From: Candidatus Pacearchaeota archaeon
GTDB lineage: Archaea; Nanobdellota; Nanobdellia; Pacearchaeales; GW2011-AR1
DNA length: 64,000 nucleotides
Direction of reading: 5' to 3'
Assembly (NCBI GenBank): GCA_017609205.1
Contig: JAFCEL010000001.1
Span: 86,183-150,182 of the forward strand
How positions within the stretch are numbered: the stretch's first letter is position 1; every line of letters starts with the position of its first letter. A program made the position numbers and the translations under genes. Below are positions 1 to 64,000 of the stretch, one piece after another. Below the pieces are notes generated by a model. It was not told where the DNA came from and searched no databases. It worked only from the letters and a program-made list of their open reading frames with translations.

Positions 1-122
1 TTAATTTTTTTATAATGTTTGGTAAAATATTCAATTCCATCTTTTTTTAAGATGTCTTCAATAGGTTTTACAAATTCATAATAATGCAATTTTTCTTTGC
101 AGATGTTTATTATTAGTATCAT
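1..122 (-). CDS. N-terminal fragment of a gene running off the left edge (class-I glutamine amidotransferase-like N-terminus)
   Basis: Minus-strand ATG at 120-122 overlaps the stop of 119..787 (ATGA). It reads MILIINICKEKLHYYEFVKPIEDILKKDGIEYFTKHYKK... The family guess rests on the N-terminal pattern only. Confidence 0.35.
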   Translation of the reverse strand, partial: MILIINICKEKLHYYEFVKPIEDILKKDGIEYFTKHYKKI

Positions 123-787
123 TTTATTTCAACTTCCATACTCCAAGAATTTCCTTTTCCTATTATCTTTTTATTTTTAATTTCTAATTTTTTATTGAAT
201 AAGGGACAATCAAGAACAAAAGTTTCAAATTCTCCTCCTTCTCCTGCTGGATGTATCAGGAACTTTTTATTTAATTCTTTAATATCTTCTACAAATCGTT
301 TGTTGATTTTTCTTCCAAGCCATGATTCATCAAAAGGATAAGCAAAAACACCTGTGATTATTACCTTAAATTTATTTTTTATTAACTCATTAAGATATTC
401 TAATTCATCTTTTTGCCATAATGGATTAAAACACTCTAAACCAAGTTTATTGCAAATTTTTTGAATTCTCGTCGATTGATATACACTTTCTATGGCTCCA
501 CTAACCACACCTCTGATTCTGTATTTTTGCTTTGCTTTTTTTATTGCTTTTTCTAAATCTTTTAATTCTTCTTCTTTTTTTCCTTTTGTTTTTTGAATGA
601 TTAATGGAATCCCCATAGCATCTGCTTGTTTTTTTGTCTTTTTTATAGAAGGTGTATGAAACATATAACTCTCTTCATTTGCAGAGAATACAGAAATCAA
701 ACAAGATATTTCATAACGTTTTTGTTTTGCTAAATAAGTTGCATAACAGGAATCTTTTCCTCCTGAAAAGAGAACTGCGAGTTTCAT
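119..787 (-). CDS. PP-loop ATPase of the MJ0570/Dph6 (diphthine-ammonia ligase) family
   Basis: N-terminal SGGKDS PP-loop and C-terminal EGGEFETFVLDCPLF signature. Confidence 0.75.
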   Translation of the reverse strand: MKLAVLFSGGKDSCYATYLAKQKRYEISCLISVFSANEESYMFHTPSIKKTKKQADAMGIPLIIQKTKGKKEEELKDLEKAIKKAKQKYRIRGVVSGAIESVYQSTRIQKICNKLGLECFNPLWQKDELEYLNELIKNKFKVIITGVFAYPFDESWLGRKINKRFVEDIKELNKKFLIHPAGEGGEFETFVLDCPLFNKKLEIKNKKIIGKGNSWSMEVEIK

Positions 788-829
788 AGATAAAAAAACA
801 AAAGAGGTTTTTAAGATATTTGCTATTTT

Positions 830-1408
830 TTAAGCAACCCTCTCTAATTGGTTTCTGATTTGCTTAGACCATTCTATGAGTAATTTTTTCATAGAGGTTC
901 TGTAAAGATAATTATATTCTGGTTTGGACATTCGTCTTTCTTCTATTTTGATTTGTAATTGAGCGACATGGTCATGTATAATTCCAGCAATATCCCAAAA
1001 GGGATCTGAATAGTCTGGATCATGAAATCTTGCTGCTTTGCTAATCTTTCTATAAACTGAATCTAAACTTCTTGTTCCATCAACAGGACAAACTTCTGAA
1101 TTTCTCTCATTACTATTGTAAATTCGGAGCTCAGTATCAGACATAGAATTTAATCTCTCTAGATTATTGAAAATTATTTTTCCTAATCGTATATTTCTCT
1201 CTGATTTTTGAACTGATTCAATCTGCTTGTCGAGATAATCTCTAATTCTTCCCATAACTGATAATAAAAAGAGTATTATTAAAAATATTGGTAATTTAGT
1301 ATATAAGTAATCCAAAAATTTAATATAACATATTGCGACTGCTGTTATACGCTCCTGACAGGGACGAAGATTGCAAAGCAATCCAAAAAGTTGGCGAAGG
1401 GACGCCAT
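830..1408 (-). CDS. hypothetical protein, probable N-terminal membrane anchor; start uncertain
   Basis: Long ORF. Its first ~30 codons lie in a G/C-rich, non-coding-looking patch (1325-1410). Likelier starts are TTG at 1315 or ATG at 1255. Confidence 0.45.
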   Translation of the reverse strand: MASLRQLFGLLCNLRPCQERITAVAICYIKFLDYLYTKLPIFLIILFLLSVMGRIRDYLDKQIESVQKSERNIRLGKIIFNNLERLNSMSDTELRIYNSNERNSEVCPVDGTRSLDSVYRKISKAARFHDPDYSDPFWDIAGIIHDHVAQLQIKIEERRMSKPEYNYLYRTSMKKLLIEWSKQIRNQLERVA

Positions 1409-1410
1409 GC

Positions 1411-1791
1411 TTATTTTCTTTTACGTTTGGAATACCAGTTGATAAAAATTATCCAATACATGAACAGCAATGCGACAATACTAATCCAGTATGGTTTTTC
1501 AAAAACTGGTTTTGGTAGTGTATTGAGATATGCTATTACACTTATTGTTACTATTACTGAGAGCATAGCAACAACAATTTTTCGCAGTTTGTCTTTTTCC
1601 ATTTTTGTTACCTCATTTGTTTTACTTTGATATAATTTGTATGCAGCCAATACGGCAAGGAAAACAATAGCCAATCCTGCAGAAATTTTTGGGTCAAGCA
1701 TTGCTGAAAGCAACACGAAGAAAACTGCTAAGATGGCAATTATACCTTCTGTTTTATTACTCATACTCATTTTATATTTATAATCTTTCAT
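1411..1791 (-). CDS. small integral membrane protein
   Basis: Three long hydrophobic segments in the translation and a basic C-terminal tail (SKRKRK). Confidence 0.55.
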   Translation of the reverse strand: MKDYKYKMSMSNKTEGIIAILAVFFVLLSAMLDPKISAGLAIVFLAVLAAYKLYQSKTNEVTKMEKDKLRKIVVAMLSVIVTISVIAYLNTLPKPVFEKPYWISIVALLFMYWIIFINWYSKRKRK

Positions 1792-2365
1792 TTTTCACTG
1801 CATAAATTGTCAAATGTTGTTCTGGTAAAAAATTGAATTCCTTTTCCAACAAATAACCTGCCTCTCCCATTTCTTGAATGATAGTTTCCTTAGGAATATA
1901 GTGTCCAAATAATCCACGGAAAGTGAAAATTTTACCTTTTTTATACTCAATGATAGCAATTCTCCCATCAGGTTTTAAAAATCGTTTTAGTTTCTTAAAA
2001 TACTCTACTCGATTTGGTATGTGATGGGTGACATTACGCATGAATATCAAATCTAAGCTTTTTTCAGGTAAATCTAATTTATCTCGTGATACAAGCGTTG
2101 GTATAACATTATTCAATCCTTTTTCTTTGGCATTGTTTTTAAGATACTCTAAAAATTCTGGCTTTGTATCAATAGCATAAACTCTTCCTCCTTCCCCCAC
2201 CATTTCGGCAAATCGCAGTGAAAAATAACCCCCTCCTGAACCAATATCTGCAATACTTTGACTAGGTTTTAATGCAATAGCTTCTATAATCTGGTCTGGC
2301 TTGTTTTTAGGGTCAGAAGCTTTTTTATTGAATATCTTAGCTTGAAAGTTTGCCATTTTCCTCAT
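1778..2365 (-). CDS. class I SAM-dependent methyltransferase
   Basis: Motif I DIGSGGGYF followed by the acidic loop YAIDT. Confidence 0.8.
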   Translation of the reverse strand: MRKMANFQAKIFNKKASDPKNKPDQIIEAIALKPSQSIADIGSGGGYFSLRFAEMVGEGGRVYAIDTKPEFLEYLKNNAKEKGLNNVIPTLVSRDKLDLPEKSLDLIFMRNVTHHIPNRVEYFKKLKRFLKPDGRIAIIEYKKGKIFTFRGLFGHYIPKETIIQEMGEAGYLLEKEFNFLPEQHLTIYAVKNERL

Positions 2366-2809
2366 TTCATAAATTAATTATTGTTTCTTTTAATATTTTT
2401 TTGTTTCAGGCATCCCGAAGCCGATTGCATAACATCGGGCTTAAAAGACCTGAGCATTGCGAAGGCTCGAAGTGATAAATTTTTTCCTCGAATTTGACCT
2501 TTGGAATGTAGCAAAGCGAAATGACGAGCGGAAAATTCAGAGCTGAAAAAATTTTGAACATTCGAGAGTTTTTCCGTAGGGAAAATTTGGGAAAACTCTG
2601 ACTTTTCCAAAAGATAACAAAGGAGTTTTCTTGTTAAAAGCTGTTCGCCGACCGACAAAGTCGGCACGAACTGACGCTACAGCGTCCTCGTGAATCACCG
2701 ATGAGTGGATGGTGGGTTGTTTGTCTAAAACCCAATGTATTTGAGAAATCGCCTTTTTTGCTTCTTTTTTTAAAAAGAAGATGGGGTTCCACTTTTTTGA
2801 TTTTTCAAA
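2366..2809. repeat. G/C-enriched non-coding island A (member of a 4-copy family)
   Basis: No credible ORF. Contains AATTTGGGAAAA (2584-2595) with a downstream TTTTCC partner, CCTCGTGAAT (2686-2695) and GGATGG (2707-2712). Has a terminal hairpin CTTCTTTTT/AAAAAGAAG followed by GGGGTTCCAC (2783-2792). Confidence 0.6.
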
Positions 2810-3057
2810 TTAATCCTTTCTTAGATATTCTAAACCTTTTTCAGTTATTTTTATCTGGAAATATGGTTTGCCACTTTTAGGATGTTTTTCTTTACTTTCT
2901 ATTTTAAGAAAACCATAAGATTCTAATTCTTTACAATTAGACCTTATAGTATTAAAACCAGTATTAACTTTTCTCTCAAGTTGAGCCAATGTCATAGGCG
3001 AAGATTTTATTAAACCTAAAATCTTCTTTTTATATCAAATGAGCTACGCTTGGACAT
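2810..3057 (-). pseudogene. winged-helix DNA-binding protein split by a 1-nt frameshift in a homopolymer run
   Basis: ATG at 3055-3057 reads MSKRSSFDIK and then stops. Adding one base to the T5 run at 3027-3031 fuses it to KKILGLIKSSPMTLAQLERKV... of ORF 2810..2995, giving an 82-aa wHTH-like protein. Confidence 0.5.
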
Positions 3058-3115
3058 ACTACAATAAAAGAGTAAGTCTTAAATATCCCAACTCATAATA
3101 TTATAGTAAGCTAAA

Positions 3116-4252
3116 ATGTCTCAAAAAGAAAATAAAAAATCAAGAAAGAAATTATGGTTGTGGATACTATCAATTATATTTATTGTTGGAGGAATGAGCA
3201 CTTTATCAGATTCTTTTTTTGCAGGAGTCTTTGCATTTGTGGCGGGTGCAATAATTTGTCCTCCAATTATTAATATTATTAAAGAAAAATCAGAGGGTAA
3301 AGCAAAAACTTGGATATTTGTAACTGCTTTTATTGTCTTAGTGTCTTTTAGTGGAATGGCTCTTCCAAATTCAGAGAATTTTCAAAAGGATATATCCTTG
3401 CCCTCAACAATAAACATTATCTCGGATGTTAACCTAACAATACCTGAAAATACAAAAGAAGCAATCTCTAAAACAGAAGTTTATAGATACTGGAGTAATA
3501 ATATAAATGATGGACAAAAAAAATTAACTCTTCTTCATTATAATAAAGAAAGATATGGAAAATTTCTGGAATATTTAGACTCACAAAATCTTAAAGAAGA
3601 TTTTAAAAGATTGTGTGGTAACGAATTAGTGCCTAAAGACATGCTTGTTTCTAATGAAAGGGGTCTCTTTCTCCATATTGGATTAGATGATGGATTTGCT
3701 GTATGTGACTTTGTTTCTGAAGAAATAACTTCTGAATTTGAAAATCAAGAAAATACAACTCAAAAACAAGCCCAACAAAAATGTATCCCTAATTGGAAAT
3801 GCGGAAAATGGACAATCTGTTCTAACGAAGTTCAAACAAGAATATGCACAGATAAGAATGATTGTGGAACCATTGAAGAAAAACCTATTGAAACCCAAAA
3901 TTGTAAAGATTATGATTTAGAGATGAGTATAGACGAACTATTAAATGAGTTTAGCGGATTAACAAAACTTCAGCAAGAAGAAAAAATTAAAGAATTAAAA
4001 GGTAAAAGAATAAAAACATCAACAACGGCTTATAAAATAGACAAAGCCTCACTTTCTACACAATATGTAGTTATGGATGATGATTATCTCTATCCATCTG
4101 TAAAAGCTTTCTTTCCTGCTGAAGAAAAAGATAAACTTCTAAAAGTAAATATTGGGGATAAGATAACATTCATCGGCGAGTTTGTTACATATAAACAAGG
4201 AACATATGTGCCTAGTTATGTTGAATTTACAAAGTCAAAATTGGTAGGTTAG
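3116..4252 (+). CDS. membrane-anchored protein with an extracellular Cys-rich module
   Basis: N-terminal hydrophobic helices. Contains the motif CIPNWKCGKWTICSNEVQTRICTDKNDCG. Confidence 0.6.
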   Translation: MSQKENKKSRKKLWLWILSIIFIVGGMSTLSDSFFAGVFAFVAGAIICPPIINIIKEKSEGKAKTWIFVTAFIVLVSFSGMALPNSENFQKDISLPSTINIISDVNLTIPENTKEAISKTEVYRYWSNNINDGQKKLTLLHYNKERYGKFLEYLDSQNLKEDFKRLCGNELVPKDMLVSNERGLFLHIGLDDGFAVCDFVSEEITSEFENQENTTQKQAQQKCIPNWKCGKWTICSNEVQTRICTDKNDCGTIEEKPIETQNCKDYDLEMSIDELLNEFSGLTKLQQEEKIKELKGKRIKTSTTAYKIDKASLSTQYVVMDDDYLYPSVKAFFPAEEKDKLLKVNIGDKITFIGEFVTYKQGTYVPSYVEFTKSKLVG

Positions 4253-4259
4253 ATATTAA

Positions 4260-4613
4260 ATGAAATTTGGTATTTCTGAAGAAGATGAGTTAAATATCCT
4301 AAAGGATTGGAGAGATAATTATTCTTATTCAAAAGTCCCTAAAAATCTTCAGAAAAAAGTTAAAGACCAACAGGCAGTAAATTTGTTAATGGAATTTACC
4401 AAAGATTCAGAGATTGATTATCAAAGAATTAGTAATAGGATAAAAGAACTTGAAGATAAAATTCAAAAAGAAAATCAAAAAGAAAAAGAGCAGAGTTTTT
4501 GGTATATTCTCAAAAAAGAATTTAAAGAAAAAGCTGCAAAGGCGATTGTTTGGGTTGTTATGAGTATTATTGGATTTATTCTAGGATTTTTAGTTAGTTA
4601 TTTCTTGAAATAA
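4260..4613 (+). CDS. hypothetical tail-anchored protein
   Basis: Charged coiled-coil-like body and a single C-terminal hydrophobic helix. It lies 7 nt after the upstream gene. Confidence 0.5.
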   Translation: MKFGISEEDELNILKDWRDNYSYSKVPKNLQKKVKDQQAVNLLMEFTKDSEIDYQRISNRIKELEDKIQKENQKEKEQSFWYILKKEFKEKAAKAIVWVVMSIIGFILGFLVSYFLK

Positions 4614-4980
4614 TGGAACCCCCAAAAAGTAATATCCGAAAAATTTGCGTGAGCTTTGTGAACCTCTTAACCTTTATTATACGAAATTTTAATTTCGTGA
4701 GTTTCTCCTAGGTCGGTTAAGAGAAGTAAATCCGAAGGATTTATTTCCCGAACTTTTCCTCGTGAGTGAAGAATGAACGAACAGGGCTGAAAAGTGAGGG
4801 CGTAGCGAACTGCAAGTGAGCAGAGTTTTAATCGCTGTTAGTAGAGTTTTTTCGCAGAAAAAACCGAGCCAGAATGCAATGTCCCGAAGGGCTGGCGAAG
4901 AGTAAAAATCAATTTTCAGGGAGGAATTTATTATCTTGCGTTCGCGATAAATTAATAAGTAAGATTTTCATATTAAAATT
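4614..4980. repeat. G/C-enriched non-coding island B
   Basis: Starts TGGAACCCC, the reverse complement of the island A terminus GGGGTTCCA. Contains CCTCGTGAGT (4758-4767). Hairpins include CGAAATT-tta-AATTTCG, AAATCC-gaa-GGATTT and CTCTTAACC...GGTTAAGAG. Confidence 0.6.
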
Positions 4981-5433
4981 ATGCAATTAAGAAAAGCAAC
5001 AGAACAGGACAAAAAAGAGGCAATAAAAATTGCACAAGATTTGAAAGAATGGTTTAATAAAGAAGGAATTAGAAATATGAAAACCGACTTCAAATTTAAC
5101 AATTTGGTCGTGATGAGAAATAAAGGCAAAGTTTCTGGATTTTTATGCTACACAACTAATTGCGGAAAAATGCAACTTATATGGATGGGTGTTGAAAAAG
5201 ATATGCAACAAAAAGGAATTGGAAAAAAACTTCTGAGATGGCTAGAAAAAGAAGCTAAAAAATATAAGTTGCATTCAATTGAAGTTGAAACTTTGCCTGA
5301 TGAAGATGATTACGAACCATACAAAAAAACTCGAGCTTTTTATTATAAAAATGGTTTCAAAAGAATATTATATAAAAAAGCGAGAGTTAAAGGGTGGGAT
5401 GACCAAATTGTTCTGGAGAAAAGAATAAAGTAA
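4981..5433 (+). CDS. GNAT-family N-acetyltransferase
   Basis: Acetyl-CoA-binding motif QQKGIGKKLLRWLEKEA and a size typical of GNAT proteins. Confidence 0.85.
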   Translation: MQLRKATEQDKKEAIKIAQDLKEWFNKEGIRNMKTDFKFNNLVVMRNKGKVSGFLCYTTNCGKMQLIWMGVEKDMQQKGIGKKLLRWLEKEAKKYKLHSIEVETLPDEDDYEPYKKTRAFYYKNGFKRILYKKARVKGWDDQIVLEKRIK

Positions 5434-5798
5434 GCGAGCTTTATCTTGGGTGGGCAAGAAAATTGATTTTTATTTCTACTAACATATGCGATTAAGCGAC
5501 CCGTAGGGCTCGAGCGGAACGGAGTGACCTCGAGAGTTCAAAATCTTTGATTTTGAATTTGGGAAAATTATGGCTTTTAAGAAAAAAGTGAGCGAATGCT
5601 AAAATAATTTTCCGCTTAATCTGCTGTTGCTTGACCGAACGAAGTGAGGCACGAGCTGGGCTAAAAAAAGCCCCTCGTGAGTTTTAATTTTTCTTTTCAG
5701 GTTGGGGGAGGAGGATGGTTTCTCCGACGACAAAAAAATTAGAGAGATTGCCCGCTCGTTTTTTGCTTCTTCTTTTCTAAAAAAGAAATTTGGGCACT
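5434..5798. repeat. G/C-enriched non-coding island C
   Basis: Contains GCGATTAAG (5488-5496), the CTCGAG-loop-CTCGAG hairpin, AATTTGGGAAAA (5556-5567), CCTCGTGAGT (5673-5682) and GGATGG (5713-5718). Has a terminal hairpin plus TTTGGGCAC. Confidence 0.6.
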
Positions 5799-5810
5799 TT
5801 ATCTTTGTTT
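5783..5810. repeat. left arm of an imperfect inverted repeat flanking the RiPP-like operon
   Basis: AAGAAATTTGGGCACTTTATCTTTGTTT. Its reverse complement matches 8298-8327 (14-nt exact core AAAGATAAAGTGCC, one mismatch, one 4-nt indel, then AAATTTCTT). Confidence 0.55.
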
Positions 5811-6464
5811 TAGATACTCAATACATTTTTTTAAAAGTTTTTCAAAATCTCTTTCTTTTTTCCATTTTTTTGAAATATAATTTCTCAGATTTCTCGTTTG
5901 TAAATATCCGACATCCTTAGCAAACCATAAATCTCTAAACTCCAAATTAAGCAAAACTGTTAAAGATTCATTAAGAAAGTTAAATTTGTCATCACCAAGG
6001 AGCCCCCTTAATCTATTCCCATAAGAATTATCAACATGAATATGAAACAACTCATGCCCACAAGTTCTTACTGCCTGTAGCAAAGGACGTTTCAATGAAA
6101 CTGTAAAAGAATTATCTTCATAATAAGCACATCTCCCAACAGTAGTAATGTAAGCGTCAAAATTTTCTAAAGAAATTTGCTTATTTGTAATCTTTTCTAA
6201 CCTATTAAAATACTCATCATTAATACTTTTCCAAGATTTATCCAAAGACTCTCTAAAAAATTCTATGTATGGGGATACATGCAATCTTTCTAAATTTTCC
6301 AATATTTCTCTTTTTGAATCCAAAAAAGATTTTCCTTTAAATGCCCGTATATAATTTGAGTTTAAATCTGTCTTCTCATCTTTCCAAGAACATTCATAAT
6401 TACATAATTGCCAAAAATTTAATGCATCTCTTTCCTTATCAAATTTAAAATTAAGCTTGCTCAT
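5799..6464 (-). CDS. HExxH-motif protein, putative zinc metallopeptidase
   Basis: CGHELFHIH motif. Last gene of the four-gene overlapping operon. Confidence 0.55.
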   Translation of the reverse strand: MSKLNFKFDKERDALNFWQLCNYECSWKDEKTDLNSNYIRAFKGKSFLDSKREILENLERLHVSPYIEFFRESLDKSWKSINDEYFNRLEKITNKQISLENFDAYITTVGRCAYYEDNSFTVSLKRPLLQAVRTCGHELFHIHVDNSYGNRLRGLLGDDKFNFLNESLTVLLNLEFRDLWFAKDVGYLQTRNLRNYISKKWKKERDFEKLLKKCIEYLKQR

Positions 6465-6984
6465 TTTTTAAAATTAAGAATATTAAATTATGTTTATGTG
6501 GAAGAAGATTTGAATGTTCTTCTATTTCTGTTTCACCTTGTAATTCTTTTTCTAATTTCCACCCTTCGTAAAAAGATAATATTTCTTCTTTTGTGGGAAA
6601 AAATTTCCCCTTACTTTTCATGCTATCTAAATTAGACATACAAATAATAAGGTTATATCCTCCATGTGAAGTTGAAGTTTTCATCTTTTCAAATAATTTG
6701 TGAATTTTATCTTTGTTGAAAAAATGCAAGATTAAAGAGGCAATTATTAAATCATTATCTTTTCCAAAATCTTCTGTTGTTATATCCCCCGATATAAATT
6801 CAAAATTTTTAAAGGCACCATCTTCAAAAGCATTCCTTTTATCAATTCCTTTCGCACTTATTCCTTTTCTGCTAAAAAATAAAGACATTAAACCTTTTCC
6901 GCATCCTAGATCCAAGACCTTTTTCAATTCTTTATTTTGAAAAAAATTCAAAAATTCACTTTTACTTTGTTTTATGTTTATCAT
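6451..6984 (-). CDS. class I SAM-dependent methyltransferase
   Basis: Motif I VLDLGCGKGLMS. Overlaps both neighbours. Confidence 0.75.
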   Translation of the reverse strand: MINIKQSKSEFLNFFQNKELKKVLDLGCGKGLMSLFFSRKGISAKGIDKRNAFEDGAFKNFEFISGDITTEDFGKDNDLIIASLILHFFNKDKIHKLFEKMKTSTSHGGYNLIICMSNLDSMKSKGKFFPTKEEILSFYEGWKLEKELQGETEIEEHSNLLPHKHNLIFLILKNEQA

Positions 6985-8065
6985 TTTCTAGATATTCCTT
7001 AAAGCACATTGGGTCTTTTGTCATATAATCCCTTGTTATTGCATAAGCTACTGCTCTGCATCCTCTGCAATGAACAACTTTGTCACATAAAGATTTTTCC
7101 CTTATTTTATTTAAATCTCTTAAATCTTGCATAACTTCACTTTCTAAAACTAAATTTCTAAAGCCTTCTTTAATGTTTCCTATAGGAATTGGGAGTCTTC
7201 TGCAAGGATACACTGTTCCATCAGAAAGAACGGAAAGCATTCTAAATCCTGCAGAACATCCACATAAATAAGTATTATTCTCTTTTGATTTTTTGATTAA
7301 ATCATTTTCTCCGTTTTGAAAAATTTGCCATAAAACATCGGATTGCAAAACAGTTATTTTTCCTTTATATTTTTCTACTAAACTATTTGTCTTTTTTAAC
7401 ATTTCATAAACCTCAAAGGAATTGACAAATTTAGGATCTTTCGCTCCCAATTTAGAATCTGGGACATAAGTTTTGAATCCGACTTTTTTAGCACCTGCAA
7501 GATAAGAGTTTTCAATTACTTCTTCAAATTCATCCATGTTTTGCTTCATTAAAGTCATTGCAGAAACAACAGAAATTCCTTCTCTTGAGGCATTACTTAT
7601 TCCTTCCATTGCTTTATCATAAGCGAATTTTCTTCCTCTTATTTTATTGTGAGTTTCTTTTGTTCCATCAATAGAAATTTGAATAGTATCAATTCCTCTC
7701 TCTTTAATTTCTTTTGCTTTTATAGGAGTAATTAATGTTCCATTTGTTAATAAATTAGTAATAACTTCTTGTTTTTGAGTATAATCAAAAATTTTTAGAT
7801 GATCCTTTCTCATTAAAGGTTCTCCCCCTGAGATTGCTATCCTTGGAATCATATCCCATCTTTCTGCAGTTTCTTTTAAATCATCTATCATTGAGAAAAC
7901 ATCTTCTAAACCCATAGGCTCTTTAAACTGTTTGTGGAATGAATTTCCTTCAGAACTATGATAACAATGAGAACACCTTAAATTACACCAATCTGTTGAG
8001 TCCCACTGCAAATAAAGATGTCTTTTTGCCATTTGTTGAAGAGGCAAATTTAATCTAAAAAACAA
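6962..8065 (-). CDS. radical SAM enzyme with C-terminal SPASM-type Cys cluster
   Basis: CNLRCSHCY (CX3CX2C) near the N-terminus. C-terminal CGCSAGF...DGTVYPC...GNI...CDKVVHCRGC...DPMC. The start may be the internal MAKRH at 8029. Confidence 0.9.
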   Translation of the reverse strand: MFFRLNLPLQQMAKRHLYLQWDSTDWCNLRCSHCYHSSEGNSFHKQFKEPMGLEDVFSMIDDLKETAERWDMIPRIAISGGEPLMRKDHLKIFDYTQKQEVITNLLTNGTLITPIKAKEIKERGIDTIQISIDGTKETHNKIRGRKFAYDKAMEGISNASREGISVVSAMTLMKQNMDEFEEVIENSYLAGAKKVGFKTYVPDSKLGAKDPKFVNSFEVYEMLKKTNSLVEKYKGKITVLQSDVLWQIFQNGENDLIKKSKENNTYLCGCSAGFRMLSVLSDGTVYPCRRLPIPIGNIKEGFRNLVLESEVMQDLRDLNKIREKSLCDKVVHCRGCRAVAYAITRDYMTKDPMCFKEYLENDKHKTK

Positions 8066-8256
8066 CCATCATCTGATGCACAAGCATCAGGACCACAAGC
8101 ATCACAAGGATCACAGTGATACTTATCTTTAGAAAGGTTGTATTTTTTCACCTCATCTCTTGGACCGTACTCTCTTACCTGATAAGGTAGGGGAGTCATA
8201 CCACTCAAAAAATCTACTTCTTTTGCTGTTAGCTCAAGTTTGTTTGATTTTTCCAT
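8050..8256 (-). CDS. candidate RiPP precursor peptide (68 aa)
   Basis: C-terminal HCDPCDACGPDACASDDGCFLD (5 Cys, 6 Asp) after a charged leader-like region. Its stop overlaps the radical SAM ORF. Confidence 0.6.
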   Translation of the reverse strand: MEKSNKLELTAKEVDFLSGMTPLPYQVREYGPRDEVKKYNLSKDKYHCDPCDACGPDACASDDGCFLD

Positions 8257-8673
8257 AAATCTTAAGAGTATTAAATCTTTTTAAGTTTTGTTATTGTAAA
8301 AAGATAAAGTGCCTAAATAAATTTCTTGCGTAGCAAGCTTATTTGTTTTTCTGAAAAAAACTAAGCGCACACCTCCTATCTGGGGCGGGTGGTCGGGGGA
8401 TGGCAAAAGACAATTTTATCATTCTTGAAAAATTATATTTAGCAAAGAACAAAGAAAGATTGGTGATTTATCCAAGCGAAAGCGAAGATAGATTTCAATT
8501 TGGACGCAGTCTGGGAACATCGCGATTAAGAGAAGTTTGCGGAACGAAGTGGAGCAAATTTGGGAAAATGCCGAGCTGAGTGTTTTTCCGTTTAAGCCCT
8601 GTTAAACTCCCCGAGCGTTAGCGAGAACGCAGCGTGGTCGAGGAGCGAAGCGACGCAGAATTTTCATATTTCA
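8257..8673. repeat. G/C-enriched non-coding island D
   Basis: Contains GGATGG (8398-8403), GCGATTAAG (8522-8530), the hairpin TTTGC-GGAACGAAGTGGA-GCAAA, AATTTGGGAAAA (8557-8568) and a GCGAAG-rich tail. Confidence 0.6.
8298..8327. repeat. right arm of the inverted repeat flanking the RiPP-like operon
   Basis: AAAAAGATAAAGTGCCTAAATAAATTTCTT. See 5783-5810. Confidence 0.55.
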
Positions 8674-9126
8674 TCATGGGTAATCCTTTAATCCCAAATA
8701 TTTAAATGATGAAAAATTATTTTCTTTGTCTATATTTAATTGTGATATTAATTCCTTAGGATAAAAAGTGACTTTGTCTAAATTTTCTAAATCTAATAGT
8801 TCGATGTCCTCAAGAAGAGCTTCTTTTTCTTCAGGATCAAAACCCTTTTTTAACTCCCCCCTATATTCCTCAACATAGAAATAAAATTCTATTCCCCTTC
8901 CTAGATCTTTATTTTTTAATTCTTTAATATAAACTAACTTTAATTTTAAAATGTCTAAATTTGTCTCTTCTTTTACTTCTCTTTTTATTGCTTCATAAAT
9001 GCCTTCTTCCATTTCTACTCCTCCACCAGGTAAAACATAATATGTAGATTCTTTTTTTGTCATTTTAGTAGTTAACAGCTTGCCATTATGTAGAATTATT
9101 GCAGCGACTCTTAAATTTGTTCTCAT
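8674..9126 (-). CDS. Nudix hydrolase
   Basis: Nudix box GGGVEMEEGIYEAIKREVKEETNL. Confidence 0.85.
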   Translation of the reverse strand: MRTNLRVAAIILHNGKLLTTKMTKKESTYYVLPGGGVEMEEGIYEAIKREVKEETNLDILKLKLVYIKELKNKDLGRGIEFYFYVEEYRGELKKGFDPEEKEALLEDIELLDLENLDKVTFYPKELISQLNIDKENNFSSFKYLGLKDYP

Positions 9127-9266
9127 TTTTCAAAATTTCTTATTTCATATTCGCAATTTAATTTTTTAAATTTCCAATCAGTATCCTATCTTTCATATTG
9201 CTAAGTAATCAAAATAATTTATAAACATTACAATTTGAAAATTAAGAAGTTATCTTCGAAAACAAG

Positions 9267-10085
9267 TCATTCCTCTAAGATCTCTGATTCTTCTTTTAAA
9301 TCCCTATAAGGATCTCCATTATGCTTCAAGAATGTTTCTTTTAACCAGATATGAATTTCACCAAAATGTTGATCCTGTTCAAGCCAGATTTTTTTTGAAT
9401 TTTCAAGATGAAGAAGCGGAGAAAAGGAAGCTATTTTCTCGTTTTTATCTCCTTTAACAAATTCTGTAAAGGAAACTTTAACATGATTCTTGTTCTTTCC
9501 AAAATAGAGAATAAGTGTTTTATGAATTGATTTGATTTTGTCCCTTATGCTGAATTTTTTCTTTGGAAGGGAAAATCCTGTTTCTCTAAGAGCATTTCTG
9601 TTTATGATTCTTTTTTTGATTCTGCGATTTTCTGTATTAATCGCCTTATTTAATGCTGCCATTAATTCCTTTAAGGTCACTCTTTTATAACGAGGGATTG
9701 GGCTTCTTAAGAGCAGTTCTGGAATTTCTTCTTCTAACTCAATTCTTTCCATTGAATATTTCTTTTCTTCTTTTTTCCCAAACAAAATTTCATCTATACT
9801 CTTAATATACTTATTAAGTAGAATTTCTGATTTTATCCTCAGAAGGAGAGACGCTGCCAGAAGAACTTTACTTGATATAAAAAAATCTGCTTCTTCATAT
9901 TCCTTTAGTTTTTCAAGATATTTATCAGACAGAACTATTATATTAACATCCCATGGGTTAAGTTGCTCTGTATTTATTAAGTCATAAATTATATCCTTCC
10001 ACCCAATCTCTCTGCTAAACAAAATCTTTTGTATTTGCTCTTGAGATACAGATTTTTTAATATCCTCTTTTGAAATATTCCTCAT
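9267..10085 (-). CDS. scpA: segregation and condensation protein A (kleisin)
   Basis: N-terminal NPWDVNIIVLSDKYLEKL...LLAASLLLRIKSEILL pattern. An ScpB gene is also present in the window. Confidence 0.7.
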   Translation of the reverse strand: MRNISKEDIKKSVSQEQIQKILFSREIGWKDIIYDLINTEQLNPWDVNIIVLSDKYLEKLKEYEEADFFISSKVLLAASLLLRIKSEILLNKYIKSIDEILFGKKEEKKYSMERIELEEEIPELLLRSPIPRYKRVTLKELMAALNKAINTENRRIKKRIINRNALRETGFSLPKKKFSIRDKIKSIHKTLILYFGKNKNHVKVSFTEFVKGDKNEKIASFSPLLHLENSKKIWLEQDQHFGEIHIWLKETFLKHNGDPYRDLKEESEILEE

Positions 10086-10307
10086 TTTATCTTAATAGAA
10101 AGAGATTTTATAAATGTGATAGTCAAAGAGATATGCTTTAATAGTAACAAACAAGATTACTACTTTATACTAGAAACTTTGCGTCATTTCATAAGAGTAA
10201 CAATACCAAAAGATTTAAATAGTAGGAAGTGTTCTAATTTATATCACCTCTTTTTCCCCAGGAGAAGGCTTCGAGTCTACTGTTTTGTTGGCTTGAAGAA
10301 TTCTCCC

Positions 10308-10326
10308 AGGGTTTTGTAAAAACCCT
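10308..10326 (-). terminator. hairpin downstream of the ribosomal-protein/RNAP operon
   Basis: AGGGTTTT-gta-AAAACCCT lies 19 nt past the S27ae stop. There is no clear oligo-T tract, so the function is uncertain. Confidence 0.25.
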
Positions 10327-10344
10327 TTAGAATTTAATCATTAA

Positions 10345-10566
10345 TTATATTTTATCTTCCTTACCAACAAATTCACTATAATGGCACTTGCCACAATAGG
10401 TTCTGTCTTTTGCTTGCATTAAGAATATACCAGGCCCACAACGAGGGCATGTTTTTTCTCTTATTATCTTTTCACCCTGAATCTTATATTTTGTATATTT
10501 TTTGCTAGTTGGCTTGTTTTTATGAGGTCTCTTTCCTTTCTTCTTGGATTTCTTCTTTTTTCCCAC
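10345..10566 (-). CDS. rps27ae: ribosomal protein S27ae (eS31)
   Basis: Zinc ribbon CPRCGPGIFLMQAKDRTYCGKCHY after a Lys-rich N-terminus. Confidence 0.85.
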   Translation of the reverse strand: MGKKKKSKKKGKRPHKNKPTSKKYTKYKIQGEKIIREKTCPRCGPGIFLMQAKDRTYCGKCHYSEFVGKEDKI

Positions 10567-10571
10567 TTTAA

Positions 10572-10949
10572 TTACTCTCCTTGTGATTTAATATTTTCAG
10601 CATTTTCAGAAGGATTTTCAGACTCTTTAGAAGCTGTCTGCCCTTGTTCTTGATTTTCCTCTTTCTTATCCTTCTTCTCTAATTCCAAATCTTTCTTTTT
10701 CTTCAATTCTATTTTGTCCCTGTCTTCTTTTGACTTGTAAATATTTACAACAATCAAGAAAACTTTTTGACCAAATTTGCCTTTGATGGTTTTTATTTTA
10801 ATAACCTCTGGTTGAACAGAGAATTTTTCTGAGATTATTTTTACAACTTCCTGCCTGCTCGGAGTTGAATCTGCATAAATTTCTCCTTCAATTTCCCTTC
10901 TATTAAAAACGGGATTCTCTATCTCACTTATTATTTTAAGATCTATCAT
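10572..10949 (-). CDS. rps24e: ribosomal protein S24e (eS24) with an acidic/Lys-rich C-terminal extension
   Basis: N-terminal IENPVFNRREIEGEIYADSTPSRQEV pattern. Sits in the conserved archaeal rpoE-spt4-S24e-S27ae order. Confidence 0.85.
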   Translation of the reverse strand: MIDLKIISEIENPVFNRREIEGEIYADSTPSRQEVVKIISEKFSVQPEVIKIKTIKGKFGQKVFLIVVNIYKSKEDRDKIELKKKKDLELEKKDKKEENQEQGQTASKESENPSENAENIKSQGE

Positions 10950-11170
10950 CTTGTCTTAATTGCAAAATTCCCTTTATCTTTTATTTTTAATTTCTGAGCA
11001 ATCTCTGATTTTTCAGGATTTAAAACAACTATCCTTCCCTTAAAAGAGTCAGTGGATTCTTTTGAATCGCATTTTGGGCATTTTTCCTTTCCTTCATAAA
11101 TTGTTTTGCATAATTTACATGCTTTATCTTTTGGCATCTTTTTCACTCCTATAATTATAAAAACAATCAC
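10946..11170 (-). CDS. spt4: transcription elongation factor Spt4 / RNAP subunit E''
   Basis: Zinc ribbon CKLCKT...CPKCDS. The likely true start is MPKDKAC at 11137. Confidence 0.8.
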   Translation of the reverse strand: MIVFIIIGVKKMPKDKACKLCKTIYEGKEKCPKCDSKESTDSFKGRIVVLNPEKSEIAQKLKIKDKGNFAIKTR

Positions 11171-11298
11171 TACAATTTTCTAACCGCTCTGCCCGGTTTG
11201 TAACAGAACATATAATAAAATCTCCTAGAAGATGTGCTTTTTCACATAAGAGTTCTTCAAGATTATATTGAAATTTTTCAAAAAATGATTCTTCCATT

Positions 11299-11922
11299 TT
11301 ATTTTTTCTTACTCTTTGATTTACTTTTTGCTAATTTTGCCTCTTCTTTAAGAGCTTTTTTAGCAGCTTTTTCTTTTTTTGCCTTGTCCTCTCTTATCCA
11401 ATCAAGTTTGCCAAGACCTGGCTGCCTCATTGTCAAGCCTATCTTTGGTTCATCTCCTTTATGGCTTATTGAAACAATTCTTGCAATACACAAATCATTT
11501 GCTTTTAGACCCCTCTTAGATGATTTGCCAAGAAGAGAATTTGCTTTACTGAAACTTACAAAATCATCCATTGTCTGGGAGATATGAATCATCCCCCTCA
11601 TTGCGCCTAGATTGATGAAAGCTCCAAAGTTAGTTATTTCTGCAATAGAGCCATAAACAAGTTCCTGCAATTCGGGTTTCCAAGTTAATAATTTAAATCT
11701 TGAAATATAATATGCAGCTCCATCTCCTGGAATTATGACACCTTCTCCTACATCTAAAATCTCAAGAACAGCAACTACTTTTCCAATTTCCTTATCATAA
11801 TAATCTTTGTAAGTCTCCTTTAACTGCTGTTCAACTGATTCTGCAGTAGGCAAACCAAATAATTTTGGCTCAACTCTTACATAATCCTCAATCTCTGTAA
11901 TATAAAACATTTTACTTGTCAA
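11299..11922 (-). CDS. rpoE: RNA polymerase subunit Rpo7 (E') with a Lys-rich C-terminal tail
   Basis: N-terminal MFYITEIEDYVRVEPKLFG, followed by an S1-like domain. Confidence 0.85.
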   Translation of the reverse strand: MTSKMFYITEIEDYVRVEPKLFGLPTAESVEQQLKETYKDYYDKEIGKVVAVLEILDVGEGVIIPGDGAAYYISRFKLLTWKPELQELVYGSIAEITNFGAFINLGAMRGMIHISQTMDDFVSFSKANSLLGKSSKRGLKANDLCIARIVSISHKGDEPKIGLTMRQPGLGKLDWIREDKAKKEKAAKKALKEEAKLAKSKSKSKKK

Positions 11923-11955
11923 AAATAGTAAAAATTGGTTTTTAAAGTTAATGTC

Positions 11956-12345
11956 TTATATAATTTCTAACTTTTTCTTTCCCTGAATTATTAATTTATT
12001 AGTCTTAATCCTTCTTTTAATCTCCCTATCCAAGGTTGCTATAATTGTCTCTGGATTCTCCTTTGAAAACCGGATAATTAATTTATCAACATGTCCTTTG
12101 CCAAGATTAATCTTCTTAAATTTATTTTTCCCAAGCAATCTTAATGCTAGAACAGAAGCTTCTTTATTATGAGCCTTTTGTTTTGATTCTGCAATCTTCT
12201 TTAATTCATTGATAACTTGTTCAGGAATAATAACCTGCATTCCCATTAAGAGAATCTCCTCGAAAAAATCTATCTTCTGCTTCACACATGTCAGAATGAA
12301 ATTTGTATCAAGTAAAACAGACTTCATGGTAAATCTAAGAAACAA
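11956..12345 (-). CDS. PIN-domain nuclease (Fcf1/Utp24-like neighbour of rpoE)
   Basis: VLLDTNFIL N-terminal acidic motif and ATLD near the C-terminus. Conserved position upstream of rpoE' in archaea. Confidence 0.7.
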   Translation of the reverse strand: MFLRFTMKSVLLDTNFILTCVKQKIDFFEEILLMGMQVIIPEQVINELKKIAESKQKAHNKEASVLALRLLGKNKFKKINLGKGHVDKLIIRFSKENPETIIATLDREIKRRIKTNKLIIQGKKKLEII

Positions 12346-12433
12346 GAGATTTTAAAATTAACCTTAAGCATAAAACCTATTCACTATTCCAACCAAACAT
12401 CATCTTTAAATAATCTTTTTTCTTGTAATTGAT

Positions 12434-12994
12434 ATGAAAGAGGTTGAGAATATTCTTAAGATTTTTGAGGGGGCAAAACAAGCAATAAGAGATTATGATT
12501 CATCAAAACTCCGGCAGTTAAGTGATCGGACAAATAATACAGCCTCGAGAACCCATGATCCAGACAATATTGCTGTAGCAGTAATTATTTATTCATTAAG
12601 CAAGATAATTGAAAGAGATGAATATAGAAACTATCCTGGTTGGAAAAAATTCTACAAAAACACATCTCTTTATATTGATAAAATTATAAACCTATTAAAA
12701 AATAAAAAAGAGAAAGAGGTTGGAGAAACACTAAAATTAATGAGAGGGGAAATTGAGAATATATCTGGGAAACTTAAAAAATATGTCCGTGATGTTTTCA
12801 GAAAAGCCCAGATAAATAAAGCTTCAAAAATTTATGAGCACGGAATATCACTCGAGAAAACTGCAAAATTGTTAGGAATCACTATGTTTGAACTTGCTGG
12901 ATATTCAGGGCAGAAACCAGAAATAGAATCATCAGGAGAAAAAGCGCAAAGCGTCAGGAAGAGAATTAAAATTGCAGAGGATATCTTTAAATGA
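12434..12994 (+). CDS. hypothetical protein with C-terminal helix-turn-helix
   Basis: C-terminal GISLEKTAKLLGITMFELAGY. Has a 4-nt overlap with the next gene. Confidence 0.5.
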   Translation: MKEVENILKIFEGAKQAIRDYDSSKLRQLSDRTNNTASRTHDPDNIAVAVIIYSLSKIIERDEYRNYPGWKKFYKNTSLYIDKIINLLKNKKEKEVGETLKLMRGEIENISGKLKKYVRDVFRKAQINKASKIYEHGISLEKTAKLLGITMFELAGYSGQKPEIESSGEKAQSVRKRIKIAEDIFK

Positions 12995-13665
12995 AAGCGA
13001 TAATCTTTGACGCAAGTACATTAATAAGTCTCGCAATGGCATGTTTATACGATGAATTGCGAAAATTGAAATTAAATTTCAAAGGAAAATTTCTTATTAC
13101 ACCTTATGTAAGGGAGGAGGTGATTAATAAGCCCTTGACAATTAAAAGATTTCAATTAGAAGGAATTAGAATTCAGCAACTTGTTGAAGAAGGTGTTTTG
13201 GAAATGTCGTCTTCAATAGTTAGTGATGATGAGGTCTCAAAAGCAACACAAGAAATTATGAATCTTGCGAATAGTTCTTATTCTGGAAAAGATGGTAAAA
13301 TTAAATTAATTGATTTGGGCGAAGCCTCATGTGTTGCGCTAAGCAATATCTTAACAAAGAAAAAAATTCAAAACATCGTCGCTGTTGATGAGAGAACACT
13401 CCGTTCCTTATGTGAAAATCCTAGTGGATTGAAAAAACACTTAGAAAGAAAAATGCATACAAAAATTTCGATTAAAAAAGAAAATCTTAACCGCTTCAAA
13501 GGAATTAAAATCATCCGCTCTATTGAGCTTATTTATATTGCATACAAAAAAGGTCTTACAGGAAAGAGAAATAAAAGACTTCTCGAATCCTTAATATATG
13601 CACTAAGATTCAAAGGGTGCTCTATCTCAAATGAAGAATTAAATGAGATTAAAAGAATTGGTTAA
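12991..13665 (+). CDS. PIN-like domain protein
   Basis: IIFDASTLISLA near the N-terminus, then IDLGEASCVAL and VAVDERT acidic positions. Confidence 0.5.
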   Translation: MKAIIFDASTLISLAMACLYDELRKLKLNFKGKFLITPYVREEVINKPLTIKRFQLEGIRIQQLVEEGVLEMSSSIVSDDEVSKATQEIMNLANSSYSGKDGKIKLIDLGEASCVALSNILTKKKIQNIVAVDERTLRSLCENPSGLKKHLERKMHTKISIKKENLNRFKGIKIIRSIELIYIAYKKGLTGKRNKRLLESLIYALRFKGCSISNEELNEIKRIG

Positions 13666-13700
13666 TCAAAATAATTTAATAGAAGAAATCTTCTGTCGTC

Positions 13701-15678
<1,978 letters not shown>

Positions 15679-15679
15679 C

Positions 15680-15973
15680 TTAATTATCAAAATATTTATG
15701 ATTTAATTTTCTTCCAAAACCAGAATTTAATTTTATTCTTCCGACAGTTAAAAAATCAAAACCTCCGTGATAAATCAAATTTCTTCCTGATAACTCACAA
15801 AGTTCTTCTTTTAAGAATAAACCATAAAGATTCTCTTCTTCCACATCCTTGCCGATAAAATGCAGAAAATCTCCGCAATCCTTTCCAAGATAGACTGCTT
15901 TATTTACTGGAAAATCTTCTTGCATAAAATGTATCTTTGTTCCTTCAACAAGTGATGGTATTTTACACTCCAT
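15680..15973 (-). CDS. hypothetical 97-aa protein inserted in the groESL operon
   Basis: The ATG directly abuts the groES stop (TAAATG). No motif recognised. Confidence 0.5.
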   Translation of the reverse strand: MECKIPSLVEGTKIHFMQEDFPVNKAVYLGKDCGDFLHFIGKDVEEENLYGLFLKEELCELSGRNLIYHGGFDFLTVGRIKLNSGFGRKLNHKYFDN

Positions 15974-16249
15974 TTAATCCTCCATTATTGCTAAAATATC
16001 TTTAAAATCGATTATAAGGTGTTTCTCTCCATTAATTTCTAACTCATCTGAGGAATATCCGCCGTATAAAACTTTATCTCCTTTTTTTAATGGCAAATCT
16101 TTTCCATCTTTTGTCTTTCCAACTTCCTCAACAATAGCTTGTTTTTTTTCCTCTTTAGCTTCATCTGGGATATAAATTCCTCCAGCAGTTTTCTCTTCTG
16201 CCTTTACTGGTTTTATTAATACTCTCTCTCCAAGAGGCTTAATTCTCAT
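15974..16249 (-). CDS. groS: co-chaperonin GroES (Cpn10)
   Basis: IKPLGERVLIKPVKAEEKTAGGIYIPD mobile-loop region, 91 aa. Confidence 0.9.
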   Translation of the reverse strand: MRIKPLGERVLIKPVKAEEKTAGGIYIPDEAKEEKKQAIVEEVGKTKDGKDLPLKKGDKVLYGGYSSDELEINGEKHLIIDFKDILAIMED

Positions 16250-16384
16250 TTTACCTTGATGATTTATTTATCTGTCTATTGCATAAATATACAATTTAAA
16301 TATCTTATTTCCTATTTAAGAGTAAAAAAGATACTTTTAGTAAGAATTAGTAAAATTTATATATCAAATAGTATCCAACAAAAA

Positions 16385-16894
16385 ATGGTAAATCTAACTC
16401 AACGAGAAAAACAAGTATTAGTAGAGTTAATTAAGAATTGCAAAACAAGCGATCAAGAAATAGCCAGAAAGCTAAAAACTTCAAGACCGACTGTATTAAA
16501 AATCAGAAATAGGCTTGAAAAAAAGGGATTTATTAGGGGGTATACTTCTCTAATCGACTTTGAGAAATTGGGATTAAATATTCAAGCAGTTATTCTATAC
16601 AGATGGAAGGATTATTCAAAGGCAAAAGAGTTAAAATCGACGATAAAATTCATAAGATCATTGCCAGAAGTTATTTTGTTTGTTAAAGGTGAAGGTGCTG
16701 GGAGTAAAACTGATTTAATTATTTCTGTGCATAATGATCTAAAAGATTATGAAGAGTTTATTAGAAAGTTGAAGTATCAATGGAAAAATAATGTTGAAAA
16801 TGTGGAGGTTTTTTTATCTTCTTTTGACGGGATTTTCAAAAATTATGAACTTTCATCTTTAGCAATTTCAAAACTTGATGAAAAGAAGAGATAG
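16385..16894 (+). CDS. Lrp/AsnC-type transcriptional regulator
   Basis: wHTH LTQREKQVLVELIKNCKTSDQEIARKLKTSRPTVLKIRNRLEKKGFI from the ATG at 16385. The ORF-track 5' extension from 16256 looks non-coding. Divergent from groES. Confidence 0.7.
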   Translation: MVNLTQREKQVLVELIKNCKTSDQEIARKLKTSRPTVLKIRNRLEKKGFIRGYTSLIDFEKLGLNIQAVILYRWKDYSKAKELKSTIKFIRSLPEVILFVKGEGAGSKTDLIISVHNDLKDYEEFIRKLKYQWKNNVENVEVFLSSFDGIFKNYELSSLAISKLDEKKR

Positions 16895-16944
16895 AAAATA
16901 AAAAATAACAATAATCTTAAATATTCTCTGTCTTTCTTTAAATA

Positions 16945-17439
16945 ATGCCAGAAAAAAGAGAAAAAGAGGATGAAGATTCAGAACTTGAAGAACTCCTTGA
17001 AGAGGAAGAAACAAAAAAAGTTCCCCAAGAAAATAACAAACCTGAACTCGAAAAATCGACTTTCTTAGAATTTATGTCTAGGACAGATTCTGTTTCTCCT
17101 ACTCTTGAAGAATCTGTAAAAGAAGTTACAGAAGTTAATTTAGAAAATTTTGCAAGAGAATCCCCTAAAGAACAAGAAGATGAAATAGAAAAAGACATAG
17201 AAAAAAATTACACCTCTACAGGCGATTATACAACAACAAAAGATTATGAGGTTCTGAATATTCAAAAGGATTCCTCAATAGGAATCCCTCAATTTGAAAG
17301 AGTTAAAGACAGCGTTCATTCAGAATTAGGGCTTCAGGATATAAGAAATAAAAATGATTACTCTGCTCCAAAAGATTTAGAATTTCCAGATTCAGCACCC
17401 CCTCATCAGCAGAATTATAAACTAAGAAAATTTAAATAA
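16945..17439 (+). CDS. acidic, low-complexity hypothetical protein
   Basis: Glu/Asp-rich ORF 19 nt upstream of the TIM-barrel gene. Confidence 0.45.
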   Translation: MPEKREKEDEDSELEELLEEEETKKVPQENNKPELEKSTFLEFMSRTDSVSPTLEESVKEVTEVNLENFARESPKEQEDEIEKDIEKNYTSTGDYTTTKDYEVLNIQKDSSIGIPQFERVKDSVHSELGLQDIRNKNDYSAPKDLEFPDSAPPHQQNYKLRKFK

Positions 17440-17458
17440 GAAAGAAGACTTGTATTAA

Positions 17459-19213
17459 ATGGTAAAAGTAGGTGATTATAAAATTGAGAATCTCTATCAA
17501 GGAGGATATTCATCACTAGACCCATCACAGAATCTTTCTCCAATTCCGAATCCTATTAGTGCAAAAGATCTGGGAATGTCGACAGATGCCCGAACAGCAA
17601 ACATAATTAAACAAGCATCACAGAATCTTTCAGCAGGTGCTACTACAATTGAGATTAACCAAGTATTCCCTGAAGTCTTTGATGCTGTACCAAAAGAGCA
17701 ATTAGAAGAAACAAGACGATTGGCAAATCTGCTTGGAGTTGATATAACTTTTCATGCCCCTGTTGTGGAACCATCAGGCATGACACAACAAGGGTTTACT
17801 GAAGCAAATCGTGAAGCAGTCGAAAGACAAATGATGCAAGCAATTCAAAAAGCAGCGCTCTTAAAACCCGACGGAAATATCCCTGTGACATTCCATTCTT
17901 CTGCTACTGTTCCAGGAACAATAATTCCAAAAGCAGATGGAAAAGAAAAAAAACCTGAAGAGACTTATGTAATTAATTCTTATTCAGGAGAAATTCACAA
18001 AATCCCAATTAAACAAAGGACCTGGCCTGGTGAAAAAGAAGCAACACCACAAAAAGAAATTCAACAGATAAATGAAGATGTATGGAGTAGCAAACTTACG
18101 AATCTCGGTTATCACCTGCAATGGGGTTCAAGATATCTCGAAGAAGCAAAACAAATAGGTGATGAAGATGCTTCTATAACAAAAAAAATAGGGAAAAATT
18201 ACCTGGTAGATTCTTATCGTCAGTTAAAAGAGCTTTATAATATGGCATATATCTCAGCAGAGAAAAATGGAAATAAAAGAGATATTGAAGTTCTAAATAA
18301 TCTTTATAAGAACATAAAAAAAGATGCAGAGTCTATTAAAAAAGACCCTCATGACGATAGAAACCTTCAGAGAATGCAGAAGATTCTTCAGGAAGGTTTG
18401 ACTACATTTGAAAAATTATCCGCACCTCCAAAAGTTTTCAAGCCAATTGACGAATTTGCTGAAGAAAAAACCGTCGAGACTTTTTCTAATCTTGCTGTAA
18501 ATACCTATAATGATTTTATCAAGAAAGGAAAAAAGGCACCAATAATCTCTATTGAAAATCCCCCCATAGGAGGAGCATTTAGCACAGGAGACGACTTGAA
18601 AAGGATTGTTGAAAAAACAAGAGAAGAATTTATCAATAAAATCATAAAGCAGGGAGTTCCAAAAGAAGAGGCAAAAAAACAGGCAGAGCAGTTAATAGGG
18701 GTTACTTGGGACGTTGGCCATATCAATATGCTCAGAAAGCACGGTTATTCTGAAAGAGACATAATCGAACAAACTGATAAGATTGCTCCTCTCGTAAAGC
18801 ACGTTCATCTTTCTGATAATTTTGGAATGGAACATACTGAACTTCCAATGGGCATGGGAAATGTTCCTATAAAAGAGATGATGAAGAAATTAGGAGAAAA
18901 AGGATTTGAGGGAAAAAAAATTATTGAAGCAATGCATTGGTGGCAGCATTTCTCAGAAGGGGGGAAAATTCCCCCTCTACAACCAACTCTCGAAGCATTT
19001 GGTTCTCCAGTTTATAGTGAAGGAGTCGGCCCATATTGGAATCAAATAGTTGGGTTTCAGCAAGGTTATTTTAGCGGATATGGAATGATGCTTCCCCAAG
19101 TTAATTATAATACATGGGGGGCGGGATTTTCAATGGCAAGCCTCCCAATAGAACTCGGAGGACAAATGCCTGGACAAGACGGCAGTAGGATGTCAGGGCG
19201 ACCTATGGAATAA
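17459..19213 (+). CDS. xylose-isomerase-like TIM-barrel (AP endonuclease 2 family) protein with a large insertion and a Gly/aromatic tail
   Basis: ITFHAP...VTFHSS and WDVGHINM...VKHVHLSDN metal-site-like motifs, separated by about 200 aa. Confidence 0.55.
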   Translation: MVKVGDYKIENLYQGGYSSLDPSQNLSPIPNPISAKDLGMSTDARTANIIKQASQNLSAGATTIEINQVFPEVFDAVPKEQLEETRRLANLLGVDITFHAPVVEPSGMTQQGFTEANREAVERQMMQAIQKAALLKPDGNIPVTFHSSATVPGTIIPKADGKEKKPEETYVINSYSGEIHKIPIKQRTWPGEKEATPQKEIQQINEDVWSSKLTNLGYHLQWGSRYLEEAKQIGDEDASITKKIGKNYLVDSYRQLKELYNMAYISAEKNGNKRDIEVLNNLYKNIKKDAESIKKDPHDDRNLQRMQKILQEGLTTFEKLSAPPKVFKPIDEFAEEKTVETFSNLAVNTYNDFIKKGKKAPIISIENPPIGGAFSTGDDLKRIVEKTREEFINKIIKQGVPKEEAKKQAEQLIGVTWDVGHINMLRKHGYSERDIIEQTDKIAPLVKHVHLSDNFGMEHTELPMGMGNVPIKEMMKKLGEKGFEGKKIIEAMHWWQHFSEGGKIPPLQPTLEAFGSPVYSEGVGPYWNQIVGFQQGYFSGYGMMLPQVNYNTWGAGFSMASLPIELGGQMPGQDGSRMSGRPME

Positions 19214-19249
19214 TTTATAAATTAAAATATATTTTAGATTATATAAAAG

Positions 19250-20311
19250 ATGGTTACAAAAAAGAGGTCTTTTAGCTCGCTTCCGACGGGAAAAAAGAAA
19301 AATTCTGAAGAAAGTTTGGCAGAGATGATTAAAAGAGAGCTCTCTAAAAAAGAAAGTCCGAAAAAGAAAAAACAAACAAGAAAAAAAGCCAAAAAAAAAG
19401 ATTCTAAAGAAAAAAAACAAAAATTAAAAGTTGTCGGGAAAATAAAAATTCCTCAGATTGATTCTAAACCCAAAAAGATAAAAATCTCGCCTAAAGAATT
19501 TCCCTCAATGAATCTTAAGTCAGAATATGACATTGCAATGGATTTTGCAACAAAGTCCTACAAGGTTTTTGATAAAATAATTAAATCAATTGTTCTTTTT
19601 GGCTCATCTGTAAAAAAAAGTTCTGTCGTTGGTTCTGATATAGACATAATTATAATTCTTGATGATGCAACAATTCTATGGGATGACAAGATGATTGCTT
19701 GGTACAGAGATGAATTAAACAAAGTTCTTAAGGCAAACCCTTATCGAAAAAACCTTCACATAAACACAATTAAATTGACAACATGGTGGGAGGATTTGTT
19801 AAGAGGAGATCCTATTGTTCTTAATATCTTAAGATATAGTGAACCGCTTATTGACCTTGCTGGTTTTTTTGAGCCATTAAAATTCCTGCTTGCCACAGGA
19901 AGGATAAGACCTTCGCCAGAATCAATCTATAATTGTCTTCAAAGAGCCCCAATCCATATTCAGCGAAGCAAAGCAGCAGAATTAAACTCTATCGAAGGGC
20001 TATATTGGGCAATGGTCGACTCTGCTCATGCAGCACTTATTGCAGCAGGAAGTACACCTCCATCACCAGAGCATATTTCAGAATTTCTCTATGAAATCTT
20101 TGTCAAAGAGGGAAAACTAAATAAGAAATATGTTGAAGATTATAAGAGCCTATTAACACTGCACAAAGATATTTCTCATGGAAAAATCCATGATTTAAAA
20201 GGTGTTGAAATTGATAAATGGCAGGAAAAAACAGAGAGATTTTTAGAGACAATGGCTAAATTAGTAAAGGATTATGTTGATTTTTCTCCTCAATTAACAA
20301 AGAAAAGTTAA
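19250..20311 (+). CDS. nucleotidyltransferase-domain protein with a Lys-rich N-terminal extension
   Basis: Minimal NTase motif LFGSSVKKSSVVGSDIDIIIILDD. Confidence 0.65.
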   Translation: MVTKKRSFSSLPTGKKKNSEESLAEMIKRELSKKESPKKKKQTRKKAKKKDSKEKKQKLKVVGKIKIPQIDSKPKKIKISPKEFPSMNLKSEYDIAMDFATKSYKVFDKIIKSIVLFGSSVKKSSVVGSDIDIIIILDDATILWDDKMIAWYRDELNKVLKANPYRKNLHINTIKLTTWWEDLLRGDPIVLNILRYSEPLIDLAGFFEPLKFLLATGRIRPSPESIYNCLQRAPIHIQRSKAAELNSIEGLYWAMVDSAHAALIAAGSTPPSPEHISEFLYEIFVKEGKLNKKYVEDYKSLLTLHKDISHGKIHDLKGVEIDKWQEKTERFLETMAKLVKDYVDFSPQLTKKS

Positions 20312-20355
20312 TTGATATACCAAATATTATAAATATCCAAAACTCCTAGATATTT

Positions 20356-20589
20356 ATGATTGAATTGTCTAAAATTATAATAGGAATATTGGTTCTTATA
20401 CTTGGAATCCCTCTTGGCAATCTTTTAGCAAAACTTACAAAAGAAGAATTAAAAGCAGGGCAGAGGTTGTTCAGATTAATAATCTTCTTCAGCCTAATTG
20501 GAGGAGTTATTGGTTTATTAATCGGCGACGATATCTTGATGTTTAGTTTATTTTTCATTGCTATTGTAACAAGTAGAAGTTTAAGATAA
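20356..20589 (+). CDS. small membrane protein
   Basis: Three hydrophobic segments in 77 aa. Confidence 0.45.
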   Translation: MIELSKIIIGILVLILGIPLGNLLAKLTKEELKAGQRLFRLIIFFSLIGGVIGLLIGDDILMFSLFFIAIVTSRSLR

Positions 20590-20634
20590 AAGAAATTATG
20601 AGAAAATTAATAAACTAACTTATTTATTCTATAA

Positions 20635-21348
20635 ATGCTATATTTAATAGGGCTCGGATTGAATTCAAAAGGAATCTCACAAGAAGGACTAGAATCTGTG
20701 AAGAAATGTAAAAAAATTTATCTTGAGAATTATACTGTAGATTTCTTTTATACAAAAGAGATATTAGAAGAAATTACTGGAAAGAAGATCTTTACTGTTG
20801 GCAGGGAAGAAGTAGAGAGCTTAGAAATCGTGGATGAAGCAAGAAAAAAAGATGTTGCTCTGCTTGTCTATGGAAGCCCTTTAACTGCAACTACACATAT
20901 TACATTAATTGATGAAGCAAAAAAGTGCGGAATTAAATTTAAAGTAGTGTATTCTGCTTCAATTCTCGACGCTGTTGCTGAAACAGGATTACAGATTTAT
21001 AAATTTGGAAAAATTGCCTCAATGCCAATGTGGAGAAAAAATTTTGAGCCAAAAAGTTTTATAGAAGTTATCAAAGAGAATTCCTCAATAAATGCGCATA
21101 GTTTAATTCTTGTGGATATAGGGTTAGAATTTCCAGATGCATTAAAGCAACTTAAGAAATCTGCTGAAGAGCATAAGATTGAATTAAAAAAAATCATTGT
21201 ATGCCAAATGCTTGGAACGAATAAATCTAAGATTTTATACAAAACCCTAAAAGAATTTGAAGATTACACAGGTATTAGAAAGCCTTATTGTCTAATTGTT
21301 CCATCAAAATTGCACTTTGTTGAAAAAGAGTTTCTAGAAAAAATTTAA
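20635..21348 (+). CDS. dph5: diphthine synthase
   Basis: MLYLIGLGL...YLENYT N-terminus typical of Dph5 (tetrapyrrole methylase fold). Confidence 0.85.
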   Translation: MLYLIGLGLNSKGISQEGLESVKKCKKIYLENYTVDFFYTKEILEEITGKKIFTVGREEVESLEIVDEARKKDVALLVYGSPLTATTHITLIDEAKKCGIKFKVVYSASILDAVAETGLQIYKFGKIASMPMWRKNFEPKSFIEVIKENSSINAHSLILVDIGLEFPDALKQLKKSAEEHKIELKKIIVCQMLGTNKSKILYKTLKEFEDYTGIRKPYCLIVPSKLHFVEKEFLEKI

Positions 21349-21475
21349 AAACTGTTTGTATTTATTCATTCCATGAAGATAGCACAAGATAATTCAATTA
21401 GGAGAATTATCTCAGCTATAAATATAATTTCTATAATTATTATTTAATGACGTTATTTTAAACGTCAGGAGGATT

Positions 21476-21751
21476 ATGGTTTCTAAATTAGATTCTAAAA
21501 CAAGGGGAATGGATTTATGGACTTCGAGGAAGATAATAACCTTATTTGAAAAACTAGCGAACTTAGACGGATCTTGTAGAAAATGGGGCAAACAGAAATT
21601 CGAAGAATACGCAAAAAGAGAATATGTAAGAGATGCCATTGAAAGATGGGAAAGTTTTCATTATGATCAGGCAGTTATTCTTTATGGAAAAGATTTTTCA
21701 GAATTATTAAAACCCTATAATTTAAAAAATAGAAAATCCTTGGAAAGATAA
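21476..21751 (+). CDS. hypothetical protein
   Basis: GGAGG lies 5 nt upstream of the ATG. The stop lies 1 nt before the IleRS start. Confidence 0.45.
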   Translation: MVSKLDSKTRGMDLWTSRKIITLFEKLANLDGSCRKWGKQKFEEYAKREYVRDAIERWESFHYDQAVILYGKDFSELLKPYNLKNRKSLER

Positions 21752-21752
21752 A

Positions 21753-24629
21753 ATGCACAATTTTAAAGAAACAGAAAAGGAAATTTTTGATTTTTGGAAG
21801 AAGAACAAGATTTATGAAAAACTAATGAAAAGAAAAGGTAAGAATTATTTTCTTCTTGATGGTCCGCCATATGCTAATTTCATCCCCCATGTTGGACATA
21901 TTAAAAATACTATCGTTAAAGATTTACTAATAAGAATCAATTTTATGAAGGGTTTCAATGTTCTTTTCCAACCAGGATTTGATACACACGGTTTACCTGT
22001 AGAAAACATGGTAGAGAAAAAATTAAGTCTTCATAACAAAAAAGAGATTGAAGAATTCGGAATCGCGAAATTCATGAGAGAATGCAAAAAAAACGCAGCA
22101 TTAAACAAAGATATCTGGATGAAGGTCTATAGAGATTTAGGAAGTTTATATTATCTTAAAGAACCATATATTACTTATGAAAATTATTATATTGAATCTG
22201 CATGGTGGGCATTTGCACAAATGTACAAGAAGAAAATGGTTTATGAAGGGGAAAAACCTGTTATGTGGTGCCCTCATTGTGAAACAAGCTTAGCAGGCTA
22301 TGAAACAACAGACAGCTATAAGGATGTCCAAGACCCTGGAGTTTATATCCTATTTAAGTTAAAAGATTCTGATGAGTACCTTCTTGTTTATACAACAACA
22401 CCCTGGACTCTTCCTGCAAATGTAGCAATAGCAGTAGCACAAGATAAAGATTATGTTAAAGTGGAAGTGGGTGGGAAGAAAATTATCTTGGCAGAAGAAA
22501 GATTGCAAAAATTATCTGATATGGAATTCGGATATAAAATTCTTGAAAAATTCAAAGGTAAGAATCTTGTTGGAAAAAAATATGAACCCTTGCTTGATGT
22601 TCCCCTACAAAGAGAACTAGCAGAAGGAAAGCACGGAAAAGCTCATGAAGTGATTGCTTCAATACCTTTACTAAAAGAAAGAGTCGCATCAAAGATTAAA
22701 ACAAAAAAGAAAGTTGAGGGAGAGGATTTATTTGAAGAGTTTGTTACAACAGATACTGGAACAGGGCTTGTTCATACTGCCCCAGGACATGGTAAAACAG
22801 ATTATATTGTCGGACAGCACTACAATCTTGCATGTGTCTCTCCAGTCAATGAAAAAGGGGAATTAATAAAAGAACTCGCAGGGTTTTCGGGTTTTGTGAA
22901 AAAAGCAGACAAAGAGATTATCGAAAAACTGAAAGAAGATGGAAAACTCCTGTTTCAAGAAATAATTAACCATAGTTATCCTCTTTGTTGGAGATGCAAA
23001 TCGCCTTTAATATGCATTCTAAGCAAACAATTATTCTTCAAAATTGGTAAAGTTAAAAAAACAATGATAAAAGAAAATAAAAAAGTACACTGGTATCCGG
23101 AGTTTGCACGTGAAAGATTTGACAACTGGATTGAAGATGCTGAAGATTGGAATATCTCCCGTCAAAGATACTGGGGAACACCTATTCCAATATGGAAATG
23201 TGAATGTGGTGAAGAAAAAATAATAGAAAGCAAAAAAGAATTAGAAGAATTATGCGGAGAAAAAATTGAGGATTTGCATTCTGTTGGGGAATTAAAAATA
23301 AAATGCAAGAAATGTGATAAAGAGATGAAGAAAGTTAAAGGAATTGTTGATGTATGGTTTGATTCAGGGGTTGCTCCTTGGGCAAGTTTAGGTTATCCTT
23401 CTAAAAATAAAGAATTATTTGAAAAGAATTTCCCTGTTACAAGAATTAATGAGGCACAGGACCAAATTAGAGGGTGGTTTTATTCCCTAATGTTCTGCTC
23501 TGCAGCAGTTTTTGGAAAAGCCCCTTACAAAGAGGTCAGTATGATTGGGTGGGTTGTTGACAAAAAAGGGAATAAAATGTCCAAAAGCGTCGGCAATATG
23601 ATTACAGGAGAAGAAGCAATTAAAGAACTAGGAGCAGACATCCTAAGATACTATTTTTGCTGGGATATTGCACCTTATGAGCTTCAGAAATTCAATTTCG
23701 ATATTGCAAAAAAAGAAATTGGAAGAATCTTAAATGTATTATGGAACTTACCTAATCTTGCTGAACCTGGAAAATTGAAAACTGAGGAGATAGAAGACAA
23801 ATGGATTCTTTCTAAATTGAACAGTATAACAAAAGAATATCAGGAAGGTTTAGAAAACTTCGAATTGCATTCTGCCTTAAGAAAAATTTCTGATTTTATA
23901 CTAAATGACTTATCAAGAGATTATGTAAAGATGTCAAGGGACAGAGACAATGGCTTCTTGATTTCGCATTGCCTTGAAATAATCCTTAAACTGCTTGCTC
24001 CTGTAATACCTTTTATAACAGAGAAAATCTGGCAAAGATTGAGAGATAAAAAAATTGTAAAAGAAGAAAGCGTTCATCTTTCAAAGTGGCCAAAAGTTAA
24101 TGAGAACAGAATTGATAAGCCCCTTGAAGAAAAGTTTTGTATTCTTTTGCAAATTATTGAAAGAGGTTTAGCAGAAAGAGATAAACTCAAGATTGGCTTA
24201 AAATGGCCCCTTGCAAAAGCAACAGTTTATTGCCCTGAAAAACTGGTTAAGGAATTTGAAAGGATAATTCAGAATCAGCTTAATGTTAAAAGCATTAATT
24301 GGAAGGTTAATAAAGAGATGAAAATTAAATTTGACACAAACTTTACTCCTGAGTTAGAAGCAGAAGGGTATGCACGAGAGATGTCAAGACAAATTCAAGC
24401 ATTTAGAAAAAAATTAGGACTTAATAAAAAAGATTTGGTTGAAACAATTATAATTACCGACGAGGAATTCAGAAAAATTTTAGAAAAACAAAAAAAGTCA
24501 ATTAAAGACAAAACAAATTCTAAAATATTGAGAATTGTTACAACTAGCAAGGAAAGATTTAAAAATAAGATTGGCTTTAAAATAAAAGATAAAAGAGGGG
24601 AAATCGGAATAATAACCACCAATAAGTAA
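21753..24629 (+). CDS. ileS: isoleucyl-tRNA synthetase
   Basis: GPPYAN..PHVGH (HIGH region), DTHGLPVE, DWNISRQRYWGTPIPIW and KMSKS. Confidence 0.85.
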   Translation: MHNFKETEKEIFDFWKKNKIYEKLMKRKGKNYFLLDGPPYANFIPHVGHIKNTIVKDLLIRINFMKGFNVLFQPGFDTHGLPVENMVEKKLSLHNKKEIEEFGIAKFMRECKKNAALNKDIWMKVYRDLGSLYYLKEPYITYENYYIESAWWAFAQMYKKKMVYEGEKPVMWCPHCETSLAGYETTDSYKDVQDPGVYILFKLKDSDEYLLVYTTTPWTLPANVAIAVAQDKDYVKVEVGGKKIILAEERLQKLSDMEFGYKILEKFKGKNLVGKKYEPLLDVPLQRELAEGKHGKAHEVIASIPLLKERVASKIKTKKKVEGEDLFEEFVTTDTGTGLVHTAPGHGKTDYIVGQHYNLACVSPVNEKGELIKELAGFSGFVKKADKEIIEKLKEDGKLLFQEIINHSYPLCWRCKSPLICILSKQLFFKIGKVKKTMIKENKKVHWYPEFARERFDNWIEDAEDWNISRQRYWGTPIPIWKCECGEEKIIESKKELEELCGEKIEDLHSVGELKIKCKKCDKEMKKVKGIVDVWFDSGVAPWASLGYPSKNKELFEKNFPVTRINEAQDQIRGWFYSLMFCSAAVFGKAPYKEVSMIGWVVDKKGNKMSKSVGNMITGEEAIKELGADILRYYFCWDIAPYELQKFNFDIAKKEIGRILNVLWNLPNLAEPGKLKTEEIEDKWILSKLNSITKEYQEGLENFELHSALRKISDFILNDLSRDYVKMSRDRDNGFLISHCLEIILKLLAPVIPFITEKIWQRLRDKKIVKEESVHLSKWPKVNENRIDKPLEEKFCILLQIIERGLAERDKLKIGLKWPLAKATVYCPEKLVKEFERIIQNQLNVKSINWKVNKEMKIKFDTNFTPELEAEGYAREMSRQIQAFRKKLGLNKKDLVETIIITDEEFRKILEKQKKSIKDKTNSKILRIVTTSKERFKNKIGFKIKDKRGEIGIITTNK

Positions 24630-24690
24630 TCCAAAAAATTTGCTCTTTTATCATAACAATATTTAAAAATAAGAGAGGACAAAGATAAAA

Positions 24691-25497
24691 ATGATTGTTA
24701 AGGAAGAATTTTTAAGCAGACTAAGAAAAATTTTTGATCTAAATCTTTATGAAGTTAAAGTTTGGACTGCATTGCTATCAAGAGGGACCTCAACTGCAGG
24801 AGAATTAAGCAATATTTCTGATGTGCCTCGATCAAGAACCTATGATATTCTTGAAAGTCTAGAAAAGAAGGGTTTCATAATAATGAAACTTGGAAAACCA
24901 ATCAAATTTGTTGCTCTTAAACCAGAAGAAGTTGTTGAAAGAGTTAAGAAGAATTTAATAAGGAATGCAAAAGAAAAAGCAGAAAGACTTGAGGAATTAA
25001 AAGGAGATGAAGTCCTTGAGGAATTAAGCACATTATTTACAAAAGGAATTAAATTTGTCGAGCCATCGGATTTGTCTGGAAGTTTGAGAGGAAGACAAAA
25101 TCTTTACAATCACCTCGACATGATGGTGAACAGTGCAGAAAAAACAGTAACAATTGTGACAACTGCTGAAGGTCTAAACAGAAAAATAGAGATTCTCGTG
25201 CCTTCATTAGAAAAATGTAAAAAAAGAGGAGTGAAAATAAGAATTGCTGCTCCAATAAATAGTAATAATATCAAAATTGCAAGAGAATTTAAGAAAGTGG
25301 CAGAAGTTAGAAATGCAGAAAAAATAAAAGCAAGATTCGCAATTATTGATTCTAATCAGATTATGTTCATGCTTCTTGACGACGAGAAATTCCATTCAAA
25401 TTATGATACAGGCGTTTGGATTAATACAGAGTTTTTTGCTTCTGCTCTAGAGCAAATGTTTGAACTTGCTTGGAAAGAAATGAAGCCAGTGAAATAA
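24691..25497 (+). CDS. TrmB-family transcriptional regulator
   Basis: LYEVKVWTALLSRGTSTAGELSNISDVPRSRTYDILESLEKKGFI. Confidence 0.8.
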   Translation: MIVKEEFLSRLRKIFDLNLYEVKVWTALLSRGTSTAGELSNISDVPRSRTYDILESLEKKGFIIMKLGKPIKFVALKPEEVVERVKKNLIRNAKEKAERLEELKGDEVLEELSTLFTKGIKFVEPSDLSGSLRGRQNLYNHLDMMVNSAEKTVTIVTTAEGLNRKIEILVPSLEKCKKRGVKIRIAAPINSNNIKIAREFKKVAEVRNAEKIKARFAIIDSNQIMFMLLDDEKFHSNYDTGVWINTEFFASALEQMFELAWKEMKPVK

Positions 25498-25564
25498 ATC
25501 CAACATTTGCTAAGTTATATAATTACCACGAAAAGCGATGAAAAAACAAAAAAATTGAAAGGAG

Positions 25565-25948
25565 GTGAAAAACGTGACACCAATTGAAATTTTGGCATTA
25601 GTTTTTTCAATAGCAGTAATAGCTAAATTATTGATAATATTTGTCAATAAAGATTCTTGGAAAAAGTTTGTCAGTAAGATCTACAGCAGACCAGGTACAT
25701 TAATTGCAATTGAGTTAATCTTCGCAGCAATTGTTCTCTACTACTTGTTGCAAGAATTGACTATTGTACAGATCGCTGCTTGCATTCTTCTAAGTGCTTT
25801 GCTTACTGGAATGACTTTTGCAACATACAGCAAAGAGATTATTCCGTCAATGCTTAAGACCTTAAAAAAAGGTACATTGAAGAAAGCATGGTTGCCTATC
25901 GTAGTCTGGCTTGCTCTGGCAATTTGGACATTATTTGTTATTCTCTAA
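25565..25948 (+). CDS. integral membrane protein
   Basis: Four hydrophobic helices. The strong AGGAGGTGA at 25560-25568 favours the second GTG (25574) as the start. Confidence 0.55.
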   Translation: MKNVTPIEILALVFSIAVIAKLLIIFVNKDSWKKFVSKIYSRPGTLIAIELIFAAIVLYYLLQELTIVQIAACILLSALLTGMTFATYSKEIIPSMLKTLKKGTLKKAWLPIVVWLALAIWTLFVIL

Positions 25949-26008
25949 ATTTTAGTAACAAAAGAAATTTTAAAACACCTTTAGATAGACGTGTCTTACA
26001 AGGTATAA

Positions 26009-27307
26009 TTAAACAATCTCGCCAATCAAATAATGTGTAGTTACCCTCTTAACCAAGACATTTAATTTCTTTCCCAGGATTTTATCTCTTGAAGGGATAG
26101 CAAATAATTTGTAATTTTCATCCCTTGCCAGATAAGTTCCAGGCCAGCCAATCTTATCAACAAAAACTTTGTGTCTTGTATTAATAAATTTTCTCTGGCT
26201 TCTATTACAAAGATCATTATGAAGTCTAAGAATTTTTATAGCTCTTGACTTTTTTGTTTCTGTGTTAATTTGATTTTTCATTTTTTCAGCAGAGGTTCTT
26301 GGGCGAGGCCAAAATTTTGAAACATTTATTGTCTCTGGCTTTATCTCTTTTATTAATTCATAAGTTTCTTCAAAATCCTCTTGTGTCTCTTCTGGAAAAC
26401 CTACAATCACATCTGTAGAGATATGAATATGGGGGAACTCCCTTCTAAATTCCCGAACTATTCTCATAAAGTCCTCTTTAGTATATTTTCTTTTCATTAA
26501 TTTCAAGATATTGTTTGAACCTGATTGAAGAGGAATATGAAGGAATTTGAAAATTTTTTTATTTTTATAAATATCTATTAAATCAGGAAGAATCTTCAGA
26601 ACATTATTCGGATTACTCATTCCAATCCTAATAAAGAAATTCTTATTTATCTTAACTATTTCATTCAACAATTCAGGAAGTAAATACCTTCCATAGTCGT
26701 TTCCATAAGATGCACAGTCTTGTGAAGTCAACCAGATCTCTTTTGCTCCAGATTCTAAATCCCTCTTAACTGATTTAACAATATCTTCCTTAGGATAAGA
26801 GAATAATCTTCCTTTTGCAAGACGTGTGATGCAATAAGAGCAATTTCCTAAACATCCCTCAGAAATCTGAGTTATTCCAATTAATTTATCTTTAGGAATC
26901 TTTGAAAGATTCAGTTTTATCTCATTCCTGGACCTAAGATACTTCTCAGAATAATTATTACTATAAATATCATCGATTAAATTGACTATATTCCTAATCT
27001 GAGAAGTATCAAGTAAAAATAAATTCCTTTTTTGAAGTTTATCTTTATTTAATCTCGGCATACAACCAGTAAGAATTACTTTTTTACCTTGTTTTAATAA
27101 ATCACTAACTCTCCTACGAATCTTCTCTTCTGTTGGCTCTTTAACAATACAGGAATTAATTATGACTAAATCTGCATAATCAATATTAGAAGTTAAATCA
27201 AAACCTGCCTGCTTAACTAATCCCTTCATTATCTCAGTTGAATTGTAGTTTGCAGTGCAACCATAAGATTCAAAATAGAGCTCCATAAAAAAAGAAAATA
27301 AGACCAA
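26009..27307 (-). CDS. radical SAM methylthiotransferase (MiaB/MtaB family)
   Basis: N-terminal FESYGCTANYNSTE (UPF0004 domain), EGCLGNCSYC radical SAM cluster and a C-terminal TRAM-like region. Confidence 0.85.
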   Translation of the reverse strand: MVLFSFFMELYFESYGCTANYNSTEIMKGLVKQAGFDLTSNIDYADLVIINSCIVKEPTEEKIRRRVSDLLKQGKKVILTGCMPRLNKDKLQKRNLFLLDTSQIRNIVNLIDDIYSNNYSEKYLRSRNEIKLNLSKIPKDKLIGITQISEGCLGNCSYCITRLAKGRLFSYPKEDIVKSVKRDLESGAKEIWLTSQDCASYGNDYGRYLLPELLNEIVKINKNFFIRIGMSNPNNVLKILPDLIDIYKNKKIFKFLHIPLQSGSNNILKLMKRKYTKEDFMRIVREFRREFPHIHISTDVIVGFPEETQEDFEETYELIKEIKPETINVSKFWPRPRTSAEKMKNQINTETKKSRAIKILRLHNDLCNRSQRKFINTRHKVFVDKIGWPGTYLARDENYKLFAIPSRDKILGKKLNVLVKRVTTHYLIGEIV

Positions 27308-27380
27308 TTTAAAAAATGAACGAATCAGTTTTCTTCTTAAAAATTAAATAAAATAGATAAATAAAAAAAATAAAAAGAGT

Positions 27381-27602
27381 TTATCTATTGAATATGGCTA
27401 AGATTGCTCCTAGTGCTGTTGTTATTACAACGATGTATCCTGCAATAAGATTTGCTACACCGATGTAAGGAACTAATAGAGTTCCACTAATTAAAGCAAA
27501 ACCTACAGCAAAAGAAACTATCACGCCAGTAAGCCAAGCCACAAAACTCAAAAGTTTTGAAACGCCACTGGAATTTCTTTTATTTTTTGCTGGCATTTTC
27601 AC
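27381..27602 (-). CDS. small membrane protein
   Basis: Two hydrophobic helices. AGGAGGTGA lies 2 nt upstream of the ATG. Confidence 0.55.
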   Translation of the reverse strand: MKMPAKNKRNSSGVSKLLSFVAWLTGVIVSFAVGFALISGTLLVPYIGVANLIAGYIVVITTALGAILAIFNR

Positions 27603-27757
27603 CTCCTTTAATTTAATTATCGTTATTTACCTAAAGAAAAAAGACTTTAAATAGGTTTTGATTTAAGTTGTTTGAGGAGTCTATAATGTTTTTTAGAGAC
27701 AAAAGTTCTCAATACTCCTTAAGTGATCGTTACTAGGATTAGTTTTGATATAAGAAC

Positions 27758-29437
27758 TTACATCTCCTCTAAAGTTTTAATTCCTAAAAGATTTAAAGAA
27801 TTCCTCAAGACAATCTTAAAAGAATTCACAAGTTTTAATCTGAATTCTTTATTTTCTGAATGTATCACCGGACAAGCATGATAAAATTCATTAAAAATTT
27901 TTGCAAGCTCAAAGGAATAATTTGCAATCAGCGACGGATTAAAATTCTTATAGGCATTCAATACAATCTCTGAAAACTGCGAAAGTTTTTTTACAAGCTC
28001 TATCTCTATTGGCTCTAATTCAGGAACAAAAAAAGTTCTCTTTTTGAAATTAGATTTCTTAATTATAGAGTTCGCACGGGCATATGAATAAAGAAGATAA
28101 GGTCCGGTATCACCCTCGAAGTTTAAAGCATCTTTTTTTATAAAAATTATATTCTTGCGGGGGTTTTGTCTCAGCATAGAATATTTTATTGCGGCAATTG
28201 AAACAGCTAATGCTCTTTTTTCTAACTCACGTTTAGGTATTTTCAAAGATCTCTCTTGAAGCCTCTTTGCCGCAAACTCAGAAACATCTTTAATAAAATC
28301 AGAATAAAGAATATTATCTCCTGTTCTAGATGACATTTTCCCCTCAGGGAACCTAACCATCCCGAAGGGAATATGTGAGAAAATCTTTGAATTTTTCAAT
28401 TTCATTAACTCCATTGTTTTAAACAATTGTTTAAAATATGTATCCTGCTCATTTCCTATCACTATCAAAGATTTGTCTAATTTATATTCTCTTAATTTTC
28501 TTTCAGCAAGTGCTAAATCTTTTGCAGAATACAAAACAGTTCCATCGCTTCTCAAAAGAACAAGAACACCTAATGAATATTTTTCCAAGTCAACAATAAC
28601 AGCGCCGTCGCTTTTTTTTGCAATTTTCTTCTTTAATAATTCATTAGTAATTTCTTTTCCTCTTTTCTCAACTTCACTCTCAAAATAATGAATATCAAAT
28701 TTTGTGCCTAGTTCCCTATAAATTCTTGTCCAGGATTTTATTGAGAGTTTTCGTGTCTTTTTCCACAATCGATTTATTTCTCTGTCAGACTTGTTCTCAA
28801 TTTTTCTATTTATTTCATCCACTTCGTTCTGGAATTCCTGATTCTCAGAGAGTCGCTTGACAGCGTCGACATAAATTGATGATATCCATGCCTCATCATC
28901 TTTTAATTCCTCTTTTGAGTGATATTTCCTGTAGCACCAGATCCATTTTGCTATATGCATACCTGTATCACCACTATAATTTGCACGAATTACTTTTTCC
29001 CCAAGAAATTCTGAAATCCTCGCTAAAGATTCGCCTAAAGAAGTTCCACGAATATGTCCTACGTGAAATGCCTTATGAGTATTTGGCTGAGAGAATTCTA
29101 TCATAACTCTTTTCTTTCCTAAATAAGAGCTTCCAAATTTATCTTTTTCTTTCAAAATCTTTTTAATCAAGTTTTCTGCAAATTTCTTCCGGTTCAAGAA
29201 GAAGTTTAAATAAGGCCCTGATGCCTCAATATAACTGAATCCTTTTGGAAGTTTTATTTTTGATTTTAAATCGAGAGCTATTTGTTGAGGGGATTTTCTC
29301 AATTGCTTTGAAAGAGAAAAACAAGGAAAAGCAAAATCACCCATTGCTGATGATGGGGGGATTTCAATCATATTCTCAATTTCTGATTCAGTTAATCCCA
29401 CTTCTTTTTTTATTGATTCTGCAATAAGTTTTTTCAT
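27758..29437 (-). CDS. argS: arginyl-tRNA synthetase
   Basis: FSQPNTHKAFHVGHIRGT (HIGH) and a C-terminal anticodon-binding domain ending in Met. Confidence 0.9.
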   Translation of the reverse strand: MKKLIAESIKKEVGLTESEIENMIEIPPSSAMGDFAFPCFSLSKQLRKSPQQIALDLKSKIKLPKGFSYIEASGPYLNFFLNRKKFAENLIKKILKEKDKFGSSYLGKKRVMIEFSQPNTHKAFHVGHIRGTSLGESLARISEFLGEKVIRANYSGDTGMHIAKWIWCYRKYHSKEELKDDEAWISSIYVDAVKRLSENQEFQNEVDEINRKIENKSDREINRLWKKTRKLSIKSWTRIYRELGTKFDIHYFESEVEKRGKEITNELLKKKIAKKSDGAVIVDLEKYSLGVLVLLRSDGTVLYSAKDLALAERKLREYKLDKSLIVIGNEQDTYFKQLFKTMELMKLKNSKIFSHIPFGMVRFPEGKMSSRTGDNILYSDFIKDVSEFAAKRLQERSLKIPKRELEKRALAVSIAAIKYSMLRQNPRKNIIFIKKDALNFEGDTGPYLLYSYARANSIIKKSNFKKRTFFVPELEPIEIELVKKLSQFSEIVLNAYKNFNPSLIANYSFELAKIFNEFYHACPVIHSENKEFRLKLVNSFKIVLRNSLNLLGIKTLEEM

Positions 29438-29455
29438 AAAATATAAAAAGAGTTT

Positions 29456-30376
29456 ATGGTTTTAAAACTTATGAAAACCTATGATTTGATTATAATTGGT
29501 ACAGGACCTGGAGGATTGACTGCTGCAATCTATGCTGCAAGGTATAAAATAAATGTTTTAGTCATTGGAAATACTCCTGGAGGAACAGCAGCAACAGCTC
29601 ATAAGATTTGTAATTATCCTGGATTCTATGAGATAAGCGGCCCTGAACTGATGATGAAGATGATAGATCAGGTAAAAAAATTAGGGGTAGAGATTAAACA
29701 AGAAGAAGTTATTGAAATAAACAAAAAAGAGCTATTTGAAATTAAAACAAACAAAGAGAATTATCAAGGGAAAAAATTAATTATCGCTACTGGCTCTCAA
29801 AGAGCAAAATTAGGAATTGAAAGAGAAGAGGAATTAGAAGGCAAGGGAATTAGTTATTGTGCTACTTGTGATGCAAGCTTCTATAAAAACAAAATTGTAG
29901 GTGTTATAGGTGGAGGCAATTCTGCATTGACTGCAGCTCTCTTGCTTGCAAAATTCTCCAGTAAAGTTTATATTTTTTATAGAAGAGATTCTTTTTTCAG
30001 AGCAGAAAAAATGTGGATAGAAGAAGTAGAGAAAAATAACAAGATTGAACCCTTATTTGAAACAATTGTAACAAAATTAAAAGGTGAGAAAAAACTTGAA
30101 GAGATAGAGATTGAAGTAAAAGGAGAGAGAAAAGAATTGAAAATTGACGGGTTATTTATAGAAATAGGGGGAATTTCAAATTTAAAATTAGCAAAAACTC
30201 TTGGAGTTGAACTCGACGGTAATTTTATCAAAGTTGATAAAGAGCAAAGAACAAACATCGAGGGAGTTTTTGCAGTTGGAGATGTTACAAATAATCCATT
30301 GAAGCAAATTATAACTGCATGTGGTGAAGGGGCTATTGCATCCTTTGAGGCTTACAAAGACCTAATCAAAAAATAG
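29456..30376 (+). CDS. trxB: thioredoxin-disulfide reductase
   Basis: YDLIIIGTGPGGLTAA FAD motif, CATCD redox centre and GGGNSA NADPH motif. Confidence 0.9.
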   Translation: MVLKLMKTYDLIIIGTGPGGLTAAIYAARYKINVLVIGNTPGGTAATAHKICNYPGFYEISGPELMMKMIDQVKKLGVEIKQEEVIEINKKELFEIKTNKENYQGKKLIIATGSQRAKLGIEREEELEGKGISYCATCDASFYKNKIVGVIGGGNSALTAALLLAKFSSKVYIFYRRDSFFRAEKMWIEEVEKNNKIEPLFETIVTKLKGEKKLEEIEIEVKGERKELKIDGLFIEIGGISNLKLAKTLGVELDGNFIKVDKEQRTNIEGVFAVGDVTNNPLKQIITACGEGAIASFEAYKDLIKK

Positions 30377-30829
30377 TGGGGATTAAAAATTAAAGAATAT
30401 TTCTTAGAACAATAATTTTTTTAAAGAAATTAGAAATAACATCATATGCTTTATTCCCTAGCTCGAGGATTGTATAAAAGAATAGCAGGCAATAATGAAG
30501 AGAATAATTTCTTAGATATACATATTAGTTATTTTCCTTATATCATGTCCACTCACAATTTCAGGATCCCAAAAGAATATTTTCTGCAAAAATCTCAAGG
30601 AAGATTCTATCCTTTCTATGGAGCAGATAATCTAAGAAGACACACTAAAAAATCTAATAACAAATATCTTAAAAGAAAGAGTTAATTCTACTATCTAAGA
30701 GGAAGACAGTATCATAAAATCTAACAATAATTTTATAAGTAAATTTCTATTACCTGATTTAGTGATTTGAATAGTTAAAATTACATATCAAATCATAAAG
30801 ATTCATGAATTCAAAAGTACTCTATTTAT

Positions 30830-30913
30830 GCGGGAGTGCCGGAGTGGTCAAACGGGCAGGACTTAAGATCCTGTGGCTTAGTGCCTACGCAGGTTCGAAT
30901 CCTGTCTCCCGCA
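30830..30913 (+). tRNA. tRNA-Leu (anticodon UAA)
   Basis: Acceptor GCGGGAG/CTCCCGC, anticodon stem CAGGA/TCCTG with loop CTTAAGA, long variable arm, T-loop GGTTCGAATCC, discriminator A. No encoded CCA. Confidence 0.9.
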
Positions 30914-31021
30914 TAATGATTTAATTAAGTTAAGTGCAGATAAATCAACCCTATTTATTCATTTTGTTATTATTAGAGAATACTCAGTTATCTTTTTATA
31001 CTATAAAATCCTGAAGAAAAT

Positions 31022-31074
31022 GTAGGAGGGTTGACTTCGGTCAATTACGAATACTTCGGTATTCTTCCTCCTAC
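31022..31074 (+). ncRNA. candidate small structured RNA: three-way junction with two UUCG-capped hairpins
   Basis: Outer stem GTAGGAGG/CCTCCTAC encloses TTGAC-ttcg-GTCAA and GAATAC-ttcg-GTATTC. Strand and function are unknown. Confidence 0.3.
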
Positions 31075-31177
31075 GCTTTCTAAAAAATATTAAAATACCA
31101 TTAAATTCGTATACGAAAATCATGATGTATTCTTAAAGACAATAAAGTTTTTAAAGTGTTGTAACTGCAGGATTACT

Positions 31178-32299
31178 ATGAATAATAGGATTTTAATAAT
31201 TTTGATTGGAATGATTGTTTTGACAAGCCTTGTATCTGCAGATTCATGCAGAATAATTAAAAAAAGTGAATGTAACGGGATTGTTCTTTTTGCAGTATCT
31301 TCTCTTGGCGGTCATTCAGAACTTGCAGACCAAGGAAATTATGATTATGTTCTTTGCTGTAATTTCGGGCACAATGGTAAAACTTGCGATGGATCAAATA
31401 AGATTATTGGATTGGAAAGCGAGACAAATGCTCATGCTGAAATCCCATCTTATAATAGCTATGATAACTCTGTCTGTTACGAGGATTTAAGCTGCACAGA
31501 GAGAACAACCTGCAACTCAGATGAACTTCAACTTTTCTCATTATCAAATACAACAAATGCTCACGTAGGAAATTATGAATTGTTTGAAACAAAAATATGC
31601 TGTACATCTGATTTAATTGATTTGGATGGGGATGGTATCTTGAATATTCATGACCCAGATTATAATGGAGACGGAAGACCTGACAAGAGATACAAAAACA
31701 TTGATAAAAATGGGGATATTGACGGAGATGGTATTTTGAATATTCATGATGCAGACATGGATGGAGATGGTATCTTGAATGGACATGATCCTGACTTTGA
31801 CGGAGATAATAATATGGATGAGCCATACGAACATATATCTCCAAATGGGGATATTGACGGAGATGGTATTTTGAATATTCATGATGCAGACATGGATGGA
31901 GATGGTATCTTGAATGGTGATGATTTTGACGCTGATAACGATGGGGTTTTTGATTCCTCCTTTTGCGGTAATGGGGTTAAAGAAACTGACGAAGAATGTG
32001 ATGATGGAAATAATATAAATGGTGACGGCTGTTCTAATTTTTGTGTAAGGACTACAAGTAATGAAGATTCAGACGATGATGACAAAAAAGAAAAAGATAA
32101 AGACGATGGATTAGAAATTTATTATAAAAAAGATTCTACCAAACATCTTGACGAAGAATACCCTTCAACTTCGACAATTACTCTTGATTCAGAAAAAAGA
32201 ATTACAGAAATATCCCTTACAAAAACTCTTCCATTGCTATTCATTATGGGAATTGCCATACTCTTGATAATTATTTTAATTATTGCTTTAAGAAAATAA
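31178..32299 (+). CDS. secreted, C-terminally anchored Cys-rich protein with a TNAH-triplet N-domain and Ca-binding Asp-rich repeats
   Basis: Signal peptide. Three TNAH-type repeats. DGDGILNIHDxD thrombospondin-type-3-like repeats. CGNGVKETDEECDDGNNINGDGCSNFC module. C-terminal TM helix. Confidence 0.75.
   Translation: MNNRILIILIGMIVLTSLVSADSCRIIKKSECNGIVLFAVSSLGGHSELADQGNYDYVLCCNFGHNGKTCDGSNKIIGLESETNAHAEIPSYNSYDNSVCYEDLSCTERTTCNSDELQLFSLSNTTNAHVGNYELFETKICCTSDLIDLDGDGILNIHDPDYNGDGRPDKRYKNIDKNGDIDGDGILNIHDADMDGDGILNGHDPDFDGDNNMDEPYEHISPNGDIDGDGILNIHDADMDGDGILNGDDFDADNDGVFDSSFCGNGVKETDEECDDGNNINGDGCSNFCVRTTSNEDSDDDDKKEKDKDDGLEIYYKKDSTKHLDEEYPSTSTITLDSEKRITEISLTKTLPLLFIMGIAILLIIILIIALRK
31708..31917 (+). 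repeat. two perfect 75-bp direct copies (31708-31782 and 31843-31917) inside the CDS
   Basis: Both copies read AAATGGGGATATTGACGGAGATGGTATTTTGAATATTCATGATGCAGACATGGATGGAGATGGTATCTTGAATGG. Period is 135 bp. Confidence 0.9.
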
Positions 32300-32367
32300 A
32301 AAATTAGTTCAAGATATATTCTTACTTCTAGGATTATAACAAGACTAAAGGTTTAAATAGTTCTAAT

Positions 32368-32645
32368 GGGGGATTGTAATGTAGACCAGGTCGGCGGGTT
32401 AGCCCTCCGCCAATTGCAAATGGGCTTTAGGCAGACTGCAAGGAAGTCGGTGATAGGAGCGTTGGAGAAGTCTTTGTTCGGACGTTGACGTTTTGTCCTT
32501 CTCGACCTTGCAGATGCGAACTGGGTCAGGCCTTGACCGGAGCAGCCCTAAACATTTGTTAAGGTGCTTGAAGGGTAGCAGAACCGAGGAAGAACAGAGG
32601 TAGCTTTTTCAACTATCCTTGAGCTGGCTTTCGGGTCTACACTAA
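32368..32645 (+). ncRNA. signal recognition particle RNA (archaeal 7S)
   Basis: G/C-rich island. 5' TGTAAT Alu-domain motif. GGGTCAGGCC...CCGGAGCAGCC S-domain-like motif. 5' GTAGACC pairs with 3' GGTCTAC. TTTAAATA box upstream. Ends are approximate. Confidence 0.7.
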
Positions 32646-32681
32646 CGAATAATTAATAAATCCTCTTAGCTAAGTCATTTT

Positions 32682-33137
32682 ATGAAAAACAAAGGGGGAC
32701 AGATTTACCTTATTGCAACAGTAATTATCATATCAATAATTTCAGGGGTTACTTTTTTATCGGATTATTATAAAAAAGATAGCTCTACATTTGTTTATGA
32801 TACAAAAAAACAACTTGAAACAGAAAGTGAAAAAGTTTTTGATTATGGATTTGCGAATGAACAAGACGTTAGTGAGTTAATAGAGAATTTTACAAAAGAC
32901 TTTTCTGATTATGCAGAAGGAGTTAAGATTTATTTTGCTACGGGTCAAATAGGAAATATGGATGTGTATTATTATGAGAATGGAAAACAGAGCCTACCAC
33001 ATACTGAGACAGCTGAAAATATTAGTTTTTATGTTGATAATATGAAATATTCATTTGAATTAAATGAAGGGGAAAATTTTTATTTTGTGATTACTCAGAA
33101 TATTGGAGGTGAAAACTATGTTGCTACAAGCGAATAA
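32682..33137 (+). CDS. pilin-like protein (putative class III signal peptide)
   Basis: MKNKGGQIYLIATVIIISIISGV N-terminus. First gene of the pilus-like locus. Confidence 0.5.
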   Translation: MKNKGGQIYLIATVIIISIISGVTFLSDYYKKDSSTFVYDTKKQLETESEKVFDYGFANEQDVSELIENFTKDFSDYAEGVKIYFATGQIGNMDVYYYENGKQSLPHTETAENISFYVDNMKYSFELNEGENFYFVITQNIGGENYVATSE

Positions 33138-33651
33138 AAAAGGTGTGAGTATTGTGATAGGATATGTCCTTCTAGTAACTTTTGCAATTATTATAAGTGC
33201 CATGGTCTATGCATGGATGAAGACATATGTCCCAACAGGGAAACTTGAATGCCCAGACGGAACATCTTTAATGATAAAATCAGTAAACTGTTCTTATAAT
33301 GGAACCAATTATGTCCTTAGTCTTACACTTAAAAACAATGGAAGATTCAATTTAGCAGGATATTATATTCATGCCACAAATGATTCATCCCAAGAAACAG
33401 CGACTATTAATCTCGTTGATAATCTTGACAATGAAGGTGTGGGTGGAATCAAATTCGGATCTTCAATTTTGTTTTATACTGGAAACCAAAACCAATTAAA
33501 TATAAATCAGGAAAAAACTTCTTTATTTGTAATTGATGATCCAATCTATTCCATAAGCATAATCCCAACAAGATTTGAAGAAGTGGAGGGGAAAACAAAA
33601 TTCATTGGATGTGGAAGTGAAAGAGTAAGAGAAGATTTAGATTGCAGTTAA
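33103..33651 (+). CDS. archaeal type IV pilin-like protein
   Basis: KKGVSIVIGYVLLVTFAIIISAMVYAW matches the archaeal pilin/flagellin N-terminal pattern. Confidence 0.7.
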   Translation: MEVKTMLLQANKKGVSIVIGYVLLVTFAIIISAMVYAWMKTYVPTGKLECPDGTSLMIKSVNCSYNGTNYVLSLTLKNNGRFNLAGYYIHATNDSSQETATINLVDNLDNEGVGGIKFGSSILFYTGNQNQLNINQEKTSLFVIDDPIYSISIIPTRFEEVEGKTKFIGCGSERVREDLDCS

Positions 33652-33681
33652 ATTTAAAAGTAAAAAAAGTTTAATAGTTAA

Positions 33682-34185
33682 ATGAAAAAGAAAAGAGGAC
33701 AAGTAAATTTCTCTCTAGATATTTTTATGCGTAAAAAAAAAGGCATATCTCCTACAGTTGCAACAATTTTATTGGTTGCTTTGGTAATTACAATAGGGCT
33801 AATTATTTTTGCATGGTTCAAAAGCACTGCTAGAGAAGCAGTTACAAAATTTGGAGATAAAAATATTGAACTTGTATGCGACGATGTTGAATTTGATGCA
33901 AGTTATTCCAATAGGGTTCTATATGTTTCAAATCTAGGAAATGTCCCAATTTACAGCCTTAACTTAAAGGAATATCAGCAAGATGGTTATGTAACCGAAG
34001 ATATAAGAGATATTAGCGAAAGCTGGCCTGCAGCAGGTTTATCACAAGGAGGGACTTTCTCAGAGAAAATAGATTTTAGCAGAGCCACAAGAGTAATATT
34101 AATCCCTATCCTTGCTGGAAACTCTGAATCAGGACAAAAGACAGTTCCATGCGAAGAAAAAGACGGTATAGAAATTGCAATCTAA
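33682..34185 (+). CDS. archaeal type IV pilin-like protein
   Basis: RKKKGISPTVATILLVALVITIGLIIFAWF. The true start is probably the internal Met near 33757. Confidence 0.7.
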   Translation: MKKKRGQVNFSLDIFMRKKKGISPTVATILLVALVITIGLIIFAWFKSTAREAVTKFGDKNIELVCDDVEFDASYSNRVLYVSNLGNVPIYSLNLKEYQQDGYVTEDIRDISESWPAAGLSQGGTFSEKIDFSRATRVILIPILAGNSESGQKTVPCEEKDGIEIAI

Positions 34186-34681
34186 AATGAAATTTAAAAG
34201 AGGTATTTCTGGTGTAATTGCAATGGTTCTTATGATCGCGATTACATTAGTTGCAACAGGGATTGTCTGGGGAGTCGTAAATAATCTAATAAATAGTAAG
34301 ACAAAAAGCTCAGAATGTATTGATGTGTTTGAGAAGGTTCTCATAAACAACTATTACACTTGTTATAATTCAAGTTCAAAAGAGTTAAACGTCGCTGTTG
34401 AATTAAAAAATGTCAATATAGATAGTGTTCTCATAGGAATTTATGGAGAAAGTCAGTCCACAAATTTTGAATTGCCTTCTTCTGGATATTCCCATGTCAG
34501 ACCATATAATGGAAGTTATGGAGACAGTCTTACACTTCCTTCGCAAAATTCTGCAGTAACCTATATAGTAGACATAAACAGTTTAGGAATAGGAAACCCT
34601 TCAATTATAAAAATCTCACCAAAAATAAGAGATTACCAATGTGAAGTTTCTGATACAATTATGAATATTGAAGAATGTTAG
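34175..34681 (+). CDS. archaeal type IV pilin-like protein
   Basis: KFKRGISGVIAMVLMIAITLVATGIVWG. Confidence 0.7.
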   Translation: MQSKMKFKRGISGVIAMVLMIAITLVATGIVWGVVNNLINSKTKSSECIDVFEKVLINNYYTCYNSSSKELNVAVELKNVNIDSVLIGIYGESQSTNFELPSSGYSHVRPYNGSYGDSLTLPSQNSAVTYIVDINSLGIGNPSIIKISPKIRDYQCEVSDTIMNIEEC

Positions 34682-34718
34682 TCAAAACATTAATAAAGTT
34701 ATTTGAGATATTTCTAAT

Positions 34719-35267
34719 ATGAAAAGAGGTATCAATGAGAAATCCATTAAAAACAAACTAGGTCAAATATGGATTGAAACAGTTATTTACACACTGATAG
34801 CAATGGTTCTAATCGGATTAGTGCTGTCGTTTGCAAAGCCAAAAATAGAAGAGTTTCGCGATAGATCTTCTATTGAAAGAACAATCAACATTATCAAAGA
34901 GATTGATAATTCTATAGAAGAAATAAGAAAAGAAGGATTTGGAAATAAAAGGGTTATTGAGTTCTCATTAGTAGATGGAGAGATACAGATTAATGGAGTA
35001 AATGACTCAATTATTTTTGAGATTGATAGTCGCTACGAATATAGTGAACCAGGAAAAACCTTCAGCAAAAATGGGATGAATATTACTACTGAAAATTTCG
35101 GTAAATACAAAAAGGTAAAAATAATAAAACCCTATTCATATAATATTACATATAATGGAGGTGACTTATCAAAAATCTTTAGTAAAGCGTCAACACCCTA
35201 TAAGATATCCTTGACAAACAAAGGTTTTACAGAAGATAAATTAGTAATTGATATATCCTTAATTTAA
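34719..35267 (+). CDS. pilin-like protein with G/Q...E(+5) N-terminus
   Basis: NKLGQIWIETVIYTLIAMVLIGLVL. Confidence 0.5.
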   Translation: MKRGINEKSIKNKLGQIWIETVIYTLIAMVLIGLVLSFAKPKIEEFRDRSSIERTINIIKEIDNSIEEIRKEGFGNKRVIEFSLVDGEIQINGVNDSIIFEIDSRYEYSEPGKTFSKNGMNITTENFGKYKKVKIIKPYSYNITYNGGDLSKIFSKASTPYKISLTNKGFTEDKLVIDISLI

Positions 35268-35268
35268 A

Positions 35269-36831
35269 ATGTTCACAAAAAAGACAACAAACCAGATAAA
35301 GAATTATCAGAGAGTACCTATAAACTTCTATCCTAAGATTCCTGATCTAAAAAAAATAAGTGACAAAACAAAGATTAATATTCGTTATCCCTTAATAGAG
35401 CCATTTGCTTTTGCGCATATTTACTGGAACCCAAAAGTCTATGAATTAAATTATGAAATCGAAGAGCCTGTTATGACAATTGAAGAAAGTGAGATAAAAG
35501 ACAAAATAGTGGCTGTTATGAAAGAAATAATTGATTTTGAGGAAGTTATTGAAAAAAATGAAGAAAAATTAATGGAATATATTGATGAAAGATTCAAATT
35601 CCTTGCAACAGAAATGGGGATGGACATCCCTTATGACAGTTATAAAAAAATATATTATTATCTATGCAGGGATTTTATTGGATTTAATGAACTTGACCCT
35701 TTGTTAAGAGATTTTTTTGTGGAAGATGTTGAATGCAACGGTATCAATACTCCTGTTTATGTCGTGCATCGTATTTACAGAAATCTAAAAACAAACTTGG
35801 TTTATAAGAATACAGACATATTAGAAGCATTTGTAGAGAAACTAGCTCAGAGATGTGGAAAATACATTTCTTATTCAAAACCGATTTTAGACGGAACTTT
35901 GCCAGACGGAAGCCGTGTTAATGCTACTTATACAAAAGATATAACTTCGCGAGGACCTACATTTACTATAAGAAAATTCACAAAAGTTCCATGGACACCT
36001 CCTCACCTAATATTATTTGAAACTCTAAGTCCTGAAGCCCTTGCTTATTTATGGCTTCTTATCCAATATAAGATGAGTTTACTAATCGTAGGTGGGACAT
36101 CTTCAGGTAAAACGACTCTTCTGAATGCTCTTGCTTTTTTTATTCCCCCTGAAATGAGAGTTGTAAGCATTGAAGATACAAGAGAAGTAAATCTCCCAAG
36201 AGAAAATTGGTTGCCGAGTGTTACAAGAAGTGCAACAGGTTTAGACAAAAGCGGAGAAATTGATTTATTTGAATTGTTAAAAACTTCTTTTCGACAAAAC
36301 CCCGAGTATGTTATTGTTGGAGAAGTCAGAGGTAAAGAAGCTTATGTTCTATTTCAGGGTATGGCGTCTGGACACGCCTCAATCTCCACCATGCACGCTG
36401 ATTCTGTTGAGACTGTTATAAAGAGATTGCAGACACCTCCTATTGAACTTTCACCCACCTTGCTTGATGTTCTCGACTGTGTATGTGTAATGACTCATGC
36501 AACAGTTAATAAACAGGAAACAAGAAAGTTAAAAGAAATAGTTGAGATTGTAAATGTCGACGATGAGGGAATTGCAAATACAAATACTCCTTTTATGTGG
36601 AATCCTGCAGATAATCAATTTTATTTTAAAACAAATAGCAGAATAATAGATAAAATACGCCAAAGATATGGCCTTGGTCAAGGAGAACTTGAAAAAGAAT
36701 TCAGAAGAAGAATTCAATTGATTTACCAATTATATAAGAGAAAAATCCTCGATTTTAGAGAGGTTCAAAACATAATCAATGAATACTATAAAAAACCAGA
36801 TAATGTATTAAAAAGGTTCGGAATTAAATAA
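35269..36831 (+). CDS. type II/IV secretion-family ATPase (FlaI/PilB/GspE-like)
   Basis: Walker A GGTSSGKTTLLNAL, VIVGEVRGKEA and MASGHASISTMHADS. Confidence 0.9.
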   Translation: MFTKKTTNQIKNYQRVPINFYPKIPDLKKISDKTKINIRYPLIEPFAFAHIYWNPKVYELNYEIEEPVMTIEESEIKDKIVAVMKEIIDFEEVIEKNEEKLMEYIDERFKFLATEMGMDIPYDSYKKIYYYLCRDFIGFNELDPLLRDFFVEDVECNGINTPVYVVHRIYRNLKTNLVYKNTDILEAFVEKLAQRCGKYISYSKPILDGTLPDGSRVNATYTKDITSRGPTFTIRKFTKVPWTPPHLILFETLSPEALAYLWLLIQYKMSLLIVGGTSSGKTTLLNALAFFIPPEMRVVSIEDTREVNLPRENWLPSVTRSATGLDKSGEIDLFELLKTSFRQNPEYVIVGEVRGKEAYVLFQGMASGHASISTMHADSVETVIKRLQTPPIELSPTLLDVLDCVCVMTHATVNKQETRKLKEIVEIVNVDDEGIANTNTPFMWNPADNQFYFKTNSRIIDKIRQRYGLGQGELEKEFRRRIQLIYQLYKRKILDFREVQNIINEYYKKPDNVLKRFGIK

Positions 36832-36876
36832 AATTCCTTAGCAAAATATTTAATAAAGTGTTTTTCTTTTGATTAT

Positions 36877-37041
36877 ATGGAAAAAGAGCGTGGTTTGATT
36901 CTTAATCAATTAGCAAGGTCTCTTGAAGAAGCAGAAATAAAACTTGAAGAAGCATACAAAAAAGAGGATTATGATAGATTTAACAAATTAAAAAAAATGA
37001 TTACTGAAATACAGGCAAGAATTTTAGAAGAAATAAAATGA
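36877..37041 (+). CDS. 54-aa coiled-coil protein (not in the ORF track)
   Basis: MEKERGLILNQLARSLEEAEIKLEEAYKKEDYDRFNKLKKMITEIQARILEEIK. Its stop overlaps the next start as ATGA. Confidence 0.4.
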   Translation: MEKERGLILNQLARSLEEAEIKLEEAYKKEDYDRFNKLKKMITEIQARILEEIK

Positions 37042-38306
37042 TTTCTCCCAGTAAGGACATATTCATTGAACTTAAAAAAACAGGTTCAAAAGAGAGAAGA
37101 ATTCTGAAAGAGATAATAACTCTTCTCAAAGAATTTGAAAATTCAAAAGGAGAAGAAAAAAATATGATTTCTTCTGAATTAACCTCATTAAAAAAAAGGA
37201 TAGAGGAGTATATAAAAGAATACACAAGAAAATTAGAAAGTTTAAAGTTAATAAAAAAATTAGAGAAAAAAAGCAGTTTGGAATTGACAAAACAAGAAAA
37301 AAAACAGAAAGAAAGAAAGAGTCTTCCTTTAGAAAGAGAAATTATAAAAAGATTTGGAAAGAAAGAGAGAAAAGACGCATTTAGAAAGTCCAATAAACCA
37401 AGAGTCTATGTTGAATTTGCAAACAGATTATTTTTTAGATTCTCAGAGAGGCTTATTCAAAAATACCATCTTAAAAACCTCAAGAAGAATCTTGTCAAAG
37501 CAAATATGCAATTTATTCCTGAAAATTATGTTTCAGTTATAATTCTTACAACAATTATTACAATATTTGTAGGGTTCTTTATCTCTCTTTTCTTAATTTT
37601 ATTTGATGTTAGTCTTAGATTTCCTTTTATTTCTTTCACCAAAGAATCCCTCTTAATAAGAATTGCAAAGTATTCCTGGATATTTTTTGTTCTTCCTACA
37701 GCAACAGGTCTCTTACTTTATTTCTACCCATCACTAGAAAGAAAATCAATTGCAAGTAAAATTGATCAAGAACTGCCCTTTGCAACTATCCATATGGCTG
37801 CGATTTGCGAAGCAATATTAAATCCAAAAAGAATATTTCAGATTTTAATAAAGACAGGAGAATATGAGGAATTAAGAAAAGAGTTTACAAAATTATTAAA
37901 TGAAATAAATCTCCACGGAATGAATCTCGTGGCTGCTCTTAGAAATAGCGCTATTAAAAGCCCTAGTTCTAATCTTACAGATTTATTTAATGGGCTTGCA
38001 ACAACTATAACTTCTGGTGGGGAATTAAAAGAATTTTTTGAAAAGCGTTCACAAACCCTCTTATTCGAGCATAAGATAGAAAGAGAAAAAAGCACAAAAG
38101 TTGCTGAAACATTTATGGACATATATATAAGCATTGTTATTGCGGCTCCAATGATATTCATGCTTTTATTAATGATAATGAATATAAGTGGAATCGGATT
38201 AAACCTAACACCCAATGCAATAAGCCTAATAATAATCCTTGGCGTGATAGTAGTTAATATAATCTTCTTAATGTTTATGCAATTAAAACAACCTTCAGAA
38301 CAATAA
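37038..38306 (+). CDS. FlaJ/TadC-type pilus platform membrane protein (first half) with a Lys/Glu-rich cytoplasmic N-extension
   Basis: Multiple TM helices and a GspF-like cytoplasmic segment. Adjacent to the ATPase. Confidence 0.65.
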   Translation: MISPSKDIFIELKKTGSKERRILKEIITLLKEFENSKGEEKNMISSELTSLKKRIEEYIKEYTRKLESLKLIKKLEKKSSLELTKQEKKQKERKSLPLEREIIKRFGKKERKDAFRKSNKPRVYVEFANRLFFRFSERLIQKYHLKNLKKNLVKANMQFIPENYVSVIILTTIITIFVGFFISLFLILFDVSLRFPFISFTKESLLIRIAKYSWIFFVLPTATGLLLYFYPSLERKSIASKIDQELPFATIHMAAICEAILNPKRIFQILIKTGEYEELRKEFTKLLNEINLHGMNLVAALRNSAIKSPSSNLTDLFNGLATTITSGGELKEFFEKRSQTLLFEHKIEREKSTKVAETFMDIYISIVIAAPMIFMLLLMIMNISGIGLNLTPNAISLIIILGVIVVNIIFLMFMQLKQPSEQ

Positions 38307-39122
38307 ATGGAAATCAAAAAGATAAACATAATAGGAATAGTGACAGGAATAGTCCTCTTGGGATGTTCCTTTTTTCTTTTTGGAACCAAATGGTTCTTTC
38401 TTATAATTGGTATAGGAATAATTTCAGGAGTCAGTCCTTTTGTTTATTCTATCATAAAGAGGAATGTAATTGCTTCTGAAAAAGAAGAGATGTTTCTCGA
38501 GTTTATGAGGAATCTTGCAGAGAGTGTCAAAATAGGAACTCCTATCAGCAAGAGTATAGTCAATGTTAGAAAAAAACCATATGGTGTATTAAGCGAAAAC
38601 GTAAGAAAAATGGCAAATCAAATCTTAATTGGAATTCCTCTTAATAAAGCATTAGAAACTTTTGCAAAAGATGTCAAGAATAAAAATATTTCAAGAGCAT
38701 TAAAATTAATTGGGCAAGCAGAGAGAGCTGGAGGAGATATTGGACAAATATTAGAGTCAGTCACGAATGCTGTAACAATCTCTGACAAATTAAGAAAAGA
38801 AAGAAAAGCAGCAATATCTAATCTTGTTGTGCAAGGATATATTATTTTTCTTATTTTTATAGTAATTGTTCTTGTTATGCAATTTAAAATATTCCCGATG
38901 ATAGCGGGAATTACTGGTGCTGGAAACACAGGGGGAGCACAAATAAATGCACAGGAAATTGGAAATTCATTTATTTATCTTATGTTGGTTCAGGGTTTTT
39001 TCAGTGGATTAACAATAGGTAAACTTTCAGAAGGAGATTTTAAGAAAGGAATAAAACATTCATTTGCTCTGATGGTATTAGCATTTATGATATCTACAGC
39101 AGCAAATGTCGTCTTGGGATAA
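38307..39122 (+). CDS. FlaJ/TadC-type pilus platform membrane protein (second half)
   Basis: Starts at the base after the previous stop. GspF-like segment LKLIGQAERAGGDIGQILESV and TM helices. Confidence 0.65.
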   Translation: MEIKKINIIGIVTGIVLLGCSFFLFGTKWFFLIIGIGIISGVSPFVYSIIKRNVIASEKEEMFLEFMRNLAESVKIGTPISKSIVNVRKKPYGVLSENVRKMANQILIGIPLNKALETFAKDVKNKNISRALKLIGQAERAGGDIGQILESVTNAVTISDKLRKERKAAISNLVVQGYIIFLIFIVIVLVMQFKIFPMIAGITGAGNTGGAQINAQEIGNSFIYLMLVQGFFSGLTIGKLSEGDFKKGIKHSFALMVLAFMISTAANVVLG

Positions 39123-39124
39123 GA

Positions 39125-39808
39125 ATGTTAGATAAAAAAGGATCACATATCGGATTTATGCTGTCTTTTTCTATTTTTGTTGTATTTCTAATTTTTGCAT
39201 ATGGAGCAATTAATTATGGACTAAAAAGCCACGAGAATAAAAAGTATGTATTAGAAAACCTTAAGAAAAAATTTATAGATAAAATAGAATCTTCACTAAT
39301 AATCGTCACGCTTTTTGAGAATTCTTCAGGATATAACTGCATCAGTTTAGATGCAAGTAATTTTTCGCAATATAATTATATTGCAAGAAAAGGTGAAAGT
39401 GTAGTTCCATCTTATAAAAACGGAGACATATTAAGAATAGAATATGATGGAAATCCTGCCTTGTTCAAAGTCTATTTTTCAAAAGAAAGATTCAATAATT
39501 ATCCAACGGAAAACTCAGGTTGCACTATCTCTTCTATAAGAAAAATTAGCAAGAAAAAAGAGATTTTTGAAACAAAAATTATCTCCTTGAAAAATAATTA
39601 TAGTATTTTTTATGATAAGTTAAAAGAAGATATGGAATTCCCTTCTGAAAAAGATTTTGGGTTTTCATTTGAATATGAAAATGGAACCACAATAGAAACA
39701 CCAGAAAGAAAGATAACAGGAGAAATTTATATAGAAGAAATTCCAATAAACTATATTGATTTAAATGGTAATTTTTCCAGAGGGAAAATTAAATTAAAAG
39801 TATGGTGA
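39125..39808 (+). CDS. pilin-like/pilus-associated protein
   Basis: DKKGSHIGFMLSFSIFVVFLIFAYG N-terminus. Confidence 0.45.
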   Translation: MLDKKGSHIGFMLSFSIFVVFLIFAYGAINYGLKSHENKKYVLENLKKKFIDKIESSLIIVTLFENSSGYNCISLDASNFSQYNYIARKGESVVPSYKNGDILRIEYDGNPALFKVYFSKERFNNYPTENSGCTISSIRKISKKKEIFETKIISLKNNYSIFYDKLKEDMEFPSEKDFGFSFEYENGTTIETPERKITGEIYIEEIPINYIDLNGNFSRGKIKLKVW

Positions 39809-40281
39809 CGAAAGACAGAGAAAATAAAAGAAGGTTTCTTTTTAATACTCTTTCAGAAGATCGTAGAGCATGGATAAGAATGGTTGAAGCAGTTATTGCC
39901 ATCTCATTAATATCTACCATGCTGATAGTATTTGTCACAGAAGAGAATGTTAAAAAAGATTTTAACTCAAATATTTATAAACTTGAAGTAAATTTGCTAA
40001 GATCTATCGAAAATAATGACGAAATAAGGAATGATATAATCAATATAGAGAATCTTCCTTCTGAATGGAATGATGGAGACTTCCCAACAGGTATTAAAAA
40101 TATGATAAATAACAGCAAACCTAATTACCTAAATTGTAATGCAAAGATTTGTGATATTAGAGATAAATGTGATATTAATGAAGACCAAAAGAAAGATATT
40201 TATTCACGTTCTGTTGGTATTTTTACAAATGAAAGAGAATACAATCCAAGGCAATTGAGGTTATTTTGTTGGGAAGAATAA
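39802..40281 (+). CDS. pilin-like/pilus-associated protein
   Basis: RRAWIRMVEAVIAISLISTMLIVFV N-terminal hydrophobic helix. Overlaps the previous gene. Confidence 0.45.
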   Translation: MVTKDRENKRRFLFNTLSEDRRAWIRMVEAVIAISLISTMLIVFVTEENVKKDFNSNIYKLEVNLLRSIENNDEIRNDIINIENLPSEWNDGDFPTGIKNMINNSKPNYLNCNAKICDIRDKCDINEDQKKDIYSRSVGIFTNEREYNPRQLRLFCWEE

Positions 40282-40307
40282 AACAGAAGTTGGATATAGA
40301 TTTACTT

Positions 40308-42521
40308 TCAACATCCATTCTTCCATTCGGTAATTGCTATTATTAAATCTCTGATAGTGATACTTCCATTTTTCCATTTAGAGATATATCTCACAAGTTC
40401 CCCAATTTCTATAATACCATCCCCATTAATATCAGCGGATGAGCATGAACTTGTATTCCCACAATCAATAGAACAAGCTACAGAAGTTTCTCCACCTTCA
40501 CAAACCCCATCACCACAATTGCTTTCATCATTATCCACTGAATTTGAACAACCTAAATCAGCCAAATCAATCTGTCCATCCCCATCATTGTCAATTTCAT
40601 CGTTGCATTCATATTTCAGTGTTGGAATATTTTCATATGCTCCAATGTCCCAGCCAGAGCCTTGAGGACGGGTTACTCCATCATAATCCTCAAAAACCAA
40701 AGACAGATTCTCCCCTCTATCAATTGCAGGAGAACTCTGGTGAAGATGAAAATCATGCCCCCCAGGATTTACAAATTCAGGATCCACATTTATACTCCCC
40801 TTATCATTTCCAGCAATTATCCACTCACTTGCATTAGAATAGGTAGTCCCATTCTTACTAAAGCCACTCCCAGAATTCCCATAATAAAGATTATTCGAAA
40901 AGTATAGATTACTCGAATTAGCAACGTCTATAACATAATCCCTATTGCCAACAACAATATTATTCTGGAAATACACATCACTTATTCTCCCCTCTGTTAT
41001 ATGAAAAACCCCTCCACTATTATTATAAAAAACATTATTTACTATGTGAAGATTTTTAGTATATTGATCTTCCTCTGTAGCAGAGATACCCATAACAGGG
41101 GCTTGTTGATCATAATTTGCATTATCATAAACGAGATTATTTCTAAAAACAAGGTTATGTACGCTGTCAATTTGTGAGACATAATATAACATATCATAAA
41201 ATTTATTTTGTTCAATAATAACATTATTAAATTTCTCATACCAACCATATCCTCCTTCATCTATTCCAAATCCATAACCATTATGATGGATATTATTTCC
41301 TCTAAGAACAACATTGTCAAAATCCCCATGAATAGTAAATCCATCCCTCCTCATTTGAATATCTTGAATTCCACAATTATATAATTCACTATTTTCCATA
41401 AGGATATTTTTACCATAACCTGCTAAATAAACACAATGACTATAAGCATTTTTTACTGTAAGATTATTAATGTAAAAAAGATTCATTGCAGGGATTTTCA
41501 GAGATGAGATGTTTCCTTCAGCATAACTACCAAATCCTATATGGCGTATATGATTACGGGCATCTACATAAGTATTTTCAACAACACAACCAGAACTAGC
41601 CCAGAATAGAATTTTTCCCATACTATCAATACTGAGATTCCTAATAATAACCTGAACTCCAGGATATCTAAATCCAACAGGATCACCTGATGAATAATAA
41701 CGGGGACTAGCAAAGAGCATTCCTTTCTCAATGTCCAAATCCTCAATGATTATCCCTTTTCCTTCTGCTGTTCCTTCAGTTGTAAAAGAAATATTATTCT
41801 CTTTATTGAGAACTTTCATAAGAGGCTTTTTCCCGATACCATAAGCTCCAATCTTAATATAGTATGGCCCCTCCCTCATCAAACCGTTCAATCTCCATTC
41901 CTTATCATATTCAAATATATCCCCCCTCTTAAATAAAATTTGACTGCCTGACACAATATTAGAAGATTCGTTAATTACTTTTGAAATTGTTCTCCACGGG
42001 GTGTCCTCACTCAATCCATCATTACTATCGTTCCCACTATTTGAGATATAATAGGTTTCTGACATTGCGGGATAATTGAGAACTTCTATATTAATTGAAG
42101 CAAAACCAGTATTCCCTTTATCATCTCTTACAACTAATGTGACATTATATATCCCGGGATTATCAAACCGATGTCCTACCATTATTCCCTTATCTGTCTG
42201 GGGATATTGAGAATTAAAATCCCCAAAATCCCAATCATAACTTACAATTCTTCCAACACTAGATGAACTATTGATAGCATTAAAGAGAACTGTATATGGA
42301 GCTAATCCTTGATTACTGAAAACATCTATTTTAGCATTTATTTTCATTGTTGTTAAATTATACCTTATATCCCCCCCATCTTCTAATTTAGATAAATTTC
42401 CTAACTTATTCCAAACTAAATATCCTGCGAAAAAGCCATCTAGAGCTGCCTCATTTGCAAAAACAAAAATTGCTCCAACCAATAAAAAGATTAAAATCGC
42501 AAAGATAAAACCCTTCCTCAT
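40308..42521 (-). CDS. secreted PKD-domain / right-handed beta-helix protein with a dockerin-like C-terminus
   Basis: Signal peptide. PKD motif YDWDFGD...HRFDNPGIYNVTLVVRDDKGN. Repeated NN(I/L)xxN beta-helix turns. C-terminal DINGDGIIEIGELVRYISKWKNG. Confidence 0.75.
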   Translation of the reverse strand: MRKGFIFAILIFLLVGAIFVFANEAALDGFFAGYLVWNKLGNLSKLEDGGDIRYNLTTMKINAKIDVFSNQGLAPYTVLFNAINSSSSVGRIVSYDWDFGDFNSQYPQTDKGIMVGHRFDNPGIYNVTLVVRDDKGNTGFASINIEVLNYPAMSETYYISNSGNDSNDGLSEDTPWRTISKVINESSNIVSGSQILFKRGDIFEYDKEWRLNGLMREGPYYIKIGAYGIGKKPLMKVLNKENNISFTTEGTAEGKGIIIEDLDIEKGMLFASPRYYSSGDPVGFRYPGVQVIIRNLSIDSMGKILFWASSGCVVENTYVDARNHIRHIGFGSYAEGNISSLKIPAMNLFYINNLTVKNAYSHCVYLAGYGKNILMENSELYNCGIQDIQMRRDGFTIHGDFDNVVLRGNNIHHNGYGFGIDEGGYGWYEKFNNVIIEQNKFYDMLYYVSQIDSVHNLVFRNNLVYDNANYDQQAPVMGISATEEDQYTKNLHIVNNVFYNNSGGVFHITEGRISDVYFQNNIVVGNRDYVIDVANSSNLYFSNNLYYGNSGSGFSKNGTTYSNASEWIIAGNDKGSINVDPEFVNPGGHDFHLHQSSPAIDRGENLSLVFEDYDGVTRPQGSGWDIGAYENIPTLKYECNDEIDNDGDGQIDLADLGCSNSVDNDESNCGDGVCEGGETSVACSIDCGNTSSCSSADINGDGIIEIGELVRYISKWKNGSITIRDLIIAITEWKNGC

Positions 42522-42605
42522 AGGCCAAAAAGAAAGATACCTTTAAATAAATTTTTAAGTATTTCTGATACAGAAAGTTATTAAATTCTATTATCATAAA
42601 AGATT

Positions 42606-43010
42606 ATGAGATTTAAATTCCTAGAACATACAGCAGACATAAAATTCCAAGCATTTGGCAAGAATCTTGAAGAAGTTTTTAAGAATTCTGCTTTAGCTAT
42701 GTTTAATGCAATGTTCAGCGGAAAAGTTAAAGAGAAAATTAGAAAAAAAATAACAGCAGAAGGCAAGGATAACGAGAGTTTGCTTTATAATTTTCTAGAA
42801 GAATTATTGGTCTTATTTGATAGTGAGGGATTCTTCCTTTCGAAGGTTATTAAAGTAAAAATTAAAAAAAGAAAAATAGAAGCAGAAGTTATAGGGGACT
42901 ACGCAGAAAATTACAAAATTCACGTCGATGTAAAAGCGATAACCTACAATGATATGTTCGTTACAAAAATTGGAAATAAATTTGTTGCACAAGTTGTGCT
43001 GGATGTGTAA
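42606..43010 (+). CDS. archease
   Basis: MRFKFLEHTADIKFQAFG N-terminus. Adjacent to rtcB. Confidence 0.85.
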   Translation: MRFKFLEHTADIKFQAFGKNLEEVFKNSALAMFNAMFSGKVKEKIRKKITAEGKDNESLLYNFLEELLVLFDSEGFFLSKVIKVKIKKRKIEAEVIGDYAENYKIHVDVKAITYNDMFVTKIGNKFVAQVVLDV

Positions 43011-43126
43011 AATGAGAGCTTTATCAGTAAAACAGCCACTAGCAAAGTTGATTGTTTTAGTAAAGGTAAAAGATATAAAAATAAAAAAGAGCTTGCTCAA
43101 TTTTGGGAATTTAACTTTTAATTAAA

Positions 43127-44545
43127 ATGGTAGGACTAAAAAAAATCTCTAAGAACGAGTGGGAAATTCCTAAAGAAGGAAAAATGCTTGCTCCTGCACG
43201 AATTTTTGCGAGTGAAAAACTTCTTAAAAAAATCAAAGAAGACAAAACAATAGAGCAGATTAAAAATGTCGCACAACTTCCTGGGATTTTAAAAATATCA
43301 ATTGCGCTTCCTGACGCACACCAAGGTTATGGATTCCCAATAGGAGGGGTTGCTGCCTTTGATTTAGAAAAAGGAATAATTTCTCCAGGGGGGGTTGGCT
43401 ATGATATAAATTGCTCTGTAAGATTACTAAAAACAAACCTAACAAAAAGGGATATCGTTAATCAACAGAAGAAAATTGTCGAGGGACTCTTTAGAAAAAT
43501 TCCATCAGGAGTTGGAAGAGGAAGTAAATTTCAGATTACAAGAAAGGAACTGAATAAAGTTCTAGAACAAGGTGCAAAATACATAGTAGAAAAAGGTTAT
43601 GGAGTTAAAGAAGACTATTTGCATACTGAAGAAGAAGGTTGTATTAAAGGTGCAGATGCGACAAAAGTTTCTGAGAGAGCAATTAAAAGAGGAATCGGAC
43701 AATTAGGGACACTTGGAGCAGGCAATCATTTTTTAGAAGTTCAATTCGTCGATGAGATTTATGACGAAGAGATTGCCAAAGTTTTTGGATTAAAAAAAGG
43801 CGATATTACAATAATGATTCATTGTGGTTCAAGAGGATTGGGTCATCAAGTTGCTTCAGACTACATTAAGTTAATGGAAGATAAATATGGTTTTAAGAAT
43901 TTACCTGACAGAGAACTAGTTAATGCACCAATAAAAAGCGAATTAGGAAAAAACTATTTTGCGGCAATGGCATGTGCTGCGAATTTTGCTTTTGCGAACA
44001 AACAAATAATCACTCACTGGGTTAGAGAAGAAATGAAATATTTATTCCCAAATATAAAGATTGATGTTATTTACGACGTATGCCATAATATCGCGAAGTT
44101 TGAGAATTTTATTATCGACGGAAAAGAACAAAAAGTCTGCGTTCATAGAAAAGGTGCGACAAGAAGTTTTGGTCCTGGAAGAAAGGAGGTTCCGGAGAGA
44201 TATAGGGAAATAGGACAACCAGTAATTATTCCGGGTTCTATGGGAACAGCATCATACTTATTAGTTGGAACAAAAAAAGCAGAAGAATTAACTTTTGGTT
44301 CAACTGCACATGGTGCTGGACGCATCTCTTCTAGAAGCAAAGCAATGAGAGATTTACGAGGAGAAGAAGTGAAGAAGAACTTAAGTAAAAAAGGAATTGA
44401 AGTAAAGTCAGGAAGTTGGAAAGCCCTTGCTCAAGAAGCACCTGAGGTATACAAAGATATTGATGAAGTAATAAAAGTTGTTGATGAAATTGGAATCAGC
44501 AAGAAGATTGCAAAATTAAGGCCTTTAACAGTCATCAAGGGTTAA
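43127..44545 (+). CDS. rtcB: RNA-splicing ligase RtcB
   Basis: GVGYDINCSVRL, GAGNHFLEVQ, HCGSRGLGHQV and GSTAHGAGR. Confidence 0.92.
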   Translation: MVGLKKISKNEWEIPKEGKMLAPARIFASEKLLKKIKEDKTIEQIKNVAQLPGILKISIALPDAHQGYGFPIGGVAAFDLEKGIISPGGVGYDINCSVRLLKTNLTKRDIVNQQKKIVEGLFRKIPSGVGRGSKFQITRKELNKVLEQGAKYIVEKGYGVKEDYLHTEEEGCIKGADATKVSERAIKRGIGQLGTLGAGNHFLEVQFVDEIYDEEIAKVFGLKKGDITIMIHCGSRGLGHQVASDYIKLMEDKYGFKNLPDRELVNAPIKSELGKNYFAAMACAANFAFANKQIITHWVREEMKYLFPNIKIDVIYDVCHNIAKFENFIIDGKEQKVCVHRKGATRSFGPGRKEVPERYREIGQPVIIPGSMGTASYLLVGTKKAEELTFGSTAHGAGRISSRSKAMRDLRGEEVKKNLSKKGIEVKSGSWKALAQEAPEVYKDIDEVIKVVDEIGISKKIAKLRPLTVIKG

Positions 44546-44574
44546 ATTTAAGAATCTCAAATACTAGATAAACC

Positions 44575-45456
44575 ATGGAATCAAAGGAGTCAGGGGGATT
44601 GTTAACAAAACCTCTTATTCTTATAGGCATTATTTTTATTTCTGCAATTGCAGTCAGTGCTTATATAAGCAATCAAAAACATAATTCTGGGAATATTTTA
44701 ATGAATGTTAATGGCCATAAAATGACATTGAAGGAGGCAATTGAAAACAATTTTATTTCTAAAGAAGCAACTCCAGATAAAGATTATACTACCTCGGTTT
44801 TAGTGGGTCATAATGCAAATGAGATTTGGGTTTCTGTCGACGGTAATGAGTCTACATTAGAACAAGCCATCAATGGTGCAGGTCTGTGTGGAAGTTCTAT
44901 TATTACATCTTATTCAAATCCAAAACCAAACCCAGGACATTATGCAGATGAAGTCGAGATTACTATTAATGGGGACACAAAAACATTGCAACAGGCAATT
45001 GACGATGGGGATTTTTGTAATAATTTTGTAAAAGATTGCAAAGCAGATGGCGGCGAAATTGCAGATTGTGGAGGAACTCTGTGTTGTAAATTTAGTGGTA
45101 GTTCTTGTCCAACAGGTCTTGGATGGATTTCAAATGGTTGGAGTGAAAGTTCTGCTCAAACGGTATGTGGATTAGCTAACGTTTATCCAAGTTGCACAAA
45201 ATTCACAGGTAGTTGTCCTACAAGTTGTTGCACAACTAGTTATCATACATGGAGTCATACTATGGTTAGAGAATATTGTTATGCAAGTGGGATGGCAAAA
45301 GGAAATTTACCAAATTGTTGTGAATGCAGTGGTTGTTCGAGTTCTCCTTACAGCTGTGGGGGCGACTGTCATGATGGCACCGCAATTTATCAATGTTGTT
45401 CAGGAACCTTAAGATTAAGTAATAAGCTAGTAAATGTCGGTTGCATAAAATCTTAA
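44575..45456 (+). CDS. membrane-anchored surface protein: triple TLxxAI module plus variable Cys-rich C-domain (paralog of 55253..56098)
   Basis: N-terminal anchor. Contains MTLKEAIE, STLEQAING and KTLQQAIDDGDFC. The C-terminal half has many Cys. Confidence 0.7.
   Translation: MESKESGGLLTKPLILIGIIFISAIAVSAYISNQKHNSGNILMNVNGHKMTLKEAIENNFISKEATPDKDYTTSVLVGHNANEIWVSVDGNESTLEQAINGAGLCGSSIITSYSNPKPNPGHYADEVEITINGDTKTLQQAIDDGDFCNNFVKDCKADGGEIADCGGTLCCKFSGSSCPTGLGWISNGWSESSAQTVCGLANVYPSCTKFTGSCPTSCCTTSYHTWSHTMVREYCYASGMAKGNLPNCCECSGCSSSPYSCGGDCHDGTAIYQCCSGTLRLSNKLVNVGCIKS
44908..45017. repeat. 110-bp near-identical inverted repeat, copy 1
   Basis: 109/110 identical to the reverse complement of 55659-55768. 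Encodes SYSNPKPNPGHYADEVEITINGDTKTLQQAIDDGDF. Confidence 0.9.
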
Positions 45457-45720
45457 TCTGTATAAAAATAGTTTTACAATACACAACTTTACAGAACTAA
45501 TGGTTTATCTTGGAATTGTAGTAATTTTTATGCCTTTACCTAATCCATTTACATTTTTTCTTTTTCTTATTTAATTTCCCTTTATGATATATAGGCCCTA
45601 TTTGGCATTCAGGAATAATGCAAAAAATGACACAATATAAACAAGGGGCATGAACTTCAAATCAATGTACTGATTATGGAACGTATGAAACTTTAAAAAC
45701 CATTTTTTCTTTTTATACTT

Positions 45721-46653
45721 ATGAAACATAAACCAAAGATAACAATAATTCTTCTGGCAATGTTTGTTATTACGCAGTTTATCGGGCTTTATGTTGTGGA
45801 TCATTATTCTAAAACAAAAATTATCGACGGAAAAGTACAGAATGTGTCTGCTCCAGAATTGCCTTTTGGAATGGATACTCCTAGGATAGAGAAAGAAAGA
45901 GACTATTACTCTTTGTTCCCTTTTTTGATAATTGCGTTTGTTATTGCAATATCTTTGTTTATTATCTTTACTAAGTTTAATTTTGATTTTATAATCAAAC
46001 TATGGTTTTTTATTGTGGTGGCTATGGCACTAGGAATTTCATTTAATTCTTTTTTACCTGGAACTCATTATTCATCAATAATTGTCCTAGCAATGGCTAT
46101 TCCTCTTGCATTCATTAAAATATATCAGAAGAGCCTCTTGGTTCATAATCTAACTGAATTGTTTATTTATCCTGGGATTGCAGCGGTTTTTGTTCCAATT
46201 CTAAATATCTACACTGTCATTGTACTTCTTATCTTAATCTCACTTTATGACATGTGGGCTGTATGGAAGTCAGGGATAATGCAGAAGATGGTAAAATACC
46301 AAACAGAAAAATTAAACCTTATGGCTGGGTTTTTTATTCCCCATATTGACAAAAAAACAAAAGAAAAAATAAAAAAGATGAAAAAAACCTTGAGTAAGGA
46401 GAAATTAAAGAAGAAAAGAATAAAAATTAACGTGGCTCTTTTAGGCGGAGGAGATGTGATTTTTCCAATAATAACTGCTGGAGTCATGATGAAAACATTT
46501 GGGTTTTTATCGTCAATCTTTGTTGTAGCAGGAGCGACTCTTGGCTTGGGATATTTATTCTTTTTCTCTGAAAAAAAGAAATTCTATCCTGCAATGCCTT
46601 TTATAACAGCAGGGATCTTTTTAGGAATAATCCTAGGTTGGTTTGTAAGTTAA
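45721..46653 (+). CDS. presenilin/signal-peptide-peptidase-like intramembrane aspartyl protease
   Basis: LYDMWAV (YD), LLGGGDVIFP (GxGD) and YPAMPF (PAL-like), across about 9 hydrophobic helices. Confidence 0.8.
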   Translation: MKHKPKITIILLAMFVITQFIGLYVVDHYSKTKIIDGKVQNVSAPELPFGMDTPRIEKERDYYSLFPFLIIAFVIAISLFIIFTKFNFDFIIKLWFFIVVAMALGISFNSFLPGTHYSSIIVLAMAIPLAFIKIYQKSLLVHNLTELFIYPGIAAVFVPILNIYTVIVLLILISLYDMWAVWKSGIMQKMVKYQTEKLNLMAGFFIPHIDKKTKEKIKKMKKTLSKEKLKKKRIKINVALLGGGDVIFPIITAGVMMKTFGFLSSIFVVAGATLGLGYLFFFSEKKKFYPAMPFITAGIFLGIILGWFVS

Positions 46654-46732
46654 TATCTCAGACCCATAATGTTCTCACTTTATAAAAGTAACAAATAGAA
46701 AGATTTATAAAAGAGTATTTCTGTGAATTATT

Positions 46733-47002
46733 ATGAGATATGAATTAAGAGTTTCACATAAGAAAGGAATAACTTATGATACTACTAATTTAGTGAAGCA
46801 TATAGAAAAATCTGTACCTGGTGTTAAATCAGGAGATATTGAATTCAAGGTGATATATCCAATTATGGGATTTGAGGACGGACCAAGAAAGGCAACTAAA
46901 GCTAAATTATCTTTTTTTGGAAATTCTTTTAATCCAGCAGAAATTATGAGTGAAATCTGCGAAAGAGGGTATTACATAGAAGCTTCTAAATTAACCAAAT
47001 GA
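46733..47002 (+). CDS. hypothetical protein
   Basis: 89-aa ORF ending 1 nt before the TrmB paralog. Confidence 0.4.
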   Translation: MRYELRVSHKKGITYDTTNLVKHIEKSVPGVKSGDIEFKVIYPIMGFEDGPRKATKAKLSFFGNSFNPAEIMSEICERGYYIEASKLTK

Positions 47003-47003
47003 A

Positions 47004-47783
47004 ATGTTAATCCATAAAGAATTAATCAATAAGATTAAAGATTATTTTGATTTGAATTTATATGAGACGAAAGTCTGGTTAGCTCTGCTTGGAAAAGGCA
47101 TGGCATCTGCTGGTGAAATTGCAGAAATATCAGGAGTCCCTCGCTCAAGAACATATGATGTGCTTGAGAGTTTAGAGAAAAAAGGATTTGCAATCGTTAG
47201 ATTAGGAAAGCCTGTAAGATATATTGGTATAAAACCAAAGATAGTCTTAGAGAAATTAAAAAACAATATAAAAAAAGATGCAGAAAACAAAATTAAAGAC
47301 TTATCGAATATAAAAGAAAAAAATGAATTTATTGAACTTGAAAAATTATACAAGGGAGGGATTTCTCCTGTGAAAAGAGAAGATCTTTCTGCTTCATTAA
47401 AAGGAAAATCGAATATTACCTCTTATCTTAGAGATATTTTGCAAAATGCAAATAAAGAGGTTATAATATGCACAAATGCTGAAGAAATAAAATCAAAATT
47501 TAAGCTATTCGAACAAACATTTAATCTCCTCAGTAAATCAGGTATAAAAATAAGAATCGCTCTATATGGTGATGAAAAAGCAATAAAGGAATTATCAAAG
47601 AAATTTAAAATCAAGATAAAAAAAATAGATATTGATACAAAATTCTTCATAATTGACAGAAAAGAAATTCTGTTTTATCTCTCAAAAAGTTCAACTAACG
47701 ACGATACTGCAATCTGGCTTAATTCTGAGTTCTTTATTCAAGCATTTATATCTATGTTTGAAAGAGCGTTTAAGAATAAATAA
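47004..47783 (+). CDS. TrmB-family transcriptional regulator (second copy)
   Basis: LYETKVWLALLGKGMASAGEIAEISGVPRSRTYDVLESLEKKGFAI. Confidence 0.8.
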   Translation: MLIHKELINKIKDYFDLNLYETKVWLALLGKGMASAGEIAEISGVPRSRTYDVLESLEKKGFAIVRLGKPVRYIGIKPKIVLEKLKNNIKKDAENKIKDLSNIKEKNEFIELEKLYKGGISPVKREDLSASLKGKSNITSYLRDILQNANKEVIICTNAEEIKSKFKLFEQTFNLLSKSGIKIRIALYGDEKAIKELSKKFKIKIKKIDIDTKFFIIDRKEILFYLSKSSTNDDTAIWLNSEFFIQAFISMFERAFKNK

Positions 47784-47785
47784 AA

Positions 47786-49069
47786 TTATTTAATAATAAT
47801 CTTAGAAATACCCATGTCATTAATCTTCTTTTTATTATCCTGTTTCCAGAGATTAAGAAATTTTCTGATTGTAAAATTAATTTTTTCTCGTGCATGAATT
47901 CTTCCTCCTCTAATAAAAGTATTCCTATGTTTATGTCTGAATAAATTGAGGTTAATCTTATCTTCTATAAAAGGTCCGACATAAACAATTTCTTTCTTTG
48001 CTTTAATAACAAAAATATATCTCGCAGACTTCTTTTTAGAATACTCAAAATATTTTTCTTTTATTTCAAAATATTTTTCAATTTCTTTTGCTAAATGTCT
48101 ATAGAATTTAAATAATTTGCTTCCTGCAACATCTCCTTCTTGCAATTTTGTTTTAACCTCAAGAATTATTATCTCGTAGTTATTTTTTTTGTTCTCTGAG
48201 TAAATCTTCTCAAGATCGATTTTTTCTACTTCAAAGGACCTTATTGAAGGATTTTCTAAGAATTTTTTACACTGATCCTTGAACTTCTCAAATGTTTCTT
48301 GAGAAAGGGCAGCCAAAACATTCCTTTGTTTATAAGTTGGATCGATTAAGATTATAGGGGATTGGAGTTTAGAACTATTCAAATCAAGCAAGATATTCTT
48401 CTTATTCTTGTGTTGCTTTTCAATATCAATGATTATTTTCTCACCCTTCCTAGAAGTTGCAATTGCCTTAATGAATTTTAAAAAACTCTTATAGTAACAG
48501 ATTAATAATTCCAGCCCATAGCCAGAAAAACCCCTTATATAGGATTCTGCTCCATAGCAGTTTTTTGCGTAACAGAATGCTTTCGCAAGCATAACTTCGT
48601 TTAAAATTTTCTCATTTTTTATCTTTTTATTTATGTATTTAACATGAGAATATGACAAATCAGTTATATTTTCTGCTTGTTCTGATTTTGTTATTTTTTT
48701 TACAGGAACAATCTCAAAGAATAATAAAGGAGAAACATTAACTTGGAAATAATCCCTTGACCCATGGACTTTTATAAAATTCCCAACGCCTTTCAGAATC
48801 TCTTCAGTCATCCCAGAGATTTCTTTGTTATTGTATTTTTTATCAAATCTAAGAAAGATATCAATATCATATCTGTCTTTCTTTATCATAGTTTTCTTAG
48901 AATAACTTCCCCCAACAAATATCTCTGCTTTTATATCGAGTGATTTGATCCTTATCTTAACTTTTTTCAAGAACTCTTTCAAATTCTTATCAATGAATTC
49001 CAAATCTTCTTTTGGAGGCCTAACCTTCTTTAAGGCTTCTTTTAGAATAGATTCTCTTTTTTTATCCAT
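47786..49069 (-). CDS. cca: CCA-adding enzyme (archaeal class I tRNA nucleotidyltransferase)
   Basis: VGGSYSKKTMIKKDRYDIDIFLRF NTase motif after an N-terminal VRPPKEDLE helix. Consistent with the tRNA lacking an encoded CCA. Confidence 0.75.
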   Translation of the reverse strand: MDKKRESILKEALKKVRPPKEDLEFIDKNLKEFLKKVKIRIKSLDIKAEIFVGGSYSKKTMIKKDRYDIDIFLRFDKKYNNKEISGMTEEILKGVGNFIKVHGSRDYFQVNVSPLLFFEIVPVKKITKSEQAENITDLSYSHVKYINKKIKNEKILNEVMLAKAFCYAKNCYGAESYIRGFSGYGLELLICYYKSFLKFIKAIATSRKGEKIIIDIEKQHKNKKNILLDLNSSKLQSPIILIDPTYKQRNVLAALSQETFEKFKDQCKKFLENPSIRSFEVEKIDLEKIYSENKKNNYEIIILEVKTKLQEGDVAGSKLFKFYRHLAKEIEKYFEIKEKYFEYSKKKSARYIFVIKAKKEIVYVGPFIEDKINLNLFRHKHRNTFIRGGRIHAREKINFTIRKFLNLWKQDNKKKINDMGISKIIIK

Positions 49070-49131
49070 AAAATATATATCAAAAAGGCTTTTTATATTT
49101 TTAACAATAGTTGAGAAAATTTATTTGGGGT

Positions 49132-49548
49132 CTAGTCTTTTTTCTGAGGATCTCTAATTTCCTTTATATCATTAATATTTCTTTTCAGTGTCGACGCTAA
49201 ATCAATAATATACTTTCCTTCTTCCATCTTGTATATTAATGGCCTATCTTTTCTAAATAAATTTACCAAGTCAATCTCAAATTTTCCTGAACCAATCGCT
49301 CTGACTGACTCCAAATCAAGAATAACAGGTGCTTCCTGATCTGTAATCCCTGCAATCTCCCTTACATCTCTTTCAATTTTTATCTTTTCTTTTTCAGGAA
49401 TTTCAATAATCGGTTCTTCTTTTATTCTCTCTAATTGCTCATCCCTAATATAAAAAAAGAATTTTCCTCCGCATTCTCCACATCCTTCTAAAAGCTCCCT
49501 ACTTCCTAAAGGGATAATTTTTTTGCAATGAACACACTGGTGTGGCAT
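49132..49548 (-). CDS. Zn-ribbon protein (archaeal DUF2072-like)
   Basis: CVHCKK...CGECGG ribbon at the N-terminus. Recognised from memory of the conserved GTPase neighbourhood; unverified. Confidence 0.5.
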   Translation of the reverse strand: MPHQCVHCKKIIPLGSRELLEGCGECGGKFFFYIRDEQLERIKEEPIIEIPEKEKIKIERDVREIAGITDQEAPVILDLESVRAIGSGKFEIDLVNLFRKDRPLIYKMEEGKYIIDLASTLKRNINDIKEIRDPQKKD

Positions 49549-49577
49549 AGAAAGAGAATTTCCTAAAGTTAATAAAT

Positions 49578-49916
49578 TTATCTGTGTTTTTGACGATAAT
49601 AACTTTCCAAACTATTCCAAATATTTTCTTCTATCCTTTGATTATCTCTATCACAAAAAGGGTCATCACAGCACGCGAGCTCTTCTAAACAACTAATACA
49701 ATAATGATAATTTGATTGTTCTTCCTTAAATTTATAACCACAATTAGAACAAAAGTTTCCTTCCTCATATCTCAAAACTTTAGCATTAAATCCGAACAAA
49801 GGTCTTAATCTTTCTAAATTCATAGAGACAAAAGCTTCAAGAATTTCTTCATTAGGAATTAAAGAGATAATACCTTCTATCTGTTTTTGATTCTTAAATA
49901 TATTAAGTAATTCCAT
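49578..49916 (-). CDS. Cys-rich zinc-finger protein
   Basis: CSNCGYKF...YHYCISCLEELACCDDPFC. Confidence 0.45.
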   Translation of the reverse strand: MELLNIFKNQKQIEGIISLIPNEEILEAFVSMNLERLRPLFGFNAKVLRYEEGNFCSNCGYKFKEEQSNYHYCISCLEELACCDDPFCDRDNQRIEENIWNSLESYYRQKHR

Positions 49917-49939
49917 TTTAATAAATCAAGAAGGTCCTA

Positions 49940-50347
49940 CTATTTATTCAACATTAATTCTATTTTTTTAGGATTTCTCTTAATCTCTTTAACTACTGTT
50001 GCTGGCCCTATTATGGTTATCGCACTTAGATCCCCTCCAGAAAGAATATTTACAAATTTTCTTCTGAACTTTGAAAAGAGTTTATCATCTCCATTTCCAG
50101 CAATAACTGCGAGTTCGATTCCCTTAAAACCTTTTACATGCCCAATCATAGCCATTGTATCTCCTATTAGCCTAGTTTCTTCTTCGGGCAACAATCTTCC
50201 TTGTAACAATAAAATATTATTCCCTAAAACAATCCCCAAGATTTTCCTTATTCTTTCATCGCTGTTTAAAATCCTTATCTCAGAATAAGGCATAAATTGA
50301 ATTGAAAAACCTTTTATTCTTCCTAAACTCTTTCTCTTTTTCTTCAT
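49940..50347 (-). CDS. conserved archaeal protein (DUF2073-like)
   Basis: ILLLQGRLLPEEETRLIGDTMAMI...FKGIEL pattern. Family recalled from memory; unverified. Confidence 0.5.
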   Translation of the reverse strand: MKKKRKSLGRIKGFSIQFMPYSEIRILNSDERIRKILGIVLGNNILLLQGRLLPEEETRLIGDTMAMIGHVKGFKGIELAVIAGNGDDKLFSKFRRKFVNILSGGDLSAITIIGPATVVKEIKRNPKKIELMLNK

Positions 50348-50390
50348 TTTATATTCTATTATATATTTTGGAAAATATACTTTTAAAATC

Positions 50391-51035
50391 TTACTTTATT
50401 TTCTTTGAAAGTTTAAAAATGGACTCATAAAATTCTTCAAGGTTTTTACCATATTTTGCACTTATTCCAATGACCTCGTATTCAGGGAATGCAGATTCTA
50501 TTTTCTTAATATTCGCTTTTTTTAAGTCTATTTTATTTGCAACTATCAAAACAGGAATCTTTCTTGCAATAAGATTTCCAATTATAGTAATATTTACCTG
50601 ATTATAAGGATTCTCGCATGCATCTAACACAACCACAACAATATTCATATCATCAAGCCATTTTATGCTCTCAACAACGCCTTGTGTTGCTTCTTTTGCT
50701 CTTGCTTTTGCATCACGTTTTTTCATTTTAAATTTTAGAAACTCTTCATAGTCAATTTTAGTTGCTATCCCAGGAGTATCAATCATTTTGAACACTAGTT
50801 TTTTTCCTTTATATTCGATTTCAACTTTCTCTTTAAACTGAACATTTCTCGTCTCGTGAGGTATCTTACTCACACTTCCAATTTCTTCCCCTGTGAAATC
50901 CTTACAGATTCGATTAGCAAGACTTGTTTTTCCTGCGTTTGGAGGTCCATAAAAACCCAATTTTATCTCTTTCTTATTTCTGAAGATATTCAGAAAAATT
51001 CTTTTGAAAAAATTCTTTACAATTCTTATTGCCAT
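50391..51035 (-). CDS. small GTP-binding protein
   Basis: G1 GPPNAGKTS, G3 DTPG and G4 NKID. Confidence 0.8.
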   Translation of the reverse strand: MAIRIVKNFFKRIFLNIFRNKKEIKLGFYGPPNAGKTSLANRICKDFTGEEIGSVSKIPHETRNVQFKEKVEIEYKGKKLVFKMIDTPGIATKIDYEEFLKFKMKKRDAKARAKEATQGVVESIKWLDDMNIVVVVLDACENPYNQVNITIIGNLIARKIPVLIVANKIDLKKANIKKIESAFPEYEVIGISAKYGKNLEEFYESIFKLSKKIK

Positions 51036-51059
51036 AAATTATCTTAAAATCAATCTTTA

Positions 51060-53720
51060 TTAAATTTTTCGTGCTGGAGTTACTCTTTTTATAGAAGGGT
51101 TCTTCTGAGAAACCTTATTTACATCCTTCTTTGGAACCAAATTCTTTACTTTATCAACGAACTTCATTACAGGTATCTCAACCATCCCTGTCCTTTTTCC
51201 GAGATATTTTTTGATAACATAATCAATTTGTTCTGACCTCCATCCTTGTTCTTTTAACTTGGCTTTTATTTTCTCATCACTTTCTCCTCTCTCTTTTGCA
51301 TTTTTAATATAAACAATAAGATTATACAAATCGTTTCTTTCTCTGAAGAGATAGTTTTCATATTTTCTCTTATACCACTCTTGTAAGAAAATATATGTCC
51401 CAAATCCTAGTAATAAAATAATCATTATAATCGCTACCAACCACCCCCATTTCATATTTTCTAATACCCTTGAAGGAGGCCTGAGAAGTTCTAATCTTTC
51501 AATCCCAGGAGATATAAAAACAGGGAGTTCAAAAAAATCAACATCCTCTGTAGTAGAAAATTCAATTATTTTCTCAGGAGAATTCATATCAATAACAAAA
51601 TATCCAGAACTTTCAGTTTCAAGATAGTTTTCTTTAAACATTAAATTTTCCATTTTTTTTATTATAATATAAGGGTCAGCATCCATTCCTTCTTTTGCTT
51701 TTAGGCTCAATTTGAATAAATTTACAATATCCTCCTGCATCCCACCATCATAAACTCCAGAGAGTTTTTCAGAACTTAATCTAACCTCAACATTTTTTTG
51801 TTCCCACATAAGAACAGCTTTTAGATAATCATCTTTTTCTTCAATAGGATAATTCCCATTACTTAAATTTCCCAATACCTCAAGATTGATATTCTCCTCC
51901 AAAGGGTAGAAGAGAAGGTTTTCTGTTTTTTTACTTGTAATAATTCTAGAGGGTATCTTTAAATCCAAAATTCTTTCAACAATCTGATTATACTCTTCTT
52001 CTGTGCTTGCAGAGGCATAATCTCTCTGAATTTGTTTGAATTCTTCAGTAACTTTATCAAGATTAATAACAGACTTTATTGCTTGTTGGTAAAAAACGTC
52101 TTTTGAGTTGATTTGCTCTTCGAGATTGGACAGGTCTTGTTGCATTTGCTCAATCTTTTCCTTTAGAAGTTCCTTTGGTGAAACTACAACAACATCAAAT
52201 TCTCTTGAAGAAATTCTTCCCAAAGTATCTTCAATAGTCACTCTCAAAATAAAAGTTCCTGTATCAGAATAAGTATGAGAGACTTTATTCGTTTGTGTTG
52301 TTTCAGTACTGTTATCTCCGAAGTCCCATTTATAACTTCTTATTTCAACATCAGAATCAAGAAGGATTCTAAAAGAAGTGGGAAACGCCGAAGCTGTTTT
52401 TGTAGGAATTAAATATTTTGGCTGAGGAATATCTTCTACAAAAATGTTCTCAGATAAAACATTCTCCCCATTTAATTTAAGGTCGAAAGTGTAATTACCA
52501 TATTCTGAAGGAGTCTTAAATCCAGCATAATCAAGGCGTATTTTTTGACTATCTGCTGTAACTTTTGCAGGAGATTCCTCTAATTCATAAAACTTATCCT
52601 CAACTATGTTCCCAAGAGAGGTTTCGTATTTAAGTTTGAGAGACTTAAGAATTATTCTTTGCTGTTCTCCTGATAAAATCTTAAATGGAATAATGCAACC
52701 TCCAGAGCAATTAAGCCCCTCATACCTGCTTGTTAAATAATCATTCATTTCTCCAGAGAGAGTGTTTCCATAAGAAATTGAGTTTGTTATATTCAAAATA
52801 CCGACGCTGTCAAATTTTCTCCCTTCAGCAAATATTCTAAAAGAAGCATCTTCATCCTGGATTCCCTCACCATAAAAACCACAACCATTTGCATCAGAGT
52901 AACCTTTTATCTTGGATGTCCCCTCTTCCTCAGAATAGACACAAACATAATACTCTTCTTTTTCCAAAAGAGGATGCTCAATCTCACAAGAGTATTCTTT
53001 TGCTGTTGTTAGATTTGTTATTTCACACACGCCACCTTCAACTGGCTCTCCGTCGGGCTTATAGAGAGCAATTTTTATACTCCGTGAATCCCCTTCTGGG
53101 TTTATCCATGCTCCCAGATTAAATCCTGCTGATGCAGACAGATTAATTCTTTGACAATGTTTATTTGGAAGTCTTCCTATAATATACTCATTTGAAGTAA
53201 TATTCTCATCAAAACATCCATAATCTCTCATAGAATCGCATGCCTCTAGAGAAGACTTTGAATTACCTGTTTCAATTGTTCCATCTAATCCAAAATCTAT
53301 TCTTATTTGATTATAACAGGATTTTCCTGCGTCACTTTCAACCACAAAATCAATAGAGTTAATAGCAATTATGTCTCCCTCTAATAAAAAACCAAAGATT
53401 TTCTCAGAGTCAATACCTATATCAAAACTTTTTTCAGTTTCTCCATTTAAAGGAGAATAATCAGAACTGCAATTTTTTATATTGCACGAATACTGAAGAT
53501 TTTTATTAGATTCTAAAAGATTAATCAAAGTTACTTTATTTCCAAAAGAATCAGAAAACAAAGAATTCGCTGGCTCTTTTTGAAAACTTAGATTAACCCA
53601 GCCCTTTATATTTCCTGAAGGCTTATAGTATTTATCAATTGAATAATCTCCAATCTTATAATCTGCACAAACAAAATTTACTAAGACGATGAATAGTAAA
53701 AAAATAACCTCTCTTTTCAT
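51060..53720 (-). CDS. large secreted PKD-domain protein with a C-terminal TM helix and cytoplasmic tail
   Basis: Signal peptide. YKWDFGDNSTE...HTYSDTGTFILRVTIEDTLG. A TM helix near the C-terminus is followed by a basic tail. Confidence 0.75.
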   Translation of the reverse strand: MKREVIFLLFIVLVNFVCADYKIGDYSIDKYYKPSGNIKGWVNLSFQKEPANSLFSDSFGNKVTLINLLESNKNLQYSCNIKNCSSDYSPLNGETEKSFDIGIDSEKIFGFLLEGDIIAINSIDFVVESDAGKSCYNQIRIDFGLDGTIETGNSKSSLEACDSMRDYGCFDENITSNEYIIGRLPNKHCQRINLSASAGFNLGAWINPEGDSRSIKIALYKPDGEPVEGGVCEITNLTTAKEYSCEIEHPLLEKEEYYVCVYSEEEGTSKIKGYSDANGCGFYGEGIQDEDASFRIFAEGRKFDSVGILNITNSISYGNTLSGEMNDYLTSRYEGLNCSGGCIIPFKILSGEQQRIILKSLKLKYETSLGNIVEDKFYELEESPAKVTADSQKIRLDYAGFKTPSEYGNYTFDLKLNGENVLSENIFVEDIPQPKYLIPTKTASAFPTSFRILLDSDVEIRSYKWDFGDNSTETTQTNKVSHTYSDTGTFILRVTIEDTLGRISSREFDVVVVSPKELLKEKIEQMQQDLSNLEEQINSKDVFYQQAIKSVINLDKVTEEFKQIQRDYASASTEEEYNQIVERILDLKIPSRIITSKKTENLLFYPLEENINLEVLGNLSNGNYPIEEKDDYLKAVLMWEQKNVEVRLSSEKLSGVYDGGMQEDIVNLFKLSLKAKEGMDADPYIIIKKMENLMFKENYLETESSGYFVIDMNSPEKIIEFSTTEDVDFFELPVFISPGIERLELLRPPSRVLENMKWGWLVAIIMIILLLGFGTYIFLQEWYKRKYENYLFRERNDLYNLIVYIKNAKERGESDEKIKAKLKEQGWRSEQIDYVIKKYLGKRTGMVEIPVMKFVDKVKNLVPKKDVNKVSQKNPSIKRVTPARKI

Positions 53721-53755
53721 CTCTAAAAATAGTAATTCTCTTTTATAAAATTATC

Positions 53756-55171
53756 TCATCTTTTTGTTTTAGATTTCTTTTTCTTAGACAAAAGATAATA
53801 AATAATTACAATAATCCCCAAGGCTATTAAAATACTAATAATAGAAAACAAAGGAAGTAATGCTGCAACAGGACAAGGAATCCTATTAGTCCCTTCTTGC
53901 TCACATGCTCCGAAATTATCATTAGGATCATAATGCCAATTCCCAGAACCATTAGGCTCTTCAATCCATCCTGGCTCTCCTTGTTTTTCACTTCCGAAAA
54001 TATTTCCAGAATCCCATGTGTAAATGCCCAACCAGGAATACTCTAAAAACCCATCTTCACAATCATCAGTAGTATTCTCCTTATAAAAACAACTTCCAAT
54101 TACAACAGGATTTTCATCACTACAATTTAAATTATCTGTTTTAGATGGTCCACAATAACCATCAACCCACTCACACGAGCAAGTATACCATATCTGGCAA
54201 TTTCCATCAGTAAAAACTTCTCCGCAAGAATCTCCTCCATCATTGTTTTCAATACTTATGCTCGCAACACTGCAGATATCTGCTTCACAATCTTCTTCTG
54301 AAGTGTAATCTCTACATATTCCAATTGAACTACAAAAACTATCTCGATTTATTAAATTGAACTGAATATTATTGCTTGAAAAATCCAAAACATTAAAATA
54401 AAAATTATCAAGTTCTCCTTCTAAAGGGCTCTCTAATGCTTTATCTATATCCTCTTGAGTTACAGTCCATAAGGCTTTTGCATTTCCTTCTGAATCAACA
54501 GTTGCATTAATAGTCCTCAGATATCCATAACCCATAAGATCTTCTTCATAGATATCAAAACCAACTATTGTCCCTTCAGACAATCCAGAATTCTTTAAAA
54601 CCATCATTAATTGAGTAGAACCAACAACAACATCATAAGTTCCATCTATCATACCCTCATCACTATCTGCCCAATAAGCAATTGCTTCATCTACACATTG
54701 TCCGTCTATAAATTCTTGTGCTGTACCGCATACCCCTTCACAACATATTTTCACAGGATAATCTCCTGCTTCTCCAATATGGGCATCTGTTAGATTTGTC
54801 AAAGACAAGACTTCTAATTCTGTAGGATTACAAGAATCTCTGTTTGTACAAACCAGATTCTCATAACAAATAGGATTATCATAGTTATTATAATCAGGGA
54901 TTTCAGCGTGAGAATTTGTTCTATTCTCAAGTTTTATTATCACATTCCCTAATGAACAGTCAGTACTTCCTGTTCCAAAATTACAGCACAAAACATAATC
55001 ATAATTCCCTTCACTAAGAAGCTCTCCATGTGCATTTGTCGGCGCAGATAATCCCATAATTTCATTATAAGCACAAGAGACTTTTGGAACAATTGTACAA
55101 TTTTCAGCAGAAATATTCGCAAGTAGCAAGATTGTTAAATAAATAAAAAACATCACCCCTATCTTCTTCAT
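53756..55171 (-). CDS. secreted Cys-rich protein with TNAH-triplet N-domain (paralog of 31178..32299), C-terminally anchored
   Basis: SAPTNAHGEL...YDYVLCCNFG, ENRTNSHAEIP...NPICY and LTNLTDAHIGE...KICC. C-terminal TM helix plus KKKKSKTKR. Confidence 0.75.
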   Translation of the reverse strand: MKKIGVMFFIYLTILLLANISAENCTIVPKVSCAYNEIMGLSAPTNAHGELLSEGNYDYVLCCNFGTGSTDCSLGNVIIKLENRTNSHAEIPDYNNYDNPICYENLVCTNRDSCNPTELEVLSLTNLTDAHIGEAGDYPVKICCEGVCGTAQEFIDGQCVDEAIAYWADSDEGMIDGTYDVVVGSTQLMMVLKNSGLSEGTIVGFDIYEEDLMGYGYLRTINATVDSEGNAKALWTVTQEDIDKALESPLEGELDNFYFNVLDFSSNNIQFNLINRDSFCSSIGICRDYTSEEDCEADICSVASISIENNDGGDSCGEVFTDGNCQIWYTCSCEWVDGYCGPSKTDNLNCSDENPVVIGSCFYKENTTDDCEDGFLEYSWLGIYTWDSGNIFGSEKQGEPGWIEEPNGSGNWHYDPNDNFGACEQEGTNRIPCPVAALLPLFSIISILIALGIIVIIYYLLSKKKKSKTKR

Positions 55172-55252
55172 GTTTGTTTTAAGAAAATATGTTTTATAAA
55201 TTTAATTGTATCTTTGAAGAGAATATATAATTAATCAATAGAGATTAATAAA

Positions 55253-56098
55253 TTATAATTTGCAAAGTACAACACCAGGTCCTCCAGTTATAGGGTCTCT
55301 TAAACAAGCACCACTACTACTTGTGCAAACATAAGAGGAGGGGGTTTCCCAATAACAGCCAACACATAATTGGGCATCTGTTCCAAAATTATCTTGGCAA
55401 CATTGTTGCCCTGTAATTCCAATACAATCCTCCATATATACACATTGGTAATTATATGTACAATCTTGTGTTTTTGAACAAACTCCTCCACAAAAACTAC
55501 AATCAACATTCTCTACAAATGTTCCATCCAAATACTTTCCACAAGTTCTAGTAATTGTTTGAGTTCTTCCAGATTCCAAGTTCTGACAATAACCACACTG
55601 GCTTCTTGTATTATAATTCCAATCAGAATATTGATAAGTGTAAGTATAAACAGGCTGGCAAAAATCCCCATCGTCAATTGCCTGTTGCAATGTTTTTGTG
55701 TCTCCATTAATAGTAATCTCGACTTCATCTGCATAATGTCCTGGGTTTGGTTTTGGATTTGAATAAGAAGTTGTGGGTGTGCTTCCGCATAGATTATTTG
55801 ATGCAATTGCATCTGCTAAAGTCATTTCATTTCCATCAACAGAAACCCAAATCTCATCAGGATTATGTCCAAAACTAACAGAAGTTGTTCCAGAGCTTGT
55901 CGGTGCACTTGCATTTACCCTTAAATAATCTCCTTCAATTGCTTCCTTTAAAGTCATTGTTTTTCCATCGATGTTAACAAGAATATCGCTTGAAGAATGT
56001 TTTTTTCCATAAATCCCTGCGTAAATAATCATTAATGTAAAAACTATGCTAAGAAGAAATGCAGCAACTATTCTCAGTTTTTCTGTCTCTAACTTCAT
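55253..56098 (-). CDS. membrane-anchored surface protein: triple TLxxAI module plus variable Cys-rich C-domain (paralog of 44575..45456)
   Basis: Contains MTLKEAIE, MTLADAIA and KTLQQAIDDGDFC. The C-terminal domain is unrelated to that of its paralog. Confidence 0.7.
   Translation of the reverse strand: MKLETEKLRIVAAFLLSIVFTLMIIYAGIYGKKHSSSDILVNIDGKTMTLKEAIEGDYLRVNASAPTSSGTTSVSFGHNPDEIWVSVDGNEMTLADAIASNNLCGSTPTTSYSNPKPNPGHYADEVEITINGDTKTLQQAIDDGDFCQPVYTYTYQYSDWNYNTRSQCGYCQNLESGRTQTITRTCGKYLDGTFVENVDCSFCGGVCSKTQDCTYNYQCVYMEDCIGITGQQCCQDNFGTDAQLCVGCYWETPSSYVCTSSSGACLRDPITGGPGVVLCKL
55659..55768. repeat. 110-bp near-identical inverted repeat, copy 2
   Basis: Reverse complement of 44908-45017 with one synonymous difference (GGA vs GGG Gly). 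Confidence 0.9.
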
Positions 56099-56128
56099 AG
56101 TTATAACACTTATTTGGGGTTTTTAAAT

Positions 56129-56287
56129 TTAATGCAAAAATATTGCTAAGAATATTCTGAATAAAATAATAAAGATAACAAACAAAATTACATGCATTGG
56201 TTTTAAATTGAATTTGCTCGGATATTCTTCTCCAAACCTCATCAATCCCCCAAATCCTCCGGGAAGATTTACTCCTGTATTTGCCAT
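56129..56287 (-). CDS. preprotein translocase subunit Sec61-beta (52 aa, not in the ORF track)
   Basis: MANTGVNLPGGFGGLMRFGEEYPSKFNLKPMHVILFVIFIILFRIFLAIFLH. Has the GL(M/I)R(F/Y)..E motif followed by a single TM helix. Confidence 0.65.
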   Translation of the reverse strand: MANTGVNLPGGFGGLMRFGEEYPSKFNLKPMHVILFVIFIILFRIFLAIFLH

Positions 56288-56337
56288 ATTCTCAAAAAGA
56301 GCAATAGTTTTTAAAAGTTTCTTGATTGGATTAATCT

Positions 56338-58719
56338 ATGAGTAAAAATATGACTGATTTTAAGCCAATTGAAAGAAAATGGAAAGAATTTTGGGAAAAA
56401 GAGAATATCTATAAATTTGAGCCCAATTCAAATAAGAAAATTTTTTCAGTTGATATTCCCCCACCAACAATTTCAGGACGATTGCACATGGGGCATGCAT
56501 TTGGAGATGCACAACAGGATTTTTTTGTAAGATTCAAACGAATGAGAGGATTTAATGTTCTTGTTCCTTTTGGCACAGATGATAATGGACTTCCAACTCT
56601 GAGATTAATTGAAAAAGAGAAGAAAATCGACTCAAGAAAAATGAAAAGAAGTGATTTTATTAACATCTGTTTAAAAACGATTAAGGAAGAATTTATTCCA
56701 CAATTTCTAGAAGATGAAAAAAAACTGGGAATTTCAAATGATTGGGATATATTTTATTCAACAATAGACGAGAGATCAAGAAAAATTTCGCAATGGAGTT
56801 TTATTGATTTATATAAAAAAGGGCGTGCTTATAGATTAAATTCTCCTGCTCTTTGGTGTACAGAATGTCAAACAACAATTGCACAAGTAGAGTTAGAAGA
56901 TAAAGAAGAAGAAAGCACATTTAATGATATAATCTTTAAAGCAGAAGATGGAAGTGATTTAATAATTGCTACGACAAGACCTGAATTCTTGCCTGCCACT
57001 GTAGCATTGTTTTTTAATCCAAAAGATAAGAGATATAAGCATTTAATTGGAAAAAAAGCCAAAGTCCCCTTGTTTAATTATGAAGTTCCAATCTTAACTG
57101 ATAAAAGTTGCGACCCTGAAAAAGGAACAGGGCTTATGATGGTCTGTACTTTTGGAGATCAAGAAGACGTTGAGAAATATTTAACTCATAAACTACCCTT
57201 GAAAGAACTTATCACAAAAGATGGAAAACTTTCATCAATTGCTGGAAAATATAAAGGTATGAATATAAAAGACGCAAGAAAAGCTATTATTGCAGACTTG
57301 AAAAAAGAAAAACTATTAGTAAATCAAAAGAAAATTACTCATGTTGTAAATACTCATGAAAGATGCGGGAGAGAAATTGAATTCCTTCCCCACAACCAGT
57401 GGTTTATTAAATACCTCGATTTAAAAGATGGTCTGATAAAATGGGGTAAGGAAATAAAATGGCATCCTTCTTATATGATTCATAGATATATTAACTGGGT
57501 TAGAGGGCTAAAATGGGATTGGTGCATCTCAAGACAGATTCCCTTTGGAATTCCTTTTCCTGTCTGGTATTGCAAAAAGTGTGGGGATGTTATCCTTGCA
57601 GATGAAAAAGACCTTCCGGTTAATCCTCTCGAAGACAAACCTCCTGTTAAAACCTGTCCAAAATGTAATTCAAAAGAATTCGTTCCTGAAACAGACATTA
57701 TGAACACATGGGCAACTTCTGCTTTAACTCCTACAATTATTAAAGATCTTCTTAAGGGAACAAAAGCTTATGAGAAAATCAAGAATAAACCAATGACAAT
57801 TAGAAGAAACGGGCACGACATTATAACTTTTTGGGATTTTAATACAATTGTAAAATCAAGATTACATTATGGTTACAATCCCTGGGAAGAACTTTTTATT
57901 AATGGATGGATTCTTGACGGAAAAGGAAAAAAGATGTCAAAATCAAAAGGAAATGATATTCCTCCTCAAAAAATATTAGAGCAGTGGGGAGCAGATGTCT
58001 TGAGATACTTATCCGCAGCAGCAAAACTTGGAGAAGACCTGAGTTTCCCAGAAAAAGAATTAACTGCAGGAAAGAAATTCATCACTAAACTAACTAATGC
58101 TACAAAATTTGTTCTAGCAAATCTTAAAGATTACGACGGAAAAAAACCTAAAAAACTAGAGAGGCTTGATGAATTATTTCTAAATCAACTCAATAAATCC
58201 ATAAAAACCTGCACACAAAACTTTGAATCTTATGAATACTCAAAAGCAAAATTTGAAGCAGAAAATTTCTTTTGGAAAAATTTTTGCGATAATTATCTCG
58301 AAATTATAAAGAAGAGAATTTATAATGAAAAAGGCGATAAGAAAAAATCAGCACAATACACCCTCTACCATTCCCTGCTAACAATAATTAAACTAATGGC
58401 TCCTATTACTCCATTTATTACAGAGGAGATTTATCAAAATTACTTTAGGAAATTTGAAAAAGATAAAAGCATCCATATATCTCCTTGGCCAGAAGAAATA
58501 AAAATTAGGGAAGTGGATGAAGAAGAATTTAACTTAATGATAGACATAATCTCAAGAGTTCGTCAGGAAAAAACAAAAGCAAAAAAGCCTATGAATGCTG
58601 AGATTGTTTTGGTGCTAAATAAAAAAGACCAAGAAAAATTAAAAGATATTCTAGAAGATTTAAAAAATGTCGTTAATGCTAAAGAAATAAAACAGGGAAG
58701 TTTTAAAGTAGAATTCTGA
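56338..58719 (+). CDS. valS: valyl-tRNA synthetase (archaeal type)
   Basis: PPPTISGRLHMGHAF (HIGH), GTDDNGLPT and KMSKSKGN. Confidence 0.8.
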   Translation: MSKNMTDFKPIERKWKEFWEKENIYKFEPNSNKKIFSVDIPPPTISGRLHMGHAFGDAQQDFFVRFKRMRGFNVLVPFGTDDNGLPTLRLIEKEKKIDSRKMKRSDFINICLKTIKEEFIPQFLEDEKKLGISNDWDIFYSTIDERSRKISQWSFIDLYKKGRAYRLNSPALWCTECQTTIAQVELEDKEEESTFNDIIFKAEDGSDLIIATTRPEFLPATVALFFNPKDKRYKHLIGKKAKVPLFNYEVPILTDKSCDPEKGTGLMMVCTFGDQEDVEKYLTHKLPLKELITKDGKLSSIAGKYKGMNIKDARKAIIADLKKEKLLVNQKKITHVVNTHERCGREIEFLPHNQWFIKYLDLKDGLIKWGKEIKWHPSYMIHRYINWVRGLKWDWCISRQIPFGIPFPVWYCKKCGDVILADEKDLPVNPLEDKPPVKTCPKCNSKEFVPETDIMNTWATSALTPTIIKDLLKGTKAYEKIKNKPMTIRRNGHDIITFWDFNTIVKSRLHYGYNPWEELFINGWILDGKGKKMSKSKGNDIPPQKILEQWGADVLRYLSAAAKLGEDLSFPEKELTAGKKFITKLTNATKFVLANLKDYDGKKPKKLERLDELFLNQLNKSIKTCTQNFESYEYSKAKFEAENFFWKNFCDNYLEIIKKRIYNEKGDKKKSAQYTLYHSLLTIIKLMAPITPFITEEIYQNYFRKFEKDKSIHISPWPEEIKIREVDEEEFNLMIDIISRVRQEKTKAKKPMNAEIVLVLNKKDQEKLKDILEDLKNVVNAKEIKQGSFKVEF

Positions 58720-58783
58720 TTTTGTTAAAATTGGGAGGTTATTTATTCACCAATTTTATAAACCCTTTTTCTTTGTCTAAATT

Positions 58784-59869
58784 ATGCCATTAACAAAATC
58801 AGAACTTAAAGAAATTATTGAAGAGTTGAGAGAACATAAAGGAAGACATACAGAATTAATCAGCGTCTATATTTCAGAAGGATATGATGTAAATTCTGTC
58901 CAGAAACAACTTGAAGCAGAGAAATCAACAGCGAAAAATATTAAGTCTACAGCCACGAGGAAAAATGTTATTGATGCTTTAGAAAAAATTGTTAGATATC
59001 TTAAAACTTTAAAAAAAACACCTGAAAATGGGCTGGCTCTATTTGCGGGGAATGTTTCAAAAGTTGAGGGACAAAATGATTTGCAATTATGGGCAATTGA
59101 ACCTCCAAAACCCATTAAAGTTCGTCTTTATAGATGCGACAAAGAATTTGTATTAGAGCCTTTGGAAAGCCAGTTAGAAGTTGATGAAGTTTTTGGACTT
59201 CTTGTTATGGACAGAAAAGAAGCAACTATTGGGCTACTTGAAGGAAAAAGAATCGAAGTTTTGCATAAAATGACCTCTGGAATTCCGTCGCAGATTAGAG
59301 CAGGAGGTCAATCCTCTCAGAGATTTCATAGAATCACAGAAGGTTTAACAAAAGAATTCTACAAAAGAATTGCAGAAGAAATGAAAAAATGCTTTTTTAA
59401 CATGCCCAGATTAAAAGGAATCCTCATTGGAGGACCAATTCCAACAAAAGATGAGTTTATCGAGGGAGAGTACATGGTTACAAAACTAAGAGAGAAAATT
59501 ATTGGAAGACTTGACATTGGCGGCTCTGATGAATCTGGATTAAAAGAACTCGTAGAAAAATCCCAAGACATTCTCGCTCAACAAGAGATTATTCATGAAA
59601 AAAGAATTCTAGAAAAATTCTTCAATACCCTTGGAAAAACTCCTGATCTCTCAACCCTAAAAGAATCAGCGACGAGGAAAGCTCTTGAATTAGGTGCAGT
59701 TGATACTCTGCTTTTATCTGAAAATACAAACAAGAAAACAATAAAAGAACTCAAGAAATTGGCAGAGAATATCGGTTCTACAGTTGAGATTATCTCTAAT
59801 GAGACTGAAGAAGGCCAGCAATTCTCAAATCTTGGAGGTATAGGTGCTATTCTCAGATTTTCTGTTTAA
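58784..59869 (+). CDS. prf1: peptide chain release factor aRF1
   Basis: NIKS motif (AKNIKSTATRKNV) and GGQ motif (RAGGQSSQRF). Confidence 0.88.
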   Translation: MPLTKSELKEIIEELREHKGRHTELISVYISEGYDVNSVQKQLEAEKSTAKNIKSTATRKNVIDALEKIVRYLKTLKKTPENGLALFAGNVSKVEGQNDLQLWAIEPPKPIKVRLYRCDKEFVLEPLESQLEVDEVFGLLVMDRKEATIGLLEGKRIEVLHKMTSGIPSQIRAGGQSSQRFHRITEGLTKEFYKRIAEEMKKCFFNMPRLKGILIGGPIPTKDEFIEGEYMVTKLREKIIGRLDIGGSDESGLKELVEKSQDILAQQEIIHEKRILEKFFNTLGKTPDLSTLKESATRKALELGAVDTLLLSENTNKKTIKELKKLAENIGSTVEIISNETEEGQQFSNLGGIGAILRFSV

Positions 59870-59910
59870 GGTTTAATAACTCTTTTAAACATTAATTCTT
59901 TTTCTAAATA

Positions 59911-60435
59911 ATGGTTATATCTTCAAAGACTGCATCAGAAATAGATGAATCAAAAGAGACTGAAAATTTAAAACTCCTTGAAGCAATTCTTTTTGTCTCA
60001 GGAAGATTTTTGCCAATGAGTGAAATCATCTCACTTTCTGATTTGAATCCAATTCTCATTGAGAATCTAATGGGAAAATTAAGGGATAAGTACGAAAAAG
60101 AAAATTCTGCTTTAGAAATTGTTGAAAAAAATGGCTCTTGGAAAATGGATGTGAAAAAAGAGTATTCTTATATTATAAATAAGCTTGCTACAGGCTCTGC
60201 TGAATTTTCAAAAGCAGAACAAGAAACCCTTGCTATAATAGCCTTCAAACAACCGATAAAACAATCAGTAATAATAAAAATAAGAGGTAATAAAGCCTAT
60301 GACCATATTAAGAAATTCTCAGAATTGAATCTAATCAAAAAGAAAAAAATCGGACACACGTATGAACTCTCACTCAGCGACGAATTTTACGATTATTTTA
60401 ATGTAAACGACTCTCAAGACCCCTTAAAAGAATAA
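59911..60435 (+). CDS. scpB: segregation and condensation protein B
   Basis: LLEAILFVSGRFLPMSEI and a second wHTH with LAIIAFKQPIKQSVI. Confidence 0.75.
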   Translation: MVISSKTASEIDESKETENLKLLEAILFVSGRFLPMSEIISLSDLNPILIENLMGKLRDKYEKENSALEIVEKNGSWKMDVKKEYSYIINKLATGSAEFSKAEQETLAIIAFKQPIKQSVIIKIRGNKAYDHIKKFSELNLIKKKKIGHTYELSLSDEFYDYFNVNDSQDPLKE

Positions 60436-60436
60436 A

Positions 60437-61675
60437 ATGGATTTATTAACAATAACTTACTTATTATTCACCTTTTTAGGATTTTACTATTTATCAATAT
60501 TCATTCTTATTTATCTTCAGAACAAAAGATATATGTTTGAATCTTTTGAATCAGACAAAGAATATTCATTAAGTATAGTTATTCCCTGCTTTAACGGAGA
60601 AGACGTAATTGAAGAAACAATTGAAAATCTTGTAAAATCAGACTATAAGGGATTAAAAAAGATAATTGTTGTTGACCATGCAAGTACAGACAATTCTTAT
60701 GAAGTGATTAAAAAATGCGCTGAAAAATATTCAAATGTCGTCGCAATAAGAAAGCCAAAGAATCTTACAGGATTATCTGCAGAAGCTAAAAATTATGGAG
60801 CACGGTTTGTAAAAACAGAACTTATAGGATTTACAGACGATGACTCCTATCCCTCAAAAGACTCTATTTCAAAAATGATCGGAGCTTTTGATGATGAGAA
60901 AGTTGGGGCAATAACCTCAAGAGTTTTAGTAAGAAATAGAGAAAAATTCTTAGCAAAAGTCCAGTCAATAGAATATAAAATCATTGCTTTTACAAGAAAA
61001 CTCTTTGGATTTGTAGATTCAATTTATGTTACTAATGGACCTCTAAGTATTTACAGAAAAAAGGCATTTGATGAAGTAGGGGGATTTGATGAAAAAAACC
61101 TAACAGAAGATATTGAACTAACATGGCATCTGATTCATAATAACTGGAAGGTTCATATGTCTCTTAACTCCATCGTCTATACAAAAGTTCCTGAAAAATT
61201 CAAAGATTGGCTAAAACAAAGATTGAGATGGAATGTTGGAGGAATTCAAACACTCGTTAAATATAAGAAAACAATTTTTAAAAGAGGTATGCTTGGAATG
61301 TTTATAATCCCCTATTTTGCTTTTGCATGGACGCTCGCTATTTTTGGTTTGTGTCTTCTAACATACAGGGTTTCAAAGTATCTTTTTGTTAAATACCTTG
61401 CAGCTTCGTATTCCATTGAGATTCAAACAGCAATCCTTAGATTCAATGAAATAAACCTCTCTCCTTCAGTCTTGTTCTTATTTGGATTAACTCTCCTTGG
61501 ACTAGGAATTTTTTATAATCTAACAGCACTTTCCCATTCTGGAAAAAATGAAAAAGGATTTAAAAAAGAAGGAATATTCAATATTATGATTTATATGTTT
61601 GTATATCTGCTACTATACCCTGTAGTACTGATAACATCAATATATAAATTTTTAAGAAAAGATTTCAAATGGTAA
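60437..61675 (+). CDS. membrane-integrated family-2 glycosyltransferase (processive-synthase-like)
   Basis: SIVIPCFNGED, TDDDS and QRLRWNVGG (QxxRW), flanked by TM helices. Confidence 0.8.
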   Translation: MDLLTITYLLFTFLGFYYLSIFILIYLQNKRYMFESFESDKEYSLSIVIPCFNGEDVIEETIENLVKSDYKGLKKIIVVDHASTDNSYEVIKKCAEKYSNVVAIRKPKNLTGLSAEAKNYGARFVKTELIGFTDDDSYPSKDSISKMIGAFDDEKVGAITSRVLVRNREKFLAKVQSIEYKIIAFTRKLFGFVDSIYVTNGPLSIYRKKAFDEVGGFDEKNLTEDIELTWHLIHNNWKVHMSLNSIVYTKVPEKFKDWLKQRLRWNVGGIQTLVKYKKTIFKRGMLGMFIIPYFAFAWTLAIFGLCLLTYRVSKYLFVKYLAASYSIEIQTAILRFNEINLSPSVLFLFGLTLLGLGIFYNLTALSHSGKNEKGFKKEGIFNIMIYMFVYLLLYPVVLITSIYKFLRKDFKW

Positions 61676-62328
61676 GGTGGTTAAAAAGTCAAAAGCATGT
61701 TTTTTGGGAAGCTTTTTTTGTAGCAGTTGTAATCTTTCTCCTGGGCCTTTTACTTGGGATAAATATTGAAAAAAGTAGAATAGATCTTGTTGAGAATTAT
61801 TATGCACAATCTGAAGTTTCTTTTTTAGATATGATTGCTTTGGACAAATTATCTGGAATTAAAAACTCTGACTGCAATACTTTAACAGAAGCCAATATTG
61901 CTTTTGCAGACAGAATCTATAATGAAGCACTTATTCTTGAAAGATATGACTCTTCAAATACCATAACAGAAGACCTCAAGATTTCGCACAAAAAGTACGA
62001 TTTGTTGAGAGCATTTGTCTGGATGAATTCCTTAGAAATTCTTGATAAATGCGGAAAATCGTTCACGCCTGTAGTATATCTCTATGAATATGAAACAGAA
62101 GACCTAGAAAAAAAAGCAAAACAAACTGTATGGTCAAACATACTAAAAGACTTAAAAGAAGAACAAGGAAATAACATCATCCTTATCCCTATTGCAGTTG
62201 ACAGCAATCTTTCTTCGATAAATGGATTAGTATCTCGATTTAATATAGACTCTTTCCCTGTGGTAATTATAAATAATAAACCAATTTATGAATTAAAAAG
62301 TGTTGAAGAACTAAAAAACTACCTATAA
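61669..62328 (+). CDS. hypothetical membrane-anchored protein
   Basis: N-terminal TM helix. Overlaps the GT2 gene by 7 nt. Confidence 0.5.
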   Translation: MVRWLKSQKHVFWEAFFVAVVIFLLGLLLGINIEKSRIDLVENYYAQSEVSFLDMIALDKLSGIKNSDCNTLTEANIAFADRIYNEALILERYDSSNTITEDLKISHKKYDLLRAFVWMNSLEILDKCGKSFTPVVYLYEYETEDLEKKAKQTVWSNILKDLKEEQGNNIILIPIAVDSNLSSINGLVSRFNIDSFPVVIINNKPIYELKSVEELKNYL

Positions 62329-62374
62329 ACTCTATCACAGCAATATTAAAAAACAAAAGAGAAGATTCTCCTTT

Positions 62375-63103
62375 ATGGAATGTGCAAATTGTGAAAAAAA
62401 CATTGACAGACAAGTTTCTTTTAATGTTATTTCAAAGAAAGGCATAATAAGGGTGTGTAAAGAATGTTTTGAAAAAGAAGATTTTCCATTATTAAAAGAA
62501 AAAAACATAGACCCTGAGTCATTATATTCCAGAAAGTTTATTTTTCAAAGAAAACCCCTCAAGAAAAAAGAAAACCCCGAATTAAAGGAACAGGAGCAAG
62601 AATTAAAAAAAGTAGCGAGCAAGATTTATCTTTCTCAGATCTCTAAGTCCCAACCAGAAGACCTCATAGATAATTTTCACTGGATTATAATGCGTACTAG
62701 AAGAATGAAAAAATTAACCCAAAAACAATTTGCTGAAAAGATAAAAGAGCCAGAGATTGCAATAAAGACTCTTGAAGAAGGGAAGACTCCTGCAAGATAT
62801 AAAGAAATAATAAAGAAAATTGAAACATATCTGGGAATTAATCTTATTAAGAAAAAACAAGAAGACAGCTCTAACAAAGAAGAAAAAAGATTAAAATTCG
62901 ATGACATAACTACAAGAGAACTTACAATCGACGATCTCAGGCAAATGAAAAAGAATAAGGAAGAAAAGATATTTGAAAGGAACATCATGCCACGAGAGAA
63001 ACCAAAAGAAGATGAATCAGAATTTATTCCTACTAAGGAGAAAAAGAAAGAAGGAAGAGGATTAACTCAAGAAGAGATTAATAAAATCATCTTTGGAAAG
63101 TAG
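62375..63103 (+). CDS. Zn-ribbon plus HTH protein (MBF1-like)
   Basis: N-terminal CANCEK...CKEC. Central HTH MKKLTQKQFAEKIKEPEIAIKTLEEGKTP. Lys/Glu-rich tail. Confidence 0.55.
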   Translation: MECANCEKNIDRQVSFNVISKKGIIRVCKECFEKEDFPLLKEKNIDPESLYSRKFIFQRKPLKKKENPELKEQEQELKKVASKIYLSQISKSQPEDLIDNFHWIIMRTRRMKKLTQKQFAEKIKEPEIAIKTLEEGKTPARYKEIIKKIETYLGINLIKKKQEDSSNKEEKRLKFDDITTRELTIDDLRQMKKNKEEKIFERNIMPREKPKEDESEFIPTKEKKKEGRGLTQEEINKIIFGK

Positions 63104-63149
63104 ACCTTACCAACAGAAACTTTTTAAACCAAAATTGTTCTAATTTATA

Positions 63150-63413
63150 ATGGATATTAAAATTCTAAAGAATTCCAAAGATGAAATAGAAGTCGAGGTA
63201 GGGGATTTAACAATTGCAGAAATCCTGAGGGTTTACCTCAATAAAGACCCTTCTGTAATTTTTGCTGCATGGAAAAAAGAGCATCCTACAAAAAACCCTG
63301 TATTGAGGATTAAAACAAAAGGAAAGACTGTGAAGAAATCTATCAACGATGCTATTAACTCTATAACAAAAGAATTAGGCAGAATAGACAATGATTTTAA
63401 AAAATTAAAATAA
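63150..63413 (+). CDS. rpoL: RNA polymerase subunit Rpo11 (L)
   Basis: EIEVEVGDLTIAEILRVYLNKDPSVIFAAWKKEHPTKNPVLRIKT. Confidence 0.8.
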   Translation: MDIKILKNSKDEIEVEVGDLTIAEILRVYLNKDPSVIFAAWKKEHPTKNPVLRIKTKGKTVKKSINDAINSITKELGRIDNDFKKLK

Positions 63414-63449
63414 TACAAATTCTTATTAATTCTCTATTCTTAACCCAAT

Positions 63450-64000
63450 ATGCCTGAAAAAATCTCAACTGGAAGCTATGACCTGAATAGGTGGCTTAGA
63501 GGAGGTTATGAAAAGGACGTAATAACAATGATCGCTGGTCCTCCTGGAAGCGGCAAAACTAATTTTGTAATTTTGACTGCATGCAGTCAGATAAAAAAAG
63601 GGAAGAAAGTTTTATTTATTGATACAGAGGGTGGTTTTTCAATTGAAAGAATTAAGCAAATCATAGGGGAAGGATATGAAAAAATAATAGAGAACATCCT
63701 TTTATTAGAACCTACGAACTTTGAAGAACAAAAAAAATGTTTCTCAAATCTTGTGAAAAAAATGAAAAAAGAGCATATTGGACTACTTATTATCGACGGT
63801 ATGGCTATGCTTTATCGGCTTGAATTGGGTGATGCAATAAAATCCAGAGATGATGAAAAAATTAAACAAGTAAATAGAGAGGTTGCTAAACAAATGAGGG
63901 ATTTGGCTGAAATTGCAAGGAAAAAAAAGATTCCTGTAATAATAACAAATCAAGTTTATTCAGAATTTATAAAAGAAGATGAATGGGGAAACAAAACCGA
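63450..64000 (+). CDS. radB: RadB-type recombinase paralog (3' end beyond the window)
   Basis: ISTGSYDLNRWLRGGYEKDVITMIAGPPGSGKTNF Walker A and FIDTEGGFSIERIKQI. Confidence 0.7.
   Translation, partial: MPEKISTGSYDLNRWLRGGYEKDVITMIAGPPGSGKTNFVILTACSQIKKGKKVLFIDTEGGFSIERIKQIIGEGYEKIIENILLLEPTNFEEQKKCFSNLVKKMKKEHIGLLIIDGMAMLYRLELGDAIKSRDDEKIKQVNREVAKQMRDLAEIARKKKIPVIITNQVYSEFIKEDEWGNKT

Follow-up and report, generated by a model that had tools for sequence, protein, structure and literature searches.

Conserved hairpin-folded non-coding modules bracket swappable gene cassettes in DPANN archaea

Integrons, which consist of IntI plus arrays of attC cassettes, have been reported also in Archaea (PMC9668308). 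Integrative mobile elements exploiting Xer (IMEX), among them the CTX and TLC phages and the gonococcal island, have been reviewed, and according to the same review some archaea carry a xerA/dif module (PMC5357621); in the Thermococcales, dif is not located next to xerA (PMC2958812). The locus described here lies in a 64 kb stretch of archaeal DNA (the window), in which a sequence-only reading had delimited a family of four G/C-enriched, hairpin-dense non-coding islands, A to D, and had taken them for either structured RNAs or the boundaries of gene cassettes. Our analysis identifies them as copies of two modules that are non-coding, folded into hairpins, highly conserved and widespread, and that bracket swappable cassettes in tiny DPANN archaea of the Pacearchaeota/Woesearchaeota type. 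The islands are related, as claimed, but they represent two module types plus mosaics rather than a single family. T1 (∼350 nt) makes up islands A and C and persists as relics in island D and at 1327-1410, while T2 (∼260 nt) makes up island B and the first 47 nt of island C, with a GNAT gene between, and has a diverged copy in island D.

The G/C enrichment, previously judged by eye, was evident in 200-nt windows (GC reaching 0.41-0.475 inside the islands, compared with a mean of 0.317 over the entire 64 kb) and, tRNA and SRP RNA regions aside, the four islands are the sole long G/C-rich inter-ORF gaps in the window. All of the shared words that had been quoted were located, including the exact 12-mer AATTTGGGAAAA at 2584, 5556 and 8557, CCTCGTGA at 2686, 4758 and 5673, GCGATTAAG at 5488 and 8522, GGAACGRAGTG at 5516 and 8541, and G-runs with a GGATGG end in islands A, C and D. 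Relative to dinucleotide shuffles, 10-mers common to at least two islands were in excess (19 observed; shuffle mean 4.3, maximum 13), as were 12-mers common to at least three (one observed; none in shuffles). The reported collinearity of islands A and C corresponds to an alignment over 234 nt with 61% identity. The islands are not coding: ten ORFs within them gave no Pfam match, and indels among island homologues are not multiples of three, for example a 4-nt TTGT directly behind GGATGG.

The accessory block noted earlier exists and is larger than described, occupying 788-9266 between dph6 (119-787) and scpA (9267-10085). Modules, module remnants, repeats and the GNAT gene are all given on the plus strand. 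A fifth relic beyond the four islands, mini-island E (1327-1410), is a probable T1 remnant, assigned with low confidence by reading the sequence: AACATATTGCGA is fused to CTGCTGTT and followed by the hairpins GATTGC-AAA-GCAATC and GGCG-AAGGGA-CGCC, and the only model match is weak (1329-1346, 6.1 bits, E 1.5). In island A the T1 5′ domain (2431-2645; nhmmer T1a E 2.4e-21, model R1 39.5 bits, and fold) is a long variant with a weakened closing helix P1, and the 3′ domain (2648-2807; nhmmer T1b E 2.5e-23, pattern match at 2664-2712) comprises a core hairpin, GCACGAACTG..CCTCGTGA (2664-2693), a G-tract and an A/T hairpin. The inverted terminal modules proposed for the islands were confirmed at both cassettes. 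The left inverted repeat of cassette 1, GGGGTTCCA (2783-2791), is the reverse complement of TGGAACCCC (4614-4622), and the right repeat, TGGAACCCCC (4614-4623), begins one base past the stop codon of the last cassette gene. The cassette itself (2808-4613) holds three genes, encoding a wHTH protein (2810-2995, minus strand) and membrane proteins of 378 aa (3116-4252) and 117 aa (4260-4613).

Island B opens with the 5′ part of T2 (4615-4727; T2 profile positions 40-154, nhmmer E 7.7e-18), which contains the helix CCTCTTAACC / GGTTAAGAG and has blastn matches to T2 copies in ∼20 loci. The remainder of the island (4728-4980) is hairpin-rich, belongs to no module as far as can be read from the sequence, and gave no significant profile match with nhmmer; it carries CCTCGTGAG at 4758 and TTTTAATCGCTGTT, a T1-like 3′ strand of P1. 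The GNAT acetyltransferase gene that follows (4981-5433, Pfam match) had been listed as one of three cassettes. The other two are retained, but this gene interrupts a T2 module, since profile positions 40-154 precede it and positions 212-234 come after it, in the T2 3′ part TTATCTTGGGTGGGCAAGAAAAT... (5441-5480; nhmmer E 0.0096) that runs to the AACAT junction. Island C then provides the canonical T1 5′ domain, a five-helix junction P1-P5 (5481-5628; model R1 156.7 bits, E 2e-43, and fold), and a 3′ domain (5630-5820; nhmmer T1b E 2.3e-40) that is 76% identical (E 1e-19) to L045, a module copy from a genome assembly, and that displays the core hairpin from 5649, the G-tract GGGGGAGGAGGATGG to 5718 and a terminator-like A/T hairpin.

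Cassette 2 (5799-8256, minus strand) is a RiPP-like operon encoding a 221-aa HExxH protein, a methyltransferase, a radical SAM/SPASM enzyme and a 68-aa precursor. Its left inverted repeat, TTTGGGCACTTTATCTTT (5789-5806), overlaps the stop codon of the 221-aa gene, and its right repeat, AAAGATAAAGTGCCTAAA (8300-8317), matches the reverse complement of the left at 17 of 18 positions. Island D, previously called a mosaic, can be specified as a T2/T1 mosaic. Its diverged T2-like part (8318-8515) gave no significant T2 profile match with nhmmer and is assigned from its G-tract, GGGGCGGGTGGTCGGGGGATGG (8382-8403), which is identical in the T2 copies of three other loci (L083, L102 and L120), and from its ending ..TCTGGG ahead of AACAT. 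A minimal T1 5′ domain (8516-8603; model R1 18.1 bits, E 6e-4 in 12 kb) follows with only P1, one hairpin and P5, and a tail of G/C-rich hairpins including GCGAAGC (8604-8673, GC 0.475) falls in no module. With E and D reduced to relics and B split by the GNAT gene, the array in the window is partly decayed, and as part of our preferred explanation we would place it, with reservations, at a secondary site in the dph6-scpA interval.

Further copies were sought in related genomes and metagenomes and many were found. One pattern scan of metagenomes returned 63 loci, of which ∼47 were AT-rich true copies; ∼7 chance matches had been expected from an estimate made beforehand by hand. The order T1-cassette-T2, on one strand, was constant in 33 cassettes of 0.2 to 4.8 kb, with diverse genes in either orientation, and truncated and mosaic module copies were numerous. 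Cassettes are each flanked by inverted repeats of 9-19 nt whose subtype matches at the two ends: where the left repeat is unusual, it agrees with the right repeat of the same cassette over 10 nt or more in 7 of 14 cases, whereas agreement of that quality with the right repeats of other cassettes occurs in only 9%. T2 copies share 93-98% nucleotide identity, while identity among the adjoining XerA proteins drops to 38-45% (L135 compared with the other six), which, judged from these sequences, counts as support for horizontal spread.

The modules match no Rfam family in sequence or in structure, in keeping with the earlier failure to recognise a known class, and covariation within them is strong. 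All variants of the T1 5′ domain gave the same five-helix topology in single-sequence folds, and the plus strand folded better in 78 of 78 copies. In an alignment that was fitted to the model and includes some low-scoring rows, 44 of 46 pairs had double changes, 94.1% of paired cells were complementary compared with 72.4% in shuffles, and the covariation score was 0.349 (shuffles, 0.120; slid partners, no more than 0.10). G-U cells outnumbered A-C cells 225 to 35, and at one pair G-U was conserved in 74 of 91 sequences. For T2, 16 of 46 predicted pairs had compensatory changes. The loops of the modules are mostly C-GNA-G triloops (GAA, GTA), a classic and very stable mini-hairpin motif of DNA. 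Two helices, P1 of T1 (CGCGATTAAAC / GTTTAATCTGC) and the long one of T2 (CTCTTAACC / GGTTAAGAG), are similar to the arms of a palindrome found near xerA (GGATATTAACC / GGTTATATATCC).

Linkage to xerA was seen in 7 of the ∼12 loci with enough sequence. In six loci xerA starts ∼60-115 nt beyond the last T2 and on its strand; in the seventh the distance is ∼900 nt. When loci were picked via XerA homologues only, all eight informative ones had modules within 10 kb upstream in the xerA orientation. The encoded protein of 267-282 aa passes the NCBIfam XerA cut-off (240.9 against 220) and scores below the integron-integrase cut-offs. T2 ends in GGGAACAY, followed 2-5 nt on by a palindrome, for example CGGATATTAACC-TTTTTT-AGGTTATATATCC, and then by xerA; these palindromes vary between genomes and their identity as dif is only presumed. 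No xerA was found within the 64 kb of the window.

Comparison of strains and species revealed that cassettes between modules are gained and lost. Loci L148 and L149 are 99.6-99.99% identical in XerA and flanks, yet the 7 kb from the first T1 start to the AACAT before xerA are unrelated. Between L138 and L127 the cassettes are permuted and a chimeric T1 is present, showing that module copies recombine homologously and thereby permute cassettes. The block in the window is absent between scpA and dph6 of relatives: among 80 loci searched, ∼50 hold both genes, and in the ∼40 relatives listed the matches to the two start 0.8-2.7 kb apart, compared with an 8.5 kb block between them in the window. 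Of the 12 block genes, 10 had no match in the 80 loci, and the other three matches were weak (23-39% identity). We observed neither a recombination product nor a circular form nor an empty site. The findings that would have refuted the sequence-only reading, namely a lack of further copies, a lack of covariation or an origin in decayed coding sequence, did not materialise. Of its two proposals the cassette boundary is the better supported, since variable cassettes lie between the modules throughout and the arrays adjoin the gene of a tyrosine recombinase; a structured single strand is supported as well, without its nature as RNA being settled.

On balance, we favour module-bounded cassettes that move by Xer-type recombination, with homologous recombination shuffling them; whether the fold acts as RNA or single-stranded DNA is unsettled. 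The islands would then, somewhat more probably than otherwise, be the conserved non-coding end-modules of cassette-carrying integrative units, whose phase (T1-cassette-T2, or cassette plus T2-T1) is unresolved. Such a unit would read AACAT, T1, inverted repeat, one to five accessory genes on either strand, matching inverted repeat, T2, AACAY; units would stack head to tail, the last T2 typically bordering a dif-like palindrome that immediately precedes the host xerA gene. By inference, a XerA-type recombinase acts either on the AACAY/dif-like junction or on the cassette repeats to insert and excise units. T2 appears to carry a copy of the xerA upstream region with a TATA-like box 23 nt before AACAT, and therefore each insertion would restore the xerA control region and drive the next T1. 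T1 may be transcribed into a structured RNA of ∼330 nt, terminated by the T-rich hairpin of T1 and insulating the cassette; this transcription is inferred only from the TATA-like box and T-runs, without transcript data. Several points count against this explanation: recombination products, circular forms and empty sites were not seen, the window has no xerA, the xerA-proximal palindromes vary between genomes (and dif is not adjacent to xerA in the Thermococcales), the phase of the unit is unresolved and the case for T1 transcription is purely inferential. In addition, we know of no tyrosine recombinase that needs RNA, and inverted cassette repeats would lead, in double-stranded DNA, to inversion and not excision.

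It is possible, if rather doubtful, that T1 and T2 are instead folded single-stranded DNA, structure-specific sites for a Xer-type recombinase that are closed by pairing of the cassette repeats, comparable to attC bottom strands in integrons or to the folded CTX phage attP. The strand-specific fold, the prevalence of C-GNA-G triloops, the position of modules exactly at cassette boundaries beside a tyrosine-recombinase gene, the similarity of both helices to the palindrome arms, and a repeat subtype that co-varies across the cassette like R′ and R″ of integrons all suit this idea. The conserved G-U positions are, however, more typical of RNA, the T-rich terminator-like tails and TATA-like box fit a transcript, and no source of single-stranded DNA (conjugation, rolling-circle replication) is evident in the loci; sites of ∼600 nt also far exceed any folded recombination site known to us. 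That the modules are stand-alone structured ncRNA genes, a large new class unrelated to recombination and only incidentally at boundaries, seems unlikely. Strong covariation, a plus-strand-specific fold, G/C enrichment in an AT-rich genome, T-rich ends and the lack of an Rfam match would all be expected, and the large bacterial RNAs GOLLD and ROOL also travel on mobile DNA; left unexplained are the constant T1-cassette-T2 order, the matched inverted repeats around cassettes, the AACAY junction with palindrome and xerA, and the many truncated and mosaic copies.

There is little to recommend a T2-T1 composite acting as a MITE-like non-autonomous transposon, inserted repeatedly into DNA between genes so that the "cassettes" are merely intervening host genes. 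The elements are multi-copy, highly conserved and non-coding with short inverted terminal motifs, and many contigs break at them, as expected for repeats. Yet the T2-T1 terminal motifs mismatch in L083, L138 and L127 and match across the cassette instead, array copies all share one orientation, target-site duplications were not detected, relatives lack the genes between copies, which also differ between strains, and no transposase recurs among neighbouring genes. That the islands are decayed coding sequence, or simply the untranslated, leader or terminator stretches of flanking genes, can scarcely be entertained. Islands A and C do lie directly behind stop codons, with terminator-like hairpin ends, and island ORFs of 40-97 aa exist; but this proposal is contradicted by the lack of protein-family matches, the frame-breaking indels among homologues, the recurrence of the same modules beside unrelated genes in ∼47 loci, and covariation that backs helices and not codons.

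Modules that bracket swappable cassettes and are usually piled next to xerA point to an undescribed integron-like gene-capture system. As in integrons, a tandem array of accessory cassettes adjoins a tyrosine-recombinase gene, boundary elements fold as single strands with conserved structure, short repeats at cassette ends co-vary, and cassette content differs between strains. Unlike in integrons, the recombinase is XerA-like and stays under the score cut-offs for integron integrases, the boundary unit is ∼600 nt in two modules compared with 55-140 nt for attC, the GTTRRRY core is absent, each cassette may comprise a single gene or several, oriented either way, and the recombinase gene lies downstream of the array in the same direction. 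IMEX likewise lack their own recombinase and accumulate in tandem at the Xer site of the host, and the attachment site of CTX phage is a folded single strand; the cited examples, however, are bacterial and use XerCD, their flanks are direct dif-like sites whereas the cassette repeats here are inverted, the conserved flanks here are long structured modules, and integration at dif has not been shown for the archaeal units. The pdif modules of Acinetobacter plasmids are also discrete gene modules between inversely oriented Xer-type sites, exchanged between replicons, but pdif are 28-bp 11-6-11 sites for XerC and XerD (10.1101/2024.04.09.588662). The repeats described here are G-rich motifs of 9-19 nt embedded in modules of 260-350 nt, in an archaeal host with a single XerA. 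GOLLD, ROOL and HEARO/omega RNA share with T1 and T2 a length of several hundred nt, multi-helix junctions, strong covariation and a location in variable or mobile regions. The present modules differ in matching no Rfam family, in having no associated nuclease gene and no proven status as RNA, and in forming an ordered pair around cargo genes.

The window has a G+C content of 31.7% and an archaeal gene content, including a ribosomal and transcription cluster (S27ae, S24e, Spt4, Rpo7) and a thermosome gene. In a genome scan, the relatives nearest to it carry the labels Pacearchaeota, Woesearchaeota or Nanoarchaeota and have Rpo7 identities of 70-80%. Two loci titled Bacillota and Omnitrophota (L025 and L034) carry an archaeal Rpo7 about 75% identical to that of the window and are probably mis-binned contigs. 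Four intervals, 2366-2809 (A), 4614-4980 (B), 5434-5798 (C) and 8257-8673 (D), had been judged by eye in the sequence-only reading to be richer in G/C than their surroundings. Computed in 200-nt windows, their G+C reaches 0.41-0.475 and, tRNA and SRP RNA regions excepted, they are the sole long G/C-rich gaps between ORFs in the 64 kb. G+C is highest in the window (0.55) over the stretch 32300-32681; only 97 nt of it (32489-32585) reach the bacterial small-SRP model, and barely (40.8 against 40), and the stretch is probably a full archaeal SRP RNA poorly captured by that model. Elsewhere, tandem Asp/Gly-rich coding repeats at 31619-31944, with offsets alternately of 96 and 39 nt (135 together) and 68-87% identity, look like the calcium-binding repeats of a surface protein, and a 135-nt inverted repeat of 91% identity (44883-45017 and 55659-55793, about 10.6 kb apart) has a second, 83-nt pair alongside.

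All of the shared words quoted in the sequence-only reading are present where it placed them, and the islands have 19 10-mers in common against a mean of 4.3 in dinucleotide-preserving shuffles. The collinearity of A and C, put at about 230 nt, was recovered as a 234-nt alignment with 61% identity, and the observation of the islands is confirmed. Their description as a single family of four holds for the shared sequence but not for the grouping, since anchored comparison and profile searches resolved two conserved non-coding modules, T1 and T2. T1 is complete in islands A and C. Island B represents the 5′ part of a T2 whose 3′ part lies at 5441-5480, beyond the GNAT gene, indicating that this gene is an insertion inside T2; the islands do bracket cassettes, as had been proposed, but the GNAT gene is not one of them. 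The mosaic seen in D pairs a diverged T2 with a minimal T1 5′ domain, which comes after it at 8516-8603. A mini-island at 1327-1410 (E) is apparently a further T1 relic, although this assignment is weak. A 59-aa gene of the source annotation (8400-8579) lies wholly within D; since it has no family match and overlaps the minimal T1 domain, it is probably spurious. The first ~50 codons of the ORF at 830-1408 overlap E, and its true start probably lies further downstream. L002, a sister contig (99.5% identical) from a different sample, lacks 20 nt of A (2738-2757, inside the T1 3′ domain) and 45 nt at the 3′ end of the 221-aa HExxH gene (window 5873-5917).

Further copies, whose absence from related genomes would have counted against the islands as a family, were found. 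About 1 Mb from 80 related genomes yielded one significant match, at L045, with 76% identity to island C over 152 nt (E 1e-19) and adjoining an unrelated IscU-like gene. An inner hairpin stem is fully compensated between the two copies (GGGCT/AGCCC in C, GAAAC/GTTTC in L045). A T1 core pattern built from blocks common to A, C and L045 (GCACGARCTG N8-20 CCTCGTGA N10-40 GGATGG) then retrieved 63 loci from metagenomes, about 47 of them AT-rich with a near-identical element; the other 16 were chance matches in G/C-rich coding DNA, for which a prior hand estimate had given about seven. The pattern had no match in viral contigs, and blastn of 2366-8673 against plasmid and phage collections returned nothing. 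By anchored comparison and profile searches, T1 spans about 350 nt, starting with AACATCGCGATTAAAC and ending in AAAAAGAAAATGAGGGGTTCTTA, and T2 about 260 nt, from TAAGAACCCCTCAAAGTAAATGAAAAATTTGGGTG to GCTGGGAACAT. In 33 cassettes (about 26 distinct loci) the order on a single strand is T1, a variable segment of 0.18-4.8 kb, and T2, often with the next T1 directly 3′ of T2. The enclosed genes are unrelated and lie on either strand; they include small membrane proteins and wHTH regulators, a restriction-modification system in L086, a nuclease-like gene in L089 and, in the window, the RiPP-like operon between C and D (5799-8256, minus strand). This operon encodes a 68-aa Cys-rich precursor, a radical SAM/SPASM enzyme, a TehB-like methyltransferase and a 221-aa HExxH protein with a weak SprT-like match.

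Single-sequence folds of all T1 5′ domains gave one topology, a closing helix P1 around helices P2-P5, which is constant although sequences and insert sizes differ. A raw MAFFT/RNAalifold run on whole T1 units recovered only 30 pairs, 11 of them compensated, because of large indels, and that alignment was replaced by a covariance model of the 5′ domain from ten short variants (146 positions, 46 pairs), which found 98 matches. In the resulting model alignment 94.1% of cells pair, compared with 72.4% in shuffles; 44 of the 46 pairs have changes on both sides, and the covariation score, 0.349, compares with 0.120 in shuffles and no more than 0.10 when partners are slid. These figures lean high, since the sequences were aligned to the model and some rows are weak; the raw run had nevertheless already given compensated pairs. 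G-U pairs outnumber A-C pairs 225 to 35 and in all 78 copies compared the plus strand forms a better fold than its complement, indicating that the fold belongs to one strand. For T2, 16 of 46 predicted pairs are compensated. The generic criterion for a structured RNA (conserved structure, compensatory changes, one strand) is thus satisfied, and the islands' lack of resemblance to any known RNA class was borne out, with no Rfam match for the window or canonical copies at gathering or permissive thresholds (best scores 17-26 bits, cut-offs 34-70). A box C/D sRNA was rejected, with one weak sR17 match (E 2.1) and no proper box C/D motifs seen. Remnants of group I or II introns, considered partly because of a published report (PMC6125680), were also rejected, there being no Rfam intron match and the cargo being multi-gene and on either strand. 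Decayed coding sequence, which would have refuted the sequence-only reading, was rejected because none of ten island ORFs had a Pfam match; module copies also differ by frame-breaking indels. A small ORF following GGAGGAGGATGG was discarded because of a 4-nt indel between copies directly after its ATG. Conserved G-tracts (GGGTGGGGGAGGAGGATGG in T1, e.g. window 5702-5718, and GGGGCGGGTGGTCGGGGG in T2, e.g. window 8382-8403) could form G-quadruplexes, and GGAGGAGG in T1 could be a Shine-Dalgarno mimic.

T1 ends in a sequence whose reverse complement starts T2, usually TGAGGGGTTCTTA and TAAGAACCCCTCA. Since a first automatic inverted-repeat search was swamped by A/T matches, anchored windows were used to compare them. 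Rare subtypes of the repeat co-occur at both ends of one cassette: GGGGCACTTTTA in L088/L122, GGGGTGTTCC in L102, TTGGGGTTCCGTT in L130, AGATGGGGGC in L124 and, in the window, GGGGTTCCA around the A/B cassette and GGCACTTTATCTTT around the C/D cassette. Of 14 cassettes with an unusual left repeat, 7 have a match of 10 nt or more to their own right repeat, compared with only 9% for foreign right repeats, and the two ends of a T2-T1 composite differ in subtype. Some T1 copies have two tandem left repeats, TGAGGGGTTCTTA, a hairpin and GGGGTTCCGTTA (L085 3324-3360, L120 4254-4285), which looks as if an intervening cassette had been lost.

Clustering of all neighbouring ORFs yielded one recurrent protein family, a tyrosine recombinase of 267-282 aa with Pfam Phage_integrase and SAM-like domains. 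It passes the NCBIfam archaeal XerA model (240.9, cut-off 220) and falls below the cut-offs for integron integrases, tyrosine recombinases defined by an additional IntI-specific domain (TIGR02249, 208.6 against 265; NF011946, 124.3 against 435). With more than 4,900 close homologues, mostly on Pacearchaeota-type contigs, it is probably the host's ordinary XerA. Its gene lies downstream of the last T2 in seven of the roughly 12 loci whose downstream sequence is long enough, starting about 60-115 nt 3′ of T2 on the same strand in six and about 900 nt in the seventh. When loci were picked solely through XerA homologues, all eight informative ones had modules within 10 kb upstream, in the orientation of xerA. 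No xerA was found in the window by tblastn, and no recombinase gene was found in cassettes. At the junction, T2 ends in GGGAACAY and is followed after 2-5 nt by a palindrome (11-13 / 6 / 11-13 nt, for example CGGATATTAACC-TTTTTT-AGGTTATATATCC) and the xerA start codon; 23 nt upstream of AACAT is a TATA-like TTTTAAAT. We presume this palindrome to be dif, which is our own inference. According to a review, some archaea have an xerA/dif module (PMC5357621), and in Thermococcales dif is located elsewhere than xerA (PMC2958812). IMEX, integrative elements that exploit Xer, are flanked by direct dif-like sites and have no recombinase of their own; here the start of T1, CGCGATTAAAC, is similar to the left arm of the palindrome, and a complete second dif-like site was not found. 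On an 88-kb contig (L154) from metagenome 3300033141, also the source of the window contig, xerA follows AACAC and the palindrome ATGGATATGGAAG-TTTTTT-AGAATTTACATATCCAT. Its T2 and T1 modules are 0.8-1.7 kb upstream, and beyond them is a HinfI-type restriction-modification pair; this may be the xerA locus of the window organism or a relative.

Gain and loss of cassettes between strains, which the sequence-only reading had suggested comparing, is evident in L148 and L149. These share the same XerA and flanks that are 99.6-99.99% identical, and the two are unrelated over the ~7 kb from the first T1 start (AACATCGGGATTAA) to the AACAT that precedes the palindrome. The cassettes of L127 occur in L138 in the opposite order, and the T1 of L138 has a 5′ part from one L127 copy and a 3′ part from the other, the product of homologous recombination between modules. 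In the window, an 8.5 kb block (788-9266) separates scpA from dph6, for which match starts lie 0.8-2.7 kb apart among the ~40 relatives listed (both genes are present in about 50 loci). Of the 12 genes in the block, ten had no match in the relatives' scpA/dph6 loci, and the other three matches were weak. T2 copies are 93-98% identical in nucleotide sequence despite adjacent XerA proteins that are as little as 38-45% identical (L135 against the other six), indicating that the modules spread horizontally.

Taken together these comparisons demonstrate two conserved modules, each folding on one strand, that form a constant bracket around variable cargo with matched cassette repeats, a positional link to xerA, replacement of arrays at the strain level and homologous recombination between module copies. 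How the units move is inferred. Xer-type site-specific recombination would act at the AACAY/palindrome junction or at the cassette repeats, the mobile unit being either T1-cassette-T2 or a cassette plus T2-T1, a phase that remains unsettled. With its TATA-like box, T2 would restore the region upstream of xerA after each insertion. T1 may be a transcript that ends at its T-rich hairpin, a prediction for which the sequence offers only a TATA-like box and T-runs. In the main rival reading, the folds serve as single-stranded DNA sites in the manner of integron attC and CTX attP. C-GNA-G triloops and arm-like helices favour this reading; RNA is favoured by the abundance of conserved G-U pairs and by terminator-like tails. 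A proposal that spans both possibilities, and which we consider unlikely enough to be offered only tentatively, is that the T2-T1 pair is a giant (~600 nt) folded attachment or guide element for housekeeping XerA, either a structure-specific single-stranded DNA site or an RNA directing or licensing recombination, making the system an archaeal Xer-based counterpart of the integron that arose independently of IntI/attC.

A MITE with terminal repeats was rejected because the ends of the T2-T1 composite belong to different subtypes and the repeats match across the cassette instead; no target-site duplication, a MITE criterion, was seen. REP/BIME and IS200/IS605-derived elements are short palindromic units (20-40 nt) that go with a RAYT/TnpA-type transposase in the genome; no recurrent transposase was present among the clustered proteins, which covered neighbours only. 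A classical integron attC was excluded by the size of the boundary unit, ~600 nt against ~55-140 nt, and by a recombinase without IntI scores. Judged by inspection against the R″/L″/L′/R′ boxes and GTTRRRY core that define attC, with no model run, the boundaries lack the core; their repeats are TGAGGGGTTCTTA, GGGGCACTTT and similar.

DPANN archaea are host-dependent, with tiny genomes, and to our knowledge the acquisition and exchange of their accessory genes are poorly understood. The modules provide a concrete, widespread platform in this group, in which ordered and strongly conserved folded modules surround exchangeable cassettes for membrane and surface proteins, regulators, restriction-modification systems and a RiPP operon, and which is tied to XerA, the chromosome-resolution recombinase. 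Should XerA use the folds, the known cases of structure-directed site-specific recombination, integrons and CTX phage, would be joined by one from Archaea. The modules could also serve as markers of accessory islands and assembly breakpoints in metagenome-assembled Pacearchaeota and Woesearchaeota genomes. Both are new structured non-coding families with strong covariation that are absent from Rfam, and full-text literature searches found no description of such a module/cassette system.

The system is a recombinase-associated cassette array built from these two families, and its functional resemblance is to integrons, IMEX and pdif modules. Archaeal integrons have been reported with canonical attC and IntI (PMC9668308). 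Like an integron, the present system places a cassette array beside a recombinase gene, with content that varies between strains; unlike an integron, its recombinase (267-282 aa) scores as XerA and does not meet the IntI-specific criterion. IMEX are integrated at the host dif site; here the arrays end at AACAY, 2-5 nt before a palindrome directly upstream of xerA that is only presumed to be dif.

Follow-up and report, generated by a model that had tools for sequence, protein, structure and literature searches.

Covarying three-way-junction elements in a Pacearchaeota genome are probable fold-back DNA recombination sites bounding gene cassettes and linked to a Xer-like recombinase

Four GC-richer intergenic islands lie within the first 9 kb of the 64,000-nt stretch of archaeal DNA analysed here (the window), and we conclude that two of them, C and D, together with the degenerate A and B, are probably fold-back DNA recombination sites that bound gene cassettes and are served by a Xer-like recombinase. 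The elements share a conserved structure that is formed preferentially by one strand, they are laid out in arrays in which neighbouring copies obey a boundary rule, complete arrays are linked to a recombinase gene, and the block that holds the elements in the window is present in this genome and missing from close relatives.

The source genome (G000; 527 kb in two contigs, 32% GC, in an assembly that is 88% complete) is archaeal: among its genes are those for the archaellum ATPase FlaI and for an archaellin N-terminal domain, and the one tyrosine recombinase that it encodes fits the archaeal XerA model. The islands (A, ~2395-2800; B, 4614-4980; C, 5434-5800; D, 8280-8672) had no match in Rfam, either at the gathering score for the islands themselves or at E<=1 for region 2300-8800, and the Rfam matches at the gathering score in the window as a whole were one tRNA and one SRP RNA. 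The latter (32489-32585, in a GC-rich stretch at 32337-32645) matched the bacterial small SRP model at 40.8 bits against a threshold of 40, and probably represents the conserved core of the S domain in an archaeal SRP RNA that is divergent or reduced. A generic repeat finder run on the whole window did not reveal the element family, its output being swamped by AT-rich low-complexity matches, and BLAST of the four islands against each other found common words of 10-18 nt only; the family was recognised by motif and BLAST searches of the whole genome. Elsewhere in the window, tandem 39/96-nt repeats (31619-31944, within the ORF at 31178-32299) code for Asp/Gly-rich units (GDGILNIHD..D.DGDG) that, to judge by their sequence, resemble the calcium-binding repeats of a secreted or surface protein. 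A 135-nt inverted repeat (44883-45017 and 55659-55793; 91% complementary) sits in two ORFs on opposite strands (44575-45456, plus; 55253-56098, minus), which suggests paralogues that were recently duplicated or converted.

The family has about 13 copies in the 527-kb genome, C and D included, and the remaining copies lie on the minus strand at ~372-374, 380-383 and 390-391 kb. Five simple copies served to build a first covariance model (R1), which detected 11 copies in the source genome and had hits in 30 of 61 same-order genomes; a contig typically holds several of these hits, on one strand and 0.5-4 kb apart. With 55 matches as its input, a second model (R2) detected the family in 121 of 301 genomes from across the phylum, all from one class, and in 107 of 225 genera. 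Read along the better-folding strand, which is the strand shown in the window, a site runs N6-AACA, a 2-3-nt bulge, the first arm of the outer helix P1, GAAGT, hairpin P2, (A)TTTGGG, hairpin P3, the return arm of P1 and TGTT-N6'. P1 has 10-11 bp with a TTAA core (for example, GCGATTAAGAG with CTCTTAATCGC), P2 is a variable hairpin, and the whole site, 85-160 nt long, forms a three-way junction in which we saw no single-base extrahelical positions. The junction motifs GAAGT and TTTGGG are conserved over the whole class, with R2 scores of 60-88 bits.

A preliminary description of this DNA, made from the letters alone, had proposed that C folds into a nested multi-helix structure, one hairpin of which is kept in D by compensatory changes. 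Every helix string that it listed for C and D is present (Table 1), and the minimum-free-energy structure of 5483-5630 (plus strand) contains all four of the helices described for C. That fold (-45.4 kcal/mol) is more stable than its shuffled controls (z -3.46, with 1 of 200 shuffles equally good; z -4.38 for the minus strand), whereas D alone is no better than its shuffles (z -0.06 on the plus strand and +1.11 on the minus strand). The outer helix is indeed not obviously conserved in D, where it is mismatched, the 5' arm being of the GCGATTAAGAG type and the 3' arm of the TTTAAGCCC type. The proposed conservation of the loop GAACGRAGTG did not survive a wider sample, in which only 4 of 55 copies carry it. 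What is conserved is the presence of hairpin P2, which is found in nearly every copy with quite different stems, and not its loop; the likeness between the loops of C and D is a local resemblance shared with a few other copies.

Further homologs found with the covariance models allowed the stems to be examined for covariation, and all four helices show it strongly across the family, as the idea of compensatory change had anticipated. In the alignment of 55 copies, 90.0% of the cells in 26 pairs are able to pair, as compared with 70.9% after shuffling and 39-54% when the pairing partners are slid, and 253 cells are changed on both sides versus 66 after shuffling, figures that are inflated by the fitting of the alignments to the covariance model and that nonetheless differ by a large margin. 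Double changes occur at 9 of the 10 pairs of P1, 4 of the 5 of P2 and 6 of the 7 of P3, and AACA and TGTT can pair in 95% of cells; covariation is also strong in a set of 70 copies. In 56 of 62 copies folded with RNA parameters, and in 54 of 61 folded with DNA parameters, the strand used in the model has the stabler fold of the two, and G.T pairs outnumber A.C pairs (78 vs 28; p 1e-6). The stability bias and the excess of G.T therefore indicate that pairing of one particular single strand matters, and that strand could be either RNA or single-stranded DNA. Together, family-wide covariation and the strand that folds more stably in 56 of 62 copies agree with the earlier contention that these islands are not decaying DNA.

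The further step taken in the preliminary description, from selected structure to functional RNA, is only partly sustained, since the structure is under selection and RNA is not the best reading of elements that behave as cassette boundaries. As RNAs, the elements would be structured non-coding genes or cis-elements, transcribed 5'-AACA..TGTT-3', whose P1/P2/P3 junction serves regulation or processing and whose recombination-like features are secondary. We consider this unlikely, even though each helix covaries, G.U pairs are in excess, one strand is the stabler, the unpaired junctions GAAGT and TTTGGG are conserved across the class and the islands are GC-rich in a genome of 32% GC. An RNA model gives no part to the complementarity of neighbours outside the fold or to the recombinase half-site (both described below), nor does it sit easily with the lack of any Rfam match at E<=1, with arrays placed between unrelated cargo genes, with the joint absence of copies and cargo from sister genomes, or with outer helices that are broken in several copies, including D, and yet conserved between genera. 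The loops, moreover, are mostly c(GNA)g triloops (90 in the 55 copies) and not the GNRA or UNCG tetraloops usual in RNA, and d(cGNAg) is an unusually stable DNA mini-hairpin. Because of the genomic context and the abundance of these triloops we prefer single-stranded DNA to RNA, and we infer that the folded form is DNA.

Copies of the element form same-strand arrays, spaced 0.5-1 kb from one another, between unrelated accessory genes (arrays with at least 2 sites less than 4 kb apart were found in G000, G017, G029, G036, G047, G008 and G042), and within these arrays the 6 nt before the AACA of a copy are the complement of the 6 nt after the TGTT of its upstream neighbour. Perfect complementarity of at least 4 nt beyond TGTT/AACA was present in 9 of 30 adjacent pairs from this and related genomes; all 9 fall among the 20 pairs less than 1 kb apart, and in five it extends over exactly 6 nt. 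The background rate was 4% among non-adjacent pairs and 7% when the two flanks of one copy were compared (Fisher p 2e-6 and 4e-8), and only about half of the close neighbour pairs follow the rule. Complementarity between neighbours is the signature that remains, as in integrons, when a circular one-site cassette has entered through a crossover at the foot of the folded site. The ORFs of the cassettes are unbiased in orientation (22 sense, 25 antisense) and cannot be used to orient the arrays, and cumulative GC skew along the contig revealed no origin or terminus by which to judge how an array lies relative to replication. Array sites with flanks such as GCCTAAC/GTTAGGC occur, and many deviate at the R and Y positions of RYYYAAC ... 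GTTRRRY, the inverse core and core sites at the ends of attC.

In the window, the array occupies a variable block that spans all four islands (Table 1). The boundary rule is obeyed there only by the B-to-C cassette, which carries the GNAT gene, and the flanks of A-to-B and C-to-D are mismatched. The array is an orphan, because the only recombinase gene of the genome adjoins another array, at a distance of 280 kb. There are signs of partial decay as well: B lacks AACA, A lacks the 5' arm of P1, P1 of D is mismatched, the mini-site at the left of the array is collapsed and the A-to-B and C-to-D flanks do not match. That mini-site retains the R box and 3 bp of P1 with its interior gone, and we read this weak match as a remnant. 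The cargo consists of typical accessory genes (GNAT, methyltransferases, NUDIX and radical SAM). Between C and D the cargo is an operon of four genes. One codes for a 221-aa protein whose SprT-like match is weak and below threshold, two code for a TehB-like methyltransferase and a radical-SAM/SPASM enzyme, and the fourth is an ORF of 68 aa; the set resembles one for peptide maturation, carried as a cassette. A G-rich motif, GGGGCGGGTGGTCGGGGG, is found upstream of two elements, D (8385-8400) and E8 (C1:382985-383000 in G000).

Table 1 Features of the window. Coordinates are positions in the window; interpretations of features as sites, cassettes or cargo are those put forward in the text.
Feature	Position	Strand	Evidence	Parts and remarks
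Variable 8.5-kb block, putative whole cassette array	815-9266		Comparison with same-genus genomes	Islands A-D, ~12 accessory genes
Collapsed mini-site	1322-1353	+	R2, filters off: 13.6 bits, E 0.34	ATATAACA-TAT-tGCG..tGC-TGTTATAC
Element A (island A), degenerate	2552-2652	+	R2 28.6 bits, E 5.5e-5	P2 and P3 present; TGTT 2642-2645; N6' CGCCGA 2646-2651
Element B (island B)	4700-4846	+	75% identity over 139-147 nt to copy E1 (C1:374056-374184)	P1 kept via two G.T wobbles on the + strand; R2 only 9.9 bits; TGTT 4836-4839; N6' AGTAGA 4840-4845
Hairpin-rich module after B	4846-4920	+	Nearly identical to stretch after E1 (direct comparison)	GTTTTTTCGCAGAAAAAAC..CCCGAAGGG..
GNAT acetyltransferase gene, putative cargo of B-to-C cassette	4981-5433	+	Pfam PF13508 E 5e-12	
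N6 + AACA of C	5475-5484	+	Exact reverse complement of TGTTAGTAGA of B (4836-4845)	TCTACTAACA
Element C	5476-5635	+	Fold z -3.46; R2 39.3 bits, E 1.1e-7	AACA 5481-5484; bulge TAT 5485-5487; P1 5488-5498 with 5613-5624; three inserted hairpins 5501-5557 in place of a single P2; J2/3 TTTGGG; P3 5561-5571 with 5604-5614; TGTT 5625-5628; N6' GCTTGA 5629-5634
C outer pairing	5491-5498 / 5613-5620			ATTAAGCG / CGCTTAAT
C inner pairing	5562-5571 / 5604-5613			GGAAAATTAT / ATAATTTTCC
C inserted hairpin	5509-5514 / 5529-5534			CTCGAG / CTCGAG
C inserted hairpin	5537-5545 / 5549-5557			TTCAAAATC / GATTTTGAA
Module after C	5635-5798	+	Conserved with the 3' part of the element in G017 (other genus) and G002	..GGCACGAG-hairpin-CTCGTGAGTTTT..
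Four-gene cargo between C and D	5799-8256	-	Pfam	
Element D	8511-8610	+	R1 89 bits; R2 65.7 bits, NC marks on P1 pairs	AACA 8516-8519; P1 5' arm 8522-8532; P2 8536-8540 with 8554-8558; TTTGGG 8559-8564; P3 ~8563-8569 with 8583-8589; P1 3' arm 8590-8599, mismatched type; TGTT 8600-8603; N6' AAACTC 8604-8609
D hairpin	8536-8540 / 8554-8558			TTTGC / GCAAA, enclosing GGAACGAAGTGGA
NUDIX hydrolase gene, last cargo before conserved ScpA gene	8674-9126	-	Pfam PF00293 E 3.5e-14	

The 8.5-kb block is missing from three genomes of the same genus (G001, G002 and G003). In G001 and G002, genes that match 119-801 and 9288-10043 of the window are adjacent, the flanking genes in the window being those at 119-787 and the ScpA gene (9267-10085), and in G003 two contigs that carry block-flanking genes overlap. 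The only DNA match from the same genus inside the block is a single module of ~120 nt (5662-5787). This hairpin module, which follows C, has 80% identity to C50:2565-2682 of G002, where it is located on a different contig.

Comparison with G017, a genome of another genus, allowed us to consider which parts of an element travel together. Approximately 45 nt of C, running across the 3' arm of P1, TGTT, N6' and the module, are identical to the C-type element at 5448 on contig C2 of G017, and partial homologues of the 221-aa and radical-SAM proteins come after that element too. The 5' flanks of C and its G017 counterpart differ, each matching its own upstream neighbour. The pairs B/E1 and A/E2 behave likewise, the 3' side being linked and the 5' side different: the module that follows B stays with the 3' side of the element while the 5' flanks of B and E1 differ, and the 3' flank of A (TGTTCGCCGACCGAC..GTCGGCACGA) is common to copy E2 (C1:373290-373400). 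The 3' half of D is 83% identical to L035:72-165 of G017, in which P1 is imperfect too. When the sharing of 3' and 5' flanks was compared at consensus columns there was a weak trend (2.67 vs 1.67 matches in 12 pairs), and the argument from linkage therefore rests on the three explicit cases of B/E1, A/E2 and C/G017. Conservation of the 3' part, TGTT, N6', module and cargo together with a local 5' flank would, from these sequences, place the crossover on the AACA side.

In 6 of 6 arrays (G000, G029, G008, G042, G047 and G038), the last element is followed on its own strand by the gene for a Xer-like tyrosine recombinase paralog. A half-site that comprises N6-(T)AACA and a short hairpin (for example, CTATTAAGCG..CGCTTAATAG) is located 60-110 nt before the recombinase start codon, and 10 nt of it are the reverse complement of TGTT-N6' of the last element at 10, 9, 10, 9, 10 and 9 of 10 positions in the six arrays. 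(The half-site of G008 was read by eye; a script located the other five, and in each of these the match was unique in the region.) The array-linked recombinases group in a tree with moderate branch support (79/85). Beside this clade are six 'solo' recombinase genes, each facing a contig end within 600 nt, and a half-site is present in all 4 of those that have enough upstream sequence. The 14 genes of the other Xer clade are found inside long contigs, with no element within 1.5 kb and no half-site, and this second clade, in genomes having both, is presumably the housekeeping one. In relatives (L055, L063, L064, L065 and L066), the motif AAGTTCG(T/C) occurs 10-25 nt before the start of other-clade Xer genes, after a TATA-like TTTATAA, and may be a conserved promoter-proximal or leader element. 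Between E4, the last full element of its array in G000, and the recombinase half-site is a stretch (C1:371765-371990; L001 5765-5982, minus strand) with ~170 nt of GC-rich hairpins and no ORF, which looks like an 'empty' cassette.

A single PF00589 gene is present in G000, and the recombinases are 270-285 aa long. The G000 protein scores 234.5 bits with NCBIfam NF040815 (XerA; cut-off 220) and 179.5 with TIGR02249, under the cut-off of 265. It aligns continuously, from end to end, with P. abyssi XerA (4a8e), and in two pieces with VchIntIA (2a3v; residues 14-167 of the query to 11-172 of the chain, and 196-270 to 243-318). The gap between these pieces is 28 residues in the query versus 70 in IntI, meaning that ~42 residues of the IntI-specific region are absent. 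In integron integrases the IntI-specific region contacts the extrahelical bases of folded attC.

An ordinary-looking XerA (234.5 bits against 220, end-to-end alignment with the P. abyssi protein) is what might be expected if the sites were duplex DNA. Each end (P1 arm, TGTT/AACA and N6) would then be a double-stranded Xer core site, the cassettes would have inverted sites in the manner of Acinetobacter plasmid pdif modules and would mainly invert or move, and the hairpins would be incidental or terminators; the inverted 10-nt repeats that bound cassettes fit such an arrangement, and random ORF orientation would follow from inversion. We nevertheless regard duplex sites as quite unlikely. P1, P2 and P3 covary rather than keep one sequence, which argues for selection on pairing and not on a protein-binding sequence, a strand asymmetry in folding would be meaningless for duplex sites, and the half-sites are 80-150 nt apart as against 6 nt in dif (PMC8371274).

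Very improbable, in our estimation, is a non-autonomous, MITE-like transposable element with terminal inverted repeats that spread through intergenic regions and has no relation to the recombinase. The family is dispersed and multi-copy, has inverted termini (AACA..TGTT) and includes degenerate copies, but no target-site duplications were seen by eye at the copies examined, co-orientation within arrays is strict, internal sequence varies while pairing is kept, flanks pair with the flank of a neighbour and not with the other flank of the same copy, and the link is specific to one recombinase clade. Terminator or insulator hairpins were also considered as a full explanation and rejected, as they leave the junction motifs, the flank complementarity and the recombinase link unexplained.

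On the preferred reading, that of fold-back DNA sites bounding cassettes, N6-AACA of a circular cassette would pair with TGTT-N6' to give a 10-bp 'R box' at the base of the three-way junction. The Xer-like paralog, encoded at the end of complete arrays behind the half-site N6-TAACA and its one hairpin, would cut and exchange strands at the AACA side, and strand exchange would act on the folded single strand; we infer in particular that it is this recombinase that acts on the folded sites. Cassettes would be inserted and excised as at the attI and attC sites of integrons. Taken jointly, these considerations raise the possibility, to which we give slightly better than an even chance, that a Xer paralog without the IntI domain runs an integron-like cassette system on fold-back DNA sites of a new, three-way-junction class, which occur in ~40% of the sampled genomes of this DPANN class. 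Such a system would either have hit on the integron principle independently or be related to the ancestor of integrons, and would explain archaeal arrays that appear 'integrase-less'.

If a plain Xer paralog does the job of IntI on another kind of folded site, the principle behind integrons would be older, or would evolve more readily, than has been assumed, and tiny, host-dependent DPANN archaea would own a dedicated route for the exchange of accessory genes. Standard detectors, which use an IntI model and a bacterial attC model, may then miss a large share of archaeal cassette arrays: the family occurs in ~40% of the sampled genomes of the class, compared with integrons in ~1% of archaeal genomes (Ghaly et al. 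2022, PMC9668308). In a literature search we found no description of Xer-linked cassette arrays in archaea, the nearest work being that of Ghaly et al., and the motifs GCGATTAAG, CTTAATCGC and TTTGGGAAAA are absent from the supplementary text of that study. There is also a warning here for annotation, namely that an intergenic island which is GC-rich and covarying, in an AT-rich genome, need not be an RNA gene.

Among known systems, structured RNAs of the kind held in Rfam, which form GC-rich intergenic islands in AT-rich genomes, resemble the elements in their covarying multi-helix fold and conserved junctions. The elements described here differ in being multi-copy, organised in arrays and gained or lost with cargo, and in having no Rfam match. 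The likeness to Xer/dif, the system that resolves chromosome dimers, and to the integrative elements and pdif modules that exploit Xer lies in a recombinase above the NCBIfam cut-off for XerA that aligns end to end with XerA (PDB 4a8e, 5hxy) and, as in pdif modules, in modules bounded by inverted recombinase half-sites. The dif site is a 28-bp duplex with two 11-nt inverted repeats and a 6-nt spacer, and PaXerA has been reported to bind stem-loop att sites weakly (both PMC8371274). However, there is one duplex dif site per chromosome, whereas here there are many folded sites of 85-160 nt in arrays, with arms split by a folded insert, and the array-linked genes form a group of their own beside a second Xer clade.

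What defines an integron is a specialised integrase, which recognises folded single-stranded attC DNA by means of an additional domain. The arrays resemble integrons, among them the sedentary chromosomal ones, in several respects: imperfect-palindrome sites 0.5-1 kb apart are co-oriented between accessory genes that are poor in promoters, the site ends keep the triplets AAC...GTT, the start of each cassette can pair with the inner end of the site that belongs to it, and the array ends with a tyrosine recombinase behind a special half-site that may be attI-like, divergent from the array in the integron convention. One strand folds better, and it is the 'bottom' strand in integron orientation; there are orphan arrays elsewhere in the genome, comparable to bacterial CALINs (attC clusters without an integrase); and acetyltransferases and methyltransferases are among the cargo. 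The differences concern both partners. The recombinase here is a Xer paralog without ~42 residues of the IntI-specific region (the additional domain near patch III), and cassette ORFs have no orientation bias, unlike those of bacterial integrons. In an attC site, 55-141 nt long, an unpaired central spacer separates the R box from the L box and single bases are extrahelical, whereas the sites here have a 10-bp R box, a one-sided 2-3-nt bulge and a P1 that closes a three-way junction, over a length of 85-160 nt, and their junction motifs are more conserved in sequence across the class than is usual for attC. Finally, the published archaeal attCs (Ghaly et al. 2022, PMC9668308, Data S9), such as a 59-nt site from Nanoarchaeota, are canonical short hairpins, unlike the three-way junctions described here.

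Follow-up and report, generated by a model that had tools for sequence, protein, structure and literature searches.

Inverted repeats around a RiPP-like operon and other cargo in integron-like cassette arrays of a Pacearchaeota archaeon

Background

In bacterial chromosomal integrons, such as the Vibrio superintegron with its VCR attC sites, the distal part of the R' box belongs to the next cassette, the attC sites are homogeneous within an array, and it is the folded single strand that is recombined. To our knowledge, complementarity that is private to a bacterial cassette does not go beyond the R boxes of 7 nt. Xer recombinases are exploited by integrative elements such as the CTX phage, whose folded single-stranded attP is recombined by XerCD at dif; these elements integrate at dif singly instead of building up arrays that follow cassette logic. 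Archaeal integrons and CALINs consist of cassette arrays whose folded, imperfectly palindromic attC sites carry conserved AAC/GTT triplets; they are present in Nanoarchaeota (DPANN), and canonical IntI is missing from most of the arrays (Ghaly et al. 2022, Sci Adv, PMC9668308).

Here we describe a locus in a 64,000-nt stretch of DNA from Candidatus Pacearchaeota archaeon (the window, to which coordinates without a contig name refer). Its arrays share with the archaeal integrons and CALINs of PMC9668308 the attC-separated cassettes and the lack of a canonical IntI. They differ in several respects: the recombinase here is of the XerA type and is without the insertion specific to IntI; the spacers, at 360-440 nt, are long and contain extra conserved elements (element E and pre-attC hairpins); a cassette can carry, in either orientation, a complete operon together with its promoter; and the cargo is bracketed by cassette-private inverted repeats of 12-15 nt, the term 'inverted repeat' being nowhere mentioned in the text of that paper. 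With the bacterial chromosomal integrons the arrays have in common the R''/R' logic, the homogeneity of attC sites within an array and, presumably, recombination of a folded single strand, but complementarity here extends 12-15 nt further, at times past branch hairpins. The likeness to the Xer-exploiting elements would be a Xer-family recombinase without the IntI domain acting on a single-stranded-DNA hairpin, a role for XerA that is suggested here by adjacency only; unlike in those elements, a dif site and phage genes are not involved.

The RiPP operon and its candidate promoter

The coding content of the operon is restricted to a precursor, a radical SAM enzyme, a methyltransferase and an HExxH protein. 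Its features are as follows:

8277..8289, minus strand, candidate BRE/TATA element AAAAC-TTAAAAAG, at -33 to -21 relative to the precursor ATG, a leaderless-type spacing
8050..8256, minus strand, precursor peptide of 68 aa with a Cys/Asp-rich C-terminus, HCDPCDACGPDACASDDGC
6962..8032, minus strand, radical SAM/SPASM maturase (Pfam Radical_SAM, 4.7e-28, plus SPASM)
6451..6984, minus strand, TehB-like SAM-dependent methyltransferase (profile matches)
5799..6464, minus strand, 221-aa HExxH (HELFH) protein, a putative metallopeptidase, 'P221' (weak SprT-like match)

The locus has the arrangement expected of a radical SAM/SPASM RiPP cluster, that is, a short Cys-rich precursor adjoining a radical SAM enzyme with a CxxxCxxC motif and a SPASM domain. 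Searches of Pfam and NCBIfam gave no match for the precursor; homologues of it were found at loci L005 and L172-L176. The likely start of the maturase is the ATG at 8032, as in its homologues, rather than the TTG at 8065 taken by the ORF finder. None of the specific NCBIfam equivalog cut-offs was reached by the RiPP operon. The best-scoring NCBIfam model for the maturase was that of the ACGX-system radical SAM enzymes (TIGR04340), at 183 bits, well below the cut-off of 400. As in the ACGX-type systems, a Cys-rich precursor with an ACG motif (DACGPDAC) adjoins the radical SAM/SPASM maturase, but the operon described here also has the TehB-like methyltransferase and the HExxH protein. P221 is found in 57 of the 401 genomes of the order. 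The promoter consensus AAAnC-TTTTTAAA was derived from the tRNA promoters of the same genome; the candidate BRE/TATA element fits this consensus and is conserved in L005, L030, L031, L173 and L174.

Inverted-repeat arms at the ends of the operon

The initial annotation had described imperfect inverted repeats at the two ends of the operon and had interpreted them as the terminal inverted repeats of a mobilised or invertible cassette. The repeats themselves read as it claimed. The reverse complement of 5783-5810 is AAACAAAGATAAAGTGCCCAAATTTCTT and 8298-8327 reads AAAAAGATAAAGTGCCTAAATAAATTTCTT; the two share an exact core of 14 nt, AAAGATAAAGTGCC, followed by one mismatch, a 4-nt indel and AAATTTCTT.

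8298..8327, no strand assigned, right (operon-upstream) arm, conserved in L172, L005 and L030
5783..5810, no strand assigned, left (operon-downstream) arm, conserved in L172, L030 and L040

The stop codon of the last operon gene (5799-5801) was correctly placed within the left arm, which also takes in the three codons before it (KQR) in the 221-aa gene; a T6 run comes after this arm on the minus strand. The right arm, placed earlier at about 45 nt upstream of the precursor start, stops 42 nt short of the precursor ATG (8256), and its core on the minus strand, GGCACTTTATCTTT, occupies positions -57 to -44. Target-site duplications, which it had been proposed to look for, are absent beside the arms, where the outside bases differ (...ttttctaaaa versus gcgtagcaag...). 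The proposed search for the repeat elsewhere in the genome found the 14-nt core in exactly two copies in 527 kb, one per strand, these being the two arms.

Could the pair be a chance match in AT-rich DNA? Contig C1 has 100 exact inverted pairs of at least 14 nt at spacings of 300-5000 nt, and when the two flanks of about 120 nt were aligned locally, the observed score was reached in 11 of 5000 dinucleotide shuffles and by 8 of 5000 random genomic placements. Because 14-mer inverted repeats are common in an AT-rich genome, the arm pair taken alone is modestly significant (p~0.002, to be set against roughly 60 gene blocks per window). Its weight derives from comparison with the relatives and with the other cassettes. 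Both arms are retained in the close strain L172. They are also retained in L030, a different RiPP cassette in another genus, where both read GGGCAC[A/T]TTATCTTT. In L005, the upstream arm agrees with the downstream arm of the window over 24 nt with one 3-nt gap; to this opposite arm it is a better match than is the upstream arm of the window itself. With the recurrence of the arrangement across cassettes, described below, these conservation patterns leave chance, already disfavoured, as a scarcely credible explanation. In a family-wide pattern search, paired arms were found in the window's own genome and in G136 only.

A second alternative is that the arms are transcription signals which resemble each other by coincidence. 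Just 5' to the BRE/TATA element, the upstream arm would serve as a site for an activator, as an operator or as an insulating terminator; the downstream arm would either belong to the oligo-T terminator of the operon or face inward and stop antisense read-through. The position of the right-arm core immediately upstream of the well-conserved BRE/TATA element suits this explanation, as do the T-runs that lie in or abut both arms, the T-run hairpin outside each, and the approximately 90% conservation of the 75 nt upstream of the ATG between otherwise different operons. However, neither a terminator nor an activator site requires a partner that is complementary to it over 14-24 nt; in the L174, L173 and L175 operons the promoter is retained but the arms are decayed; and in other cassettes unrelated genes, in either orientation, have unrelated arms at equal positions relative to attC. 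We consider transcription signals an improbable account of the arms.

attC-like sites and cassette logic

The locus is best read as an integron-type gene cassette on the minus strand, with the RiPP operon as its putative cargo. Hairpin sites of attC-like type lie in the GC-rich spacers (8609-8512, 5633-5476, 4844 to about 4703, and 2649-2427), with the consensus nnnnAAC-A-GCGATTAAGAG ... CTCTTAATCGC-nAT-GTTnnnn in two alignments (A1 and A2). The sites and associated elements are:

8512..8609, minus strand, attC-like site w1, with R'' GAGTTTAAC, L' CTCTTAATCGC, R' GTTCCCA and a degenerate L'' box
8361..8370, minus strand, relic R' (GTGCGCTTAG), from alignments with L005, L173 and main-array site a3
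5636..5787, minus strand, element E, a conserved spacer of 150 nt that separates the 3' arm from the attC site, with a CACGAG...CTCGTG hairpin and a T-run hairpin end (5770-5787)
5476..5633, minus strand, attC-like site w2, the RiPP cassette's own, with R'' CAAGCAAC, L''/L' AGCAGATTAAGCG/CGCTTAATCGC and R' GTTAGTAG
4703..4844, minus strand, attC-like site w3, with R'' CTACTAAC, which complements the w2 R' GTTAGTAG, and a degenerate R' of its own
2427..2649, minus strand, attC-like site w4, with R'' GGCGAAC and R' GTTATGC (direct reading)

The relic R' corresponds to GTTGCTTGG, the complement of the RiPP cassette's own R'' CAAGCAAC, and is probably the original 5' end of this cassette. Further copies of element E were found at C1:386689-386829, at C1:390011-390075 and in G290:C50, and direct reading found compensatory changes between copies in its inner stem. 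When sites a1, a3 and w2 were folded as DNA, R''L'' paired with L'R' around a 3-nt bulge, with z values of -3.1 to -5.8 (for w2, -26.3 kcal/mol and z = -5.8). Folding sites with conserved AAC/GTT triplets, as integrons have, are found here, with degenerate L'' boxes in a2 and w1, and all sites within one array have the same orientation. Complementary boxes link the attI-like GTTAAAC to the a1 R'' GTTTAAC, a1 GTTATCC to a2 GGATAAC, a2 GTTCGCC to a2b GGCGAAC, and a4 GTTAAGTTC to a5 GAACTTAAC. Over about 12 junctions there are five perfect complements of 7-9 nt and one of 6/8, and the R''/R' logic holds likewise in G136:C8. Cassette boundaries were drawn by eye from the motifs. By these motifs, the spacers carry attC-like sites that follow cassette logic.

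Relative to these predicted boundaries, the arms lie inside the cassette and not at the points of recombination: the attC-like boundaries are reached 40-200 nt beyond the right arm and, on the left, some 150-300 nt beyond the arm.

The island, the main array and the recombinase

The cassettes of the window form an accessory island:

815..9230, minus strand, accessory island of 8.4 kb, a cassette array, with a Dph6-like and an ScpA-like gene on its two sides

The presence of the island varies between genomes. It is missing from two genomes of the same genus, in which the flanking genes are 195 bp (G469:C27) and 52 bp (G290:C55) apart, and in L005 and L173 the RiPP operon is found in other chromosomal contexts. 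The window's array is CALIN-like, since it has no recombinase of its own. Elsewhere in the genome, a 20-kb array built of such attC-like sites, extending to about C1:391.5 kb, abuts the sole PF00589 tyrosine recombinase (C1:370946-371764, minus strand). The attI-like sequence GATTAAAAGGT-GTTAAAC lies 55 nt on from this gene, and the first cassette has the R'' GTTTAAC. A recombinase, an attI-like site and a co-oriented array are thus found together at the main array, and this layout recurs in another genus (G136:C8).

The recombinase, of 272 aa, passes the XerA_Arch model (234.5 bits, cut-off 220), and its best solved relative is XerA (PDB 4A8E). With the IntI model TIGR02249 the match fell into two stretches and scored 179 bits, against a cut-off of 265. 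The match to VchIntIA (PDB 2A3V) was also split in two, the listed stretch being query 196-270 to chain 243-318. The IntI-specific domain around patch III was not found in the recombinase, and the split 2A3V match is consistent with an absent IntI-specific insertion immediately ahead of the listed stretch. Its adjacency to the array, the sole basis for the assignment, suggests that the XerA-type enzyme may be the cassette recombinase. The genome also has one serine recombinase (C1:310416-311288), in addition to the one tyrosine recombinase.

With one recombinase of each type encoded, the arms could also be viewed as the crossover sites of an invertible segment, the operon being flipped by a recombinase or by homologous recombination. 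The repeats are inverted, as this would require, and the orientation of cargo relative to the array does vary, the GNAT gene and the M5 cargo being reversed. However, the orientation of the operon relative to the conserved 5' and 3' frames is constant in the window, L172, L174, L173, L030 and L031. Inversion would not switch expression, because the promoter is inside the inverted repeat; one site-specific invertase cannot use seven different arm sequences; and the serine recombinase is 220 kb distant. We regard inversion as very unlikely. In all, orientation was constant in the six homologous loci seen.

Private inverted repeats in other cassettes

Other cassettes of the window also have inverted repeats around their cargo:

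4903..4917, no strand assigned, arm 1 (TAAAAATCAATTTTC) of the GNAT acetyltransferase cassette, 15 nt, exact and private, bracketing the cargo
5458..5472, no strand assigned, arm 2 of the GNAT cassette, starting 11 nt after the G of the w2 R'
2783..2792, no strand assigned, arm of 9-10 nt (GGGGTTCCA) bracketing the 2810-4613 cargo, partner at 4614..4622
4614..4622, no strand assigned, partner arm (TGGAACCCC) of the same cargo, partner at 2783..2792

The last pair is the weaker core previously noted around the 2810-4613 cassette; it is present at 2783-2791 on the minus strand and 4614-4622 on the plus strand, and the 9-mer TGGAACCCC has 5 occurrences in the genome. The longest end-to-end complementary matches in 13 cassettes were 15, 10, 13, 14, 15, 9, 9, 10, 12, 8, 14, 15 and 11 nt. 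Matches of at least 13 nt were found in 6 of the 13, against 7 of 156 mismatched end pairings (mean 9.0 nt). The permutation p for this count was 2.5e-4, and the observed sum was reached by 0 of 20,000 permutations; in a direct-repeat control on the same cassettes the figure was 1/13. Each private arm sequence has exactly two occurrences in the genome. Private inverted repeats therefore recur as a non-random architectural feature of the cassettes. An inverted repeat of at least 12 nt is absent in 6 of the 13 cassettes, and the M1 arms, which lie inside an ORF, may be chance matches. An array with another attC type, in G176, had no private inverted repeats of this kind.

The arms have preferred positions. 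The 5' arm begins 11 nt past R' in cassettes M3, M5 and W3, and the distance from the end of the 3' arm to R'' is either 39-58 nt or 152-159 nt. M3 and W3 have a common attC type and GAAA leader, with unrelated arms and cargo. At homologous positions W2 and L030 have GGCACTTT next to ATCTTT, paired with AAAGAT next to AAAGTGCC, and M7b has GAAATA next to ATCTTT, paired with AAAGAT next to TATTTC; both arms have been swapped compensatorily in a homologous frame. Elsewhere in the operon family the repeat decays without compensation (L174, p = 0.095, with attC retained; L173, p = 0.047; L175, p = 0.58), and in L031 it is largely gone.

These observations also bear on the possibility that the bracketed unit of arms and cargo is itself a mobile or insertable module, with the arms as its terminal inverted repeats. 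This carries the idea of the initial annotation over to cargo units: such units would insert into pre-existing attC scaffolds, and the arms would be made or carried at each capture. Identical scaffolds with unrelated arms and cargo are what this would produce: M3 and W3 have in common the GAAA leader and the pre-attC region CTCTTCGCC, the leader GTTGCTTGGCTTCGCCCAAATTTTT is common to M4 and L173, and the arms lie exactly where conserved scaffold gives way to unique DNA. In M7, the conserved 5' frame of a RiPP cassette is broken by a nuclease gene with GGGCGG(G)CTTTT on either side, and a second bracketed unit comes next; this tandem, with no intervening attC, is more easily understood if the arms move with the cargo than if they are part of attC. 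Against this, a search of the 88%-complete genome for transposases with the DDE profile PF01609 (DDE_Tnp_1) gave no match, and the TnpB-type profile PF07282 gave none above the cut-off; target-site duplications are absent, and every arm pair is single-copy. The arms vary by unit and therefore offer no common recognition sequence. Homology blocks between genomes do not stop at the arms. The short inverted repeats at both ends of a block of accessory genes do recall transposons and MITEs with terminal inverted repeats, but the same facts, from the two profile searches to the unit-specific arm sequences, set these units apart from them. A mobile module of this kind appears unlikely to us.

Two specific roles for the arms are not supported. 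As ends of a mobile unit they do not agree with the homology to L005, which extends 67 nt beyond the right arm and ends 600 nt short of the left, nor with that to L030, which passes both arms and continues up to the attC halves. As recognition sequences they fail because the arm sequence differs in every cassette, so that no single transposase or invertase could recognise them. The original proposal therefore stands in part. That the operon sits on mobilised DNA is supported by the absence of the island from two congeners, the different contexts in L005 and L173, a recombinase outside the window and the recurrence of inverted repeats in the cassettes; that the arms are the ends of a mobile unit, or inversion sites, is not supported.

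Proposed role of the arms

The reading we favour, to which we give about an even chance, is that an integron-type cassette carries the RiPP operon and that the two arms are the inverted repeat private to this cassette. Crossover would occur between the G and the TT of R', and the portion of the circular cassette 3' of the crossover would become the 5' end of the linear cassette, which would explain why the R'' of a site complements the start of its own cassette. The arms would prolong this cassette-private R''/R' complementarity, one lying shortly after the crossover and the other just before element E and attC. In the excised single-stranded circular cassette the arms would pair as the outermost helix, closing the leader, element E and attC into one folded recombination module. 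Alternatively, within the array, pairing across the cargo would bring the two flanking attC sites together.

Predicted folds of the circular-junction single-stranded DNA had z values of -8.2 for M3, -10.6 for M5, -7.5 for M4 and -4.5 for W2. The arms in these folds form an outer helix able to stack with the R and L stems, a pairing that is not independent evidence, because complementarity gives it by construction. The arms of the RiPP cassette would need to close a loop of about 520 nt. We infer that the arms pair in single-stranded DNA and that this pairing aids recombination.

More speculatively, the pacearchaeal arrays might be a distinct integron-like branch, a proposal we hold only tentatively. 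A host XerA-type recombinase without the IntI-specific domain would integrate cassettes at an attI-like site next to the gene that encodes it. The sites would have a three-tier fold of L stem, R stem and a cassette-private outer 'clamp' helix formed by both arms, the clamp either forming only in the excised single-stranded circle or serving, within the array, to synapse the two neighbouring attC sites, and arm complementarity would be kept by selection or by panhandle-type repair. The inverted-repeat pair may reveal how cassettes fold during movement.

The inverted repeat around the RiPP operon

The genome is archaeal and DPANN-like. It is nearly closed, with 527 kb in two contigs at 32% GC; genes for S24e, S27ae, Spt4 and RpoE' are found at 10-12 kb of the window, and among named genomes a Candidatus Pacearchaeota assembly is closest to it. 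Although the genome is archaeal, a bacterial small SRP RNA model of Rfam narrowly matches 32489-32585 of the window (40.8 bits against a gathering threshold of 40); this match probably reflects the core that is conserved in archaeal SRP RNA.

Features of the RiPP operon and its surroundings
8298-8327: right arm of the inverted repeat
8256-8050, minus strand: Cys/Asp-rich precursor, 68 aa
RiPP operon, minus strand: radical SAM (rSAM)/SPASM enzyme
RiPP operon, minus strand: TehB-like methyltransferase
5799-6464, minus strand: P221, 221-aa HExxH protein, last gene of the operon
5783-5810: left arm of the inverted repeat
5636-5787: element E, a conserved spacer between the left arm and the attC-like site w2

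Both arms read exactly as in the initial annotation. A gap-free repeat finder lists the pair as I4 (28-nt arms, 82% complementary), and its exact 14-nt core, AAAGATAAAGTGCC, occurs at the two arms only, in the window as in the whole genome. The pair by itself is not strong evidence. Contig C1 has 100 exact inverted pairs that reach 14 nt or more at a spacing of 300-5000 nt, and the local-alignment score of the two ~120-nt flanks was matched or exceeded in 11 of 5000 dinucleotide shuffles and, at random positions of the actual genome, in 8 of 5000 trials. Only when it is set beside other loci does the pair become convincing. An exact pattern search for the arms across the family gave 13 matches, against 5 with a reversed control; apart from the genome itself, the real homologues were confined to G136 (both arms), G261 (locus L005) and G464 (locus L040). 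No operon-flanking inverted repeats were found in the more distant operon relatives L025, L019, L020, L018 and L024. A metagenome-wide scan with the 15-mer GGGCACWTTATCTTT returned at least 120 stretches with one match each, on unrelated soil, gut and marine contigs. In a few of these the match could be lengthened to 21 nt at 2 mismatches, and none of them had the 5' module; one that was spot-checked, L072, is unrelated bacterial DNA. The 15-mer is too short to discriminate in such a collection.

A promoter consensus, AAAnC-TTTTTAAA, was derived from the DNA upstream of the genome's tRNA genes, and the sequence AAAAC-TTAAAAAG is found upstream of the operon at -33 to -21 from the precursor ATG, a leaderless-type spacing. 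Since this BRE/TATA-like element lies there, the right arm core, at -57 to -44, is likely to be outside the transcript. The left arm, which overlaps the operon stop codon, has a T6 run after it. These positions would suit transcription signals, a weaker rival reading that we regard as improbable: it leaves unexplained both the mutual complementarity of the arms and their recurrence with unrelated sequences in other cassettes. Pairing of the arms in the operon's own transcript was considered unlikely, since the right arm lies upstream of the best BRE/TATA element and has a T7 hairpin just before it. A bulge-helix-bulge splicing motif was rejected on its internal loop, which would be 5x1 nt and not 3-4-3, and a split attC site with the operon in its loop on the absence of AAC/GTT at the required positions.

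Of 401 genomes in the order, 57 have P221, in most cases with no such rSAM enzyme. At the DNA level, the CIEYLK motif at the C-terminus of P221 and the non-coding bases that follow are conserved far above the rest of the gene, a pattern that suggests recombination inside the gene.

attC-like sites and cassette boundaries

Four GC-richer spacers (2366-2809, 4614-4980, 5434-5798 and 8257-8673) have repeats in common with a second, large array at C1:371.9-391.5 kb, here called the main array. Alignment of these repeats defined a site family of the form (GGGTCG)nTAAC-A-GCGATTAAGAG, followed by a variable hairpin-rich loop and then CTTCTCTTAATCGC-nAT-GTTnnnn. Folded as single-stranded DNA, the best copies form hairpins in which R''L'' pairs with L'R' around a 3-nt bulge (z = -3.1 to -5.8). 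Consecutive sites obey the cassette logic of integrons, with the R' of one site complementary to the R'' of the following site. In the main array (sites a1-a5), GTTATCC of a1 complements GGATAAC of a2, GTTCGCC of a2 complements GGCGAAC of a2b, and GTTAAGTTC of a4 complements GAACTTAAC of a5; in the window, GTTAGTAG of w2 complements CTACTAAC of w3. The spacers are attC-like sites, and the block they belong to is a cassette array. Cassette boundaries were drawn by hand from the motifs. Scanning the whole genome for generic AAC...GTT hairpins gave too much noise in this AT-rich DNA, with only the GC-containing L boxes of the two arrays standing out.

Small hairpins with loops of TTCG, GAAA and GTGA type (for example GTCC-TTCG-GGAC and AAATCC-TTCG-GGATTT) are densely packed in the spacers at 2366-2809, 4614-4980, 5434-5798 and 8330-8673 and in the main array. 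Such loops are motifs known for RNA stability, and these hairpins leave open a role of the islands at the RNA level. Rfam searches of the whole window at gathering threshold and of 2300-9300 at E<=1 gave no match in the islands.

The array in the window is a separate, CALIN-like island that has no recombinase; the tyrosine recombinase lies elsewhere on C1. The Dph6-like and ScpA-like genes that flank 815-9230 are 195 bp and 52 bp apart in two genomes of the same genus. An A-rich intergenic motif of ~30 nt occurs on either side of the 8.4-kb island (regions 787-830 and 9127-9260); the Dph6-like and ScpA-like neighbours are adjacent in G290, and G469 has a 140-nt GC-rich relic at the island's place.

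On the minus strand, the RiPP cassette (W2) runs from the R' of w1 (8518), or from a decayed R' (8370), to the R' of its own site w2 (5483), so that the right arm lies ~40-200 nt inside the 5' boundary; the 150-nt element E separates the left arm from R'' (5633). The arms had been proposed as the ends of a mobile unit. The boundaries are instead attC-like, with the arms inside the cassette, and comparison with relatives shows that the moving unit is not delimited by the arms.

Among these relatives, a close strain (L172) has identical arms and context. L030, on G136:C127, has a different precursor, a different rSAM enzyme and a P221 homologue 44% identical, together with the 5' and 3' frames of the window, both arms, and attC halves at each contig end. 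L005 (Pacearchaeota Meg22_1214_Bin_270) is 85.6% identical over 8394-6418 in another chromosomal context, and has the right arm; the P221 gene and left arm are absent. A 17-bp direct repeat, GTTACACTAAAAATCAA (4566-4582 and 6607-6623 of L005), flanks the operon segment there, and P221 is cut after 16 codons, exactly at G|TT, a layout that looks like recombination at a secondary site. In L174 (P221 82% identical) attC is kept and the arms are decayed (p = 0.095) without compensation; L173 and L175 (67% and 65% identical) lie between housekeeping genes, with weak or no arm complementarity. The RiPP operon as such therefore does not need the inverted repeat.

Private inverted repeats in other cassettes

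Inverted repeats are a general property of the cassettes, and the arms are private to each. In the GNAT cassette (W3) the 5' arm begins 11 nt past R' and the pre-attC region follows directly on the 3' arm. The weaker pair initially annotated around 2810-4613 was recovered as the inverted repeat of that cassette. Each arm sequence listed here occurs exactly twice in the genome, the 9-mer GGGGTTCCA excepted.

Private arms of the cassettes
GNAT cassette: 4903-4917 and 5458-5472, 15 nt exact
M3 (main array): TTTAATTTGGTGC
M5 (main array): TTTGCCCCAGAGTCC
M4 (main array): GGGCAGGGGCTTTT
M7b (main array, second rSAM RiPP cassette): GAAATAATCTTTTTT
2810-4613 cassette: GGGGTTCCA

For 13 cassettes, the longest complementary match was determined between the first <=260 nt after R' and the last <=330 nt before R''. 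A match of at least 13 nt joined a cassette's own ends in 6 of the 13, compared with 7 of 156 mismatched end pairings and 1 of 13 in a direct-repeat control. The permutation p for this count was 2.5e-4, and the observed sum was reached in none of 20,000 permutations. Together with the conservation of the arms in relatives, this makes a chance match barely credible. Six of the 13 cassettes had no clear inverted repeat, the M1 arms lie inside an ORF, and the array of one other genome (G176:C22) had no clear arms.

M3 and W3 have the attC type and an 11-nt leader in common, with unrelated arms and cargo; M4 and L173 have a common leader with different arms and cargo. Across homologous RiPP frames the inner arm half, ATCTTT/AAAGAT, is kept while the outer halves swap in concert: GGCACTTT pairs with AAAGTGCC in W2 and L030, and GAAATA with TATTTC in M7b. 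The sequences compared thus document the architecture, its statistics and a compensatory swap. That one scaffold can carry different arms, and that M7 holds units in tandem, favours the main rival reading, in which arms and cargo together would be a separate insertable unit. We consider it unlikely: searches of the genome with a DDE (PF01609) and a TnpB-type (PF07282) profile found no transposase above cut-off, target-site duplications, which had been proposed as a check, are absent at the arms, and no arm sequence is common to the units. Inversion at the arms is very improbable, given the constant orientation of the operon in the six homologous loci compared, the promoter inside the inverted repeat and the privacy of the arms.

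Two cargoes deserve mention. The second, unrelated rSAM RiPP cassette (C1:384331-386838) encodes a 72-aa Cys-rich precursor, an rSAM/SPASM enzyme, an 85-aa PqqD-like protein and a disrupted HExxH gene, with the 5' frame and element E of the window's operon; L030 and L031 represent a third type. M4 (C1:374177-379697, 5.5 kb) carries an apparent restriction-modification system and a small AbrB-like gene, and has a second, inner 13-bp complementary segment besides its 14-nt arms.

A tyrosine recombinase at the head of the main array

The single PF00589 tyrosine recombinase of the genome is at the head of the main array, in the region C1:370946-372080 (L001 4946-6080). An attI-like sequence, GATTAAAAGGT-GTTAAAC, lies 55 nt from its start codon with the 20-kb array behind, and the R'' of the first cassette is GTTTAAC. 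The enzyme is of XerA type; it passes the archaeal XerA model and fails IntI models, and its best solved relative is XerA (PDB 4A8E). Alignment to VchIntIA (PDB 2A3V) breaks into two stretches, of which the one listed covers query 196-270 and chain 243-318; this break is consistent with the IntI-specific insertion missing just before that stretch. The same XerA gene, attI-like site and cassette layout occur in another genus (G136:C8, L171). The genome's only serine recombinase (C1:310416-311288; Resolvase domain, E = 1.9e-41) is 220 kb from the array in the window.

Integrons in Archaea were first reported in 2022, some of them in Nanoarchaeota, and the attC arrays then found were mostly CALINs, and almost all lacked a recognisable integrase (six IntIs against 539 attC sites; PMC9668308). 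A XerA beside the array may be the missing integrase of archaeal CALINs, and we infer a role of the XerA-type enzyme in cassette movement. A non-exhaustive literature search found no report of XerA-linked arrays or of cargo-bracketing repeats.

Folding of cassette junctions

Junction sequences of circularised cassettes were folded as single-stranded DNA. The arms formed an outer helix, inside which came small branch hairpins, then the R stem, of 9 bp in M5, and finally the L stem, with z-scores of -8.2 (M3), -10.6 (M5), -7.5 (M4) and -4.5 (W2); arm pairing in these models follows from arm complementarity and is not independent proof. The reading we prefer, held with about even confidence, is that in the folded recombination region the arms are an outer tier, private to each cassette. 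They would pair in a single-stranded intermediate, closing the module of leader, element E and attC or bringing the flanking attC sites together, and would be separated when the circle integrates at G|TT. Both the pairing and its benefit are what we infer.

Cassette-private inverted repeats are a structural feature of which we did not find a description for integron cassettes. Pairing of the arms, if it takes place, would broaden the concept of structure-specific recombination sites and might be relevant to how cassettes are formed, a question still unsolved. A complete RiPP biosynthetic operon with its own promoter travels as cassette cargo among tiny symbiotic archaea. This nearly closed DPANN genome has two arrays, and because its sole tyrosine recombinase, XerA-type, sits exactly at the position of an integron integrase, what moves archaeal cassettes is directly testable here.

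Follow-up and report, generated by a model that had tools for sequence, protein, structure and literature searches.

On the minus strand of the window, the whole 64,000-nucleotide stretch of Candidatus Pacearchaeota DNA analysed here, lies a compact operon that is probably a DPANN-specific peptide-maturation cassette of the RiPP type, likely to cross-link a Cys-rich peptide through thioethers and to methylate it. The whole cassette measures ~2.5 kb and comprises three or four genes. In the window these encode a precursor peptide (8050..8256, minus strand; 68 amino acids plus stop), a radical SAM/SPASM enzyme (6962..8032, minus strand; 356 amino acids from an ATG at 8032), a TehB-like class I SAM-dependent methyltransferase (6451..6984, minus strand; 177 amino acids, sharing 23 nt with the enzyme gene) and an HExxH protein that is a putative zinc peptidase (5799..6464, minus strand; 221 amino acids). 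An ORF check of the window recovered all four minus-strand ORFs at the coordinates given in an earlier note on this DNA. The overlaps of 16, 23 and 14 nt described there are correct in the ORF track, but the 16-nt overlap is probably an artefact of an upstream TTG, from which the track opens the radical SAM ORF (6962..8065). Homologues of the enzyme are ~356 amino acids long, their alignment begins at MAKRHLYLQWD, and the JGI gene call is also 356 amino acids, so the true start is probably the ATG at 8032, which leaves a 17-nt gap between the peptide and enzyme genes.

Comparative evidence indicates that the 68-amino acid product is a precursor with a conserved leader (residues ~1–45) and an Asp-rich core bearing a C-x2-C-x2-C-G motif (residues 46–68, YHCDPCDACGPDACASDDGCFLD; 8053..8121, minus strand). 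Its C terminus, HCDPCDACGPDACASDDGCFLD, holds the 5 Cys and 6 Asp reported previously. Two of the core Cys, C51 and C54, do not vary, and conservation of C48 is 90% or more. The leader carries the motif TAKEVDFL at residues 10–17 (8206..8229, minus strand), in which E13 and L17 are invariant in an alignment of 17 peptides covering all core types; the family pattern is [S/T]-x-x-E-x-x-[F/Y/L]-L, and the motif is also present in 10 further peptides. Family-wide, the core motif is C-x2-C-x2-C, usually preceded by Y-x and usually followed by G, and all type-a relatives read CDPC[DE][AG]CG. The leader Glu and Leu and the CxxCxxC core are kept across five core types, while core sequences outside the Cys differ strongly between clades. 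Most cores end in or near Asp. The window core has two CX3D sites, C48-x3-D52 and C59-x3-D63, plus several CX2D sites; other core types have few such sites or other spacings. As a counterpoint to maturation, a C-x2-C-x2-C motif could simply bind metal.

Comparison with a 92% relative (L001) points to purifying selection on the peptide gene: third positions hold 16 of the 26 nucleotide differences, and the codon changes divide into 13 synonymous and 9 non-synonymous, of which the core accounts for 3 and 1, respectively. Because of this codon pattern and the presence of a Cys-rich ORF at the matching position in 26/27 loci, the peptide ORF is more than a chance reading frame. Relatives of the peptide include identical ones and others at 70–85%. 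A word-based protein search returned only 4 close relatives, and an exhaustive profile search gave ~10 peptide clusters, all of type a; the other core types were reached through gene neighborhoods only. The peptide matched nothing in Pfam, NCBIfam or PHROGs, and none of the 17 aligned peptides matched an NCBIfam peptide model, even at E values up to 10.

The enzyme carries both domains that had been assigned to it from the CNLRCSHCY motif and the C-terminal Cys: Pfam searches gave 98.9 bits for Radical_SAM (PF04055; cutoff 29.5) and 33.1 bits for SPASM (PF13186; cutoff 21.5). The radical SAM cluster motif, C16-x3-C20-x2-C23, is invariant in 114 homologues. Of the seven Cys previously noted in the SPASM region, all are present in the window protein but only six are invariant in the 114 homologues (C259, C277, C316, C322, C325 and C343); C257 is not conserved. 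The SPASM block reads N-x2-C-x5-C-x2-C, with N313 replacing the first Cys of CX2CX5C, and so departs from the canonical seven- or eight-Cys SPASM set that includes CX2CX5CX3C. Because this first Cys is missing and the equivalent of AhbD C223 is absent, each auxiliary cluster is left with three conserved Cys ligands. Asn313, in auxiliary cluster II, is atypical for known thioether synthases. An RRE (PqqD-like), fused or adjacent, is a feature of most prokaryotic radical-SAM RiPP systems. Here, the radical SAM motif already begins at residue 16 and there is no N-terminal RRE domain; none of the four proteins matches the RRE model in Pfam (PF05402), and no such gene was found as a recurrent neighbor.

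In place of a phylogeny, we used the order of HMM scores and the matches in the PDB to position the enzyme among reference families. The best curated HMM is that of the ACGX system, which it matches over its full length with 183 bits (E = 8.6e-54; cutoff 400). The NCBIfam models of the heme and heme d1 enzymes AhbD (TIGR04545; 164.5 bits) and NirJ2 (159 bits), also full length and with cutoffs of 500, score almost the same, which is a counterpoint to the maturation reading. Lower scores were obtained for MftC (94.7 bits), PqqE (88.5 bits), PapB (NF047865; 85.6 bits, cutoff 340), SkfB-type enzymes (78.6 bits, cutoff 300) and CcpM (73.8 bits, cutoff 500). The suggestion that the enzyme is of the PapB type was therefore not upheld, the ACGX, AhbD and NirJ models all scoring higher. 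It reaches the threshold of no curated peptide-maturase family and belongs to none of the PapB, SCIFF or AhbD families. With ACGX, AhbD and NirJ as its best curated matches, the enzyme falls, on sequence alone, in between cofactor enzymes on one side and a putative peptide maturase on the other. Among PDB sequences the best matches are SkfB (3.9e-24) and CteB (8.8e-22). Foldseek searches with an AF2 model (pLDDT 90) matched the SPASM/Twitch enzymes SkfB, PqqE, SuiB and anSME, with SkfB as the best fold match and anSME giving the highest TM-scores (0.71–0.73). The nearest solved structures, by sequence as by fold, are maturases of peptides.

The VLDLGCGKG motif noted in the third protein (6451..6984) is present, and the assignment as a methyltransferase is borne out by a match to the TehB-type Pfam family PF03848 (64.8 bits, cutoff 20.4, E = 9e-18). 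TehB structures are also its best PDB sequence matches (1.5e-12). Against the TehB equivalogs of NCBIfam it scores only 63–77 bits, with cutoffs of 218–303, and it is best regarded as having a TehB-like fold rather than as TehB itself. The gene accompanies the enzyme gene in almost all loci, in two of them divergently upstream.

Comparison of loci in Pacearchaeota, Woesearchaeota and Nanoarchaeota MAGs shows that the triad of peptide, enzyme and methyltransferase genes is conserved across these DPANN loci. In 26 of 27 informative loci, the enzyme gene is immediately preceded by a short Cys-rich ORF; the small ORF is therefore not absent beside enzyme homologues, the outcome that would have counted against the reading in the earlier note. 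In a neighbor-joining tree of the enzyme, the branches separate exactly according to the type of core (a, a2, a3, b, c, d and e) and the accessory genes, which is evidence in favor of the peptide as the substrate. Considered together, the three genes form one conserved, co-diversifying unit with the general character of a RiPP system, in which a short precursor of conserved leader and variable core is inherited together with the modifying enzyme beside it. Accessory genes vary in modular fashion, like those of biosynthetic clusters, with the HExxH gene in clade a, to which the window belongs, and genes for a DUF3419 protein and an APH-like kinase in clade b. The distribution is patchy: a pattern scan found the cassette in only 29 species representatives, and close relatives carry it in different genomic contexts. 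The neighboring GNAT and NUDIX genes show no conservation with the cassette, and neither a transporter nor an immunity gene is present at it. Since RRE, transporter and immunity gene are all lacking, export and bioactivity are unsupported.

The fourth protein contains the CGHELFHIH motif, as described. Across 39 sequences, H137, E138, H141 and E166 do not vary, giving the signature HExxH-x24-E, in which the downstream Glu corresponds to the third zinc ligand of gluzincins. An AF2 model (pLDDT 94.9) predicts a single compact, mostly helical domain, for which Foldseek returned weak matches (TM ~0.3; E of 0.15 at best) that are mainly to peptidases of the M4, M1 and M61 families and to EryP. The score against the Pfam SprT-like family is 16.5 bits, under the cutoff of 25.6. 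None of the ~120 homologues has a Pfam domain, and every name given in the source is “hypothetical protein.” The protein shares HExxH and a downstream Glu with the gluzincins (M1, M4, M61 and EryP, a lanthipeptide leader peptidase) but differs from them in its length of only 221 amino acids and in its lack of a significant fold match or a Pfam match. We regard it as a putative zinc peptidase of an unannotated, gluzincin-like family; its ~120 members define a small metallopeptidase-like family. Linkage to the cassette is confined to clade a, and even L001 lacks the gene; distant homologues stand outside any cassette, and one adjoins cysteine desulfurase and NifU genes. Because of this restricted linkage, a role as leader peptidase in the window's clade is inferred only. 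The earlier reading of the operon as a complete RiPP unit in a reduced-genome archaeon is thus upheld by comparative evidence for precursor, maturase and methyltransferase, but the proposed HExxH leader peptidase is not a constant member.

The operon had also been described as bounded by repeats. One 19-nt inverted repeat does bracket it, with an upstream arm (AAAGATAAAGTGCCTAAAT; 8300..8318, 44–62 nt 5′ of the peptide ATG) and a downstream arm (5788..5806) that overlaps the last codons and stop of the HExxH gene. The arms match at 18 of 19 positions, and 0/60 shuffles were as good. The bracketing was found in this genome only: at 15 other loci, no inverted repeat beat its own shuffles. L001 retains, in its own upstream region, the element of the upstream arm, which is probably a promoter-region element. 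A search of the operon flanks against Rfam, in gathering mode or at E values up to 1, found nothing. The idea of a mobile unit with inverted repeats at its borders was considered as a general feature and rejected, as the repeat is confined to this genome and no cassette relatives were found on viral contigs.

We favor a model in which the radical SAM/SPASM enzyme would bind the precursor unaided by an RRE domain and cleave SAM to give a 5′-deoxyadenosyl radical, which would abstract hydrogen from a core residue. Cys sulfurs would then be joined to carbons of nearby residues, most likely as thioether bridges of the sactipeptide or ranthipeptide type, with Asp side chains and the C-terminal Asp as the likeliest acceptors. 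PapB offers a precedent for both acceptors: it forms thioethers between Cys and Asp or Glu (PMC9413430) and links Cys to the C-terminal residue (PMC12373016). Auxiliary cluster I, with three Cys, may offer an open iron site to a substrate thiolate, as in CteB; CteB-type maturases, which form C–S bonds, have a three-Cys auxiliary cluster I with an open site that binds the substrate (PMC10452713). The translationally coupled TehB-like methyltransferase would then act on the peptide, methylating either a thiol that is still free or a carboxylate, and in the window's clade the small HExxH…E zinc peptidase probably removes the leader. Of the chemistries considered, cross-linking through thioethers seems the most likely.

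A more far-reaching, tentative possibility is that the cassette represents a new, DPANN-restricted RiPP class that is neither ranthipeptide nor sactipeptide. Its maturase would be RRE independent, nearer to AhbD/NirJ than to characterised peptide maturases and equipped with two three-Cys clusters; it would perform an undescribed chemistry on C-x2-C-x2-C-G, coupled to obligatory TehB-like (possibly S-) methylation, and the product may have a host or competitor role for these episymbiotic archaea.

It is rather doubtful that the peptide is the substrate of some chemistry other than thioether formation, be it anSME-like oxidation of Cys to formylglycine, epimerisation, C–C or other cross-links, or a new reaction of the AhbD/NirJ-like clade, with the methyltransferase capping the product. 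The top TM-scores of anSME, which likewise lacks an RRE, the unusual arrangement of three conserved Cys per auxiliary cluster, and nearest curated HMMs that are either uncharacterised (ACGX) or not those of thioether enzymes (AhbD and NirJ) are consistent with such a reaction. However, several Cys are invariant in all cores, as is typical of SCIFF peptides, sactipeptides and ranthipeptides, SkfB and CteB lead the sequence matches among solved structures, and the anSME recognition motif C-x-P/A-x-R is missing from most core types.

The set of precursor, radical SAM/SPASM enzyme, peptidase and methyltransferase also parallels the mycofactocin and PQQ systems, whose logic would make the product a peptide-derived cofactor or metal-binding factor: C-terminal residues would be modified, excised by the peptidase and tailored by the methyltransferase, for use in redox or metal metabolism within the cell and not in antagonism. 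MftC and PqqE are among the HMM matches, PqqE is also among the fold matches, C-x2-C-x2-C is a classic metal-binding spacing, and both the missing transporter and immunity genes and the one HExxH homologue beside cysteine desulfurase and NifU genes would fit. We nevertheless consider this improbable, given that the reactive motif of cofactor precursors does not vary whereas the five types of core vary strongly apart from their Cys, and that the patchy occurrence and variable context of the cassette fit an accessory trait rather than a core cofactor.

That the enzyme is an AhbD/NirJ-type tetrapyrrole enzyme, and the Cys-rich ORF an unrelated small metal-binding protein, is very unlikely. The full-length AhbD and NirJ2 matches rank second and third, JGI names several homologues “AdoMet-dependent heme synthase,” and the length and Cys spacing (x17, x38, x5, x2, x17) are nearly those of Methanosarcina barkeri AhbD (PMC10452713). 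In contrast to AhbD, the enzyme misses two of the eight SPASM Cys, the equivalents of cluster ligands C223 and C312; its scores are far under the cutoffs of 500, other heme-pathway genes are absent from all cassette neighborhoods, and the strict pairing and co-diversification with a Cys-rich peptide gene would be left unexplained. A viperin-type anti-virus defence module on a mobile accessory island, suggested by PADLOC pVip matches (1.1e-22), by the context differences between close relatives and by the inverted repeat in this genome, is scarcely credible, as the match covers only residues 9–184, the generic radical SAM core, no such repeat turned up at other loci, no viral-contig relatives were found and, to our knowledge, viperins have neither a SPASM domain nor, in their systems, a conserved Cys-rich leader-core peptide. 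The identification as a defence system was rejected on the limited extent of the PADLOC match.

Returning to a thioether-forming cassette, its likeness to the ranthipeptide systems of SCIFF/CteB and PapB and to the sactipeptide systems of the SkfB type, whose maturases are SPASM/Twitch radical SAM enzymes, lies in a C-terminal Cys-rich core behind a leader, with the gene of a SPASM enzyme adjacent. With CteB it further shares the three Cys of auxiliary cluster I (PMC10452713), and its Cys followed by Asp 2–3 residues on resemble the CX3D sites of PapB substrates (PMC9413430). It differs from all of these in its archaeal (DPANN) host, in having no fused or neighboring RRE, in its obligatory methyltransferase partner and in an enzyme with N313 for the first Cys of CX2CX5CX3C and the spacing CX5CX2C.

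The peptide of the ACGX system consists of tandem ACGX repeats. That system (enzyme TIGR04340, repeat peptide TIGR04341) is uncharacterised and defined by bioinformatics only; its enzyme profile, at ~341 amino acids, leaves no room for an N-terminal RRE, like the present enzyme, and the present cores hold a single [A/S]-C-G-x element (DACGP, NSCGS or VSCGG). Unlike the tandem repeats, however, this one element lies within CxxCxxC, the enzyme score of 183 bits is well under 400, the peptides match no NCBIfam peptide model, and the TehB-like methyltransferase is a constant partner.

We know of no DPANN natural product that has been characterised. A literature search on ACGX, on DPANN or Pacearchaeota radical SAM peptides and on archaeal ranthipeptides gave no description of the present family. 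A survey of archaeal RiPPs predicts DPANN radical-SAM clusters and characterises none, its products being haloarchaeal lanthipeptides only; references 27 and 28 therein concern spliceases and triceptides (PMC12144867). This agrees with the view in the earlier note that archaeal radical-SAM RiPPs are essentially uncharacterised. The cassette is most likely a new, undescribed family within the known radical-SAM RiPP kind. Large compendia of such RiPPs were built with two filters, RRE and transporter (PMC10288494), and a cassette without either falls outside both; similar blind spots of genome mining may exist elsewhere. The position of the enzyme between SPASM proteins of the heme-synthase type and the peptide-maturase type, with an unusual set of auxiliary-cluster ligands, is relevant to substrate switching among SPASM enzymes. 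Small, conserved and diversifying in Pacearchaeota, Woesearchaeota and Nanoarchaeota MAGs, the cassette is directly testable by co-expression.

The four minus-strand ORFs described in the earlier note are all present where it placed them. A 68 amino acid peptide (8050..8256), with five Cys and six Asp and the C-terminal end HCDPCDACGPDACASDDGCFLD, is followed by a radical SAM protein carrying CNLRCSHCY (6962..8065 in the ORF track), a methyltransferase carrying VLDLGCGKG (6451..6984) and a protein with an HExxH motif within CGHELFHIH (5799..6464). The enzyme matches the Pfam Radical_SAM (98.9 bits) and SPASM (33.1 bits) domains, and the methyltransferase is of the TehB type (64.8 bits). The HExxH protein has only a below-threshold SprT-like match, and the peptide matches nothing in Pfam. 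Because the enzyme homologues are ∼356 amino acids long and their alignment begins at MAKRHLYLQWD, and because the JGI gene call is also of 356 amino acids, we take the ATG at 8032 as the start of the enzyme. The overlap of 16 nt between peptide and enzyme is thus a feature of the ORF track, where it arises from an upstream TTG, rather than of the genes themselves. The methyltransferase gene shares 23 nt with that of the enzyme.

The small ORF shows the marks of a coding sequence. Compared with the 92% relative L001, it carries 13 synonymous and 9 non-synonymous codon changes, and 16 of 26 nucleotide differences lie in third positions, with the core almost unchanged. We collected 30 loci from species-representative genomes, together with loci found via the HExxH protein; of the 27 that are informative, 26 have a short Cys-rich ORF immediately upstream of the enzyme, the sole exception being L024, in which the enzyme gene is truncated. 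Alignment of the peptides reveals a common leader pattern, [S/T]xxExx[F/Y/L]L, with invariant Glu and Leu, and a common core, C-x2-C-x2-C, usually followed by Gly. At least five core types can be distinguished: a (Y-x-CDPCDxCG..., to which the window's peptide belongs), b (YTCVTGCSDCVSCDGND), c (CYDCDSCNSCGSGDCNSCC), d and e. An exhaustive search by HMMER, with the type-a profile as query, recovers ∼10 further clusters, each with CDPC[DE][AG]CG. A neighbor-joining tree of the enzymes splits exactly along the peptide core types, the pattern expected of an enzyme and its substrate. Judged from these sequence comparisons, the small ORF is a real gene linked to the enzyme.

Some relatives carry broken peptide genes. 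An in-frame TAG separates leader from core in L006 (1276-1509), and in L004 (∼1790-1996) and L023 (∼3751-3957) leader and core lie in different frames, close to an A-run. These breaks may be assembly errors or pseudogenes, a reading that for L004 and L023 follows from the existence of an intact version, P0251.

The TehB-like methyltransferase sits beside the enzyme in almost every locus, although two, L005 and L026, have it on the other strand, upstream. The remaining genes are modular. Clade a has the HExxH gene, and clade-b loci (L009, 5584-7192; L016; L021; L011; L012; and others), with core YTCVTGCSDCVSCDGND, have in its place, after the methyltransferase, genes for an APH-like kinase and a DUF3419 protein, which we take to adopt a BtaA-like SAM-dependent transferase fold. 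L001, the 92% relative, lacks the HExxH gene and differs in its flanks on both sides, and GNAT and NUDIX neighbors are seen only in the window's genome. No transporter, immunity or RRE gene recurs in the neighborhoods of the loci compared. Several cassettes look decayed: in L035 (2878-4672) and L025 (4001-5813) the enzyme is reduced to its C-terminal (SPASM) half, and the methyltransferase and HExxH genes that follow are intact; in L024 (3573-4541) both enzyme and methyltransferase are truncated and the peptide is absent.

The top NCBIfam match of the enzyme is the radical SAM/SPASM model of the ACGX peptide system, at 183 bits against a cutoff of 400, followed by AhbD (164.5 bits), NirJ2 (159 bits) and others; PapB (85.6 bits), SkfB-type (78.6 bits) and CcpM (73.8 bits) models score much lower. 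On these scores the enzyme belongs to no curated family. Its best sequence matches among solved structures are SkfB and CteB, and its AF2 model (pLDDT 90) has a fold nearest to those of SkfB, PqqE, SuiB, BlsE and anSME, SPASM or Twitch enzymes that act mostly on peptides or proteins. The radical SAM motif begins at residue 16, leaving no place for a fused RRE. Seven C-terminal cysteines had been counted, and the window's protein has them; across 114 homologs six are invariant and C257 is not conserved. The conserved spacing, C259-x17-C277-x38-C316-x5-C322-x2-C325-x17-C343, is that of the M. barkeri AhbD motif (PMC10452713), but the protein lacks counterparts of AhbD's C223 (cluster I) and C312 (cluster II), so that each auxiliary cluster would, by homology, have three Cys ligands. 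Alignment with CteB likewise puts N313 at the position of the first Cys of CX2CX5CX3C. In CteB itself, cluster I has three Cys ligands and leaves an iron site open, where C-S bond-forming maturases bind substrate (PMC10452713).

Pfam recognizes no domain in any of the ∼120 homologs of the HExxH protein, and those that carry a name in their source are all called "hypothetical protein." The invariant residues H137, E138, H141 and E166 form an HExxH-x24-E signature typical of gluzincins. Foldseek with the AF2 model (pLDDT 94.9) returns no significant match (best E 0.15); nearly all of the weak matches are to zinc peptidases of families M4, M1 and M61, among them EryP, a lanthipeptide leader peptidase. 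A zinc-peptidase function is likely. Homologs of at least 43% identity sit in cassettes, one of which lacks the methyltransferase and another of which has a truncated enzyme gene, and those of 36%–41% identity lie outside cassettes. The role of leader peptidase proposed in the earlier note is one that we too infer, weakened by this partial linkage. In L037 (3696-6421), a 41% homolog has an ArsR-type HTH gene on one side and genes for cysteine desulfurase, DUF1858 and NifU on the other; this is a setting of Fe-S assembly, and the vicinity contains no cassette.

The two arms of a 19-nt inverted repeat, AAAGATAAAGTGCCYAAAT, at 5788-5806 and 8300-8318, enclose the operon exactly. The downstream arm overlaps the HExxH stop codon; the upstream arm is kept upstream in L001 and, from this conservation, is probably a promoter-region element. 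Fifteen other cassettes show no bracketing repeat above shuffled controls, making this a feature of the window's genome only, and no relatives were found on viral contigs. Of the proposed accessory block bounded by repeats, the accessory character holds, as context varies between relatives, but a repeat-bounded mobile unit does not.

The flanks contain further elements. The non-coding stretch 5434-5770, which separates the convergent genes for GNAT and the HExxH protein, is GC-rich with many hairpins, and folds far better than shuffled sequence (MFE −107 kcal/mol; z = −3.5 on the plus strand and −2.8 on the minus strand); no Rfam family matches it, and it may represent a structured RNA that has escaped annotation. 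Four copies of the motif CGRAACGRAGTGR are present (5515-5527, 5635-5647, 8540-8552 and 28819-28831; 0.09 matches expected by chance), three of them in the operon flanks, and by eye two copies seem to lie in hairpin loops with different closing stems (CTCGAG/CTCGAG and TTTGC/GCAAA). A 59 amino acid ORF in the gap upstream of the peptide (8400-8579, plus strand) is called as a gene by JGI; it has no homolog beyond same-species contigs, its region folds no better than shuffled controls, and it is probably not a gene. A 378 amino acid predicted membrane protein (3116-4252, plus strand) has a Cys-patterned segment, CIPNWKCGKWTICSNEVQTRICTDKNDCG, that resembles, with 35% identity over 79 amino acids, motifs in large Cys-rich proteins that L004 and L023 encode upstream of their cassettes.

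A reduced-genome archaeal host, as the earlier note had it, is supported by flanking archaeal housekeeping genes (S27ae, S24e, Spt4, Rpb7, ScpA and thermosome) and by the close homologs, all in MAGs labeled Pacearchaeota, Woesearchaeota or Nanoarchaeota; the closest named relative, with an enzyme 92% identical, is a Candidatus Pacearchaeota MAG. Identical peptides are found on JGI metagenome contigs and an NCBI contig. Rfam places an SRP RNA segment at 32489-32585 and an 84-nt tRNA at 30830-30913 (both plus strand); the SRP RNA segment only just passes the bacterial small-SRP model (40.8 bits, cutoff 40), though the genome is archaeal.

In the mechanism we propose, the enzyme would recognize the leader motif without an RRE and use radical chemistry to cross-link Cys, most likely through thioethers to the side chain of Asp or to the C-terminal residue by analogy with PapB, which provides precedents for both acceptors (PMC9413430, PMC12373016). 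The methyltransferase would next place methyl groups on thiol or carboxylate, and in clade a the HExxH enzyme would remove the leader. Alternatively, the same peptide could be the substrate of different chemistry, or could give rise to a cofactor or metal-binding factor. An AhbD-like tetrapyrrole enzyme beside an unrelated small ORF would accord with the AhbD score and Cys spacing, but fits poorly with the adjacency and co-diversification of peptide and enzyme. A viperin-like defense module fits the same data poorly.

The searchable literature yielded no description of this cassette family. antiSMASH-predicted radical-SAM RiPP clusters are reported in DPANN, none of them characterized (PMC12144867), and large radical-SAM RiPP datasets were chosen by association with an RRE or ABC transporter (PMC10288494), whereas this cassette has neither. 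Peptide, enzyme and methyltransferase form a single conserved, co-diversifying unit, and we rate the cassette as a radical SAM/SPASM-modified, Cys-rich RiPP system with putative chemistry.
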